From positions 115,818,001 to 115,882,000 of the forward strand of contig NC_086097.1 of assembly GCF_963921235.1 (NCBI RefSeq): 64,000 bases of DNA, in the 5' to 3' direction. The notes below the pieces were generated by a model. The model saw nothing but the letters and a program-made list of their open reading frames with translations, ran no database searches and had not been told where the DNA came from. The translations under genes were made by a program, and so were the position numbers. The DNA is from Mobula hypostoma. Its lineage: Eukaryota. This document shows positions 1 to 64,000 of this stretch, piece by piece (the first letter of the stretch is position 1; each line of letters starts with the position of its first letter).

Positions 1-1254
1 TCTGCATCATTGTATACCTTTTTAGTTTATAGAAATGGTACCTGTGTTTTGGAAGTCATTAACCCCTTGTATTTTGGAAATGAAAATGATTTATGTTTAG
101 GAATTCTTTGTGATTTAGAAATAGTTTTTAATTTGGAAATGTTGAAGATAGAAATTCACTGTGAGGATTAAATGTGTTTTAAGAGTGTTTGGATTTGAAT
201 GTGTATCACTGTAAAGAATTGCACTGTGTTTTCAGCTACTTTGTTAGCTGGAAGTACCTTCTTGGTAGGGAGAGGGGTCCATCACTCAAATAATGGGTAT
301 TGGCAGCTAAACTTGCTGTGGGGAATAAACAGGGAAGTAAACTAGTCTTTGAATATTGGGTAGTTACAGTATAATCTCCTTTTACTAAGAGTACACATGG
401 CAAATTATATCCGATAAGGCTTGAGATCTTCATTAGACTTCAAAATTTTAAGGTCAACAAACCCAATACCATCACCCCTGCACTGTACTGTTCTATGTTC
501 ATTGTTCTATCTCCTGCCTCATCATTGGAAATATTTGTTGTTTTTATTAGTCATTACAGAATTTACAACCATTTAATTGAATCATTTCACATCAAATATC
601 ACTGCTGCAGCTGAAATAGTATTTTGCTCATAAAATTTAGAGGAAGGTTCGTTATTACTGCTCTCAATGAAATGAAAACTTTGAAATGATCTTTTGATAG
701 AGTGGGTGGAATCAGCAGCTCCTAAATACACCGCCTGCATTGTTAAGCAAATTGAGAGCAGTAAGCACATGGGAGCACCACAGCCTACAGGTTGCCTTCC
801 AAGTTGCTCAACATACACCAATAAATGTTGGGGGTTTACATGGCTGTAAGCATCCCAGCTCGGGTGAAGTCATGTTGCATTGTGCTTGGAAGTGCTTCTA
901 GCATCCGCGTGGAGTCAGCAACTTCCTCCTACATACCATGTTTTTCTGCATAGGTGGCACACTGAAATCATTTATGGGGTAGCAAATAGATCATTTTCAT
1001 CTGTAATAACCCATTAAGGTATGCTGTCACATAAGACAGATCTACTCCCTTGCCCAGTGTTCTTTACACAATAAGATAAAGTGCTATCCATGAGCGGACC
1101 AGTTAGATATGTACAGATGCAGCGATTATCAGATTTTAATTTCATACAGATATCTTGGGTATTCATGAGTATCTGAGTCTTGCTGAGAATAGCATAAGCT
1201 GGAAGGTTACTCAGAGTTTCTTCTCCACCATCTTGTCCACACCAGAGGTCTGGC

Positions 1255-1399
1255 AGGCCTGAGTCCTGAAGAATAGTCTCAGCCCAAAGCATCAACTGTT
1301 TATTCATTTCCATAGATGTTGCCTGACCTGCTGAGTTCCTCCAGCATTTTGTGGGTGTTGCTTTGGGTTTCCAGCATCTGCAGACTTCCTTGTGTTTAT
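1255..1399 (+). mobile_element. Old Penelope-like element terminal (pLTR) fragment
   Basis: Degenerate match to the terminal sequence of the PLEs at 32180-32368 and 54650-54797 (agtcctgaagaa...catagatgttgcctgacctgctgagttcctccagcatttt). Confidence 0.75.
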
Positions 1400-1869
1400 G
1401 ATTTAACCAGAAGAACTGGTTTTGTGTGAAGGTTAGGAATGCAAGCAATTCATTGAAGTATTACTCCTGCTGATATTTTTTTAATGAAATGTGATGATAT
1501 GTTTGAAGAACCAAAAACCATTATAAAATCTTTTTTTTTGTAGCTTTGGTTTAATGACAGACCGCTGACTCCAATAATACTGACATGAGGATAACAGGGA
1601 ACTATTTAGGCAGCCTGCTGCATATTTCTCTTTTGAAAATATGAGTAAATTGCAATAGAAAATTGGCATAGGACAGCGGTCCCCAACCACCAGGCTGCGG
1701 ACGGGTGCCGGACTGCAAAGCATGTGCTACTGGGCTGCGAGGAAACGATATGATTTGGTGATATGAGTCAGCTGCACCTTTCCTCATTCCCTGTCACGCG
1801 CACTGTTGAGCTTGAACGCACGTGAAGTCATTACCCACACGTCATCCATGTCAGTGCGGAAAGGAGTGC

Positions 1870-2130
1870 AAATCCTCGAGCTTGCAAATGACGACGGGCT
1901 GAAAAGTATGTTTGACATAACATCTCTGCCGGCATTCTGGATCAAAGCCAAGGCTCAATATCCTGAGATAGCCACAAAAGCACTGAAAACGTTGCTTCCA
2001 TTTCCAACATTATATCTCAGCAATGAATGCAACAAAAATTAAATTGTGGAATAGACTGGACATAAGGAACCCCCTTTGAGTATCGCTGTCTCCCATCACC
2101 CTTCGATGGCACCGTCTTGTTGCAGGGAAA
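1870..2130 (+). pseudogene. hAT transposase C-terminal dimerization-domain remnant
   Basis: LELANDDGLKSMFDITSLPAFWIKAKAQYPEIATKALKTLLPFPTLYL resembles the FW..YP.L...A...L.PF.TTYLCE motif of Charlie/Buster transposases; deleted and frameshifted. Confidence 0.85.
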
Positions 2131-2277
2131 CAAGCCCAGGGCTCCCACTGATTCAGCGATATTGGTGTGTTGCAATGATCTTATATGTTCATACGAGGAA
2201 AATATGTGCTGTATGTTTAATATCCAAATGTTACGTAAGAAGTTATGATGCTATTGACTTATAAGTGACTTATATAA

Positions 2278-2475
2278 CCATATAACAATGACAGCATGGA
2301 AACAGGCCATCTCTGCCCTTCTAGTCCATGCCGAACGCTACTCTCACCTAGTCCCACCGACCTGCACTCAGCCCATAACCCTCCATTCCTTTCCTGTCCA
2401 TGTACCTATCCAATTTTTCATTAAGTGATAATATCGAACCTGCCTCTACCACTTTTGCTGGAAGTTCATTCAACA
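2278..2475 (-). mobile_element. CR1 LINE 3' fragment inside the hAT element
   Basis: aaacaggccatct..gcccttctagtccatgccg...ccctccattcctttcctgtccatgtacctatcc resembles the reverse-complemented CR1 3' ends elsewhere in the window. Confidence 0.7.
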
Positions 2476-4022
2476 CTTACTTCAAGCTCCCCTGTTGTCC
2501 CCGATAACTGACTTATCACTATATTCATGCGAGGAAAATATGCGCTGTGTGTTTAATATTAAATTCATTAGATAAACCGTTTTAGAAACAAAATTCAGTG
2601 TATTAGCCACTTATCACCTGTATTGCAGTCGTGATTAACAAACCCCCTCCTCCCGGAACAGAATCGCAAAAAACAATTTGTAGAAAAAAATCGGCACGTA
2701 CACGTATGCGCAGACAGGTGCCCACGCAAGGCTTCATGGTCATGGTAGTCTTTTCAGGGTAAACACAACGTATTTGACTGCTCCTCTTGTCCGTTGGCAA
2801 CCCTACCCTCCCCAACCCCCCTCCCCCGCGTCGGCCGGGCCACAAGAATATTGTCAATAATAAACCGGTCCGCGGTATACAAAAGGTCTGGGACCCCTGG
2901 CGTAGGAGAATAGCACACAGGAGATTGTGTTAATGTGATTTTGACATAAGTTCCCTCTTAGGTGAATAGCTCTCCCTTTTGTTTCCATCAAAGAAATGCT
3001 TAATTATCTGAGTAAGAGAACCCTTCAGCAGTTGTAGATGGCTGATAATTGCCACATCCAGTCACTGAGAATCAGCTGAGGAGGTCTTTCTTCTAAACTC
3101 TCCCTTCTGAAATGAAAGAATTGCCTTAATTGTGAATTATTAGTTAATCTCTCATGTGATACCACAAGTACACAATATGAGGCAACAATATTTAAACCAT
3201 TATCTCTTTCTGAATGCTTGCAAATGAAACTGGTAATTAAACTGGATGAGGCTGTGGCCACACCAGACAGAAATTTGGCAAAGTGAATCCACTGTGTTGC
3301 CAGATCAAAAATTTCCCCCACTTAGCAGGCAGGGCAGTTTCTAAGAGTGCAACTACACCCAGTAGCATTGGCCTTTGGTAATGTAATGAAAATATATTAA
3401 AATTTATTCCTTGTTCTTTTCTCATTCAGCAAGCAGTACTTGCAAATGTATTCACAAACAAAGGAGGCACTGTACATGTGTTGAACCGCAAGAAAGCATA
3501 TTATTTAATTATATGAAGCATGCAATACAGAAAGAAGAAGTGGTTAATGAATTGGTAAAACAAAAAAAATACAGAAAGAAAAAATGGTTACTCAGTTAGG
3601 AGAACAAAAAAACCCAACATAATACTTGTCATCCCCTTCATGAGCTGACCTGCAGAATGCCGGAGGGAACCACTTTCATGCAGCCCTCCTTCTCTCCATC
3701 TCTTTATGTTCATGTTCTTGTCTCTATCTCCAACCCTTAGTGCTACGACAAGTCCTGCTACAGCCTGAGAGAAAAGTCCTACTTGCACAAAGAAATTGCC
3801 CCTTTTTATACCCTTCAAATCCCCTTACACTAGTATTTTCCCATGATAAGGAACTATTTGATACCTGCACCTGAACTATGATCTTACCTTCCTTAGGCAA
3901 ACATATAATCATCTTTTAAAACACAAACAACAGGAATTCTGCAGATGCTGGAAATTCAAGCAACACACATCAAAGTTGCTGGTGAACGCAGCAGGCCAGG
4001 CAGCATCTCTAGGAAGAGGTAC

Positions 4023-4058
4023 AGTCGACGTTTCAGGCCGAGACCCTTCGTCAGGACT
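4023..4058 (-). ncRNA. Minimal type I hammerhead ribozyme motif
   Basis: AGUC-CUGACGA-AGG(gucucgg)CCU-GAAAC-GUC-GACU: intact core, stem I AGUC/GACU, stem II AGG/CCU, palindromic ACGU in place of stem III. Confidence 0.85.
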
Positions 4059-4352
4059 AACTGAAGGAAGAGCTAGTAAGAGATTTGAAAGTGGGAGGGG
4101 GAGGGGGAGATCCAAAATGATAGGAGAAGACAAGAGGAAGAGGGATGGAGCCAAGAGCTGGACAGGTGATTGGCAAAGGGGATATGAGAGGATCATGGAA
4201 CAGGAGGTCCGGGAAGAAAGACAAGGGGGGGTGGAATCAGAGGATGGGCAAGGGGGTATAGTCAAAGGGACAGAGGGAGAAAAAGGAGAGTGAGAGAAAG
4301 AATGTGTGTATAAAAATAAATAACGGATGGGGTACGAGGGGGAGGTGGGTCA

Positions 4353-5527
4353 TTAGCGGAAGTTAGAGAAGTCAATGTTCATGCCATCAGGTTGGAGGCT
4401 ACCCAGGCGGAATATAAGGTGTTGTTCCTCCAACCTGAGTGTGGCTTCATCTTTACAGTAGAGGAGGCCGTGGATAGACATGTCAGAATGGAAATGGGAT
4501 GTGGAATTAAAATGTGTGGTCACTGGGAGATCCTGCTTTCTCTGGCAAACAGAGCGTAGGTGTTCAGCGAAACGGTCTCCCAGTCTGCGTTGGGTCTCAC
4601 CAATATATTGAAGGCCACATCGGGAGCACCGGATGCAGTATATCACCCCAGCCGACTCACAGGTGAAGTGTCGCCTCACCTGGAAGGACTGTCTGGGGCC
4701 CTGAATGGTGGTAAGGGAGGAAGTGTAAGGGCATGTGTAGCACTTGTTCCGCTTACACGGATAAGTGCCAGGAGGGAGATCAGTGGAGAGGGATGAGGGG
4801 GACGAATGGACAAGGGAGTCACGTAGGGAGCGATCCCTGCGGAAAGCAGAGAGAGGGGGTGAGGGAAAGATGTGCTTAGTGGTGGGATCCTGTTGGAGGT
4901 GGCGGAAGTTACGGAGAATAATATGTTGGACCCGGAGGCTGGTGGGGTGGTAGGTGAGGACCAGGGGAACCCTATTCCTAGTGGGGTGGTGGGAGAATGG
5001 AGTGAGAGCAGGTGTACGTGAAATGGGGGAGATGCGTTTGAGAGCAGAGTTGATCGTGAAGAAAGGGAAGCCCCTTTCTTTAAAAAAGGAAGACATCTCC
5101 CTTGTCCTGGAATGAAAAGTCTCATCCTGAGAGTAGATGCGGCGGAGACGGAGGAATTGCGAGAAGGGGATGGCATTTTTGCAAGAGACAGGGTGAGAAG
5201 AGGAGTAGTCCAGATAGCTGAGAGAGTCAGTAGGCTTATAGTAGACATCAGTAGATAAGCTGTCTCCAGAGATAGAGACAGAAAGATCTAGAAAGGGGAG
5301 GGAGGTGTCAGAAATGGACCAGATAAACTTGAGGGCAGGGTGAAAGTTGGAGGCAAAGTTAATAAAGTCAACGAGTTCTGCATGTGTGCAAGAAGCAGCG
5401 CCAATGCAGTCGTCGATGTAGCGAAGGAAAAGATACCAGAATAGGCACGGAACATAGATTGTTCCACAAACCCAACAAAAAGGCAGGCATAGCTAGGACC
5501 CATACAGGTACCCATAGCTACCCTCAC
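4353..5527 (-). pseudogene. Penelope-like RT + GIY-YIG endonuclease (5'-truncated, one frameshift near 5430)
   Basis: GVAMGTCMGPSYA, then RYIDDCIG (YIDD 5409-5420), PFLDL, YKPT, Cys-rich linker CKRNKCYTC and GVIYCIRC..C..QYIGET.RRL..RF.EH. I read the frame as open from about 5429 to the stop at 4353. The Cys linker suggests a Neptune-type PLE. Confidence 0.93.
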
Positions 5528-5544
5528 TAACTCCTCCTTCAGTT

Positions 5545-5580
5545 ACTCCTGACGAAGGGTCTCGGCCTGAAACGTTGACT
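5545..5580 (+). ncRNA. Hammerhead ribozyme motif (variant copy)
   Basis: actc-ctgacga-agggtctcggcct-gaaac-gtt-gact; core intact, one stem I mismatch, GUU triplet. Confidence 0.7.
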
Positions 5581-6084
5581 GTACCTCTTCCTAGAGATGC
5601 TGCCTGGCCTGCTGCGCTCACCAGCAATTTTGATGTGTGTTGCATATAATCATCTTTGTCTACTCTCAAGTCTGTAGGCTTGTACTCCTTTTACTTCCTC
5701 AAAACATTCCCACTTGCAGGCTAACATCTTTTTGTCTTACAGACTTCCATTTAATTTAGCCTATATCAAGGAAGAATCATATTTTACTCTTTCCTTACTG
5801 GCAGAGCATGGAACATGCTTTCTTTATCTGTTCCTAATCATTCTATAAATTGCATTTCATTAAGACCTGTTTCTGCTTCTCTACAAACTTAACAAGAACA
5901 TCTTTCATCGGTTCTTATACCAATACAGTCTAAGTATACCTTTCACAGCTTTAAAATTCTTTTCACTTTGAATCACCTATTCAAATTCTTCCAGGAGCAT
6001 TAGAGGATTTTTGTAAATAATGAGACGAGCATGCACGTACATCTGAATGGGGTTCTTGGAAGCCCCTTCATTATAACGCAGGCT

Positions 6085-7210
6085 TAAAAATAGAACTACA
6101 ACTGGAGGTTAAGGGTGAAAGGTGAAAAGTTTAAGAGGAACATGAGGGGAATCTTCTTTACTCAGAGGATTGTGAGAGTGTGGAATGAGTTGCCAGCACA
6201 AGTGGTGTATGTGAGCTCGATTTCAATGTTTAAGAGAAATTTGGATAGTTACATGGATGGTAGGGGTATGGAGGGGAATGGTCTTGGTACATGTCGATGG
6301 AAGTAATGTGACGAGAATACACATAAAATTAAGATGTTTGCTGGCCTGAGTTAGCATCAGTGACATCAGCAAGTGGTCTGCCACCTGCCCTCAGGAGAAG
6401 GAGAGATAAGGAACAATGGAGCAGCGTCTGGAGATGTGTAATGAAGGGACGGGGGAGAGAGAGCTGTCTGGAGCGGCTCCCCCCTTTGAACCTTGAACTG
6501 TTTGAAGTGATGGACAGGCGATACCCCAGCAGGGGGATAAAAAGCGACCGGTTCGCTAAGGCAGGAGACACACGCCACCCGAGGTAACGAGACCCTGGAA
6601 GCGGTACGCTTCTCACGAGTCGGTGGGAAGTACCAGACAACGGCCAGGGTGGAAAGGTACGATCAGCGGGAACCCGGTGTGTGTCCGCCCTTGCCTGGGT
6701 GCCGGGTTCACTGCAGAGGATCGACCGCATCTGGAGGAGGGGTCACAGTCGGTGACCTCAGGTGACATCACCAAGGACCTGCCCAAAATCACCGGTCTGT
6801 GAGTGAAGCTGTGTCTGAATGATCAGTTGTTCCTGTTCTCTCTCTCTCTCCCCCCACGTTGTCCATCGCCATGGCAACGATTACTGTGAACTGAACTACT
6901 AAACTGGACTGAACTTTGAGTCACTTTGAAATTTGGTCATTTACCCCTAGACAACGATAGAGTTTGATTGATGCTGTTATCTTAATTCTGTGCACATGTG
7001 TGTTTATCATCACTGAACTGTTGCATTTATTATCCTTTTGATTACTGTGTTGCTTGTTTCTTTAATAAAACTTTCTTAGTTCTAGTACTCCAGACTCCAA
7101 CTGAGTGATCCATTTCTGCTGGTTTGGCAACCCAGTTACGGGGTACGTAACAGTAAGTTCAACATAGACTATTTGGGCCAAAGGGCCTGTTTCTGTAATG
7201 TACTTTTCTA
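6085..7210 (+). mobile_element. CR1 3' fragment interrupted by a solo LTR
   Basis: KGEKFKRNMRGIFFTQRIVRVWNELP (ORF2 C-terminus); the 3' UTR resumes after 7156 (gggccaaagggcctgtttctgt). Confidence 0.8.
6307..7152 (+). mobile_element. Solo LTR (846 bp, Gypsy-like)
   Basis: TGTGACG...CGTAACA termini, 4-bp TSD gtaa (6303-6306, 7153-7156), AATAAA at 7064-7069, CpG-rich relative to the flanks. Confidence 0.9.
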
Positions 7211-7235
7211 TGAATCTCTAGGACTGAAAAGTTGA

Positions 7236-7718
7236 AAAGAATCGCCAGGAATGAAAGGGTTACTGAATGAGGAACGTCTGGCAGCTCTTGGGCTGTATTC
7301 CCTGGAGTTCAGCAGAATGTGGGGGGATCTCGTACAAACATTCCGAATGTTAAGAGGCCTGAACAGATTAGATATGTCAAAGTTATTTCCCATGGTAGGG
7401 GAGTCTAGGACAAGAGGGTACGACTTCAGGATTGAAGGACATCCATTTAGAATTGAGATGCGGAGAAATTACGTTAGTCAGAGGGTGGAAAATCTGTGGA
7501 ATTTGTTGCCACGAGCAGCTGTGGAGGCCAAATTATTGGCTGCATTTAAGGCAGAGATCTTAATTAGGTTCTTGATTAGTCAGGGCATCAAAGGGTATGG
7601 GGTGAAAGCAGAGGAATGGGGATGATTGGAAGAAATGGACCAACCCATGATTGAATGGCAGAGCAGACTTGATGGGCCAAATGGCCTAATTCTGCTGTTC
7701 TATCTTATGGTGTTATGG
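7236..7718 (+). mobile_element. CR1 LINE 3' fragment
   Basis: EERLAALGLYSLEFSRMWGDL..., homologous to the C-terminus of the 23361-26393 ORF2, followed by 3' UTR and a (ttatgg)-like tail. Confidence 0.88.
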
Positions 7719-8234
7719 ACTCCAGGAAAAGGAACTAATGAGACAGGTGCAGCTGGATTATGAATACCTATATAATCAATCACTATTCTATATCCAGTTT
7801 TCATCTCTTCCAAAACTAGAAGACGTCTTTAACTTCCCTATGCATGCTAGGTTTATGAGAAGAATCAATAATACACAACTTGGGAAGAAAGAAACCTTGC
7901 ACACACTAGTCCAGAATTGTGGTCGAATGCCAGATGTGATTTATGGACACTTAATAAATACTGAAAAATCTTGTGAGGCACACACATTTTGAATTAGTAA
8001 AGGCCAGTTTGAAAATCCTCTGGTACCACAGGATGAACTTGACTTTGTGTGACAGGGTAACATGAGTGATAGAAAGTTCAATATTTCTCCTACTTTGATT
8101 TCTATTGTGTTCAGAAAATTAAAGTTCCCAAAGGTTTAAGGAATTGAAACAATGTTATTAGCTTATAAAAGCTATAAAAATTATATTTTAAGCTGCAACA
8201 GCTGTTAGAAATTCTCCTACTTCCCATTCTCAGT

Positions 8235-8760
8235 CAGAATCAGAATCAGATTTAATATCACTGGTATATGTCATGAAATTTGTTTTCTTTGTGGCAGCAG
8301 TACAATGCAATACATAAAAATTGAAGAAAAAATGTGAATTACAGTAAATATATATATATATATATATATATATAATTCAATTAAATAAGTAGTGCAAAAT
8401 AGAAATAAGAATATAGTGAGGTGGTGTTCATGGGTTCAATGTCCTTTCAGAAATCAGATGGCAAAGGGGAAGAAGCTGTTCCTGAATTTTTGAGTGTGTG
8501 CCTTTAGACTTCTATACCTCCTTCCTGATGGTAGTACTGAGAACAAGGCATGACCTGGGTAATGGGGCCCGTAATGATGGATGCCACCCTTTTGAGGCAT
8601 TGGTCCTTGAAGATGTCCTGGATACCATGGTGGCTAGTGCCCATGATGGAGCTGACTATGTTTACAACTCTCTGCAGCTTGTTTCAATCCTGTGTAGCCC
8701 ACCTCCATACCAGATGGCGATGCAGCCAGTTAGAATGCTCTCCATGGTACATCAATAGAA
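8235..8760 (-). mobile_element. Rex1/L2-type LINE 3' fragment
   Basis: (tcagaa)n tail; aagaagctgttcctgaat...ctccttcctgatggtag matches related copies at 38215-38620 and 40140-40500. Confidence 0.7.
8349..8373. repeat. (TA)n microsatellite
   Basis: Directly visible TA run. Confidence 0.95.
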
Positions 8761-8780
8761 ATTCATTCTCATTCTCATTT

Positions 8781-8839
8781 TCTCTCTCTCTCTCTCTCTC
8801 TCACTCACTCACTCACTCACTCACTCACTCACACACACA
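8781..8839. repeat. Compound (CT)n-(CTCA)n-(CA)n microsatellite
   Basis: Directly visible. Confidence 0.95.
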
Positions 8840-10065
8840 TTTCCAGTTATTGTTCTCTGGGTGGGTGTTGAGATGTGTTCTGGTTAGAGTGTGCGATTAG
8901 GGTTTGGTTATACTATGATTGGAAGCTGTGCCATTTTTCTCTTCTTCCAGTTCTGAGGAATCTCTGAGGAATATTAATTTGTTTCAAGCACAGAATTTTA
9001 TCATTGATTGGATCATAAGAAGACTGGTAGCAAGCTGGATTTCCATTACCTTAGAAACTTGACCCTAAGTACTTGTTTTTTCACTTTTATCTCCAAAATA
9101 AAGTAGGCAGAATAGGTGGTTTTAAACTGCATTATCTCCAATGTTTCATCAATCTTGACAAGAAAAAAGAAACAGAAAATGCTGGACTCTGCAAATGAAG
9201 GGTAACTATGGGGAGGGAAACAGATAAGGTTTTATGTCAAAGACGAATTGGAACAGAAGAGCAGAGCACATCTGTGAAGAGACAGATAAAAAAGTGTGAT
9301 TACCTGAAATTGTTAAGGGTTGCAATTTGCCCAGGTGGGAGATAAGGTGCTATATCTTGAGCTTACATCAGGCATCTCTGGAGCAATACAGAAGAGTGAA
9401 GGCAGAGACATCAGGTTGAGAGTGAGGTAAAGAGATAATGCAACAAGCAGCTCAAAGCTTAGGGCTACCTTGCAGACTGTTCATTCTGCAAAATGGCCAC
9501 CCAATAGGCTCTTGATTTTTCAATTTAAGGGGAGACCATTTTTTGCGAAACAAATGCAAAACAAATACAACTACTGGACTGAAAGAAGTCCAAGTTAATT
9601 TGAGCTTCACTTAGAATAGGTAAAGGCAAAAGAGCAGGTGCTGCATTTCATAAGCTGCATGAGGAAAGTGCAACAGAGTTCAAAGTTCAAAGTAAATTTA
9701 ATTATCAAAGTACATATATGTCACTACATAAAATCCTGAGATTTATTTTCTTGTAAGCATTCTCAACAAATCTATTGAATAGTAACTATAACAGAATAAT
9801 TGAAAGACCTCCCAACTAGGGTGTTCAAACAGAGTGCAGAAGACAACAAACCGTTCAAATCCAAATACCAAAAAAAAGTAATAAATACTGAGAACATGAG
9901 ATGAAGAGTCCTTGAAAGTGACTTCATTGCTTCTGGGATCATTTCAGAGATGGAGCAAGTTAAGATAAGTGAACTTATCCCCTTTTGTTCAAGAGCCTGA
10001 AGTTTGATGAGGAATAGCTGCTCCTGAACCTGATGGTGTGAGTCCTGCGTCTCTTGTAATTTCAT

Positions 10066-10187
10066 AAACCCAAGAAATTCTACAGATGCTGGAAATCTTG
10101 AGCAACACACACAAAATATTGGAGGAACTCAGCAAGATAGGCAGCATCTATAGATTTATATATCAACAGCATTTTGTTTGTGTTGCA
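10066..10187 (-). mobile_element. Short old PLE terminal fragment with tiny inverted arm
   Basis: gcaacacacacaaaatattgg mirrored by cagcattttgtttgtgttgc. Confidence 0.6.
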
Positions 10188-10779
10188 TAACAGGCTTTAA
10201 GAAAAGTATTTTGGGAAATGGATGTGGCAGTCAAAATCCATGATAAGCCCATTGACTTCCACAGTCAGAGTGAATACAGCTCTTTTGCCCTATTTACCAT
10301 GCTGTCAGTTTGCCTGTCTCCATGGCACAATAATAAAACTTTCCATACTTGTGCTTTTGACATGCTTTTCTTATTTAGCCATGGCTTTCCCTCCACTGCA
10401 CTTGACAGGGGATCTCAACAGCTATTTCCCACCCTTCTGCTCTCAGCCAGAACAAGGACAGGGATTCCTTGTTCTTAACTTCCACTCCAATATCCACCAC
10501 TTTCAATGTATTACATTCCATAACTTTAATCATGTTCTACCACCAAGCAATTTTTTGCCCGCCCTATACCCTTTTAGCACTTGAAAGTATCATTCTTTCT
10601 GTGATAAGAACATAAGAAATCGAAGCAGGAGTAGGCCATCTGGCCTGTCAGCACTGATAACCAGGTGTAGTGTTCCATCTCCATCTATACCTTTCCTGCT
10701 CATGGCACTTTTCCTTACAAATGTTGAGATTCATAGTCTGCCCCTTTCCCTTCTTTCTTAAACAATCATTCAACGTTTG

Positions 10780-11330
10780 TAGAATCATAGAGCACTGCAG
10801 CAGAGAAAAAAGCCATCTAGTCAATGTCAAGCTATTATTCTGCCTGCTCCCATTGACCTGCACTTCGACTATTGCCCTCCCATCCATGTATTATCCAAAA
10901 TTCTCTTCACTATTGAAAGTACACCTACATCCATCACTTCTGCTGGCAGCTCATTCCACACTCTCATCACTTTTAAAGAAAAGGATTTCCCCTCAGCTTC
11001 TTCTTCAATATTTCACCTTTCACCCTTACCCCATGACCTCTAGTTATAGACTCACCCAACCTCAGTGGACAAAAGCCTGCTTGCACTTACCCTATCTATG
11101 CCACTCATAATTTTGTATACCTCTGACAAATCTTTCCTTATTTTCTGAGGCTCAAGGAAATGAAGTCCTAACCTATTCAACCTTTCCCTATCACACAAGC
11201 CCTCAGGTCCCAGCAACATGCTTGAAAATTTTCTCTGTATTTATTCAAACTAATTGCTATCTTTCCTGTAGGTAGGTGACCAGAACAGAACACAATAATC
11301 AAATTAGGGCTCACCAATGTCTTATAACAT
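10780..11330 (-). mobile_element. Degenerate CR1 3' fragment
   Basis: YKTLVSPNL..., homologous to ORF2 YKALVRSHL; UTR similar to other CR1 copies. Confidence 0.7.
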
Positions 11331-11609
11331 AACATTTCACCTCCTGCACTCAATACTAGCAATCATTCCAGGTAAAACAAGTATTCACCTGGACTCCCAC
11401 TTTAAATTATTGTGTTCATTGTTCACAATGTGTAGTCCTTTACAATAGAGAAACCATATTCAGAAAACGTGACCAGTTTTCCTGTTCAATCAGTAGAAGC
11501 AACCCTGAGGTTCCACATACAAAGCTGCAGAAGCATAATTTGTTAGGCAGCATCCATGGAGGGAAATAGATACTCAATCCTTTGGGTCGAAATGATTCAT
11601 TTGGACTGG

Positions 11610-11970
11610 AGCAGGTCCATCATGGGTCCTATCTTCCCTAGCATCGAGGGCTTCGTCAAAAGGCAATTACTCAAAAAGACTGCAGCCATTATTAAGGACC
11701 CCCATCATCCAGAATGTGTTCTCTTTTTATTACTACCATCAGAGAGGAGGTACAAGAGCCTGAAGACATACACCCAATATTTAAGAAACAGCTTCTTCCT
11801 CTCCACCATCAGGTTTTGGACAATAAACCAGCCCCTAAAAAACACACCACGCTTTTTGCTCTCTTTTTGCACTCGTTACTGAATTTAATTTTTATGTTTT
11901 TCTTATTGTAATTTATCATATTTTATGTATACGCAGTACCACTGCCCCACATCAACGAATGTCATGACGT
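11610..11970 (+). mobile_element. Rex1/L2-type LINE 3' fragment
   Basis: KTAAIIKDPHHP..LFLLLPSERRYKSLKT...RNSFF C-terminal motif. Confidence 0.75.
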
Positions 11971-12034
11971 TTGTTTGTTCAAATCAAATATTATTACCAT
12001 ATACAGTGACTATAAAAAATATACATCCCCCTTG

Positions 12035-12412
12035 GAACATAAGAACATAAGAAATTGGAGCAGGAGTCGGCCATCTGGTCCATCAAGACTGCTCCACCAT
12101 TCAATAAGATCATGGCTGATCTAACCATGGACTTATCTCCATCTACCTGCTTTTTCTCCATAACCCTTAACTCCCCAACTATACAAAAATCTATCCAACC
12201 TTGTCTTAAACAAGGTTCCACTGCTTCACTGGGCAGAGAATTCCACTGTTTGACCACTCTCTGGGAAAAGCAGTTCCTCCTTATCTCTGTCCTAATTCTA
12301 CTCCTCCGAATCTTGAGGCAAGGTCTCCCAGTTCTAATCTCACCTACCAGTGGAAACAACTTTCCTGCCTCTAGCTTATCTATCTCTTTCATAATTTTAT
12401 ATATTTCTATGA
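12035..12412 (-). mobile_element. CR1 3' fragment
   Basis: KLFPLVGEIRT...RRNCFSQRVVKQWNSLP and (aacataag)n tail. Confidence 0.85.
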
Positions 12413-12444
12413 ATTCTTAGAGGCCGGGTTCAGGCTGTCTTTCC

Positions 12445-13580
12445 TGTGGGTGAACCCTCGCAAGGTAGCAGGTCCGATGGAGCACCTGATAAGGCTCTGA
12501 ATACATGCCAACAAACTGGTGGGAGTATTCAAGAACATTTTAACCCCACACTGCTACAGTCGGAATATCCTACCTGCTTCAAAAGGGCAACATTTATACC
12601 AGTGCCCAAGAAGAGTAGTGTGAGCTGCCTTAATAACTATTGTCCAGTAACACTCACACCTATGGTGATGGAATGCTTTGAGAGGTTGATCATGCTGGAA
12701 TCAAATCCTGTCTTAGTAAGGACCTGGACCCATTGCAATGTGCTTATTGCCACTATAGGTCTATGGCAGGTGCAACCTCAATAGCTCTACACATGGCCTT
12801 AGATCACCTGGACAGTACAAACACTTACGTCAGGATGCTATTTGTAGACTATAGCTCAGCATTTAACACTATTATTCCCATAATCCTGATTGACAAGCTA
12901 CAGAACCCGGGCCTCTATAAAGAGGGTAAGGCAGTAGTTATATTTCATCTGGAGTTTGAGGAGATTTGGTTTGTCACCTAAAACACACAAAAACTTCTAT
13001 AGATGTACTGTGGAGAGCATTCTGACAGGCTACATCAGTGTCTGGTATAGGGTGTGAGGGTGGGGGCTACTGCACAGGATTGAGGCAAGCTACAAAAAGC
13101 AGTAAGATTAGTGAGCTCCATCCCGGGTACCAGCCTCCATAGTATTCAAGATGTCTTCATGGAGCAGTGCCTCAGAAAGGCAGGGTCCATTATTAAGGAC
13201 CCCCCACCACTCAGGACATGCTGCCTTCTCATTGTTACCATCAGGAAAAAGGTACAGAAGCCTGAAGGCACACACTCAGCGATTCGATTCAGGAACAGCT
13301 TCTTCCCCTCTACCATCTGATCTGTAAATGGGCATTGAACCCATGAACACAACGTCACTTGTTTTTGTTTTTATATTATTTTTATTTTGCACTATTTAGA
13401 ATTTAACTATTTAATAGACATATGTATACTTACTGTAATTGATTTACTTATTTATTTTTTATTTTATTATTTCTTTCTCTGTATTATCATGTATTGCATT
13501 GTACTGCTGCCGCTAAGTTAACAGATTTCACGACACATGCCGGTGATAATAAACCTGATTCTTAATCTGATTCTGATTCT
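12445..13580 (+). mobile_element. Degenerate, internally deleted Rex1/Babar-type LINE
   Basis: IPVPKKSSVSCLNNYCPVTLT, YVRMLFVDYSSAFNTI, IIKDP..., RFRNSFFP; (tctgat)n tail. Confidence 0.85.
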
Positions 13581-13670
13581 AATTCTTCTTCACACCCTCA
13601 CTCTAACCTTTCTATCTTTAGTGCTTTACATTGCTCCCATAAAGTCTAACATAAGCTTAGGGAATAGTAC

Positions 13671-13871
13671 AAACAACACGAATTCTGCAGATGCTGGAAA
13701 TTCAAGCAACACACATAAAAGTTGCTGGTGAACGCAGCAGGCCAGGCAGCACCTCTAGGAAGAGGTACAGTCGACGTTTCAGGCCGAGACCCTTCGTCAG
13801 GACTAACTGAAGGAAGAGTGAGTAAGAGATTTGAAAGTGGGAGGGGGACGGGGAGATCCAAAATGATAGGA
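13671..13871 (-). mobile_element. Young PLE pLTR fragment
   Basis: Near-identical to 3922-4128; 9-bp TSD gaatagtac (13662-13670, 13872-13880). Confidence 0.92.
13769..13804 (-). ncRNA. Minimal hammerhead ribozyme motif
   Basis: Identical to 4023-4058. Confidence 0.85.
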
Positions 13872-14249
13872 GAATAGTACCTCATCTTTCATGTGGGCAC
13901 ATCACAACCTCTGAAATTTACTAGTGAAATGAACAATTTCAGACAATGCCTTTCTTTTGTTGTGGAGGGATAAAGACTTCCAGTACAATGCCAAGTTCTT
14001 GTAGTGACACGGAGATAAAAGGGCTATATGATTGATTCACCTTGCACACGCTGAAAAAGAGTCCTGATAGTGAAGTCAAGAGAACACAGAATGATGCAGA
14101 TCATGGCAAAATCTGTGGAGATAGAGGCAGAGTTACCAGTTCAAGGTAGAAAGAGCAGTTGTTGACCTCAACTGTTAATGCTCTTTCTCTGCATTAATGC
14201 TGCCTGACTGATAAACCTTCTCTCTTAAAGGCTGAGATCAGAACATCCC

Positions 14250-15772
14250 TCATAAATCTGTGCGAGGCATCAAGCCCTGACAGTGTATTCAGCTGAGCAC
14301 TAAAAGCCTATGCTGACCAACTGGCTGGACTGTTCTGGATGATCTTCAACCTTTCATTTCTGAGATCTGATGTCTCCCCGCCCCGCCTCCATTTCAACGT
14401 GGCATCAATTGCACTGGCTCCCAGGAAGAAAAGGGTGACCTACCTCGATGACTACCATTAAGTTACATTTATACCCACTGTAATGAAGTGCTTCAAGAAG
14501 TTGGTTATGGCTCCAATTAATTCTTGCCTCAGAAAGGACCCGGATTCACATATGAAAAAATAAGTCTGTATCAGATGCTATCTCACTGGGTCTCTACTTT
14601 GCTCTGGACCACCTGGACAACCAAAACCAGTACATCCGCTGTGCATTGACTACAGTTCAGTGTTCAATACTATCATCCCCTCATCTTGTTATCAGGCTCC
14701 AAGGCATGGACCTCTGTATCTCTCTCTGGAAGTGAATGTTCAGCTTCCTCACTGGGAGACCTGAATCAGCATATATCAGAAACACCATATTCCCCTCACT
14801 GACCATCAACATAAGCACAACTAAGTGCTGCAAGCTTAGACTTCAACTATCATCTCTCTAAACCTAAACTGTGTGGTGAGGCATAACTTCAAAGCCATCT
14901 ACAAATTTCCTAATGACAGTACTGTTGTTGGCAGAATCGCTGTTGTTGATGATGAGAAATGGTATAGGAGTAAGATTGGTCATCTGGTTGAGTGGTGCTG
15001 TAAAAACAACCTTGCACTCAAAATCAGCAAGACCGAAGAATTGACTGTGGACTTTAAGAAGGGGAAGCCACACAAACCTGCAATGGTTCTCATCAAAGGG
15101 TGTGGGTGGAAAGGATGAGCAGATTCAAGTTTGGTGTGTCAATATCTAGTAGGAACCATCCTTGTCCCAGCGCATAGATGCAACTAGAAAGAAAGAGCTC
15201 CAATATCTCTACTTCCTTAGAAGTTTAAGTTGATTGAGCATGCCATTGAAGACTCGGACAATCTTCTTCAGCTGCAAAGTGAAAAGCATTCTCACTGGTA
15301 TCATTACAGCCTGAAATGGATTCATCATGGCTGAGGAGCATTAGAGGCTCCTGAGAGTGGTGAGCTCAGCCACGTTCATCATAGTTACAGCTTTCTTCAC
15401 CATCAAAGACACATACAAGAGGCAATGTCTCGTCTGGACATCAACTATCGGAGCCATCTTCTCAAAATTTCCACCAGGCAGGAGGTACAGGAGACATCGC
15501 GAGATTCAACAATTGCTTCTTCCCTACTACCATCAGATCTTGAAGAGACCAGAGAATCCTGACACTACTTACGGTTATATTTCTTTCTTTCCCTCTCAGT
15601 CTTACGCTAGTGTCATTATCTTTATGTTGTTGTATATTTTGCGCATGTATAATTTATGCTGATTTAAATTTATATTATGTTCACATTGTACTGTGCTGCC
15701 ACAAAAAAAAAACAAATCATGGCATTTGCAATCTGCATGTAAATCTATGACAACAGTAAACTTGAACTTAAT
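14250..15772 (+). mobile_element. Highly degenerate Rex1/Babar-type LINE
   Basis: IYKFPNDSTVVGRI (FADD region), LVEWCCKNNLALKISKTEELTVDFKK, PPGRRYR; many stops. Confidence 0.8.
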
Positions 15773-15834
15773 TTCAGGTAGGTTTTATTTACATTGACAG
15801 TTAACAGCAGGAGCAAAGCAATTGTTCTCATTAT

Positions 15835-16120
15835 ATCAGGTTATTTATTGTGATACAGTGCAGAATAGACCATTCCGGCCCTTCGAGTCCTGTTGTCCAA
15901 TAATCTCCCAGTTTAACAGTAGCCTAATTATGGGACAATTTACAATGAGCAATTAACCCATCAGCTGGTATGTCTTTGGACTGTGGGAAGAAACTGGAGC
16001 ACCCAGAGGAAACCTGAACTCCTGGAGGAAACGGGAAGACTGCACAAGCTCCTTACAGACAGTGGCAAGATTTGAACACGGGTTGCTGGTACTGTAAAAT
16101 GTTGTGCTAACCACCCACTA
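15835..16120 (-). mobile_element. V-domain/HE1-like SINE
   Basis: tctttggactgtgggaagaaactggagcacccagaggaaacc is the reverse complement of the V-SINE core seen at 49150-49195. Confidence 0.7.
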
Positions 16121-16334
16121 TAGAGAAAGATCAAAATTCCTATGTTGAATATCTGTCTTACAGCAGTTGCCCCAGCTGAACTTTTAATACTCAGACTTGC
16201 TTAGAAATAACAGCAACTTCAGCGAAAAGGTAATCTGCACATACTTTGGTTTAAGTACATGCTGTATGTAGATTCCATGAAAATTATTTTTTGCAGCTGC
16301 ACAGTACATTGCAAGCACAATATAAACTGAAATA

Positions 16335-16569
16335 TGGAATCTGTGGAATTCTCTGCCACAGGAAACAGTTGAGGCCAGTTTATTGGCTATATTTAAGAGG
16401 GAGTTAGATATGGCCCTTGTGGCTAAAGGGATCAGGGGGTATGGAGAGAAAGCAGGTACAGGGTTCTGAGTTCGATGAACAGCCATGATCATACTGAATG
16501 GCGGTGAAGGCTCGAAGGGCCGAATGGCCTACTCCTGCACCTATTTTCCATGTTTTTATTCTTCTATGA
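16335..16569 (+). mobile_element. Young CR1 3' end
   Basis: Near-identical (reverse complement) to 23265-23495. Confidence 0.92.
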
Positions 16570-16784
16570 AATCAACATAAATTATGCATAACTTACATGT
16601 GCACAAAATAAACAAAATAAAGGTAATGACTCTAGTGCAAAATTGAGAGGGAGAGAAAGAAATATAACCTTGGGTAGTATTAGGCTTCTCAAGTCACTTC
16701 AAGAAACTGATGGTAGCACATAGATAAGTGTAACACTTGAAAGAGTCAATGCTTTCAAGGAGAGGAAATTAGCCAGGATAGGGC

Positions 16785-17200
16785 TAATGATAAAAATATT
16801 AAAGTTTGGTCATTGAAGCAGAGTTCTCTGATTTTTGAGCAAATGTTGTCCATTATAATTGGCTTTGAGGCATTATTAAACCCTATTCTTTCTTTTGAGC
16901 TCTTTTCCTTTCATGTTATATTAATGAAGATAATCAACATTTTTTACATATTCCCTCTGTCTTTATCAGTTACTAAGATTTATGCCAATGACAAAAATAT
17001 TAAAGTCAAAAATTTAAAGAAGTCTGGACATTGAAGAAGAGATTTTTGATTTTTAGACAAATGCTGTCTATTATAATTGGCTCAAAGACATAACTAACCC
17101 TCATCTTTCTTTTAAGCTCTGCTCCTTTAATATTACTTGAACAGAAAAAAAATTAAACACATTTCCTTTATTTTTATCAGTAGTAAGAATTTATGCGAAG
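16785..17200. repeat. Old tandem duplication, period about 218 bp
   Basis: cattgaag at 16811 and 17029; caaatg.tgtc.attataattggct and tttatcagt...atttatgc occur in both halves. Confidence 0.85.
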
Positions 17201-18669
17201 CGAACTCCATCTCTTGATTCAGGACTTAACATACTTCTGCGTAAATCCAATTTGTGCTGTTGCCAGGCAACACGTTTTTCATCAAATGAATCCAGAATTG
17301 AATAACCACATCATGTTTTTGATGGATGTTTAAGGTGCAGAATGTTACTCAGCAGAAAGGACTCAACTTAACATCTCCAAAGTAAAAGGAAAATATTTGC
17401 GCCTTTCTTTTTTGGAATCGATTAGTTGCAAAGGTGAGGTACTGGTGCCGTAAAACCAGTCGATCCTGGCAGATGTGGCTTATCAGCCATGCTTGGCAGG
17501 TCATCGAGGAGAAGGAAAACTCTGATCTCAAACCTCTGCTGCTCTACAGCTATACTTACTCATGGAGAAGGCTTCTGGATTAAACCCTGAGGAGAAATCT
17601 GGAGTCGAAGACTCTACGTTGAGTTCAACACTGACTGGCAACTCCCGCGATGCCACTGCTGCCAAACTCTATGAGTCCTTGCCATTCCTTTGGATTCATC
17701 AGCCAATAGGAGAACGGAAATCTGAGGCTGAGAAGATCTTGATGTTGAACAGCCCTCAGCACTGAAGCTTTGATGGTGGTTGTCATGTGATCAATACTTC
17801 CAATAGATGACAATCTGGATACTCATTGGGAAATAAAACAGAATGAAAATATTTGTGGGTTGGGTTGCCAGCGGAGAGTTGGAAGTGGGTGCATCATAAC
17901 ATTAAAAACCTTTGATCGGGATGGCAGAGACAAAGGCTTGCATGACAGAGATGCTAGAGAATGAAGGAAATGAGACTACATGGAAGAGGACTTTAGGAGA
18001 GAGTTTGGTCATGGTGTTTCCTGGCGAGCAGAGGTGATGTGATTTCTATACTGAAGAGGAATCAGAATGGTTTTCTGCTGGCTCCACTAGTCAATCAGAA
18101 ACAATAGAGCAGACAGGTTTTGACTATGAAATGCTACTGAAGGATCCAATGTGGGCAAAGAGGTGCAGGAACTCTTAAATAAAGTGTAGAATGCAATAGT
18201 ACTGCCCAAGCAGAGATACCTACTGTTTCTGCATCAGGAGCTAACTAAGAAGTTCTCCAGGAAGCAGTCCTTATTGGGGAATGTGGACTTTAATGAGTTC
18301 TTCAACATGAAGAAAAGTGTATCTGACTAGCATCAATGATTGAAGAGGTGCTTGGTGAAGGATCAGTGTCATCTAGCTGGTCTGTGTATTGGGAGTCTGG
18401 GAAACCTCATAAGTTACGGGTTGTTCTCGAGCTTCCCTGCTTGTTACATACTGAACATAATTCAGAATACATTTACTATCTAAGTTTGTATATATATAAA
18501 ACAACATTGAGATTCATCGCCTTGCAGGTAGCCACAAAACAAGACACCCCCAAAAAATTTAAAATTCCAACAAACACCCAATATGCAGAGAGAGAACAAA
18601 AAACAAACTATGCAAACAATAGAAGCAAGCAAACAGCTTTCAGAACGAAAGTGAATCCATAGACTCAGA

Positions 18670-18860
18670 GGCCCACAGGCTCAGCCTCGGTTCATGATAC
18701 AGAGGGGCAAAACGTTGTGGAGCCCACAGTTATGAAGCCCAGAGCAGCTGGAGCAGGCCCACAGGTTCAGCCTCGGCTCATCACACAATGGAGCAAAACA
18801 TCATGGAGTCCGCAGACACAAAGCCCAGAGCAGCCAGAGTAGGCCTACAGCCTCATCTTC
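18670..18860. repeat. 86-bp tandem repeat, about 2.2 copies
   Basis: ggcc(c/t)acag at 18670, 18756 and 18842; aagcccagagcagc in each full unit. Confidence 0.85.
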
Positions 18861-18949
18861 AGTGCAGCAGAGAGCAGAGCAAATGTCGCGGAGCAGGTGT
18901 TATTCTCAGCCACCTGGCTTCCCAGTACCACAATCATTGCAAAAAAAAC

Positions 18950-20465
18950 TAGTCACAATACACCAAGGACAGTCTAACCAATGCCTTATAAAGTCTCAGC
19001 TCCTTGCTCTTATATTCTCATCCTCTTGAAATGAATACCAACATTGCATTTGCCTTCCTGACCACCAACTAAACCTACAAGTTAACCTTTAGGGAATCCT
19101 GCACAACCTTTAGGGAATCCTGCACAAAGACTCCCAAGTCCCTTTGTACCTCTGATTTTTGAATTTTCTCCCTATTTAGAAAATATTATAAGCTTTTATT
19201 CCTTCTACCAAACACTGACTTACATTCCTTTCATGTAATACCATGAGCTTGTATCTTGTTAAGCAGCCTCACGTGTAGCACCTTGTCAAAGACCTTCTGA
19301 AAATCCATGTAAACAACATTCACTGACTCTCCTTTGTCTACCTTGCAAGTTATTTCCTCAGGCAAGATTTCCTCTTTAAAAAACCATGCTGACTTTAGGC
19401 TATTTTATCATGCGAAACCTCATCCTTTTTAATGGATTCCAACATCTTCCCAACCACTGAAGTCAACTGGCCTATAATTTCTGTTCTTCTGCCTCCCTCC
19501 CATTATAATAGTGGAGTGACATTTCCAATCACAAGAATCATTTCAGAATCTATTGAATTCTTGAAAGATAATTACTAATGCTTCCACAATCTCTTCAGCT
19601 ACCTCTTTCAGAACATTGGAGTGTAGTCTATCTGGTTCAGGTGATATACCTACCGTCAGACCTTTCACATTTCCAAGCACCTTCTTCTTAGTAATACCAA
19701 CAACACTCATTTATACCCCCTGATACTCTTGTATTTCTGGCATACTGTTGTGTCTTCCATAGCGAAGCCATTTCTTTGTTCTCGCCCCCCCCCCGCCCCC
19801 ATTATTACCTCTCTAGCGTCATTTTCCAGCAGTCCGATATTCACTTTTGTCTCCGTTTTATTCTTTAAATATTCTTTTACATTATTGGCTAGCTTTCCTT
19901 TATATTTCATCTTTCTCTCCTTATGGTTTTTTTTAATTGTCTACAATTGATTTTTAAAAGTTTCCTAATCTTCTAATTTCCCACTAATTTTTACTATATT
20001 GTACACTCTCTACTTTGTGGTATTTGACTTCCCTTGTCAGCCAAGGTTGCTTCATCCTCCCTTAAAAATACTTATTCATAATTGGGATATGTTGCTCCTG
20101 CATCTTCTGAGTTGTCTCCAGAAACTCCAGCTGTTATTGTTCTGCCGGCATCCCTGTTAATGTCCCTTCAAAATCAACATTGGCCAGTTCCTCTTTTATG
20201 CTCTGTATTTCCCTTTACTCCAGTGTAATACTGATACATCTGACTTGAGTTTCTCCCTCTCAAACTGCAGGGTAAGTTCCATTATATTATGATCACTGCT
20301 TCCTAAGGGTTCCTTTACCTTTAACTCCATAATCAAATTTAGTTTGTTTGACAACACATGATCCAGAATTGCCTTTCCCCTAATGGGCTCAAGCTGCTCG
20401 AAAGAAGACATCTGCCAGGTATTCTATGAATTCCCTCTCTTGGGATTCAACAACAACCTGATTTC
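18950..20465 (-). mobile_element. Degenerate, multiply deleted CR1 ORF2
   Basis: AILDHVLSN...EPLGSSDHN (endonuclease end), YKGKLANNVK, AFDKV-region remnants. Confidence 0.85.
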
Positions 20466-20816
20466 CCTTATGAATGAATTTTGTCATGCATACTGTCTTC
20501 CTTATTTGTGAATCCAGATCCACAAAAGTGGTTGACTGTTCCCTTCCCTTACAAACACGGAGGTGGACGATAAGGACACAGAACAGTACAGTACAGTACA
20601 AGCCCTTTGGCTAGTAGCATGAGCAAATACATTTTAACTAGTTTTAAAAATTTGCTGGACCACTTAGTTTTTTAAGTTCAAGTTTATTGTTACAGGCATG
20701 CACTCGTAAGGCATAACCGCCTTCATAATTAGTTTTTTTTTGCAGCAGCGACACAGTACATTACACATATTACTATTGGCTGATCCTGATTCTGATTCTA
20801 GTTTATCATTGTCACA

Positions 20817-21530
20817 TTCTTCTTTTATGTTACTGCTAAGGCTAATAAATATGGCTTCTTTGTTATGTTTGAATAAAATGGCTTCTTTGTTATGTTAACT
20901 GTTGAGAAAGTGCTTCTCACTAGCAGCTTGTTTGGTTATAATAACTGATAACGAGAATTGTATTCACTTGCTAACCAATTGGGATAGATAGTATTCTTTC
21001 TTGTGTGTCTGTAAGCTATTGTTTTTGTGGGTTTTGAGGGGAAGGCGCAGTGGGGACAGAGAGAGGAGACGCGATGTTGTAAGCTGGGTGACAGAATGGA
21101 CCCCGAGTGGGAGTCTGAGACTCAGCGTCTTCGGCGAGGAGAGGAGATGAGGACGGACTCGTGTGGAGCATCTTGTCAACCACCATGGTTGGTCCTAGGC
21201 GGCGGGTCGAGGAGGTCGGAGGGGATCGAATGGTGGAAAGAAGACTCCGTTCATTGAGCTCCAACGGTTGTGCACGAAGTGGTTGAACTTTGATAAGTTT
21301 GGCGCCTTTTACTTTCCCTTTTATATTGTATCTCTATTAATTCCATAGTACCAGTAAGATTTATAAAGTGTAGTCATTTAATCGCGTATGGTGTACTGTC
21401 TGTTATTTGGCGTGGTGGGGTACATCACACAGCATCCACACAAACTGATTACCGAGTTTGGCAGGGCCAAAGGCTGCTCCCCCTAGATGAAAGCGAGCTG
21501 AGCAAGCCTGAGGCTTACCAGGGGGCTACA
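20817..21530 (+). repeat. 5' LTR (first ~9 bp missing)
   Basis: Collinear with 27965-28685; ends ggctACA; lacks the tgtagcggt start. Confidence 0.93.
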
Positions 21531-21533
21531 TTG

Positions 21534-21553
21534 TGGGGTTACTCATCCGGAAT
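21534..21553 (+). promoter_or_regulatory. Degenerate primer-binding site, tRNA-Pro-like
   Basis: tggggttactcatccggaat versus the canonical tRNA-Pro PBS tgggggctcgtccgggat; lies just after the LTR. Confidence 0.65.
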
Positions 21554-22360
21554 ATGGATTTTTGTAGGAAGCTGTGTGATCGCCCTCTTTAAGTTATGCA
21601 TGCTGCAGGGACGGAAAGCTGGTGTGCTGGTTATTACTGCATGTGTGTTGGGTGGGGTGGCTGTTGGTACCCCGGAGGTCTTTGTTCGAGATCAGACTAG
21701 CGCTGACGAGTTGGTGGTGGGACTGTCAGTGTCTATTGGTGCCCCAGGTGAGGCGGGACCATGGGCTGTCCGTACTGTTAGGAGAGAGAAGAAAGAGTGG
21801 TCTGATTTGGAGGTAGTGTCTGCGAATAAATGTTCCAGCTATGGCACGCTCCGCCTGGTTTTTGGGATATTGTCCACCCCTAAAGGGGCGGAGGCATACG
21901 AGACGTGGGTGGCGCGGATCTCTCAGTTGTTAGATGACTGGCAGAGGTCGGTTGAGGGAGAGCGACAGGGATTCGTTGAAAGTTTGAGTAAGTGGGCTGG
22001 TGATGGTGTTAGAACTGTCAGGGTCAATTACCCGTAGTGACAGGTGCCAGTTATCTGAAAGTGGGGGAAAATGCGTTTGGTTTGATTGGAAGTAAAATGA
22101 AGCACCTGGGGGGCTTTCCATACCTGTGTCAGGAAATTGGGAAAAAGCTTTCAGTGTATCTTCTCTGGCCAAGGGGGGGGGGGGCAGTTAAATTGCTTGC
22201 AGTGCCAGGGGGATCATTTCAGGGGATCAGTCCCTCCCTCAGTTGTTCAGTTGATCAGAGAGGTGTTGGGAAACTTAGTGGAGGCCCAGTGTGGGAACGG
22301 CTTGGGGTCTCTGGGGTAGCACGTTCCCAGCAATGTACCAAGAAACTTCCAACATGAACA
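21554..22360 (+). pseudogene. PNMA/Ma-like gag remnant
   Basis: LRLVFGILSTPKGAEAYETWV...WQRSVEGERQGFVESL resembles the PNMA capsid motif LR.FSG....GEE.FE.WL...W..SE.EKRRRL.ESL. Confidence 0.8.
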
Positions 22361-22399
22361 GACGCAATTCCTGAAGGCTTAGAGGGACCCCGCCCCCGT

Positions 22400-22830
22400 G
22401 TGTCATTACGGATAGATGGAAGCTATGCTAAAGCGATCCTCGACACCGGGGCACAGGTCAAGTTGTTGTACAGTTCGTTTTACAACCGGTTTCTGAAGCA
22501 TTTACCCTTGACAACATTAAGGGCACTGGAGATTTGGGTTACAAGTGCCAGTGATTATCCAGAAGACGATTATAGGTCAGTAAAACTGGAGTTCTCGAAG
22601 GCCAATGTGTGGGTGTCAGAGGGCCGTGTCGTTAGTGCTGATGTTTCCAGACCCTGGTGCGTTGGGCAGTGTTTCGATTCTGGAGGGGACCAACACCCTG
22701 CTGACAAGGAGGCACACGGGGGCCTGCCAAGAGGAGGCAAGTGAGAGCTGTTTGGGAGCATTGTCTGTGCACCCAGTGTTTCGAGCTGCTTATGAGGACA
22801 TGTGTAGCAGCATTGGGCCAGTACCGAATT
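22400..22830 (+). pseudogene. Retropepsin protease remnant
   Basis: [14 protein letters not shown] (DTG at 22442); frameshifted SILEGTN motif downstream. Confidence 0.88.
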
Positions 22831-22959
22831 AAAACAAGAGCCGATTGTGGTACGGCCCAGAGGAAGTATCTGAGGTTGAGACCCTCTTAGTAGATGCTCT
22901 GAAATACCACGAGGGAGGAAAGTTGACTGCTGAAGACACCTCGGAGAGAGTGGTCGCGG

Positions 22960-23264
22960 TGACTGGACCCTGTAGCCGTGGAAGACGTAGGCGGTGTGTG
23001 TGTGGATTATAGGACTCTGAACAGGCGCTCTGTCATTGACCAGAATACGGCCCTGAGGGCAGAAGACGCAATGGTCTGTCTGAATGGTGCGACGTGATTT
23101 AATGTGCAGGATCTGAGGAGTGAATGTTGCCAGATCCCGATGAGTGAGGCCGACAAGGAGAAGACAGACGTTATAGGTCCCCTAGGATTCTTCCGATCCG
23201 AAAAGATGCCACAGGGCATATCCGAAACCCCTGAAACCTTCCCGTGGGGGACAAGGAAGACCAT
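22960..23264 (+). pseudogene. Gypsy RT remnant, N-terminal part
   Basis: [28 protein letters not shown]...PLGFF...[12 protein letters not shown]. Confidence 0.88.
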
Positions 23265-23360
23265 AGAAACATAAAAACATAGAAAATAGGTGCAGGAGTA
23301 GGCCATTCGGCCCTTCGAGCCTGCACCGCCATTTATTATGATCATGGCTGATCATCCAAC

Positions 23361-26300
23361 TCAGAACCCCGCCCCAGCCTTCCCTCCATACCCCCTGCTC
23401 CCCCTAGCCACAAGGGCCATATCTAACTCCCTCTTATATATAGCCAGTGAACTGGCCTCAACTGTTTCCTGTGGCAGAGAATTACACAGATTCACCACTC
23501 TCTGTGTGAAGAAGTTTTTCCTAATCTCGCTCCTAAAAGGCTTCCCCTTTATCCTCAACCTGTGACCCCTTGTTCTGGACTTCCCCAACATCGGGAACAA
23601 TCTTCCTGCATCTAGCCTGTCCAATCCCTTTAGGATTTTATACGTTTCAATCAGATCCCCCCTCAATCTTCTAAATTCCAACGAGTACAAGCCCAGTTCA
23701 TCCAGTCTTTCTTCATATGAAAGTCCTGCCATCCCAGGAATCAATCTGGTGAACCTTCTTTGTACTCCCTCTATGGCAAGGATGTCTTTCCTCAGATTAG
23801 GGGACCAAAACTGCACACAATACTCCAGGTGTGATCTCACCAAGGCCTTGTACAACTGCAGTAGTACCTCCCTGCTCCTGTACTTGAATCCTCTCGCTAT
23901 AAATGCCAGCATACCATTCGCCTTTTTCACCGCCTGCTGTACCTGCATGCCCACTTTCAATGACTGGTGTATAATGACACCCAGGTCTCGTTGCACCTCC
24001 CCTTTTCCTAATTGGCCACCATTCAGATAATAATTTGTTTTCCTATTTTTGCCACCAAAGTGGATAACTTCACATTTATCCACATTAAATTGCATCTGCC
24101 ATGAATTTGCCCACTCACCCAACCTATCCAAGTCACTCTGCATCCTCTTAGCATCCTCCTCACAGCTAACACTGCCACCCAGCTTCGTGTCATCCGCAAA
24201 CTTGGAGATGCTGCATTTAATTCCCTCATCCAAGTCATTAATATATATTGTAAACAACTGGGGTCCCAGCACTGAGCCTTGCGGTACCCCACTAGTCACC
24301 GCCTGCCACTCTGAAAAGGTCCCGTTTATTCCCACTCTTTGCTTCCTGTCTGCTAACCAATTCTCCATCCACATCAATACCTTACCCCCAATACCGTGTG
24401 CTTTAAATTTGCACACTAATCTCCTGTGTGGGACCTTGTCAAAAGCCTTTTGAAAATCCAAATATACTACATCCACTGGTTCTCCCCTATCCACTCTACT
24501 GCTTACATTCTCAAAAAATTCTATGGGACTCGTCAGACATGATTTTCCTTTCACAAATCCATGCTGACTTTGTCCGATGATTTCACTGCTTTCCAAATGT
24601 GCTGTTAGCACATCTTTGATAACTGACTCCAGCAATTTCCCCACCACCGACGATAGGCTAACCGGTCTATAATTCCCCGGTTTCTCTCTCCCTCCTTTTT
24701 TAAAAAGTGGGGTTACATTAGCCACCCTCCAATCCTCAGGAACTAGTCCAGAATCTAACGAGTTTTGGAAAATTATCACTAATGCATCCACTATTTCTTG
24801 GGCTACTTCCTTAAGCACTCTAGGATGCAGACCATCTGGCCCTGAGGATTTATCTGCCTTCAATCCCTTCAATTTACCTAACACCACTTCACTACTAACA
24901 AGTATTTCGCTCAGTTCCTCCATCTCACTGGACCCTCTGTCCCCTACTATTTCTGGAAGATTATTTACATCCTCCTTAGTGAAGACAGAACCAAAGTAAT
25001 TATTCAATTGGTCTGCCATGTCCTTGCTCCCCATAATCAATTCACCTGTTTCTGTCTGTAGGGGACCTACATTTGTCTTTACCAGTCTTTTCCTTTTTAC
25101 ATATCTATAAAAGCTTTTACAATCCGTTTTTATGTTCCCTGCCAGTTTTCTCTCATAATCTTTTTTCCCCTTCCTAATTAAGCCCTTTGTCCTCCTCTGC
25201 TGAACTCTGAATTTCTCCCAGTCCTCAGGTGAGCCACTTTCTCTGGCTAATTTGCATGCTTCTTCTTTGGAATTGATACTATCCCTAATTTCTCTTGTCA
25301 GCCATGGGTGCACTACCTTCCTTGATTTATTCTTTTGCCAAACTGGGATGAACAATTGTTGTAGATCATCCATGCAACCTTTAAATGCTTGCCATTGCAT
25401 ATCCACCGTCAATCCTTTAAGTGTCATTTGCCAGTCTATCTTAGCTAATTCACGTCTCATACCTTCAAAGTTGCCCCTCTTTAAGTTCAGAACCTTTGTT
25501 TCTGAATTAACTATGTCACCCTCCATCTTAATGAAGAATTCCACCATATTATGGTCACTCTTACCCAAGGGGCCTCTCACGACAAGATTGCTAACTAACC
25601 CTTCCTCATTGCTCAAAATCCAGTCCAGAATAGCCTGCTCTCTAGTTGGTTCCTCGACATGTTGGTTCAAAAAACCATCCCGCATACATTCCAAGAAATC
25701 CTCTTCCTCAGTACCTTTACCAATTTGGTTCACCCAATCTACATGTAGATTGAAGTCACCCATTATAACTGCTGTTCCTTTATTGCACACATTTCTAATT
25801 TCCTGTTTAATACCATCTCCGACCTCACTACTACTGTTAGGTGGCCTGTACACAACTCCCACCATCGTCTTCTGCCCCTTAGTGTTACGCAGCTCTACCC
25901 ATATCGATTCCACATCTTCCCGGCTTATGTCCTTCCTTTCTATTGCGTTAATCTCTTCTTTAACCAGCAACGCCACCCTACCTCCCCTTCCTTCATGTCT
26001 ATCCCTCCTGAATATTGAATATCCCTGAACGTTGAGCTCCCATCCCTGGTCACCCTGGAGCCATGTCTCTGTGATCCCAACTATATCATAATCATTAATA
26101 ACAATCTGCACTTTCAATTCATCCACCTTATTACGAATGCTCCTTGCATTGACACACAAAGCCTTCAGGCGCTCTTTTACAACTCTCTTAGCCCTTATAC
26201 AATTATGTTGAAAAGTGGCCCTTTTTAATGCTTGCCCTGGATTTGTCGGCCTGCCACTTTTACTCTTCTCCTTTGTACTTTTTGCTTCTACCCTCACTTT

Positions 26301-26393
26301 ACACCCCTCTGTCTCTCTGCACTGGTTCCCATCCCCCTGTTGTGAACTAACCTCCTCACGCCTAGCCTCTTTAATTTGATTCCCACCCCCCAA
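23361..26393 (-). CDS. CR1 ORF2: APE endonuclease + reverse transcriptase, uninterrupted
   Basis: 1010 codons; [44 protein letters not shown] and FADD all present. True start codon uncertain. Confidence 0.96.
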   Translation of the reverse strand: MGGGNQIKEARREEVSSQQGDGNQCRETEGCKVRVEAKSTKEKSKSGRPTNPGQALKRATFQHNCIRAKRVVKERLKALCVNARSIRNKVDELKVQIVINDYDIVGITETWLQGDQGWELNVQGYSIFRRDRHEGRGGRVALLVKEEINAIERKDISREDVESIWVELRNTKGQKTMVGVVYRPPNSSSEVGDGIKQEIRNVCNKGTAVIMGDFNLHVDWVNQIGKGTEEEDFLECMRDGFLNQHVEEPTREQAILDWILSNEEGLVSNLVVRGPLGKSDHNMVEFFIKMEGDIVNSETKVLNLKRGNFEGMRRELAKIDWQMTLKGLTVDMQWQAFKGCMDDLQQLFIPVWQKNKSRKVVHPWLTREIRDSINSKEEACKLARESGSPEDWEKFRVQQRRTKGLIRKGKKDYERKLAGNIKTDCKSFYRYVKRKRLVKTNVGPLQTETGELIMGSKDMADQLNNYFGSVFTKEDVNNLPEIVGDRGSSEMEELSEILVSSEVVLGKLKGLKADKSSGPDGLHPRVLKEVAQEIVDALVIIFQNSLDSGLVPEDWRVANVTPLFKKGGREKPGNYRPVSLSSVVGKLLESVIKDVLTAHLESSEIIGQSQHGFVKGKSCLTSPIEFFENVSSRVDRGEPVDVVYLDFQKAFDKVPHRRLVCKFKAHGIGGKVLMWMENWLADRKQRVGINGTFSEWQAVTSGVPQGSVLGPQLFTIYINDLDEGIKCSISKFADDTKLGGSVSCEEDAKRMQSDLDRLGEWANSWQMQFNVDKCEVIHFGGKNRKTNYYLNGGQLGKGEVQRDLGVIIHQSLKVGMQVQQAVKKANGMLAFIARGFKYRSREVLLQLYKALVRSHLEYCVQFWSPNLRKDILAIEGVQRRFTRLIPGMAGLSYEERLDELGLYSLEFRRLRGDLIETYKILKGLDRLDAGRLFPMLGKSRTRGHRLRIKGKPFRSEIRKNFFTQRVVNLCNSLPQETVEASSLAIYKRELDMALVARGSRGYGGKAGAGF

Positions 26394-26398
26394 CCATT

Positions 26399-26833
26399 CT
26401 AGTTTAAAGTCACCTCAGTAGCCCCCGCTAATCTCCCTGCCAGGATATTGGTGCCCCTAGGATTCAAGTGTAACCCGTCCTTTTTGTACAGGTCACACCT
26501 GCACCAATAGAGGTCCCAATGATCCAAAAACTTGAATCCCTGCCCCCTGCTCCAATCCCTCAGCCACGCATTTATCCTCCACCTCATCGCATTCCTACTC
26601 TCACTGTCGCGTGGCACAGGCAGTAATCCCGAGATTACTACCTTTGCGGTCCTTTTTCTCAACTCCCTTCCTAGCTCCCTATATTCTTCTTTCAGGACCT
26701 CATCCCTTTTCCTACCTATGTCATTGGTACCTATATGTACCACCACCTCTGGCTCCTCACCCTCCCACTTCAGGATATCTTGGACACGATCAGAAATATC
26801 CCGGACCCTGGCACCAGGGAGGAAAACTACCAT
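26399..26833 (-). pseudogene. CR1 ORF1 C-terminal SGNH esterase domain (5'-truncated)
   Basis: PGAR, VVHIGTND and DGLHLN motifs typical of CR1 ORF1 esterases. Confidence 0.9.
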
Positions 26834-26844
26834 CCGGAGATACC

Positions 26845-27005
26845 ATGGGAGATGTGGAGCTGTTTGGAGTTTTGGCGTATGTGGATGATCGCCTAGGGTT
26901 TGGATTCACCTTGGGGGACTATAATGCGAGGTGAGTGCCGGAGCCCGGGCAACAAAGAATTAACAAAGTAAAACTTTGGATGAGCGCCAGGTCTGGAGAA
27001 GGATG
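26845..27005 (+). pseudogene. Gypsy RT remnant, catalytic part
   Basis: MGDVELFGVLAYVDD (YVDD 26878-26889), continuing the RT broken at 23264. Confidence 0.88.
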
Positions 27006-27013
27006 CAGATCCT

Positions 27014-27460
27014 GAGTGGCTGAGAGAGGAGATTTGCATCGCTGAACTGAATGCTCAGAAATGCAGGCTGGAGACTGAGTGCTGCAATTTTAGGGCAACC
27101 ATTGAAGAATTGGAGTCCACGCTCATCAAAGTGGGGACAAGGAAATGGAATTCCAAGTCAAAACTGTGGTCATTTACTGATAAATTAATCTAGAGAGACG
27201 AAACAATGACCAACCTTCGAAAGGACCAGCAGAAACTCATGAAATCGATCCAGAACAGATTGGAAGAAGCTGGTGGTGTAATTGCATCCCCGATGGAGAT
27301 GAACACGAAGCATGAGTCTGAACTACTGCGACTGCGGGTGGAGGCAGAGGAGTCAAAGAAGAAGCTGATGTCTTGATTGCAGGAGGTTGAAGAGGCTGCA
27401 GAGGCAGCCCAGGCTAAGTACTTCAATTTGGAGAAAATCACACAGCAGCTACCAATCGAG
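27014..27460 (+). pseudogene. Captured intronless class II myosin heavy chain rod fragments (MYH16-like)
   Basis: One frame reads AELNAQKCRLETEC...IEELESTLIKV...RDETMTNLRK / NRLEEAGGVIASPMEMNTKHESELLRLR / [31 protein letters not shown], matching three separate MYH rod motifs. Two in-frame stops. Confidence 0.85.
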
Positions 27461-27954
27461 GAAATGGGGAAGAATACGGATTCGAAGGATGACGTGCTGA
27501 ATGTGTGGTACATGCTGCCTTACGCTAACTTCCCCTTGTTGGATGAAAAGACTTTTGTCCCTTCTCCCACTGAATCAGGGGTAGGGAGAAGGACTATTCG
27601 TGCATAGCTTGGGTTACTGCAGGACCCTGAATGAAAAGAAGCGGGGCCCGGACACAGGACAGGGGGCTCCGAGTTGCAGTGGGGGCATGAGTAAGAGATT
27701 GAAAGAGGATTTGGCAAGCAGATCCGAGGTATCCCCAGTAGTGTCTGAGCCTGAAGGGTTTAGGTGAGGGGGTATGGAGGTCTCGGAGGATTAGGAAACT
27801 CCCAGATAGGTTGGCCTATGTAGCACTTGAGGAACCGGGCATAAGGTCACTCTTTGGGGAGCAATGTCACTGTTTGTTCCTAGATTGGGTTTTTGTGTCT
27901 GCAGGAAGGGTTGGCGAGTTATTTGGAAGTCATGAGGACATGACTAAATTTGGT

Positions 27955-27964
27955 GGGGGAAGAG
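27955..27964 (+). promoter_or_regulatory. Polypurine tract
   Basis: gggggaagag immediately before the TG of the 3' LTR. Confidence 0.85.
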
Positions 27965-28685
27965 TGTAGCGGTTTCTTCTTTTATGTTACTGCTAAGGCT
28001 AATAAAATGGCTTCTTTGTTATGTGAGAATAAAATGGCTTCTTTATTATGTTAACTGCTGAGAAAGTGCCTCTCTCTTGCAGGTTGTTTGGGTTATAATT
28101 ATTGATAATGAGAATTCTATTCATTTGTTAACCAATTGGGATAGATGTTATCCTTTCTTGTGTGTCTGTAAGCTATTGTTTTTGTGGGCTTTGAGGGGAT
28201 GGTGCGATGGGGACAAAGAGAGGAGACATGATGCTGCAAGCTGGGTTACGGAACGGACCCCGAGCGGGCATCTGAGGCAGAGGGTTTTCGGCGAGGAGAG
28301 AAGACGAGGACAGACTCGTGTGGAGCGTCAGGTTGACCACCGTGGTTGATCCCAGGTGTGGGTCGAGGAGGTCGGAGGGGATCGAATAGTGGAAAGAAAA
28401 CTCCGTTAATTGAGCTCCAATGGTTGTGCACGAAGTAGTTGAACTCTGATAAGTTTGGCACCTTTTGCTTTCCCTTTATATTGTATCTCTATTAATTACA
28501 TTATTCCAGTAAGATTTATAAAGTGTAATCATTTAATCGCAAATGGTTTACTGTCTGTTATTTAGCACGGTGGGGTACATCATACAACATCTACACAAAC
28601 TGATTACCCAGTTTGGTGGGGCCGAAGGCTGCTCCCCTCAAGACAAAAGTGAGTTGAGCGAGCCTGAGGCTTACCGGGAGCTACA
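27965..28685 (+). repeat. 3' LTR
   Basis: TGTAGC...GCTACA inverted termini; homologous to 20817-21530. Confidence 0.94.
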
Positions 28686-28699
28686 CACCTACTAAGAGG

Positions 28700-29668
28700 G
28701 GGCTACACATGTACTAAGATATTGTGAATAAACAATTGCTTTGCATACCATCAAGAGAGATCATTCAAAACATAAGTCCAGTGAGGAAGTACAAAGAGAA
28801 AAGCAATGGAGAATGCAGATTATATTATTACAGTTACAGAGAGGGTGCACTGTAGGTAGTCAAATAAGTTGCAGGGATCATGATGAGGTCGATTGAGAGA
28901 TTGAGGGTTCATCTTAAAGGTGTCCCTTTAGCAGTCTTATAACAGCAGAACTACAGTTGTCCTTAAGCCTGATGATGCATGTTTGGTGGAACATGGGGGA
29001 AAAGAGAGAATAACCAATTTGGTTGGGGTCTTGGGTAGAGCAGTTGCCATACCAAGCTGATATGCTTCTGGATAGAATGCCCTCAGTGGTGCAGCTATAA
29101 AATTAGTTATTTCCTGAGCTTCTGAGGAATTAAATGTGCTAGTGTGCTTTTTTGTCTATGGCATCTACATGGATGGAGTAGGACCAGTTATCAGTAATGT
29201 TAACACCTAAGAACTTAAAGCTCTCAACCATCAACATCATTGAGAGATTCAGGGGCATGTACTCCATCTCACTTTCTGAAGTTGATGACCACTTCTTTCA
29301 TTTTGCTCACATTGAGGGGTGAATTGTTTCCTTGACATCAGGCCAGCAGGCCACAATATCTCTATCTTGTTATTGTTTGCGATCTGGCTTATCACACTGT
29401 CATCATCTATGAACTTGTAGATGGAGATAGAGGAGAATCTGGCCGCAGTGCCTTGAATGTGCAAGGAACAAAGTAAGGGACTGAGGACACATTCTTGTGA
29501 GGCACCAGTATTGTGAATAACCATGGCAGATGCTTTGCAGCCTTTACTTACTGTTTGCAATATGTTGGTCAGGAAGTCAAGGATCCAGTTGCAGAGGGAG
29601 TTGCTGAATTCTAGGTCTAGAAGTTTGTAGATGAGTTGGTTTGGAATTATATAATCAAAGGCAGAAGT
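28700..29668 (-). mobile_element. Degenerate Rex1/Babar-type LINE
   Basis: SAFDYIIP, LCNWILDFLT, TGASQECVLSPLL, IYKFIDD. Confidence 0.8.
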
Positions 29669-29951
29669 TAACATAAACTTAAATTTCTTAAATTTTACAT
29701 AAATTACATGATATAAACCTGAAAGCATTAGTGTAACTTGAGAGAAAGATTAAAAATATAGTCCAAGATAGTGTTAAGGGGTTATTCAGGCCAGTTTCAA
29801 GAACCTGATGGCAGTGGAGAAGAAGTTGCTGTTGATCTTTTTTTTCAAGGTTAGAGTTATTTGTCACATGTACATTGAAACATACAGTGAAACACTTTGT
29901 CTAAGGTAAATCAAACCAGCGAGGATTGTGCTTGGCAACCCGCAAATATCA

Positions 29952-32368
29952 AAAACTCACGAAATTCAGTAGATGCTGGAAATCCAGAACGACACATACA
30001 AAATGCTGTACAAACTCAGCAGTCAGGCAGCATCCATGGAACTGAATAAACCATTGATGATTTGGGCTAAGACCCTTCATTAGGACTGGAAAAGCGGAGA
30101 GAAGAATATATCACCAGAATAAAATGGTGGGGGAAGAGGAAGGAGGACCAGCTAGAAAGTGATAGGTGAAGCCAAGAGGGTCAGAAAGATGAAAGGCTGG
30201 AGAAGAGGGAACATGATAGGAGACGAGAGAATAGGGACACCAGCAGGAGGTAAGAGGTAAGAGGATTAAGAGTGGGGAATAAAGGAAGTGGGAAGGGGAA
30301 AGGAAAAAAAATTACTGGAAGGAGAAATCGATGTTCATGCCATTTAATTGGAGTGACCTAGACAAAATATGAGGTGCTCCTCCTCCATCATGAGCGTGGT
30401 CTCATAGTGGCAAAAGAGGACAATTTGGACCGTCATGTCAGAAAAGGATTGGGGATTGGAATTAAAATATTTGGCCACCGGGAAATTCCATTTTTGGTGG
30501 ACACCATTCTATCTTCCTTGGTTCAGTCCCTCTCGCATTTCACATGCTCTCAATCTCCTCATCAACTTTCAATTCCCTGGACCGGGTTGCCTCATTTTAG
30601 CCATGGATGTCCAATCCCTATACACTTCTATTCCCCATCAAGAAAGCCTTAAAGCTTGCCACTTCTTTCTCTAAAGAAGACCCAACCATTTCGCTTCTAC
30701 CAGCACCCTCTTCCATCTGGCAGAATGGGTCCTTACCCTCAACAGTTTCTCCGTTAGCTCCCCCTACTTTCTCCAAATTCAAGGGTAGCTGTAGGCACCT
30801 GTATGGGCCCCACTCAGGTATGCCTGCCTTCTCACTGGCTACATAGAACAACCTATTTTTCAAGACTCCCCTGTTAATGCTCTCCAAATCTCCCTTCACT
30901 ACATTGACTACTGCATTGGGGTTGCTTCATGCACCCATGCTGATCTTGTCAATTTTATCAACTTTAACTCCAAATTCCACCCTGCCCTTAAATTCACTAA
31001 GTCCATTTCTGACACCTGTTTCCCCTTTTTTAATTTCTCTGTCTCCATCTCTGGATCCAATTATCTATCAACATCTTTTATAAACCTATCGATTCCCACA
31101 GCTATCCTGACTATACCTCTTCCAACCTTGTCTCCTATAAAAATGTTTTCCCCTTTTCTCAGTTTCATCATCTCTGCAGCATCTGTTCCCATGATGAGAC
31201 TTTCCTTTCCAGGACATCAGAGATGTCCTTCCTACAAAGAAAGGGGTTTCCCTTTCTCTGCCATTGATGCTATCCTCACAAGCATCGCCTCCATTTCCTG
31301 GACATCCACTCCATCCCATCTTCCCACCGCCTTAATAGGGATAGAGTTTCTTTTGTCCTCACCTACCATCCCATGACCTTCGTATCCAATACATTGTTCT
31401 CCAAAATTTCCACCATCTTTAGTGACATCTTACCACCAAATACACCTTTACACCCCTCCCACTCTCCGCTATCTGCAGAGATCACACCCTCCACGATTCC
31501 CTTGTCCATTTGTCCCTCCTCTCTAATCTTTCTTCTGGCACATATCCATGGAAGTGACAAAAATGCTACACCTGTCCATTTATGCCTCATCCTTTACCCT
31601 CCATTCAGGGCCCCGAACAGTCCTTCCAGCTGAGGCAACACTTGTGAATCTGTTGGGGTCATCTATTGTGTCTGATGCTCCCCATGCATCTCCTCTATAT
31701 TGGTGAGACCCTACATAAATTCAAGATGCTTTGTCAAGCATCTCTGCTCCATCTGACAAAAGCAGAATTTCCCATTGGTAAATCCTTTTAATTCCTCTCA
31801 CTATTCATGTTCTGACAAGTCAGCCAATGGCCTCGCTCATCTGTTTCCTCAGGGTGGAGGATCAACACCTTATATTCCGTCTGGTGGCCTTCAACCTGAT
31901 GGCATGAACATAAATTTCTCCTTCTGGTAAAAGAATATTCCTTCCCACTTCTCTCTTCTTCTATTCCCCACCCTGGCCTCTTACCTCTTCTCTTCACCAG
32001 CCTATCACCTCCCCCTGGTGCCACTCTTTCTTCTTTTTCACCCATGGTCTCCTTTCCTATCAGATTCCTTCTTCTCCAACCCATTATCTTTCTGCCCCAC
32101 CAAGGTTAATCCATTACCCTTTTTCTAGTCCTCCTATCCCTCCCTCCATATTTTTATTCCACCATCTTGCCCCATCTTTTCCAGTCCAGATGAAGGATCT
32201 TGGCCCAAAATGTTGACTGTTTATTTATTTCAAATATCGCTATGATGTTGTACGTTCTTGTATCAATTGTTTGGCGACAATAAAGTATAAAGTATCAAGT
32301 ATAAAAGTATAAAGTATTTTCATAGATGCTGCCTGACTTGCTGAGTTCCTCCAGTATTTTGTGTACAT
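29952..32368 (+). mobile_element. Older Penelope-like element with inverted 5' segment
   Basis: Minus-oriented terminal segment 29952-30500, then plus-strand RT (MDVQSLYTSIPH, YIDYCIG), GIY-YIG remnant and pLTR. Degenerate 15-bp TSD aacccgcaaatatca / agcctgcaaatgtca. Confidence 0.88.
32233..32315 (+). mobile_element. Tiny LINE 3' end with (aaagtat)n tail inserted in the pLTR
   Basis: aataaa followed by repeated aaagtat; flanked by tatttca / tattttca. Confidence 0.65.
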
Positions 32369-35300
32369 AGCCTGCAAATGTCACCATGCTTCTGGCACCA
32401 ACATAGCATGCCCACAACTTACTAACCTCAACCCAGTAATGTAGGTGTTAGTGTAATACTATTGCAGTGCCCCCCTTAAGGTCTAGATCTTTAGGCTCCT
32501 CTCACCTAATGGCAGAATCAAGAGAGGCCATGGCCTGGATTATGTGGATTCCTAACGATGTATTTTGCCTTCCTGAGATATTGGCTGTTGTAGATGCTCT
32601 TGATGGAGGGCGCTGTACCCATGAGGGAAATGGGTCCCAGTGTTACAAGCCCAGTGTCAGGAGACACGATCTTCACAGGGCCTGTAATTTCCCACTATAG
32701 CCTTTGTAAATAATCAAGAGAAACTTTGCAGAACTGGTGCAGTGCCATTTCTAATGTTTCCTTGATCTTTCTACCAGTCCTCCTTCAACATTTCCAACAT
32801 AGGATTAGAGTCTGTCGAAATCCATGTGGAAATTCCAGATACTGATGTTAGGTTCTTGAATGCTTATAAGATATTTTTGTCCCAACTGATAAGGCAACTA
32901 ATCCTCAATCAGTGCATATACAGAGCAACTTGCATGCAATTGAATTCTCAGCATACTGATCATTTGAAATTAACATGAATATGATGTCACTTCAACTTCT
33001 TAATGTGCAAAACCTTTGAATGTATACTGCAAAGAGCTGGTTTCCAGGTTGGGTGGGGTTATTCTCCAATCCTGGCAATTCACTTACAAATATTTCATCA
33101 CCAAACGAGGGCACACTGTCAGTGCGCTTTTGATTGTGGTGTGTCCTCTGAATGCTTGGCCTTTATATACTTTTCAATCAGCTGATTGGACATCATTGTG
33201 GAAGCTCAGTTGTGATAGTGGGGAGGAAATCTTGTTGCTGATTGGCTGTGTAGCGAACCTTATGTGACTTGGTCTGGAATTTTGCCCACAATGGCTCATG
33301 AATAGGATCGAGGTCTATATGTTTGTTCACAGAATGGTTTGCAGGAATGGGTACCCCTTCTTCAGTTTTGCACACATAACTGAAACCTCAGTATCACCAT
33401 CTTTTGATTTTCAATTCTAATTGAAATTTAATGGTTTCAGACATTTTCCCAGCTGTCATTTTAACATCTGAATCAAAGCAAATAGAAAGGAGCTCTGAAA
33501 CATTAGGACACTTTTTTCAGGGTAAATAGATAGTTTCGTAATTTTTTTTGTAAAATATTAGGTCTACTTGTGACATGTACACCCAAACATCAAAACATAA
33601 AATGAAATGTGTCAATTTTGTGTCAATGACCAACGCAGTCCAAGGGGTGTGCTGGGGACAAGTGTTGCCCTGCTTCTGCCACCAACATAGCATGGCCACA
33701 ACTCACCTTAACTGTATGTCTTCTGGAATGTGGGATGTGAGACGCGGTTATGGGGAGAAACGGTGGGGTGGGAATCGAACTCTAATTGATGGTTGCTAGC
33801 ACTGTGAAGTGATTGCACAAGCTGTTATGCCATCATGCTGCCCAGTTTATTTTGTTTAGTCTAGTCATTAGCATGTCAACAGATATGTGGAGCAAGTTTT
33901 TGAGTAGTTTGTCTGAAATGTATTAAGAAGTGGTTGAGAAAAGTTTTGTGGGTTTTCATTCTTGATGAAAAGGTAATCATTCAACTTAGGGGTCTTGAAG
34001 ATTTTTTTAAATATCCATGCCAAAAGAATAAGAAACTGTACTACAAATGGTCATGTAGAATACATTGTGGGACCAATTTTCATTAATATCATTTTGTATT
34101 GGCAATGGAACCATTCACATTTGAAACAAAACTAATTAAAACTTCAAAAATATTTTAATAGAATTTAGAATTCAGTTGTAAATGTGCTGGGTGACCACCT
34201 TCTAATTCTATAATTCCAATGAAGATCCAATCCCAAGTGTACAATACCTGCCCTGTCTTCAGCATAGCCACCTGCATATTTTAATTAAAGTACTTAATAT
34301 TATTATTCCTCATCCTGTTCAAATATTAATAGCATTGAGCTGATTGGAACCGTTCATTCATAGCATGGTGACTACAACCTTGTGAGGGAACAGTGGCATG
34401 TAGAGACCTTGCATAAGATTTATAAGCCACCAACTAGTGTTAATGAAAAAAGACAGAGCTAGAGACAATGCTGTGGTAGTGGCATGGAGGGGTGAGAAAT
34501 CCAGGTGGAGTGGACAACTCCATAAACATTCATGTATAAATTAAACATTTCTGAGTCCTCGGAAATATGGTCATCATTACAAAGTCAGGCAACTCTTCAC
34601 TTATTTGGTTTCTGTTCTCCCTTGTACTTATTCTGGATAGAGCTTCTGCCATTTTCTTCAAGAGCAATGAAAGAAAAGCAAAAGACCCCCAGATGCTGAA
34701 AACTTGAATTAACAGCACAACATGCTGGAACTATTCAGCAGGTCAGAGGTCAGGCTGCATATGTGGAAAGAGAAGCATTTTTTTCCCATTTATGATCTTA
34801 CAATAAACAAGAAGAAATTTTAACTCTAAAATGCTTTATATTGCTAAAGGGGAGGAGTGGACAGAAGTAAAGGAATGCCTGTAACGAGGTGGACACCACA
34901 GAATGACATTGGTCATGCTGGAGCTGGCTGAGAAAGGATGGTGAAGGCTTCTTTAATTTTGGCCGATCTTGCAAAGTTCAAAGTATAAAGATCAAAGAAA
35001 ATCTATTATCAAAGTATGTATATGTCACCATATACTACCATGGGATTAGTTTTCTTGCAAACATTCACAGTCGATACAAAGAAACACAATGGAATCAATG
35101 AAAAACTACACACAGACAACAACAGACAAACAGCCAACGTGCAGAAGAGAAACTATGCAATTACAAAAGAAAACAAACAATAATAAATGAATAAACAAAC
35201 AAACAAATAAACAATAAATAATACTGAGAACATGAGTTGTTGGGTCAATGAAAATGAGGCCATAGGTGGAATAGATCAGTGAGTGAAGTTATCCACGTTG

Positions 35301-35475
35301 GTTCAGGAGGCTGATGGTGGAAGGGTAATAACTGTTTGTGGTGTGATTCCTGAGTCTCCTATACCTCCTTCCCAATCACAGTAGTGAGAAGAAAGCATGG
35401 CATGGATGGCGAGTGCCCTTGATGATGGATGCTCCTCGTCTTGAAAAGATATAAGAAGGACAAGTGGAATAGACA

Positions 35476-35613
35476 TTAGTCCTGACCAAGGGTCTTGGCC
35501 TGAAATGTCGACTGCACCTCTTCCTAGAGATGCTGCCTGGCCTGCTGCGTTCACCAGCAACTTTTATGTGTGTTGCTTGAATTTCCAGCATCTGCAGATT
35601 TCCTGTTGTTTGC
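35476..35613 (+). mobile_element. Young-family PLE pLTR fragment with mutated hammerhead core
   Basis: Reverse complement of 3925-4060; core reads ctgacca instead of ctgacga. Confidence 0.88.
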
Positions 35614-36509
35614 GAAAAGAAAGCAATGGTGGAATTATAACAGGTATTAGAAATCAGAAATAAAAGAAATTACATAAATAGTCAATAGGTTAGGGAGCAT
35701 CTCTGGACAGAGAAGAACAGAGTTAACAATAAAAATTATGTAGAGCTTTAATTGCAACTGGCCAAATCTGATACTATCAGGAAAAGCTAAAATTGTTGAA
35801 CCCAAGTTTGAAAGGACATTTTATTTTTGTTCTAATTGATCTGTTTCTTGTAAAAGTTGCTCGTAATTTATGTTTCCTTCTTGTCAATGCTGTTTATATG
35901 ATGCTATGTGTCTGTGATGCTGCCAAATAGATTTCTCATTGTACTTGTGCATACGTGTACTAGTGCATATGACAATAAACACAGCCTGACTTGACCTGAC
36001 GGCTCAAACCCTGAAGGTTATAAGGTGTGGAATTGGAAGGTGAGATGCTGTCCTTTGTGTTTATATTTAACAATCCAGAGTATCTGTCTAGAATTTGAAT
36101 AGCTCTGCAGTTTTGCAAGTGTAAATGTATATTTATAGAGTTTGTCTTTCAAATCTGTAAAGCTGAAATTAGATACTTAAGATCTTTGTTCCATTAAACA
36201 TGTATGAAAGAACTCCCCTAGCTTCAGGCTTTATGTAAAGAACCAGTGATGCACTGGAAATGCTTCTCATGCTCCTAATTCTCTCCCTTTGTTACCAGGG
36301 AGATAAGAAAAAGCATCTTAATTCTCTTCTGTTCTGGTTTACCCATAAAATGTAACTTTATACTCTGTGTAAGCACATTATTTCATTTCCTCCATTCTTT
36401 AGACAGGTTATTGAAGATGAGTCCAACTGTTTGAGTAATTGTATTCTTCCATATGCACCATGTCAAATAAATCATAGTTCTCTATCCTTTGGCAGATTGC
36501 GGATGTTTG

Positions 36510-37385
36510 GATGTGGATACTATAGAAAGAGTATAGAGAGACATACAAAAATGTTACCTGGATTGGACAGCATGCTTAATAAGAATAGGAGAATGAACTT
36601 GGCCTTTTCTCCTTGGAGCGATGGAGGATGAATGGTGACCTGATAGAGGTGTGTAAGATGATGAGAGGCATTGATCGTGTGGATAGCCAAAGGCTTTTTC
36701 CCCGGGCGGAAATGGCTAACACGAGGGTGCATATTTCAATGTGCTTGGAAGTAGGTACAGAGGGGATGTCAGAGGTAAGTTTTCACACCAAGAGTTTTGT
36801 GTGTATGGAATTCTAGACAGGTTCTAGAGTAGGTTACATGGTCGGCACAACATTGTGGGCCGAAGGGCTTGTAATGTGCTGTAGATTTCTATGTTCATGT
36901 GTTACCTAAATTGTGAGTGATCTTGCCTGTGTGTTGATAGTTAAGGTTCAGGTCTGGGTCATAAATTTTATAGTTTCATTTTCTAGCACTTCTGATACCA
37001 TGGGAAGATGAGAGGTAACTTGATAAAGGTGTGTAAGATGGTAGAGGCATGGATCGAATGGACAGCCAGAGACTTTTCCCCAGGGTGGAAATGGCTAATA
37101 CAAGGGGTCATAATTTTAGATTGGAGGTGAGTATAGGGTGAATCTCAGGAGTAAGTTTTTTTATACAAAGAATGGGAAATGCATGGAAAATGCTGCCTGG
37201 GGTGGTGGTAGAAGCTGATACATTAGGGACATTTACGAGACTTTTAGATGGACACATAGGCGATAGAAAACTGAAGGTCTATGTGACAGGGATCAGTTAG
37301 ACTGATCTTAGAGTAGGTTAAATGGTTGGCACAAAATCATGGGCCGAAGGGCCTGTACTGTGCTGTAATATTGTATGTTCTATGC
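36510..37385 (+). mobile_element. Two tandem CR1 3' fragments (about 36510-36897 and 37005-37385)
   Basis: GDLIEVCKMMRGIDRVDSQRLFPRAE and two gggccgaagggc.tgta UTR ends. Confidence 0.8.
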
Positions 37386-40139
37386 TCATATCTCAGTACC
37401 TTTCTCTCATTCATTCACCAAATCATGGAAGTTAACCAGTAATTTAAACAATTTTCTTTAGATAAAGAACTTGTTAGAGAAACAAGTAGCATATGTTTGT
37501 GTTGTGTGTCTCCTTCCACAGAGGGAGGCCAGTTCTATCATTTCTACACTGAAGTAATTCAATTTGCATGATTATATTTATATGACCATAAGATCATAAG
37601 ACGCAAGAGTAGAGTTAGGCCATTGAGCCCATCGAGTCTTCTGCACTATTCTATCATGGCTGATTAATTATCCCTCTCAACCCTATTCCCTTGTATTCTC
37701 CCCATAACCTTTGACACTTTGATGCCCTTACTAGCTAAGAACTTAACAAATTCTACTTTAAGTATTCTCAATGCATTACTTCCCCATGCTCTGAAATGAT
37801 TGCTAGTATTTTATCAAGCATGGACCTAATATGTTCTAGAGGACAAACGATGTTAGGTGAATGGGAGACAAAATTTCACTTCATGATTTTGCATGTTAAC
37901 CAAACTTCCCCAAAATCTCCTTTCTTGCCTTCCCCATCTATTGGACGATACAGTAAAACACTCATCCAGACTGCCCTTGCAGGTGAATATGAATATTTTC
38001 AGAGCAGAGTAGGGTAATTTTTACCACTGTCAATATTAATTTTTTTACCAAAATCACTGGAGTATTTTTGATTGTTTATTAGTAAGAAGAAAACAACAGG
38101 AAGGATGGCAATATATTCAAGACCAAATCCAACGACTGCCAAAACTTTTAAGTTTGAAAGGCTGTAAACCATCAGTGGATTGTGAGTTGTATTTCTGTCA
38201 CTGTACAGTGGTCTCAGAGTCAGAGTCACAATTAGGGTTACTATCACCAGCATAGGTTGTGAAATTTACTGTCTTTGTGGTAATAGCACAATGCAATACA
38301 TAGTAATAGAAATAAAACATAGTGAGGTAGTGTTCATGGGTTTAATAGAAATCGGAGGGCAGAGGGGGAGAGGCTGTTCCTGAATCATTGAGTGTGTGCC
38401 TTTAGGCTTCTGTACTTCCTTTCTGACAGTAGCAATTAGAACAAGGCATGACCTGGGTGATGGGAGTCATTAATGATTGATACTGTCCTGTTGAGACATC
38501 ATTCCTTGAAGATGTCCTGTATACTATGGAGGCTAACACCCATGACTGAGCTGACTAAGTTCATAAATCTTGCAGCTTATTTTGATCCTGTGTAGTACCC
38601 CACCTCCATACCAGACAGAATGTTTTTTTTCTCTTTGTCTTTCAAAAAAAAATGGATTTGTGCTGGTTTTTGGTTGACTTTATGGTTGCTGATCGACAGA
38701 ATCCTCAAAGAAATATCTGTTGATGGTATTTTGATGTGAAATGTTTGTTCTGCAGTTCAGGGAACATTTCAAACTATTATCCTATTACATTGTTGATTGA
38801 ATGATGATACAGCATGTGCACGATTCTTCTCAAAAAAGGGAGCATCTAACAGAGCTACTGCTGTAGAAATTGATGTGCAAGTGCTTATGCCAAATGTGTT
38901 ATTTATGGTTCATATATTGTGAATCTAGAACATCAACCTTGAGTAGGTTCTGTGACAATGAATGATAGAATGCTATTTAATCCATTGATGCCAGATATTT
39001 GAATTAGAAGCTTAATGTCAAGGCTTGATCAGTATGTGGAGAGATTTAAGAACCTACTTTTTACTCTGTATCTTCAGCATCCTTCAAACATAGCATAAAA
39101 TGATCCCCTAAGATCCACAAATTATTCATTTAAAAATTATTCCAATTGGGTGCATCCGGTGTTCATTCTTGATATGAATGTGGCTAGGCTCCAGAAAATT
39201 ACAAAGCAAGTTTGAAAATAATGAGAGTGTTTTAAATGTTTGGATCATTTTGAATGTCATTTAACTATGAGTTCTTGGCTTGGCCAAAGCAGAACTCAAT
39301 GTTGTACTTTTAGCCAAGTAATTCTTGTGTAAACTAATACATAAGGGTTTATTTTAACATTTGCAGCCAAATGTAAAATGTGAGGTGGTTACAGTAATCA
39401 ATGAACTAAAAAATAATTAATTTTCATAATGATTTTTTTCTGCCAACCAATGAACCAAGTCATGAAAATTCAAGTTATACAAGTCACAAGATATGCCTTA
39501 TCCAGCCTTAATGAATGCTAATTATTCAGATTCAGATTTATTTATTATACTATATATATAAATGAAAACATACAGTGAAATGTATAATTTGCATTAACAA
39601 ATAAGAGATGTGTTGGGGACACACAGTCTAGTGCCAACATTGCATAACCACAATGCTTGGCAGAACAACACAGAACACAACAAAACAGAATACAAGAAGC
39701 AACAGAACAACAGCAAAACAAACCCTTTTTTACACACACATCAACAACCCTAGGGCAGGTTTCCAGGCTTCAGCCATTGGGCTTTGATTTCTAGACTCTG
39801 ATCAACCTTCAAAGTTCAAAATTCAAAGTAAATTTATTAGTAAATTACATATAAGTCACCATATCCTAACAGGAGATTCATTTTCTTGTGAACTTTCACA
39901 GTAAATACAAAGAAATAGAACCAGTGAAAAACCATAGACAACAAAGACAGACAAACATCAAACTGTGCAAATACAGAAAAAAATGCATGGTAGGTTAATT
40001 GGTGATTGTAAATTGTGCCATGATTAGGGGAGGATTGAATCGGTGGTTGCTGGGCAGCACAGCTTGTAGGGCTGGAAGGGCCGACTTCACGTTATATATC
40101 TAAATTGATTAATTATAACAAATAAATAAGCAATAAATA

Positions 40140-41430
40140 TTGAGAACATGAGTCGTAGAGTCCTTAAAAGCGAGTCCTCAGGTTGTGAAATCAGTTCAGT
40201 TTTGGGGCCACTGGGGTGAGTGAAGTTCAAGAGCCTGATTGCTTCAGAACCTGCTGGTGTGGCTGTTGAAGGTTAAGTACCTCCTTCCTGATGGCAGAAG
40301 TGAGAAAGAAGCATGGCCTGGATAATAGGGGCCCTTGAGGATGGTTGTTACTTTCCTGCGACAGTGCTTCTTGTAAATGTGCTTAATGGTGGGGAGGGCT
40401 TTACCTGGGATGGAATAGGCTGTATCTACTAATTTTCGCAGGTTTTTTCATTCCAGAGTTTTGGTGTTTCAATACCATGGCAACCAGTCAGTAAACTCTT
40501 CAATTGCACATTGATAAAAGTTCATCGAAGTTTTAGAGGACATGCCGAATCTGCACAACTTCTAAGAAAGTAGAGGTGCTACCATGTCTTCTTTACATTG
40601 CAACTTTTGTGCTGGGCCCAGGACAGACCCTCTGAAATGGCAAAGCTGAGGAATTTAAATCTGCTGACCCTCTCCACTTCTCATCCCCTGATGAGGACTG
40701 GCTTATGGACCTCTTGTTTCCTCCTCCTTGGTCTTGCTGACATTGAGTGAGAGATTGTTGTTGTGGCACCACTCATCCAGACTTTCAATTTCCCTCCTAT
40801 ATGCTGGTTCATTAACACCTTTGATTCGGGCATTCGTCATCAGTATTGACACCTAAACTAGCCAAAGACAGGATCCCGGACCCCAGGCTCGAACTCTGAG
40901 CATGCTTCTTACTAGCACAGACACTCAATCCCTTGACTCACTGACTTGGAGCAATCTGACATCCATGGATGTCCTCTGCTGCACCTGAGCTGATGGGGTT
41001 TATGGAGGAGATTTTCACAAGGGGGTATTGAAGCCTAGGTCTTGAAGCTTATTTATTAGTTCTAAGGGGATGATAGTTAATGAAGAGCATCCCGGTGTGC
41101 GCAGCTTCACTACCCAGATGTTCCAGGGTTAATTGAAGAGCCAATAAAATGGCATCTGTTGTTGACCTGTTGTGATGTGAGATAAATTAGAGCAGATTCA
41201 AGTGACTCCTCACACAGGATTTGATATGCTTCATCACAAGCCTCTTCATCACAGTGGATGTAAGCGCTACTGGACAACTGTCATTGAGATAGGTTGCCAT
41301 GTTCTTCTTGGGCACCGGCATGATTGAAATCTACTTGAATCAGGTGGGAATCTCCGACTGCTGAAGTGAGAGTTTAAAGATATCAGGTAACACTCCAACC
41401 AGTTGATCAGCGCAGGTCTTCTGTACTCTT
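40140..41430 (-). mobile_element. Degenerate Rex1/L2-type LINE
   Basis: Nucleotide similarity (reverse complement) to the 12445-13320 family, e.g. cttgggcaccggcatgattga (IPVPK) and ccttcctgatgg (LPSGR). Confidence 0.7.
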
Positions 41431-42024
41431 GAAACACTTAGAGCAATGAGAGATCAGATGTTATTTTTTTCCATATCTACTAACAGTGAGACCAAACAAA
41501 GCTCTCACTTTGAGCAAACTGATAGCCAGACAGAGATCACACGTTGATCAGTAAGCCAACCATGTCACAGGGAAAATGTCCTCCATCCTTACTAGAGTTT
41601 TATGCTGTTGAGGAGAAGAAGAAGGAAATAGATGGGGTGTGTGAATTTGTCATTGCCGTGGAAGTGGAGGAGTGTGCTTTTTTTAATGCATTCATCTCGG
41701 CCAAATATTTGCACCACAAGGGCTGAATTTGGATGGGAGGGTAAAATTGGATGAGGAGGCTCAGCTTCCAGGGCTTTCTCTTGGACATCTGGTGCTCCCA
41801 CCATGGTGAGCCGTAGGCACCCAGCAGTTTGTGGTAGACAAAATGTTGACATTGTAACTCTATGGAAGAACACTGATGTTTACATGGAAGGCAAAGAGCA
41901 ATAAGGAAATGCTTGGGCTTGTTATTTTAATTGTAAATTATAATTATTTATTGTTTCCTGTAAAGCTATAGGACTTCTATACTTCGAACTGTATATGTTT
42001 TATTTATTCTATTTTACTTATTCC

Positions 42025-42526
42025 AAGACCACATTTCGAATATTTTGTTCAGGTTTGGTTGCCCTGTTATAGGAAGGATGTAGGAGATTTAGAGGTTGTG
42101 CAGAGGAGATTTACCAGAATGCTGCCTGGATTAGAGAACATGTCTTATGAGGATAGGTTGAGATGACTTGATAGAATTGTACAAGATGAAATAGAGCATA
42201 GATGGAGTGGATAGCCAGAGACCTTTGCTCATGGTGGAAATGACTAATATGACGAGTCATGATTTTAAGGTGATTGGAGGAAAGTATAAAGTTAGAGGTA
42301 GGGTTTTTACACAGAGATTGGTGGGTGTGTGGATTACCTTGCTAGTGGTAGTGGTAGAGGCAGATACATTAGGGACATTTAAGAAACCATTAGATAGGTA
42401 CATGGATGATGGGAAAAAAGGACAATGTGGAGGGAAGGGTTAGATTGATCTTAGAGTAGGTTATAAGGTCTGCACAACATTGTGGGCTGAAGGGTCTGTG
42501 CTGTGCTGTAACATTCTATGTTCTAT
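42025..42526 (+). mobile_element. CR1 3' fragment
   Basis: gtgcagaggagatttaccagaatgctgcctgga (VQRRFTRMLPG), FTQRLVGVW, UTR. Confidence 0.82.
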
Positions 42527-43169
42527 TGAAAGAATCTGAAAGTTCATGGAAGTAAATTAATGTGTTCTATCACAGTTACTTAACATTAGCTAAAGCACCA
42601 GAACTGGCTCTAAATAATGGAGAGAGAAAATAGGTATTAAAACACTTATATTCTCTGTAGCCACTGTCTTTGTAGAGTCACTTTTCAGTAAGATAGATGT
42701 AGAAGTTCAGCTTCTCAAATGATATGTAAATATCACTGACCATGACCACTGACTTCATCTTCAATGAACAACAGTTTTCATCAGGGATGGATAAGCATTT
42801 GCTGCACATTAATTATTCAATGTGATCGTATTGAAGCAATCTCAGCCCTCATTACTATAGAAACAGGAGTTACTTGAAGCTTGACAATGTCATTCTATTC
42901 ATTGAGCTCATCTCATGACATCTCACATCCTATTTTTGGAGTTATTTGCCATTATCACATAATACTCATTAATGATAATCAGCAATGCTTCATGAATCAC
43001 CACATGTGGGCTAATAACACTGGACAACAAAGATCTTGCTTCCTGAATACTCTCAGGTGTATCTTATGGATTGAGGGGGCTTCTGTTCATGAAAATCACC
43101 ATGGGGTGTCCCTATCACACACCATTTTTTTAAAATCACCTATTTTTGTTATTTCAATTCATAATTGAA

Positions 43170-43560
43170 GTCGGAATAACTGATACAAAGTTTAAGGAAG
43201 GCAGTTTTGTTGGCCCACAAATCAAACATATTATCAGTGACAGACAATTTGAAGAACTTCTCGGGGGACTGGAGAAAATCACATGGAAGGCATTCAAGGA
43301 TCGTGTTGAAATTTTTCTTGGCAACTACAGAGCACCAAATTACGTGCAGCTGGTTGACAACATACTTCAAGCATGAAGTACAACCTATCACTAAAGATTC
43401 ATTTTCTGCATTCCAATTTAGACTTCTTCCCTGCAAATCTCGGCACTGTCAGTGACAAGCATGGTGGACGATTTCACCAGGACATTGTGGTCATGGAGAA
43501 ACAGTATCAGGGCAATGCTGGTTGATTATTGGTGGATACTTAAGCAAGAAGCCTCAGACA
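43170..43560 (+). pseudogene. Chapaev-type transposase C-terminal remnant
   Basis: KFKEGSFVGPQI...WKAFK...FLGNYRAPNY, then SLKIHFLHSNLDFFPANLGTVSDKHGGRFHQDI. Confidence 0.82.
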
Positions 43561-43612
43561 CTGAGTGCAAACAAAAATCAGCAACAAAGTATTTTTAGCT
43601 TAGTTGAACTAT

Positions 43613-46600
43613 GCGTAAAGTGCGCATGCACCGGTCGGGCATGCAGCCGATTACAGTTGCTCCGTAATTTCGTACTTTTAAACTTTTTAACTTAGTTATT
43701 TGTTGTATTTTTTTTCTCACGGTAACACGTTGAAGCTGCACCCTCTCTACTATGCTGGTGGAGAGAGTTTTACTTGTTTCTTCAGCGCTGGAATTAGTTA
43801 CTTTCGGACACGTCTCATTAGCGTGGCAGCAGGATGGCCGCATTGTGTATTCAAGGAACCAATTGATTGCGCTCATGCCCGCTGGTTTAGCGAACAGGGC
43901 AGTGGACATCCCGGCTGAAATCTGGAGGAAAACACACAGAGAATGCAGAGGGGGATCAAAAAGGCGAGGGAAGAGGACCGGGTTGTGACAACATAGGCTT
44001 ATGGAGAAGAGAAGTTATAAGCCGTGTCTCCCCTCTCTCATCATGGGAAATGTGAGATCACTGGGGAATAAAATCGACGAACTGACTGCGCTTGTCAGGA
44101 GTCAGAGAACATTTTGGGAGAGCAGTGTCATGTGCTTCACTGAGATGTGGCTGCACGAGGACATACCCGATCAAAGCGTTTCAATAGAGGGCTTCCAGAC
44201 CGTTCAAGCTGACCGGAATTGCACTGAGAGCGGTAAGCCCAAAGGAGGGGGACTGGCGGTTCTGGTAAATAACAGATGGTGCAATCCTGGGCATATTACG
44301 ATCAAGGAACATGTCTGTAGCCCGGATATTGAACTTTTTGCTGTTGGACTCCAGCCATATCATTTGCCAAGGGAAATCTTGCATGCAATTGTGGTTGTTG
44401 TGTACATCCCTCCCTCTGCCAACCCGACGTCGGCGTGTAACATCATTTATACTGTCATAGCCAGATTACAAACCCAGCACCCGAGTGCCCTCATTACCAT
44501 CTCGGGTGACTTCAACCAGGTTACAATGGCTAGAACACTGCCCAACTTCACGCAGTTTGTGAGCAGTACAACCAGAGGGGAGAGGACTCTGGATTTGATG
44601 TGCGCTAATGTTAAGGATGCATACAGCTCCTCTCCCCTCCCCCCACTGGGAAAGTCAGATCACAACCTGGTGCATCTAAAACCCTGCTACGTGCCTCTGG
44701 TGAAGAGTAAACCTGCAACCTTGAGGACAGTGAGGAAATGGTCGGAGGAGGCTTATGAGGCACTCCAGGGTTGTTTTGAGGTGACAGACTGGCAGGCACT
44801 CTGTGAGCCACATGGAGAGGATATTGATGGGCTCACAGAATGCATCACTGATTAAATTAACTTCTGTGTGGACTGCAATGTTCCGACAAGAACTGTCCTT
44901 TGTTATTCAAATAACAAGCCACGGGTGACAAAGGACATTAAGGACATCCTGAATGCTAAAAAGAGGGTGTTTAGATATGGAAATAGGGAGGAGCTGAGGG
45001 CAATACAGAGGGACCTGAAAGCCAGGATCAGGGAGGCTAAAGACAGGTACAGGAGGAAGCTTGAGTGGAAACTCCAGCAGAACAACATGAGAGAGGTCTG
45101 GAGAGGGATGAAGACCATCACTGGGTTTTGGCAAACTAGCAACAGAGGAGCTGAAGGCAGTGTGGACAGGGCCAATGAACTTAACCTGTTCTTTAACAGA
45201 TTTGACATTGTGACCCCTGCCCATCCCGCACATGAGCCATCTGTTGTCGGCCCCAACCAACACATATTCCACTCTCCCCTCCTACCCCTCCTCACAGTCC
45301 CCCACCCTGCTCTCATGACTATACCCCTCCCCCACACGAAACCACCATGGTGGGCTTCACAGCTGAGCAGGTGAGAAGACAACTGAAACGTCTCAACCCA
45401 AGCAAGGCTGCAGGACCCGATGGTGTCAGTACCAGGGTGCTTAAAGCCTGTGCCCCTCAGCTATGTGGAGTACTTCACCATGTATTCAACATGAGCCTGA
45501 GGCTCCGGAGGGTTCCTGTATTGTGGAAGACGTCCTGCCTCGTCCCTGTGCCGAAGACGCCGCGCCCCAGCGGCCTCAATGACTACAGACCGGTGGCATT
45601 GACCTCCCACATCATGAAGACACTGGAGAGACTTGTTCTGGAGCTGCTCCGGCCTACGGTCAGGCCACACTTAGATCCCCTCCGGTTCGCCTACCAGTCC
45701 TGTCTAGGAGTAGAGGATGCCATCGTCTACCTGCTGAACCATGTCTACGCCCACCTGGACAAGCCAGCGAGCACTGTGAGGGTCATGTTTTTTGACTTCT
45801 CCAGTGCGTTCAACGTCATCCACCCTGCTCTGCTGGGGGAGAAGCTGACAGCGATGCAGGTGGATGCTTCCCTGGTATCATGGATTCTTGATTACCTGAC
45901 GGGCAGACCACAGTATGTGTGCTTGCAACACTGTGTGTCCGACAGAGTGATCAGCAGCACTGGGGCTCCACAGGGGACTGTCTTGTCTCCCTTTCTCTTC
46001 ACTATTTACACCTCGGACTTCAACTACTGCACATAGTCTTGTCATCTTCAGAAGTTTTCGGATGACTCTGCCATAGTTGGATGCATCAGCAAGGGAGATG
46101 AGGCTGAGTACAGGGCTACGGTAGGAAACTTTGTCACATGGTGTGAGCTGAATTATCTGCAGCTTAATGTGAAAAAGACTAAGGAGCTGATGGTAGACCT
46201 GAGGAGAGCTAAGGTACCGGTGACCCCTGTTTCCATCCAGGGAGTCAGTGTGGACATGGTGGAGGATTACAAATACCTGGGAATACGAATTGACAATAAA
46301 CTGGACTGGTCTAAGAACACTGAGGCTGTCTACAAGAAGGGTCAGAACCGTCTCTATTTCCTGAGGAGACTGAGGTCCTTTACCATCTGCTGGACGATGC
46401 TGAGGATGTTCTATGAGTCTCTGGTGGCCAGTGCTATCATGTTTGCTGTTGTGTGCTGGGGCAGCAGGCTGAGGGTAGCAGACACCAACAGAATCAACAA
46501 ACTCATTCGTAAGGCCAGTGATGTTGTGGGGATGGAACTGGACTCTCTGACGGTGGTGTCTGAAAAGAGGATGCTGTCTAAGTTGTATGCCATCTTGGTC

Positions 46601-46892
46601 AATGTCTCCCATCCACTACATAATGTACTGGATGGGCACAGGAGTACATTCAGCCAGAGACTCATTCCACCAAGATGCACCACAGAGCATCATAGGAAGT
46701 CATTCCTGCCTGTGGCCATTAAACTTGGAGGGTCAGACACCCTGAGCCGATAGGCTGGTCCTGGACTTATTTCATAATTTACTGGCATAATTGACATATT
46801 GCTATTTAACTATTTATGGTTCTATTACTATTATTTATGGTGCAACTGTCACGAAACCCAGTTTCCCCCGGGATCAATAAAGCATGACTATG
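43613..46892 (+). mobile_element. Near full-length Rex1/Babar-type LINE
   Basis: 5' UTR, single APE-RT frame, gggatcaataaag plus (atgact)n tail; short TSD actat (43608-43612, 46893-46897). Confidence 0.92.
43752..46753 (+). pseudogene. APE endonuclease + RT with 3 stops and 1 frameshift
   Basis: GNVRSL, FTEMWL, GDFN, SDH, DYRPVAL, FFDFSSAFN, GAPQGTVLSP, FSDD. Stops at 43986, 44853 and 46034; frameshift between about 45255 and 45345. Confidence 0.92.
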
Positions 46893-48299
46893 ACTATTGC
46901 AAAGCATCAGTGCTGTAATGCAATGAAAACTATTATATTCAATAAAAGTTAATTTCTTGTTTCTCTAAATTTCTACATGATACAAGTAGTCTGAAATTAT
47001 ATTTGCGTTCAGTTTCCGTCATAAAAAAGAAAAAATTCTGAGGATGCAGCACTTTTGAAAAAGCTTGTTATCCAGTGTAATAGACAAAGCACAACATTGA
47101 ATTGAGGACTTATTTACCTTTGATAACAAACCAATTCAGGTTCTGTTATCAAACCTGCAGGCGAAGGATTGCTATTGGAGAATGACATCTACATTGCAGA
47201 GGCCAAATGTTAACACTCGGACACATCCCCATAAGTATTTCTGGGCCTGTTCCCACCTAATGCCAGGCCCCTATCTTCCATACTGTCATAGATCTCATTT
47301 CATTAAGAGATTATTTTTCCTCCATAGTCTCCAAACTAGGGGTGTCTCAACCCACACTGCCCCTTTCTGTCTTCTACCTAGGATCGACAAACAGGGCTCT
47401 GTCAGCAAACCTACTGATTGGGCCAGCTCTTGTCATTGTGTGTCTGTGTGTGGCTGGGAGGGAGCAATAAGAGCATGTATTGCTGTTGCTGCTCTGTTGC
47501 TTGATGTGTTCTATTTCATTGTGGTCTGTCTTGTTCTTCCCCGTATTGTCGGCATGCTATGTTGGCACCAGAATGGTTGTGGTGACACTTGTGGGCTGCC
47601 CCCAACACATCCTTAGATTTTCCGGGATGTTAACACATATGACGCAGTTCACTGCATTTTTTGATGTACATGTGATAAACAAATAAATGAATAAATTTTA
47701 ATTTGAATTCGAATTCCCCTGATTCAACGTCATCCATTTTCAACATACTACCACCATCTGATATGAGGAAGTTCTGAAGACCCTCTGTTTCTTCTGAAAT
47801 GATGGACCAACCAGTTCCCTTCCATCAACAAACATTAAATTGGCGAGACTTGTCCCTGCACTCAATAACTTCTTCAAAGCCACTGAATAAAAGGTGTGGC
47901 TATGGAAACGTGCATAAGCTTAGCTTATATGGACAGTCCTTGTCTTCAGGCTTATTTGAGACCAAGTCTTTCTCTGATACATTATCAGCTACTTGGTGCT
48001 GCAACCTGCAATCATGCAGAACTTGTGATCCATCTCTAACATTTTTCTTCCTTTTTAGGATCATTTTGTCACCATTTCAAAAACTACGCTACTACACGCC
48101 AAAGGACTCCAAAAGTTAACTCAACCAAATATCCTGAAAAATGCCATTGCATTTTCCAAGTTTCATTGTCTCCTTTACCTATGTTCAATTGAAGTGGTAC
48201 ATTTAAAATGCATTTTTTTCTTTCTGAAACATTCTTCTCTGCCATAGCGCATGGAGCTCTCATTTGCATTTTCTGTATTCCCCGCATTTTGGTTCTCAA

Positions 48300-48970
48300 T
48301 CCCTCTCCCTCGTGACAGGGCATCGAGTTCCTCTAGCACTCAGCATAGTTTGTTTTCAATTGTACAGCATTATTCGTCACAAGTTCTGCTAGCTCCAAAA
48401 TGATATCAACAGCAGACAGACTTGCCCCTCTCCTTCCCTTTCTGCATTTTGCAGAGATGACTTATTACCTGACACTGTGGCCCTCTCCTCTGATCTTCCT
48501 GTCCCATGGCACCTTCAATGCACCTGGAGAAATGCAGCAATTTTCCATTTACCTCTTTCCTTCCCACCATCTGCAGACACAAACAATCATTCTAGTTGAA
48601 GAAGTATTCACTTGCACTTCTTCCATTGTAGTGTACTGTATTTGGTGTAATACACACAAACTGCTGGATGAACTCAGCAGGTCAGGCAGCATCCATGGAA
48701 ATGAATAAACAGTCAATATTTCAGGCCAAGACCCTTCTTTGGGACTGTATTTGATGTTCACAATTTGGCTTCCACCACACTGGGGAAACCAGATGGAAAG
48801 TGAGTGATCAGTTTGTGGATTAATTGCATTCAGTCCCCAGCACTGACACTAAGTTTCCAGACACCTGCTTTTGTTGACTATCCCTTTGCCTCTGCAGATG
48901 CTAGATAACCTCGTGATTTCCTTAGGCAGTTTGTTTTATACTCCAGTTCACAGCATCTGCAGTATCTTGC
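48300..48970 (+). mobile_element. Very old PLE remnant hosting a younger PLE fragment
   Basis: FTCTSSIVVYCIWC (GIY region), ggggaaacc (GET), terminal gcatctgcag. Confidence 0.65.
48649..48743 (-). mobile_element. PLE terminal fragment
   Basis: 14-bp TSD actgtatttggtgt (48635-48648) / actgtatttgatgt (48744-48757). Confidence 0.8.
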
Positions 48971-49037
48971 TTTTTATTTAGGTTACCTCAGTGTCTGGTT
49001 CAAACATACAAACAGAAAATTTACAAGTCTTTAAAAA

Positions 49038-49300
49038 GGGGCTGCATGATCGTATTCCGGTTAGTGCAAAGCTACAACAGCACCAGTTATCCACGTTCAG
49101 TTCCCGCCGCTGTCTGTAAGGAGTTTCTACGTTCTCTGCCGTGATCACTTGGGTTTCCCTGGGTGCTATGGTTTCCTCCGATGTTCCAAAGATGTATGGA
49201 TTAGCAGGTTTATCAGTCACAGTGTGTAATTGGGCAGGACAGGCTCATCGGCCCAGAAAGGCCTGTTACTATGCTAACTCAAACAAAAAAATAAAATTAA
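49038..49300 (+). mobile_element. tRNA-derived V-domain/HE1-like SINE
   Basis: Box-B-like gttcagttccc, core ggagttt.tacgttct...gggtttcc.tgggtgct..ggtttcctcc....tccaaaga, A-rich tail. Confidence 0.78.
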
Positions 49301-49861
49301 GTAAAAAAAGTTACACGTAAGATCTTGTCTCTGAAAGCAGTTGATCCTAAGGAAGTGTTGATGGTAAGGAGTTGCAGACAGGGAGGATTAACCTTCCTAT
49401 TATGCTTCAGGTTGGTGTCAATTGCAGCAGGCAATTGTGAATAACGTTAGGGCATATTATCAAATAAATCACCACTGTTGAATTTGTACTGTGCAAACGT
49501 TCATTCAATCAGTTAAACTTCAGTTCTCTTTAAGTATCACAGTTGTATAAAAATTCTAAAAATGCTTAATAGAAGGGATTGCTTCTCCTGAAGAAATCGA
49601 CATTGCCTGGACAGTGATCTCAATAACAAGAGATGGTCAAGTTTATTATAAAAGCTGAAGTTCAAGTTGAAGTTTAGAGTCATAGGCATATATAACATGC
49701 CAAGAAAGTGAACTTTATGAGGCAGCAGTTCAGTACATTGCAAATATGAATGCATATGTTAATGTAAACTTAAATTAATATAAATTTGACATAAAATACC
49801 TGAAATAAGCTACAATGAACATAAAGACAGTGTTAGCTCGAAAAGAGAAAATAGAAATATG

Positions 49862-50333
49862 CTCTCAGTGGCCACTTTATTGGATACATCAGTGCACCTG
49901 CTCGATAATGCAGATATCTATTCAGCCAGTCATGTGGCAGCAACTCAATGCATAAAATTATCGAACAGGCAAGAGTTTCAGTTACTGTTCAGACCAAACA
50001 TTAGAACAGGGAAGAAATATGAACTAAGTGGCTTTGACAGTAGAATGATTGTTGGTTCCAGAAGGGGTAGTTTGAGTATCTCAGAAACTGCTGATCTCCT
50101 GAAATTCCCATGCACAACAGTCTCTACAGAGAACGGTGCGAGAAACAAAACAATCTCCAGTGAACAGCATTTATGTGGGCGAAAACATGGTGAGCAGAAA
50201 GGCACCTCTGAATGTAGAGCACGTCGACCCTTGAAGTGGATGGGCTACAGCAGCAAAAGACCACACTGGGTTCCACTCATGTGGACAATTTAGTAGTTAC
50301 ACTCCTGTACCTTCTTAAAGTGGCCACTGAGTC
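49862..50333 (+). mobile_element. Non-autonomous Tc1-like element
   Basis: TIRs ctcagtggccacttta / taaagtggccactgag; HTH remnant LSGFDSRMIVGSRRGSLSISETADLL. Confidence 0.85.
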
Positions 50334-51751
50334 TACTGAGTCTGGTCTGTGGTAGTGTCAGGGTTTTTCAGGACAGTTCAAGAAACTGATGGAGTGTGGA
50401 AGAAGATGTTCTGGAACACTGAGATGTTGGGCATATCCGCTAATGATGAACCTTGCCTTCCTGAGACATCATTTCTTGTAGATGTCCTCGACAGCAGGGA
50501 GAGCTATCCCCATGATGGAACCACAGCAGTAAGGGATAATACTTATGATCAATATTCAATCATTTTGGCATTGTAGCCCCTGAAGGATATCAGACAGATC
50601 TCATTGCTTTAGAATGAAGAAGCCATACAAGTACTCTGCATGACTTAACATGAAACATTTCCATTTGTATCTGAACATTAAGGAAAAAGGTCCTTGTTCT
50701 TCAGGATGAGCTCTGTGTTGTGATGGTCTGCCTAAAGACATTGCATAGTGCAGTCTATCATGATCCAAACACAAGGAAACATAGTAATTCTAGCAACTCC
50801 ATATGTCTCCACATGTTTCAGGTTTAAGAGCTGCAACAGGAAATGGTCTTGAAGGTAGGAAGTTGGGTGCAACAATGGCATTGAACCGAATAGCAGGTAA
50901 TCCAGGCACAGGTGTGAGACCAGAGTTTACAGAAAGTCAAAACGTCAGAGAGTTATGGAACATTACAGCACTAAAACAGGCCCTTTGGCCCATCTAGCTG
51001 AACTGTTATTCTGCCTAGTCCCATTGACCCGCACCTGGATTATAGCCCTCCATAGCTCCAAGATTTCATTGCTGACTGCCTTTGAATATCTTAACGCCCA
51101 GTGATCTTAATCTTCATAAAGCTTGGTATGGGAGCAAGGATCCTTGAACAGCATGGGAAATAAGGTCTATAGTATTGAATCCTTTAAATGCCTTCTGTGT
51201 TGAAGACTCTGCCCACTCTTGCAGCTAGTCCAAAACTTGTACTCCAATTCCAGTCAAAAGAGGGGCACACTATGAAAGTGAACATGACTATTTTTCAACT
51301 TGTGCTTCTTGATGTATGCACAGGTGATGCAGCTTCCTGTGACAGAATATTGTCATATGAGTACAAACTCCCTTAGCCATAGGCTTCACCTGTGATGCAT
51401 AAGTACCCAACTAAACATAGAGTTTTCTCTTACATATTGCAGTTTATGCTGCGGTTTGTTCTTCAACTACTGCCTGAAATTTCTACAATGTCTTTGAAGA
51501 ATAAGTCCAATTGTTCAAGGTAAAAAAAAACTAATTGCCTTTCAAATTCTGTCATATCCACCATATTGTCTGATTTTCACTGTCTATGTAGCCTTTACAA
51601 TCTTACCTTATGGTCTATTTTCACATGCTACTTTCTTCTTTATGATCTTGACTTTGACTTACCAGTTTTATTCTTAACTACATCGTCTTTTACCCTGTTC
51701 CATCTTCATTGCCAGGGCAATGAATTTGGGTTTCCCTGTATTGTATTGTAG

Positions 51752-52392
51752 AATGCTAAGAAGGCATATGGTTTGTTAGCCCTTTGTTAGTTGGGGGACT
51801 GAGTTCAAGCACTGAGGTAAGGTTGCAGCTCTATAAAAACCTAGTTAGAGCACACTTGGACTATTGTGTTCAGTTCTGGTTACTTCATTACAGGAAGGAT
51901 ATGGAAGCATTAGAGAGGGTGCAGAGATGATTTACCAGGATGCTGCCTTGATTAAAGTGAATGCCTTATGATGATCATTTGAGAGAGCTAGAACTTTTCT
52001 CTTTGGAAGATGAGATGTTACTTGATAGAGGTGTACCAGATGATAAGAGGCATAGATTGAGCATGTAGAATGATACTTTTTACCAGGGCAGAAATTGCTA
52101 AAATAAAGGGACATAATTGTAAGGTAATTGGAAGGAAGTATAGGGGAATGTCAGCATTACGATTTTTACACAGAGAGGGTCGGGTGCATGGAATGCTGTG
52201 CTAGGGCTCGTGGTAGAGGTAGATACACTATGAGTATTTAAGAGACTCTTAGGGAGGCACATGTAGGATAGAAAGTTGGAGGGCTATTTAGGAGGGAACC
52301 ATTAGATTGATCTTAGAGTAGTTTAAAAGGTTGGCACAGAGTCATGGGCTGAAGGGCCTGTACTGTGATGTAATGTTCTATTTTCTGTGTTC
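51752..52392 (+). mobile_element. Degenerate CR1 3' fragment
   Basis: LQLYKNLVRAHLDYCVQFW-coding sequence through the UTR. Confidence 0.82.
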
Positions 52393-53077
52393 TGTATTAC
52401 ATACCTCAGTAATATGGTGATCTCTGTAATCACAGTTCATTATGAAGCAGATGCTCAAATGAAATGAAGTATGATACATATAATATTTTATTAATCAAAA
52501 ATGAAGTTGTTTCTTAAAGCAGTGGACATCTTGGCAATCATAAAATAAAAGTTGCATATAACAACAAGTGTAAATGAGTACACATCATTATGTTTATAAG
52601 AGGAAAGGACTCAGACTGGTTCATCTATTAATGATAAAATTCTAAAATCCATCATCAAAGACATAATATTTGGGTAATTGGAAAGTCATAAAATTTTATG
52701 GCAGAGTCTTCATGGTATTATAAAAGGGACATTCTTTGTGAGAAGCCTAATAGAATATTAAGAGTATTTAACTAGATTAGAGGGGAACAGTACACACAGT
52801 CTTTCAGTATTTTCAAATGGCATATGATAAAGTACCAAGTTGTCACATAAGATAATGGTTCCAGGCATTGTGGGTATTACATTAGCAGAGCATTGGTTAA
52901 AGGGCAGGAGACAGGTGTTAAAATTACTGGACAATTTTTGTTTCTGAAATGCCACAAGCTTCAGTGGTTGATAGTCAGGTATTCACAAATCTATATTAAT
53001 GTCAGTGCAATGCATCTAAGTATTCTTGCAATACAGTATTAGCTAAAGGTACTAATGGAAATTCCCAATTGCAATCA

Positions 53078-53482
53078 AGATTGATCTAACCCTTTTCTCC
53101 CACATAGCCTTCCATTTTTGTATCACCCATGTGTCTATCAACTTAAGTTGTAGGCATTATCATTTAAGTGTCCCTTATGTATCTGCCTCTACCATTGCGA
53201 CTGGCAGCGCACTCCACACACCTACCACCCTATGTAAAAAAATGTATCATTGACATCCCTTCCAGTCATGTTAAAATTATGTTCCCTCATGTTAGTCATT
53301 TCTGACCTGGAAAAGATTTTTGGCTGTCCACTTGATCTATGCCTCTTATCATCCTGCACACCTTTCTCAAGTCATCGCTCATCTTCTTTCCCTCCAAAGA
53401 GAAGACGAGCTCTTTTCCTTTTTTGAGGAGCAAAGAGCTCGCTCAACCTTTAAGAAATCCTCTCTAATTCAGGCAGCATCCA
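53078..53482 (-). mobile_element. Degenerate CR1 3' fragment
   Basis: Reverse complement of the 36600-37300-type sequence (ggctgtccacttgatctatgcctcttatcatc). Confidence 0.7.
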
Positions 53483-54381
53483 TACCTTAATAAACTGACC
53501 CAAAGAGTGCTGTCATTTCCCAAAGTGTAACATCAAACACTGTTTTTCAGTTTTACTCTTAACTTACATATTGTTAGGAAATTAGCTTAGATTTCACACA
53601 AGTAATAATGAAACTTGGTATTTGTCATCTGGATGAACTTTGAGATCATTACATATGCATAGCCTAGTGTGAGAAACACACTCAACACACTTTCACCAAT
53701 TGTAGTCTTTGCAGCTCTCTTCCAAACCAATTGAGAGAAACCCCTTCAACTAATGCAAAGTCCAGGTGTTCACAAAATAGCCCAGTTTCAAGTGCTACAT
53801 GAGGCCTAACTGAGCTTTTATTGCATACCTAACTACAATTATTGTTCACTAAAGCAGTGGCCTTAAGATTCTAATTTTTGGTGAGTAAGTTATAATTCCT
53901 TCCGCTGAAGATTTGAAAATAAAAATAATTTTTTAAAGATTTTTCAACAAGTTGAGGCATGATAATGCAGGTTCTGTTTTTGGTCATGCTTATACTCCTG
54001 TCTTTATTTGGCACCCTGTATAATGTCCTGAAAGTTAATTAAAATATTTCATGTTGTATCCAGGTATTTGTGAGAGTCATTTAATGCAGCAGGCAGCTTC
54101 ATCACATAACGATTCACCTTGTACTTGTTCTGATTGAGCAATGACTGCCAGTGAGCTCCCCTGTCCATGAGCAGGAGGCAGTCATAGCTGGATCAAGCCT
54201 CTGCCCTTTGCTGTATACAGCTCCACCTCTGTACTCTGCTGTGAAAATGACCACCTGCTGTGACATTGATTTATGACATGGCAGCATAATGCTCCCTGTT
54301 TCTGCCACCTAATGTCCTCCAGCTACAGCCCGAGAGTGAACTTATTCAATCAGCATCACAAATAGCACAGCTGAAGAAATG

Positions 54382-55212
54382 CACTCAGCGGCCATTTCAT
54401 TAGGTACACCTGTACACCTGCTCGTGAAGGTAAATATCTAGTCAGCCAATCGTGTGACAGCAACACAATGCATTAAAGCATGCAGGCATGGTCAAGAGGT
54501 TCAGTTGCTGTTGAGACCAAACATCGAATGGAGAAGAAATCTGATATTCCTTTTGCTCTTGCCCTTGATCTATCCCACCCACCTGGCTTCACCTGTCACC
54601 TCCAGTTAGCCTCTCTCCCTTTCCCTATCCTTATATTCTGGCATCTTCACCCTTCCTTCTCAGGCCTGAAGAAGGGTCTTGGCCCAAAACCTCGACTGCT
54701 TATTCATTTCCATAGTTGCTGCCTGATCTGCAGAGTTCCTCCAGCATTTTTGTGTAGTTTAGTTTGGATTTCTAGTGTCTGCAGACTTTCTCATGTATGA
54801 GCTGCAGATGATTTTGACCATGGAATGACAGCTGGGGCCAGGTGGGGTGATTTGAGTACCTGAGAAACTGCTGACCTTCTGTGATTTCCATCCACAACAG
54901 TGTCTAGAGTTTACATAGAATGGTGCAAAAAAAACAAACAAGAATCCAGTGAGCAGCAGTCCTGTTGGAGAAAAAATGCCTTATTAATGAGAGAATTCAG
55001 AGGAGAATGGCCAGGCTAAATTAAGCTGATAGGAAGATGACAGAAACTCGAATAACCACACGCTACAACAGTGGTTTGCAGAGGAGCATCTCTGAATGAA
55101 CAAAACATCAAACCTTGAAATAGATGAGCTACAGCAGCCAAAGAGCATAAATATACACTCATTGTCCACTTTATTAGATGCCAGAGGTGCCTAATAAAGT
55201 AGCCATTGACTG
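54382..55212 (+). mobile_element. Second Tc1-like copy with PLE fragment inserted (about 54550-54797)
   Basis: Collinear with 49862-50333; TIRs cactcagcggccatttcattagg / cctaataaagtagccattgactg. Confidence 0.83.
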
Positions 55213-57099
55213 CACTAAAAATTCAAATTTTGTTCAATTCATTGATGTCTATATCACTCCTACCCTTTGTTAGCAGGTTTCCATTCACTGACTCCCTAGT
55301 CCACTGACAGATTTTCTTTCCCATACATAACTTCCAAAAAAAAAGCCCTCAACTGTCTCAGAGGTCTAGAAACATCTCCTAAAACTTAGATCGGGGAATT
55401 GGGTGGGTGGGGTATGAGGGTTGAAGTAAAGTAGTGGACCAGCATAGAAATAACTGTCTTCAGATGAGTTTCTTTCTGTGCCAACTTTCAGTCCAGGGAT
55501 ACCAGGGATGGGAATGGGAGAGGATATTCTATAATGTTTGCCTGGAGTGAATGGGGAGCTGGAGTGGATGGGAGGAAGGGGAGGGAATTTAAAGTAGGGA
55601 GCGGGTATGAGAGGTTTTATGATAGAGGAGAGAGGTATGAGGTAGAAACTTTCAATTTTCAGAGAAGGAACTGCTTTTGACTCACTGGGATAGTGTGAAT
55701 TTTTTGTGAATCTGATCAGTACAGGAATGTTCCCAGAAAGTGGAAGAGGCAGGGGATACGTGATAAGTTGGTGCCTTGAGTTTGTCTGGGTGTCTTTTAA
55801 TGGGCTGTCTCAAAATTAACTTGGTATGGGACATGTCCAATGCTGGTGCACAGCCTGGACAGACAAAGAGCTGTATGGGAAATCTGGCGTGGCCAGGGGT
55901 AGAATGGTGCCATGTACAGGGCCGTCCAACCCTGTGTCCTGAAGACAGAATATCAAGAAAGAAGTTCTCATGGCAGAGATCACTTAATTGTTGTAAGTAA
56001 AACCATTGCTTTATTGCTTTCTATAACTTCAGCATTTGAGGGTTCTTGCTGACTCAAGGAAGATATTTTTTTCACGGAATGAGAGAAATTATTAATGACG
56101 CTGCCTAGGTGGTGCCCTAATGAAGTGGAATATCCTTCTGTTACAGCAGCTGGCTTATACTCAACAGAAAGAAAGTAAAAATGTTGTGCTGAGTTTTAAT
56201 CAGCTCTGTCAGGCAATGAGATCCAGAGCAGCACACACAAGCTGCTTGAGGAACTCAGCAGGTCAAGCAGCATCTATGCAAATGAACAGTCAGTGTTTCA
56301 GGCTGAGGCCCAACTTCAGGACTGGAAGGAAAGGGAGAAGATAGCAGATTAAAAAGGTGGAGCGAGGGGAAGAATGATAGCTAGAATTTTTTTAGATGAC
56401 GTCAGGTGGGTGGGAAAGGCTAAAGTGCTGGAGATGAAGGAATTTGATAGGAGAGGAGAGTGGACCAGAGGAGAAAGATAAGGAGAAGGCGCACCTGGGA
56501 GAGGTAATAGGCAGGTGAGAAGAGTTAAGTGGCCAGAGTGGAGAACAGAAGAGTAGGGAAGGGGGAGGAGTTTTTTTATTGGAAGGAGAAATTGATATTC
56601 AAGCCATCAAGTTGGAGGCTACCCAGACGGAACATAAGCTATTGCTCCTCCACTCTGAGGGTGACCTCATCATAGCTAAGAGGAGGCCTTGGACCGACAG
56701 GTTAGAATGGAAATGGCAATCAAAATCAAAACGTTAGGCCACAGGGAAGTTCCACTTTAGGCAAATGGAGTTGATGTGTTTGACTAAGCAATCTCCCAAT
56801 TTATGACAAGCCTCACAAATGCAGAGGAGCATGAATCAGGGGCGCTGGACACAATAGATGACCTCAGGAGATTCGACGGAGAAGTGTTGGAAGGACTGCT
56901 TAGGGTCCTGAATGGAGATGAGGGAGTAGGTGAATGGCTGTGTGCAGGGATAAGTACTGGGAGGGAAATTAATGGGGAGGGATGAATAGACAAGGCAATC
57001 ACAGATGGAGCGATCCCTACAGAAAGCAGAGGTGGAGGGGATCACTTTGGAGATGGTGGAAGTTGTGGAAAATTATGTGTTGGATATGAAGGCTCATAG

Positions 57100-58440
57100 T
57101 GTCATGGTCCGGATAGGGGTCCCTTTAAATTTACCTTGTTTATGTTACGATCCGGACCGTTGATTCCCTGTTTTCCTGTGTCCCTCAGCTTTGGTGATTA
57201 GAGGCAATTAACCTCGGCTGAACCGGTAGTTTATAGTCTCCGGCTTTCAGCCCTTGGGCGCGGGAGTGTCTGCAAAGTCATCTAAGGTACGGTGTGCCGA
57301 TGTCATCTGGCCAGAGCAAGACTAGTCTCTGCCAAAGCGTGTGCCGGTAATTCGCCTTTCCACACCGGAGCAACCCTGTCCAGTTACCTCGCCAAAGCGA
57401 GCCTGCAAAGTTTCCCCACCGAGGTGGGTCCATCAGTTAACCCGCCGGAGGGAATCAAGAACTGCTGTCCACTGTTCCCGGGCTGAGTCAAGAGCTTGCC
57501 ACTACCCGGAGGCTCCAAGTGAAGTCCTGGCTCTGGGTGCATTCAAGTACTAAGTCAAGTCCTGGCCCTGGTGGCATTCAAATACCAAGACAAGTCCTGG
57601 CCCTGGCGGCATTCAAGTACCAAGTCACGTCCTGGCCCTGGTGGCATTCAAGTACCAATTCAAGTCCTGGTCCTGGCATCTTCCCAGTTCCGAGTCAAGT
57701 CCTGGCCCTGGTGGACTGTGATTCCTGTCCTATACCCCTGTCTGCATCCCTTCTCTGCCCCTCTTGCCTCTAGCCCTCGTCTGCAGCCCTCGCCTGCACC
57801 TTGGTCTAGTTCTATTGCCTGAGCTAGATAGGTACTGTCTGGTGTGCTTTTGTGTTGGTCTTGTCCTGTCCTTGCCTCTGTGGGGTAAGTCAGGCCATCT
57901 TGCCGTTGCCACGTAGGGGATCATGTCTTGTCCTGTCTTGTCCTCACCTCCGTGGGGTAAGTCAGGCCGTCTTGCCATTGCCCCGCGGGGTGTCATGAGT
58001 CCCGGCCCTATGTCCTGTACCCAAGGAGGGGTCCGGACTCCGTGTTCTGTGTATGCATCCATGGTTCCATGTACCTGCTCTCCCAAGACTGACGCTCTGA
58101 TTTCAATGTTCCTCCTTTCCCTAGCCCACGTCATGTCCACCCCTGGTTCTGGGGTTCAAGCCCGAGGCAAGACCCAGGTACTGTGTCTTTGCCCAGTCTC
58201 GGGCTCGGAGTCCATACCCTTGCCTCTTCATGTCTCCTCTTGTTCTGGGAGTCGATTCCGAGTCCAAGCCCAGACCCTTGGTCCCAGCCTAGTCGTAGTC
58301 CTGAGTCCTTGTCCAGTTTGCTATTCCTGCTCCTGCCTTGCTCTCCTGGTATCGAACAATAAACTACATCTAAGTAACCTCACAATATGTGTCTTGCATT
58401 TGGGTCCACCCTTGCTCCCAATTCCTTCACCATTGTGACA
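57100..58440 (+). mobile_element. Solo LTR (1341 bp)
   Basis: TGTCA...TGACA termini, TSD catag/tatag, AATAAA at 58358-58363, internal tandem repeats. Confidence 0.85.
57521..57714. repeat. 35-bp minisatellite, about 5.5 copies
   Basis: caagtcctggccctggtggcattcaagtaccaagt at 57521, 57556, 57591, 57626, 57661 and 57696. Confidence 0.93.
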
Positions 58441-58504
58441 TATAGTGTGGAAGGTAAGGACAAGAGGAACTCTGTCATCATTAAAATGGTGGCATTTGCA
58501 TTTG

Positions 58505-60516
58505 CATTTGCATGGTGTTCTGCGTAGGTACGTTCCACTGAAGCAGGAAAAGGATGGTTGGGTAAAAGAACCATGGTGTACAAAGGACGTGGAAAAGCTA
58601 ATTAAGAAGAAGAGAAAATCTTATGAAAAGTTCCAGAAACTGGGTACCGATAGATTTCTAGAAAGTTACAGGATTGCCAGGAAGGAGCTGATGAATGAAA
58701 TTAGCAGAGCTAGAAGGGGCCATGAGAAAGACTCAGCAAGCAGGATTAAGGAAAACCCCAAGGTATCGTACAAGTATGTGAAGAACAAGAGGATGAACCG
58801 TGTGAGAACAGGACCAATCAGGTGTTATAGTGGAAACGTGTGCATGGAGTCGGAGGAGGTAGCGGAGGTACTCAATGAATACTTTGCTTCAGTATTCACC
58901 AGAAAAAAGAACCTTGGCAATTGTGGGGATGACTTATAGCAGGCTGAAATGCTTGAGCATATAGACAATAAGAAAGAGGATGTACTGGAGCTTTTGAAAA
59001 ACATTACGTTAGGTACATTGCCGGGACCGGATGAGGTGTACCCCAGGCTAGAGTGGGAAGTGAAGGAGATTGCTGAGCTTCTGGTGATGATCTTTGAATC
59101 ATCAATAGGAATGGGAGAAGTACCAGAGGATTGGAGGGTTGCAAATGTTGTTCCCTTGTTCAAGAAAGGAAGAAGAGATAACCCAGGAAATACTACTGAG
59201 TCATTGGAGAAGATCCTGAGGGGCAGGATTATGGACATTTGGAGAGACATAATCTGATTAGAGATAGTCAGCATGGCTTTTTTAAGAGCAGGTTATGCCT
59301 TACAAGCCTGACTGAATTCTCTGAGAAAGCAAGAAAATGCATTGATGAAGGTAGAGCATTAGATGTAGTGTATATGAATTTCAGCAAGGCATTTGATAAG
59401 GTTCCCTATGCGAGGCTCATTCAGAAAGTAAAGAGACATGGGATCCAAGGGGACATTGCTTTGTGGATCCAGAACTGGCTTGCCCACAGAAGGCAAAGAG
59501 TGGTTGTAGACGAGTCATATTCTGCATGGAGGTCGGTCAACAGTGGTGTGCCTCAGGGATCTGTTCTGGGACCACTCCTCTTCAGGATTTTTGTAAATGA
59601 CCTGGATGAAGAAATAGAAGGGTAGGTTAGTAAGTTTGCTGATGACAAAAATTTTGGGGGTGCTGTGGATAGTGTAGAGGGTTGTCAGAGGTTACAGCGG
59701 AAAAACGATAGGGTACAGAACTGGGCTGAGAAGTGGCAGGAGCTCAACCTGGAAAAGTGAAAAGAGGTTCATTTTGGTAGGTCAAATTTGAAGACAGAAT
59801 ATAGTATTAATGGTAAGATTCTTGGCAGTGCGGAGGATCAGAGAGATCTTGGGGTCTGTGTCTATAGGACACTCAAAGTTGCTGTGCAGGTTGACAGTGT
59901 TGTTGAGAAGGCTTATGGTGTTGGCATTCATCAACCATGGGACTGAGTTCAAGAGCCGTGAGGAAATATTACAGCTATATAAGACCTTGGTTAGACCCCA
60001 CTTGGCATATTATGTTCAGTTCTGGTCACGTCATTACAGGAAGGATGTGGATACCATAGAATGAGTGCTGAGAAGGTTTACAAGGGTGTTGTCTGGATTG
60101 GAGAGCATGCCTTATGAGAATAGGTTGAGTGAACTTGGCTTTTTCTCCTTGGAGCGACTGAGGATGAGAGGTGACCTGATAGAGGTGTATAAAATGATGA
60201 GAGGCACTGATCATGTGGAAAGCCAGAGGCTTTTTCCCAGGGCTGAAATGGCCAACACGAGGGGGCATAGTTTTAAGGTGTTTTGAAACAGGTTCAGAAG
60301 GGATGTCAAGGGTAAGTTTTTCACACAGAGAGTGTTGGGTGCATGGACTATACTGCCAGCGACAGCGGTGGAGGCGTATACAATAGGGTCTCTTAAGAAC
60401 TCTTAGGTAGGTACATGGAGCTCAGAAAAATAGAGGGCTATGTGGTAGGGTAATTCTAGGGAGTTTCTAGCGTAGTTTCATGGTTGGCCTGTAATGAGCT
60501 GTATATTTTTATGTTC
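58505..60516 (+). mobile_element. Degenerate 5'-truncated CR1 ORF2
   Basis: [38 protein letters not shown] at about 59635, C-terminus; many stops and frameshifts. Confidence 0.93.
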
Positions 60517-62257
60517 TAAGATGGGGTAATCATGGACATCCAGGAAATGGAGGAGACGTGGGTGATTTTTTTAGAGGAGGAGGGTTGGGGACGGGAGAAG
60601 GGATCATTGGTATGAGGAGGGATGTGCTTGCCAAAGAATTGGGCTTGGAGACATAACCGATGGAAGTAATAAGACCCAAGTTTACATTCAGGCAGGCAAT
60701 ATCTGTGGAAAGGGAGAAGCAGATTTAATGCATAAGGTCTGTCCATTTATCGGAACTGATTTCCTATCTACGTTCCTGCATCTGCTGCTTGACCCATTGA
60801 GTATCTGCAGCATTTTCTGGCTTTATTCAGTTTTCTGGCAACTGCAAGTTTTTTGCTTTTCAATTATATTTTGTCAGCATGGACGTGTACCTTATTCAAA
60901 AGACGTTGTAACTCACCTTGAATCCATCGATGGACATTCTCCTGAAGTACCTCATTCAATAGAATCACAGAGTCATTTGGCATGGAAACAAACCCTTTGT
61001 CCTACTGAGTCCACACTGATGATTAAGCACCATCTACACAGCATCAATCCTCTATAATTTCATTTTCACTCCAGATTCCACTAAACCATTCCCAGATTCT
61101 GTAACTCATCAATTTACAGTGGCCAATTAACCTTCTAACTCATATATCATGGGATGCTGGAGGAAATCAGAGAAAGCAGAGGAATCCCATGCTGTCACAA
61201 GAAGTACTTGTAAACTTCACACAGAAAGAACTAGTAAACTTGACAGAGAAAGCATTGGAAGTGAGGATTGTTCCTCAATCCCTGGAGCTGTGAGGGTCTG
61301 CCTGTTGTGTCACTACACCACCCTCACATTAGGTCAGAGAAGCCTTGAAGTACAGAAGCCAGTTCGATGAGTTTTTATGATGTTGTTTGAAGAATTAATC
61401 ACATTCAGGTGAAAGGAAAATGGAATATCCAGTCTCGCGAATTTGAGGAATTGCAGAATTCCACCCAAAGATCTCAATGAGCAAGTAGCGGGAAACACCC
61501 ATCTCTGGAGAGCATTACCCAGCTAAATCCATCATGTGCAAAAAAAGCTGTCAGATCACCAGCATCCCTGAAAGGAGTGTACAGGTTGACTGATGCAGAG
61601 AGCAAAAATTGAAAATTGCAAGTAGCTGAAAAGGATGAAAGTATTCAGCAGGTAATGGAGAGAACATGCACAATGGATTTTCACTATAATTTGATCAATG
61701 ATTTTTCATCAGCTCTAATGCTGACTTCGTTTCCCTCTTCACCAATGCTGCCCTGACCTGCTGAGAATCTCCAGCATATTCTGCTTCTAATCAACAACTG
61801 GATTCCTGGTTGAAATTCTTCTCTTCCCCATCCCCCCCAAAAATGGGGCAGTGGTCATGGCCTTTCACAGCTGTGGATTTCCAAGGATCAAGTATTCTGA
61901 CTCAAGGATCAGTTTTATTTCCCATATACGTTTTCATATATTAGGGATTTGCTGTAGTGTGTTGGCACAGCATGCAATAGAAAAACAATGTGAGTTGCTT
62001 CGATTTCCAGCATCTGCAGATTTTCTCTTGTCTGTGATTGAACATTCAACAGTTATAAAAATTATATAAAAATAAACTTAAATGTTAAAGTACAGACATG
62101 GAATAAAATGTGCATAAATACATAAATACCAGCATGTATTTACAATGTAAACAGTATTATAACAACAGGAATTCTGCAGATGCTGGAAATTCAAGCAACA
62201 CACATAAAAGTTGCTGGTGAACGCAGCAGGCCAGGCAGCATCTCTAGGAAGAGGTGC

Positions 62258-62293
62258 AGTCGACGTTTCAGGCTGAGGCCCTTCGTCAGGACT
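62258..62293 (-). ncRNA. Minimal hammerhead ribozyme motif
   Basis: AGUC-CUGACGA-AGG(gccucag)CCU-GAAAC-GUC-GACU; differs from 4023-4058 only in loop II. Confidence 0.83.
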
Positions 62294-62411
62294 AACTGAA
62301 GGAAGATTGAGTAAGGGAGACTAACTGAAGGAAGAGTGAGTAAGGGAGACTAACTGAAGGAAGAGTGAGTAAGTGAGTGAGTCAAATTCCTTACTCACTC
62401 TTCCTTCAGTT

Positions 62412-62447
62412 AGTCCTGATGAAGTGTCTCGGCCTGAAACGTCGACT
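62412..62447 (+). ncRNA. Hammerhead ribozyme motif (stem II mismatch)
   Basis: agtc-ctgatga-agtgtctcggcct-gaaac-gtc-gact. Confidence 0.72.
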
Positions 62448-62987
62448 GCACCTCTTCCTAGAGATGCTGCCTGGTCTGCTGTGTTCACCAGCAACTTTTA
62501 TGTGTGTTACAGTATTATAACAAGTGGTTTAAAGTGTTTACAGTGCAGTGCCATGATGGAGGTAATGTATAGAGGGTGGTAGGGTTGGCTAACCAGAATG
62601 GTTGATCAGATTAACTGCCAGAGGGAAGAAACTTCTAAGTTGACATGTTTTGTTTTTGTTCTAATAGCCCTATGGCACTTTCTAGGAGGGAGCTTTAGGA
62701 AACGGCAGCTTGCAGAGTGGGTAGGGTCGGCAATGATTTTTCTGGCCTGTTTCTTTCTTTGTCCGGGACGCATACAATTCCTGCAATGTTTGGTAAACCT
62801 GCAGCTTATGACCTTTGCAGCTGATCTAACCATTCCTTGGGGTCACCAGGTCTGTAAATGATCATACCTACTGATGTTTGCTTCAGAAATGACAAAGCCA
62901 CATTTTATTCTTGTAGCCATCCCTGCTGGAAATGGAGGTACTAAAAAGATTTTTTATACATTCTACAATAAATATTAATGACGGTAA

Positions 62988-63345
62988 GACCATAAGATAT
63001 AGGAGCAGAATTAGGCCATTTGGCCCATCGAGTCTGCTGATCCATTTCCCTCTCAGCCCTAATCTCTTGCCTTCTCCCCGTATCCCTTCCTGCCCTGACT
63101 AATCAAAGATCTATCAACCTCTGCCCTAAATACACCCAATCACTTGGCCTCCACAGATATCTATGGGAACAAATTCCACAGATTCACCACTTTCTGGTTA
63201 AAGAAATTCCTCTTCATCTCCATTCTAAATGGACGTCCCTCTATTCTGAGCCTGTGTCCTCTGGTCCTAGACTCCTCCACGATTCTCTCCACATGCAGTC
63301 TATTGAGGCCTTTCAACATTTAGAAGGTTTCAATGACCTTCTAAA
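62988..63345 (-). mobile_element. CR1 3' fragment
   Basis: cataagatataggagcagaattaggccat...acaaattccacagattcaccact matches other CR1 ends. Confidence 0.82.
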
Positions 63346-63619
63346 TCTGTAAAAAACATGAAAACCTTCAGCACACAAAGAAGATTGAATTTGTTTTGCT
63401 GATGCTATTGATATACTGGGCTAAATATCAGATATGCACAGTCTGATAGTAGTTGAAACCAAGCCTGATATAAAGGTCATGGTCACTGCTATATTTCACT
63501 TTACACCGTAATCTACCTGTGCTACTATTGTTGATGAAATACTCGTGTCATTTCATTTTTCATACATCTTTCGAGGTGCTCATTGCTTATTTGCCTTCAA
63601 GAGGACCACAATCATGTTG

Positions 63620-63860
63620 TAAGGTTTTGAAGGCTGGCGTGCTTCAATGACACAGAGAGCGATAATGGCTGGAGTGAGGGCCTTGTGCTTTGTCTCTAGG
63701 TCAGGTCACCCATACCAAAAAGGTCAAAAGTTAGAGGGCAGACTAAGAGTGGTCATCCAGTCCACCAAGTTTGGGTGCTCAGTTCGGGGCAAGCAAACCT
63801 GATTGGTCAAAAAAATTGTTAAGGAATATCAATGAAGAATCCTTCTTTATCTGTGTGTGA
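63620..63860 (+). mobile_element. Possible RTE-type 5' UTR-derived repeat
   Basis: Recalled similarity only (ggtcacccataccaaa..ggtcaaa, gggc.agcaaacc); unverified. Confidence 0.3.
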
Positions 63861-64000
63861 CAGAATGGACAGACAGTGATGGGAGAGCTTTGTTGCTGCC
63901 CTAAACGCCTGCAGAATAATCGGCAAGCCCCACTCCCCCTGTACCCTTGCTTACTTGGTTCCTTCTGGGTATTACGTTTGGCAGCCAGCTGAACGTTCCC

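Follow-up and report, generated by a model that had tools for sequence, protein, structure and literature searches.

The 64,000-nucleotide stretch of Mobula hypostoma DNA analysed here (the window) carries, at positions 20811-28686, one decayed non-autonomous Ty3/Gypsy LTR element. With high confidence, this element is an old copy in which the integrase region was swapped for a spliced cDNA of a MYH16-like gene located on contig C68. The insert is collinear with exons b-h and k-l of this parent gene, all introns are gone, and it lies in frame, preceded by the end of RNase H and followed by the last ~100-140 residues of pol. The comparison of copies shows that the chimera, LTRs included, was multiplied to about a thousand sites or more and that internal deletions, located at short direct repeats, divided it into subfamilies. 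The window copy itself is an old, broken member of this family, with a LINE insertion and two stop codons.

Structure of the element

The element consists of an LTR, gag, protease (PR), a partial reverse transcriptase (RT) with the YVDD motif, the myosin insert, a C-terminal remnant of pol, a polypurine tract and a second LTR, in this order (Table 1). The two LTRs, both in direct orientation and with TG..CA ends (start TGT, finish ACA), are ~87% identical (over 688 nt of repeat families D1-D4 and D7). The protease motif DTGA was found inside the frame 22358-22744. In another copy (L003), the segment equivalent to window positions 21532-23264 gave a Pfam match to PNMA (E 9e-8), and the RT part could be aligned by tblastn with residues 816-1009 of a stingray gag-pol protein, P0161 (E 6e-43). 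According to Pfam, P0161 comprises PNMA-gag, zf-CCHC, RT (863-1022), RNase H (1109-1238) and integrase (1401-1565), and the gag, protease and RT of the element are related to this protein, the pol of which has the order PR-RT-RNaseH-IN. The identification of the sequence as a Gypsy retrotransposon, made in an earlier note from the sequence alone, is thus borne out by the paired LTRs that bound the element and by the matches of its gag, protease and RT to P0161.

The remnant of the pol C-terminus contains an acidic-VWY motif (27476-27523) and, in a different frame, the motif RSRRIRKLPDRLAY (27778-27819). In copies L040 and L041 this tail shows 73-75% nucleotide identity to an integrase-bearing comparator (L051). 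Neither RNase H nor integrase is present between YVDD and RSRRIRKLPDRLAY in the window copy, as had been claimed. No tRNA-complementary primer-binding site was recognised on inspection of the sequence downstream of 21531. The 4-nt target-site duplication was checked in three copies and was exact in L005, had one mismatch in L003 and was absent at the window copy; at the same check, the LTR start of L049 and the 5' end of L008 were looked for and not found. Two tandem 86-nt units, 78% alike, are located upstream of the element (18669-18840).

The element is split by a CR1/L2-type LINE, which was overlooked in the earlier note; the YVDD region described there is present, and, given the position of the LINE, it represents the part of RT immediately to the right of it. 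The LINE encodes an uninterrupted ORF2 of 1017 aa (endonuclease and RT) and an ORF1 with an esterase domain (Pfam: RVT_1 1.6e-32, Exo_endo_phos 4.9e-11, Lipase_GDSL_2 2e-15). It is flanked by an imperfect target duplication of ~12 nt, carries a short repeat tail at its 3' end, and is not found at this site in any of the seven other copies of the element compared.

Table 1. Location of the element, its parts and the nested LINE in the window, and of the parent exons on contig C68
Feature	Position	Strand	Basis or content
5' LTR	20811-21531	+	direct repeat with 27966-28686; ends set by alignment to other copies
Decayed gag (PNMA-like), protease, N-terminal RT part	21532-23264	+	tblastn with stingray gag-pol P0161; ORF listing
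CR1/L2-type LINE splitting the element	23265-26841	-	Pfam domains; missing from other copies at the site
RT remainder: YVDD (26878-26889), then palm/thumb start	26842-27019	+	tblastn, P0161 residues 959-1013
Myosin piece 1	27020-27267	+	parent exon b from ~nt 97, exon c, first 14 nt of exon d; TAG 27191-27193
Myosin piece 2	27257-27355	+	3' part of parent exon g and first ~66 nt of exon h
Myosin piece 3	27353-27451	+	last two codons of parent exon k and part of exon l; TGA 27374-27376
Pol C-terminus remnant	27452-27952	+	weak tblastn to C-terminal 20-140 residues of fish Gypsy pol, E 0.003-0.08
Polypurine tract	27953-27965	+	purine run abutting the 3' LTR; kept in window, L003, L008
3' LTR	27966-28686	+	direct repeat with 20811-21531; ends from copy alignments
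Parent exon b	C68:14524969-14525196		placed by search alone; homology 14524967-14525196
Parent exon c	C68:14564082-186		ag/gt borders
Parent exon d	C68:14583580-666		ag/gt borders
Parent exon e	C68:14612358-503		ag/gt borders
Parent exon f	C68:14615500-590		ag/gt borders
Parent exon f2	C68:14651248-304		ag/gt borders
Parent exon g	C68:14663723-809		ag/gt borders
Parent exon h	C68: from 14666491		ag/gt borders
Parent exon k	C68: end near 14683079		gt donor visible

The myosin insert of the window copy

Positions 26984-27607 form a single reading frame interrupted by two stops (Table 1), and its translation yields the peptides that had been quoted for it. The myosin frame proper (27020-27451) includes both stops and is composed of three pieces of spliced host mRNA. 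In comparison with the spliced exons of the parent, piece 1 is 88.8% identical over 27161-27267 (107 nt, E 2e-37) and piece 2 is 87.7% identical over 27257-27337 (81 nt, E 6e-26), the two alignments overlapping by 11 identical nucleotides (27257-27267). Copies of the window type begin at nt 97-101 of exon b. The assignment of piece 3 is based on the end of parent exon k in locus L061 and on a PDB match to residues 1370-1422 of MYH7, exon l being compared with canonical MYH16 only.

Against the MYH7 and MYH4 rods of the PDB, three collinear matches were obtained (residues ~929-1010, 1132-1180 and 1370-1422, E 1e-6 to 2e-3), and together with the ~88% nucleotide identity to parent exons they place the likeness to myosin far beyond chance. 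Several searches returned little. Pfam Myosin_tail_1 gave no match at E<=1 on the window fragment, on which only weak generic coiled-coil matches were seen, and no myosin family was found by Pfam on the open frame of L003. A word-indexed search of the decayed window fragment against longer proteins gave nothing, and a less deleted copy was needed for this purpose. When the open frame was compared by tblastn with the myosin loci that Pfam had detected first, most of which are pseudogenes or non-sarcomeric genes, weak coiled-coil matches were all that resulted.

Affinity to MYH16

The protein P0037, translated from the less deleted copy L040, matched full-length myosins with E 6e-48, and 785 proteins were retrieved with it at E<=1e-5. 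Of its first 38 matches listed, 31 were named myosin-16 or MYH16 (155-180 bits), and the remaining seven were unnamed or otherwise named, two of them at ranks 1 and 4 (top match 182 bits); myosin-15/6/7 and fast types came next (141-155 bits). Phylogenetic trees separated the element sequences together with seven MYH16 rows from the other sarcomeric rows (14 in one tree and 9 in another) with support 100. The element sequences were placed as sister to the sampled MYH16 clade, not within it, a position in which long-branch effects are possible. A clade of the element with canonical host MYH16 was rejected (p-AU 0.02, in a tree from which the C68 parent itself was left out), which fits a different parent paralog. 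With the Pfam family Myosin_tail_1 (cut-off 38.1 bits), P0037 scored 23.7 bits and parent exon h alone 33.7 bits; since the myosin pieces are short and divergent, they are classed as derived from this family and not as its members.

The attribution to MYH16 in the earlier note is therefore correct as to kind, the insert being MYH16-like by its best matches, by the tree and by intron positions; its source is not canonical MYH16 but the C68 paralog, to the exons of which the window copy is 88% identical.

The parent gene on contig C68

Judging by its exons, the parent, located at G000:C68 ~14.525-14.683 Mb, is a MYH16-like paralog of divergent sequence, in which giant introns reach ~39 kb and exons b-k extend over 158 kb or more (loci L052-L063). 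Exon b of the element is 91% identical to that of the parent, and the longer members of the family are 89-96% identical to it over most exons. In copy L041, identities to the seven parent exons c-h, which are spread over more than 100 kb, are 96, 95, 93, 80, 89, 91 and 91%, and the alignment ranges abut without a gap at six junctions (c|d, d|e, e|f, f|f2, f2|g and g|h). Crossing of the b|c junction is implied as well, as the homology to exon b stops exactly at the b|c border. Because the alignments cross six exon junctions of the parent, the insert is derived from host mRNA, and mapping onto host exon junctions has thus upheld the claim of an intronless, mRNA-derived sequence.

When spliced in silico, exons c-h of the parent are open over 273 aa. 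Contigs from public runs link exon g directly to exon h, skipping 2,681 nt with GT..AG borders, in four of four runs from two studies, none of the listed runs being recorded as RNA. These contigs show no mismatch and extend into the part of exon h that is missing from the element, indicating that the parent gene is transcribed and spliced. The lack of contig cover in unique parts of introns was set aside as evidence. In one run (X2), loose contig ends at L053:6775-6810 and 9490-9551 coincide with element-type junctions (exon d-g and exon h-k/l), which hints that element copies are also present in the RNA-like runs.

The small exon f2 of the parent recurs in canonical MYH16 (C36:112.713-112.738 Mb), as does the split between g and h, and exons c-h of the two genes are equal in length, whereas in the genes of the fast-type cluster the corresponding region is one exon. 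The parent extends through rod exons absent from the element, namely the rest of h and then j and k. A search for motor and neck exons gave 116 candidates, all of them scored, and none falls within the interval 14.0-14.7 Mb of C68; the parent may be a rod-only or 5'-altered myosin paralog. Canonical MYH16, the protein of which is ~45% identical to the insert, was also considered as the parent, which would imply a very old capture (pS 0.88, saturated); this candidate was dropped in view of the 88-96% identity of the C68 paralog over most exons. Long intronless Myosin_tail matches with several stops were also noticed elsewhere (C18:48745314-48746731, C50:30689110-30689772, C184:304888-305403 and C157:172388-172903); they resemble ordinary processed pseudogenes derived from different myosin genes and have no relation to the LTR family.

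The family of copies and its longer variants

A DNA search of the same assembly with positions 26990-27620 of the window gave 1,090 first-look candidates. All 40 candidates scored (window included) were 85-100% identical, and 37 of them cover the whole segment and so share the three-piece arrangement. The copy number of at least about a thousand is a lower bound, resting on these first-look candidates with 40 scored. Seven other copies were compared along the element. In five of them (L003, L005-L008) the alignment starts in RT and continues unbroken until the 3' LTR ends; L004 aligns over the same range with an internal gap, and L002 is rearranged and stops within the LTR at window position 28499. 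Six of the seven (L003-L008) also align upstream through gag-PR-RT. In L003 the myosin frame is open over 248 aa and is in frame with pol on either side. The possibility that a whole family spreads myosin fragments, raised in the earlier note, is confirmed by these numbers and by near-identical copies on other contigs, in which both the junctions and the LTRs are the same.

With a rod segment of a lungfish myosin as query, host myosin exons were retrieved along with thousands of intronless matches (4,139 candidates, 81 scored). Copies L039-L042 hold more of the rod than the window copy: L041 carries residues 888-1183 plus 1402-1433, and the rod match of L039 has 44% identity over 254 aa (E 5e-58). 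These long variants keep PR, RT and RNase H in order upstream of the myosin, up to an ADALSR motif. The motif ahead of the myosin had at one point been read as RT 'FLGH..S'; this reading was rejected, as the alignment with P0161 shows it to be the ADALSR end of RNase H. Relative to the integrase-bearing comparator L051, ~1.6 kb of pol (5692-7308) is swapped in L040 for ~0.8 kb of myosin. As RNase H is still present in the longer variants, only integrase was replaced originally. The proposal that myosin stands in place of both RNase H and integrase thus applies to integrase ancestrally, while RNase H was lost later, in the window subfamily. Comparison with the long variants shows that this subfamily subsequently lost the C-terminus of RT together with RNase H and, within the myosin part, ~97 nt from the start of exon b as well as most of exons d-g, and it is to these deletions that the three myosin pieces of the window are due. 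Divergence from the parent is 6-7.5% in the long variants, 9-12% in copies of the window type (11.7% in the window) and 17-18% in copies of the L043 type.

Junctions and internal deletions

The 5' junction was examined with a query extending 60 nt beyond exon b on each side, in which homology to the parent covers query positions 59-288, i.e. it starts 2 nt ahead of the predicted first base of exon b. The 60 nt upstream of exon b in the element align with pol, following the ADALSR motif. At this junction, which is also the exon start, pol (DEEWES) resembles exon b (EQEN) for ~5 codons. Splicing onto the acceptor of exon b is favoured as the origin of the 5' junction, a reading based on the endpoint of homology and on the length of the exon, which is the same in the C36 gene; a template switch at the microsimilarity is a less likely alternative.

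The 3' junction is placed within exon l by comparison with just the C36 gene, and the insert has neither a 3' UTR nor poly(A). Parts of one LTR element flank it: RNase H ends upstream of it, and the C-terminus of pol and the LTR follow downstream. Two deletions shaped the interior. The one that joins exon h to the final two codons of exon k is found in almost all variants and lies at a 12-nt near-repeat encoding ELEE; because the codon at the k|l splice junction is kept, it does not represent exon skipping. The other, from exon d to exon g, is restricted to the window subfamily and coincides with the 11-nt perfect repeat at 27257-27267.

Selection and open frames

Selection on the insert was looked for with dN/dS and codon-position counts with shifted-frame controls, which show none. 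In the window subfamily, dN/dS was 0.55 in frame versus 0.49 and 0.58 in the shifted frames, and differences by codon position were 0.091, 0.114 and 0.089. No third-position excess was seen within or between subfamilies, gag included. A small third-position excess relative to the parent fits the parent's own constrained evolution. As the codon-position tests show neutral decay, the myosin segment would be a neutral passenger of the element.

One observation is not predicted by pure neutrality, namely the long open frame of the L043 subfamily. Copy L043 (2111-4258, minus strand) has an open frame of 716 codons running from gag through myosin, with an altered protease (DPG) and an internally deleted RT, and L044 (1968-4163, minus strand) has the same fused frame with one stop. 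In the myosin part, to which this figure is limited, L043 and L044 have 67 common differences from the parent in ~485 nt (13.8%). When the L043 ORF was randomly substituted at 13.8%, a mean of 10.3 stops appeared and none of 4,000 trials was free of stops; the other two frames of this ORF contain 37 and 46 stops. It might be that the coiled coil is no mere passenger and that selection keeps the gag-PR-RT-myosin frame open in at least one subfamily, e.g. for multimerisation or for shielding the genomic RNA from nonsense-mediated decay, and a fused frame kept open in this way would help explain the success of the family. The persistence of the frame in L043 and L044 at this shared divergence speaks for this idea, as does the lack of a stop within the match in 43 of the 53 listed intronless matches at 32-37% identity. 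On the other hand, the common differences are evenly distributed over the codon positions (21, 23 and 23), comparison between subfamilies reveals a third-position excess nowhere, not even in gag, L043 was picked for having the longest open frame in the list, the value of 13.8% comes from the myosin part alone, and the subfamily of the window decays neutrally. We regard such selection as unlikely. A broader proposal, that a vertebrate Gypsy element took host exons by acceptor splicing in the manner of acutely transforming retroviruses and that one or more of the high-copy subfamilies actively maintain the fusion frame in an open state, is speculative to a similar degree; if true, the stolen coiled coil, or the long translatable frame, would give a defective element a replication edge over its helpers.

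Origin and mobilisation

The most satisfactory account of the family is capture of host mRNA by the element. A read-through or chimeric transcript of an element located upstream may have been spliced onto the acceptor of exon b, giving the 5' junction, and template switching in reverse transcription might have rejoined exon l to the 3' end of pol, giving the 3' junction. Capture would have proceeded as in retroviral oncogene transduction. Without integrase and mostly without a working RT, the family would have been mobilised in trans by autonomous relatives.

Candidates for this role are numerous. A search with the integrase segment gave 16,207 first-look candidates, and all 144 of those scored were 75-83% identical to P0161. 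The nearest integrase-bearing comparator examined, L051, has 69-77% DNA identity to the family, and only ~120 nt of the LTR match; in the 9 kb covered, one plus-strand ORF of at least 300 aa is listed (1065 aa), and no LTR pair was found. A tandem array with a period of ~84 nt and units 92-97% alike follows right after its pol tail (L051:7422-9001). The search for an autonomous relative, suggested in the earlier note, thus revealed abundant integrase-bearing relatives, the closest one examined being just 69-77% identical, but not a direct helper. The missing functions could come from such relatives.

Another route to an intronless insert would be a processed myosin pseudogene, made by a LINE, which landed by chance in a resident Gypsy copy and was then amplified with it. 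CR1/L2-type LINEs with open ORF2 were active enough to enter this very element, and several processed myosin pseudogenes exist elsewhere in the genome. Such a landing would nevertheless be hard to reconcile with the structure of the insert, which replaces ~1.6 kb of integrase and is not added to it, begins at an exon start, stops inside exon l without a 3' UTR or poly(A), is not flanked by a duplication and, in L003, is in frame with pol on both sides; we consider this route very unlikely. A transfer in the reverse direction, in which the coiled coil is a long-standing domain of the element and the C68 'gene' arose from a copy by domestication or exonisation, is scarcely credible: the absence of motor and neck exons in the C68 region mentioned above would agree with it, but the C68 introns are at canonical MYH16 positions (f2, g|h split) not shared by the fast-type genes, the gene continues into rod exons missing from the element and is spliced in RNA contigs, and the insert groups with vertebrate MYH16. 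Finally, two findings that the earlier note had named as overturning its view, namely coiled-coil likeness of a merely generic kind and the leftover of a local myosin gene with introns outside the LTR bounds, can safely be dismissed, since the weak generic Pfam matches on the window fragment stand against 88% nucleotide identity to specific host exons and many near-identical copies with the same junctions and the same LTRs on other contigs. Capture of spliced C68 mRNA by the element therefore remains the preferred explanation.

Consequences for annotation and significance

An exhaustive profile search retrieved 34 proteins at E<=1e-3, ten of which were looked up by name. Seven of the ten are short predicted proteins of Mobula hypostoma, Hypanus sabinus and Hemitrygon akajei, named 'myosin heavy chain, skeletal muscle-like', 'putative uncharacterized protein MYH16' or 'uncharacterized'. 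A Hypanus model named 'transmembrane protein 192 isoform X1' holds the RT, myosin and tail of the element. The models P0159, P0004, P0007 and P0011 (Hypanus and Mobula) come from the element and are probably annotation artefacts. The family accounts for short manta and stingray proteins automatically named 'myosin heavy chain-like' or 'MYH16', or merged into unrelated models.

In the accessible literature, no account of a myosin-carrying element in rays was found, and the ray-genome preprints make no mention of myosin in their main text. Nor was any literature found linking an LTR retrotransposon, myosin heavy chain and gene capture; the publications listed on MYH16 and retrotransposons were irrelevant by title and opening of the abstract. 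The family represents a clean animal case of gene transduction by an LTR retrotransposon, with a traceable living parent, mapped junctions and a deletion series, and it illustrates one way for coding sequence of the host to become dispersed across a vertebrate genome. The family would also lend itself to use as a dated series of markers for ray phylogeny and to the study of defective LTR elements competing with their helpers.

Comparison with known systems

In retroviral oncogene transduction, host sequence is acquired by read-through and splicing at the 5' side and by non-homologous RNA recombination at the 3' side. The ray family is similar in that a replication gene was replaced in frame by spliced exons, the 5' border being an exon border and the 3' border lying inside an exon, and in that the product is defective and needs a helper. 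It differs in that the carrier is an env-less endogenous Ty3/Gypsy element, the cargo is a neutrally evolving structural coiled coil in place of a growth-promoting gene, and the spread takes place in the germ line. LARDs and TRIMs consist of LTRs around a non-functional interior and are mobilised in trans by autonomous relatives, and the ray family likewise has LTRs around a non-functional interior and is probably mobilised in trans. Unlike in the ray family, the interiors of LARDs and TRIMs are not known to be host-gene cDNAs, and the ray family still shows its gag-PR-RT(-RNase H) ancestry.

The nearest counterparts are the LTR-mediated retrocopies described by Tan et al. (2016; PMC5131818), with which the ray element shares a partial intronless copy of host mRNA inside an LTR retrotransposon, discontinuous element flanks and the lack of poly(A). 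According to the accessible part of that study, such retrocopies, with microsimilarity at the fusion points and few secondary copies, occur in flies, mosquito, zebrafish, chicken and mammals; the short similarity suggests template switching, and the chimera is secondarily retroposed (PMC5131818). The same source (PMC5131818) mentions captured gene fragments in plants at low copy number, in maize Bs1 and rice LTR elements, Bs1 joining three genes, whereas the ray element has one parent gene. Copy numbers given there are also far lower, with only two retrocopies having more than one site and Bs1 having 1-5 copies (Tan et al. 2016, PMC5131818). In contrast to the retrocopies of that study, as far as its accessible part describes them, the ray family has at least about a thousand copies, is divided into subfamilies and has a 5' fusion that coincides with a probable splice acceptor, and its amplification is far above the handful of copies reported there (PMC5131818). 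Thus the kind of event, LTR-mediated retrocopying or transduction, is known, and its scale in a vertebrate is unusual; what is new is the true parent paralog with evidence of RNA splicing, the 5' junction at a probable exon acceptor, the deletion series and the neutrality tests.
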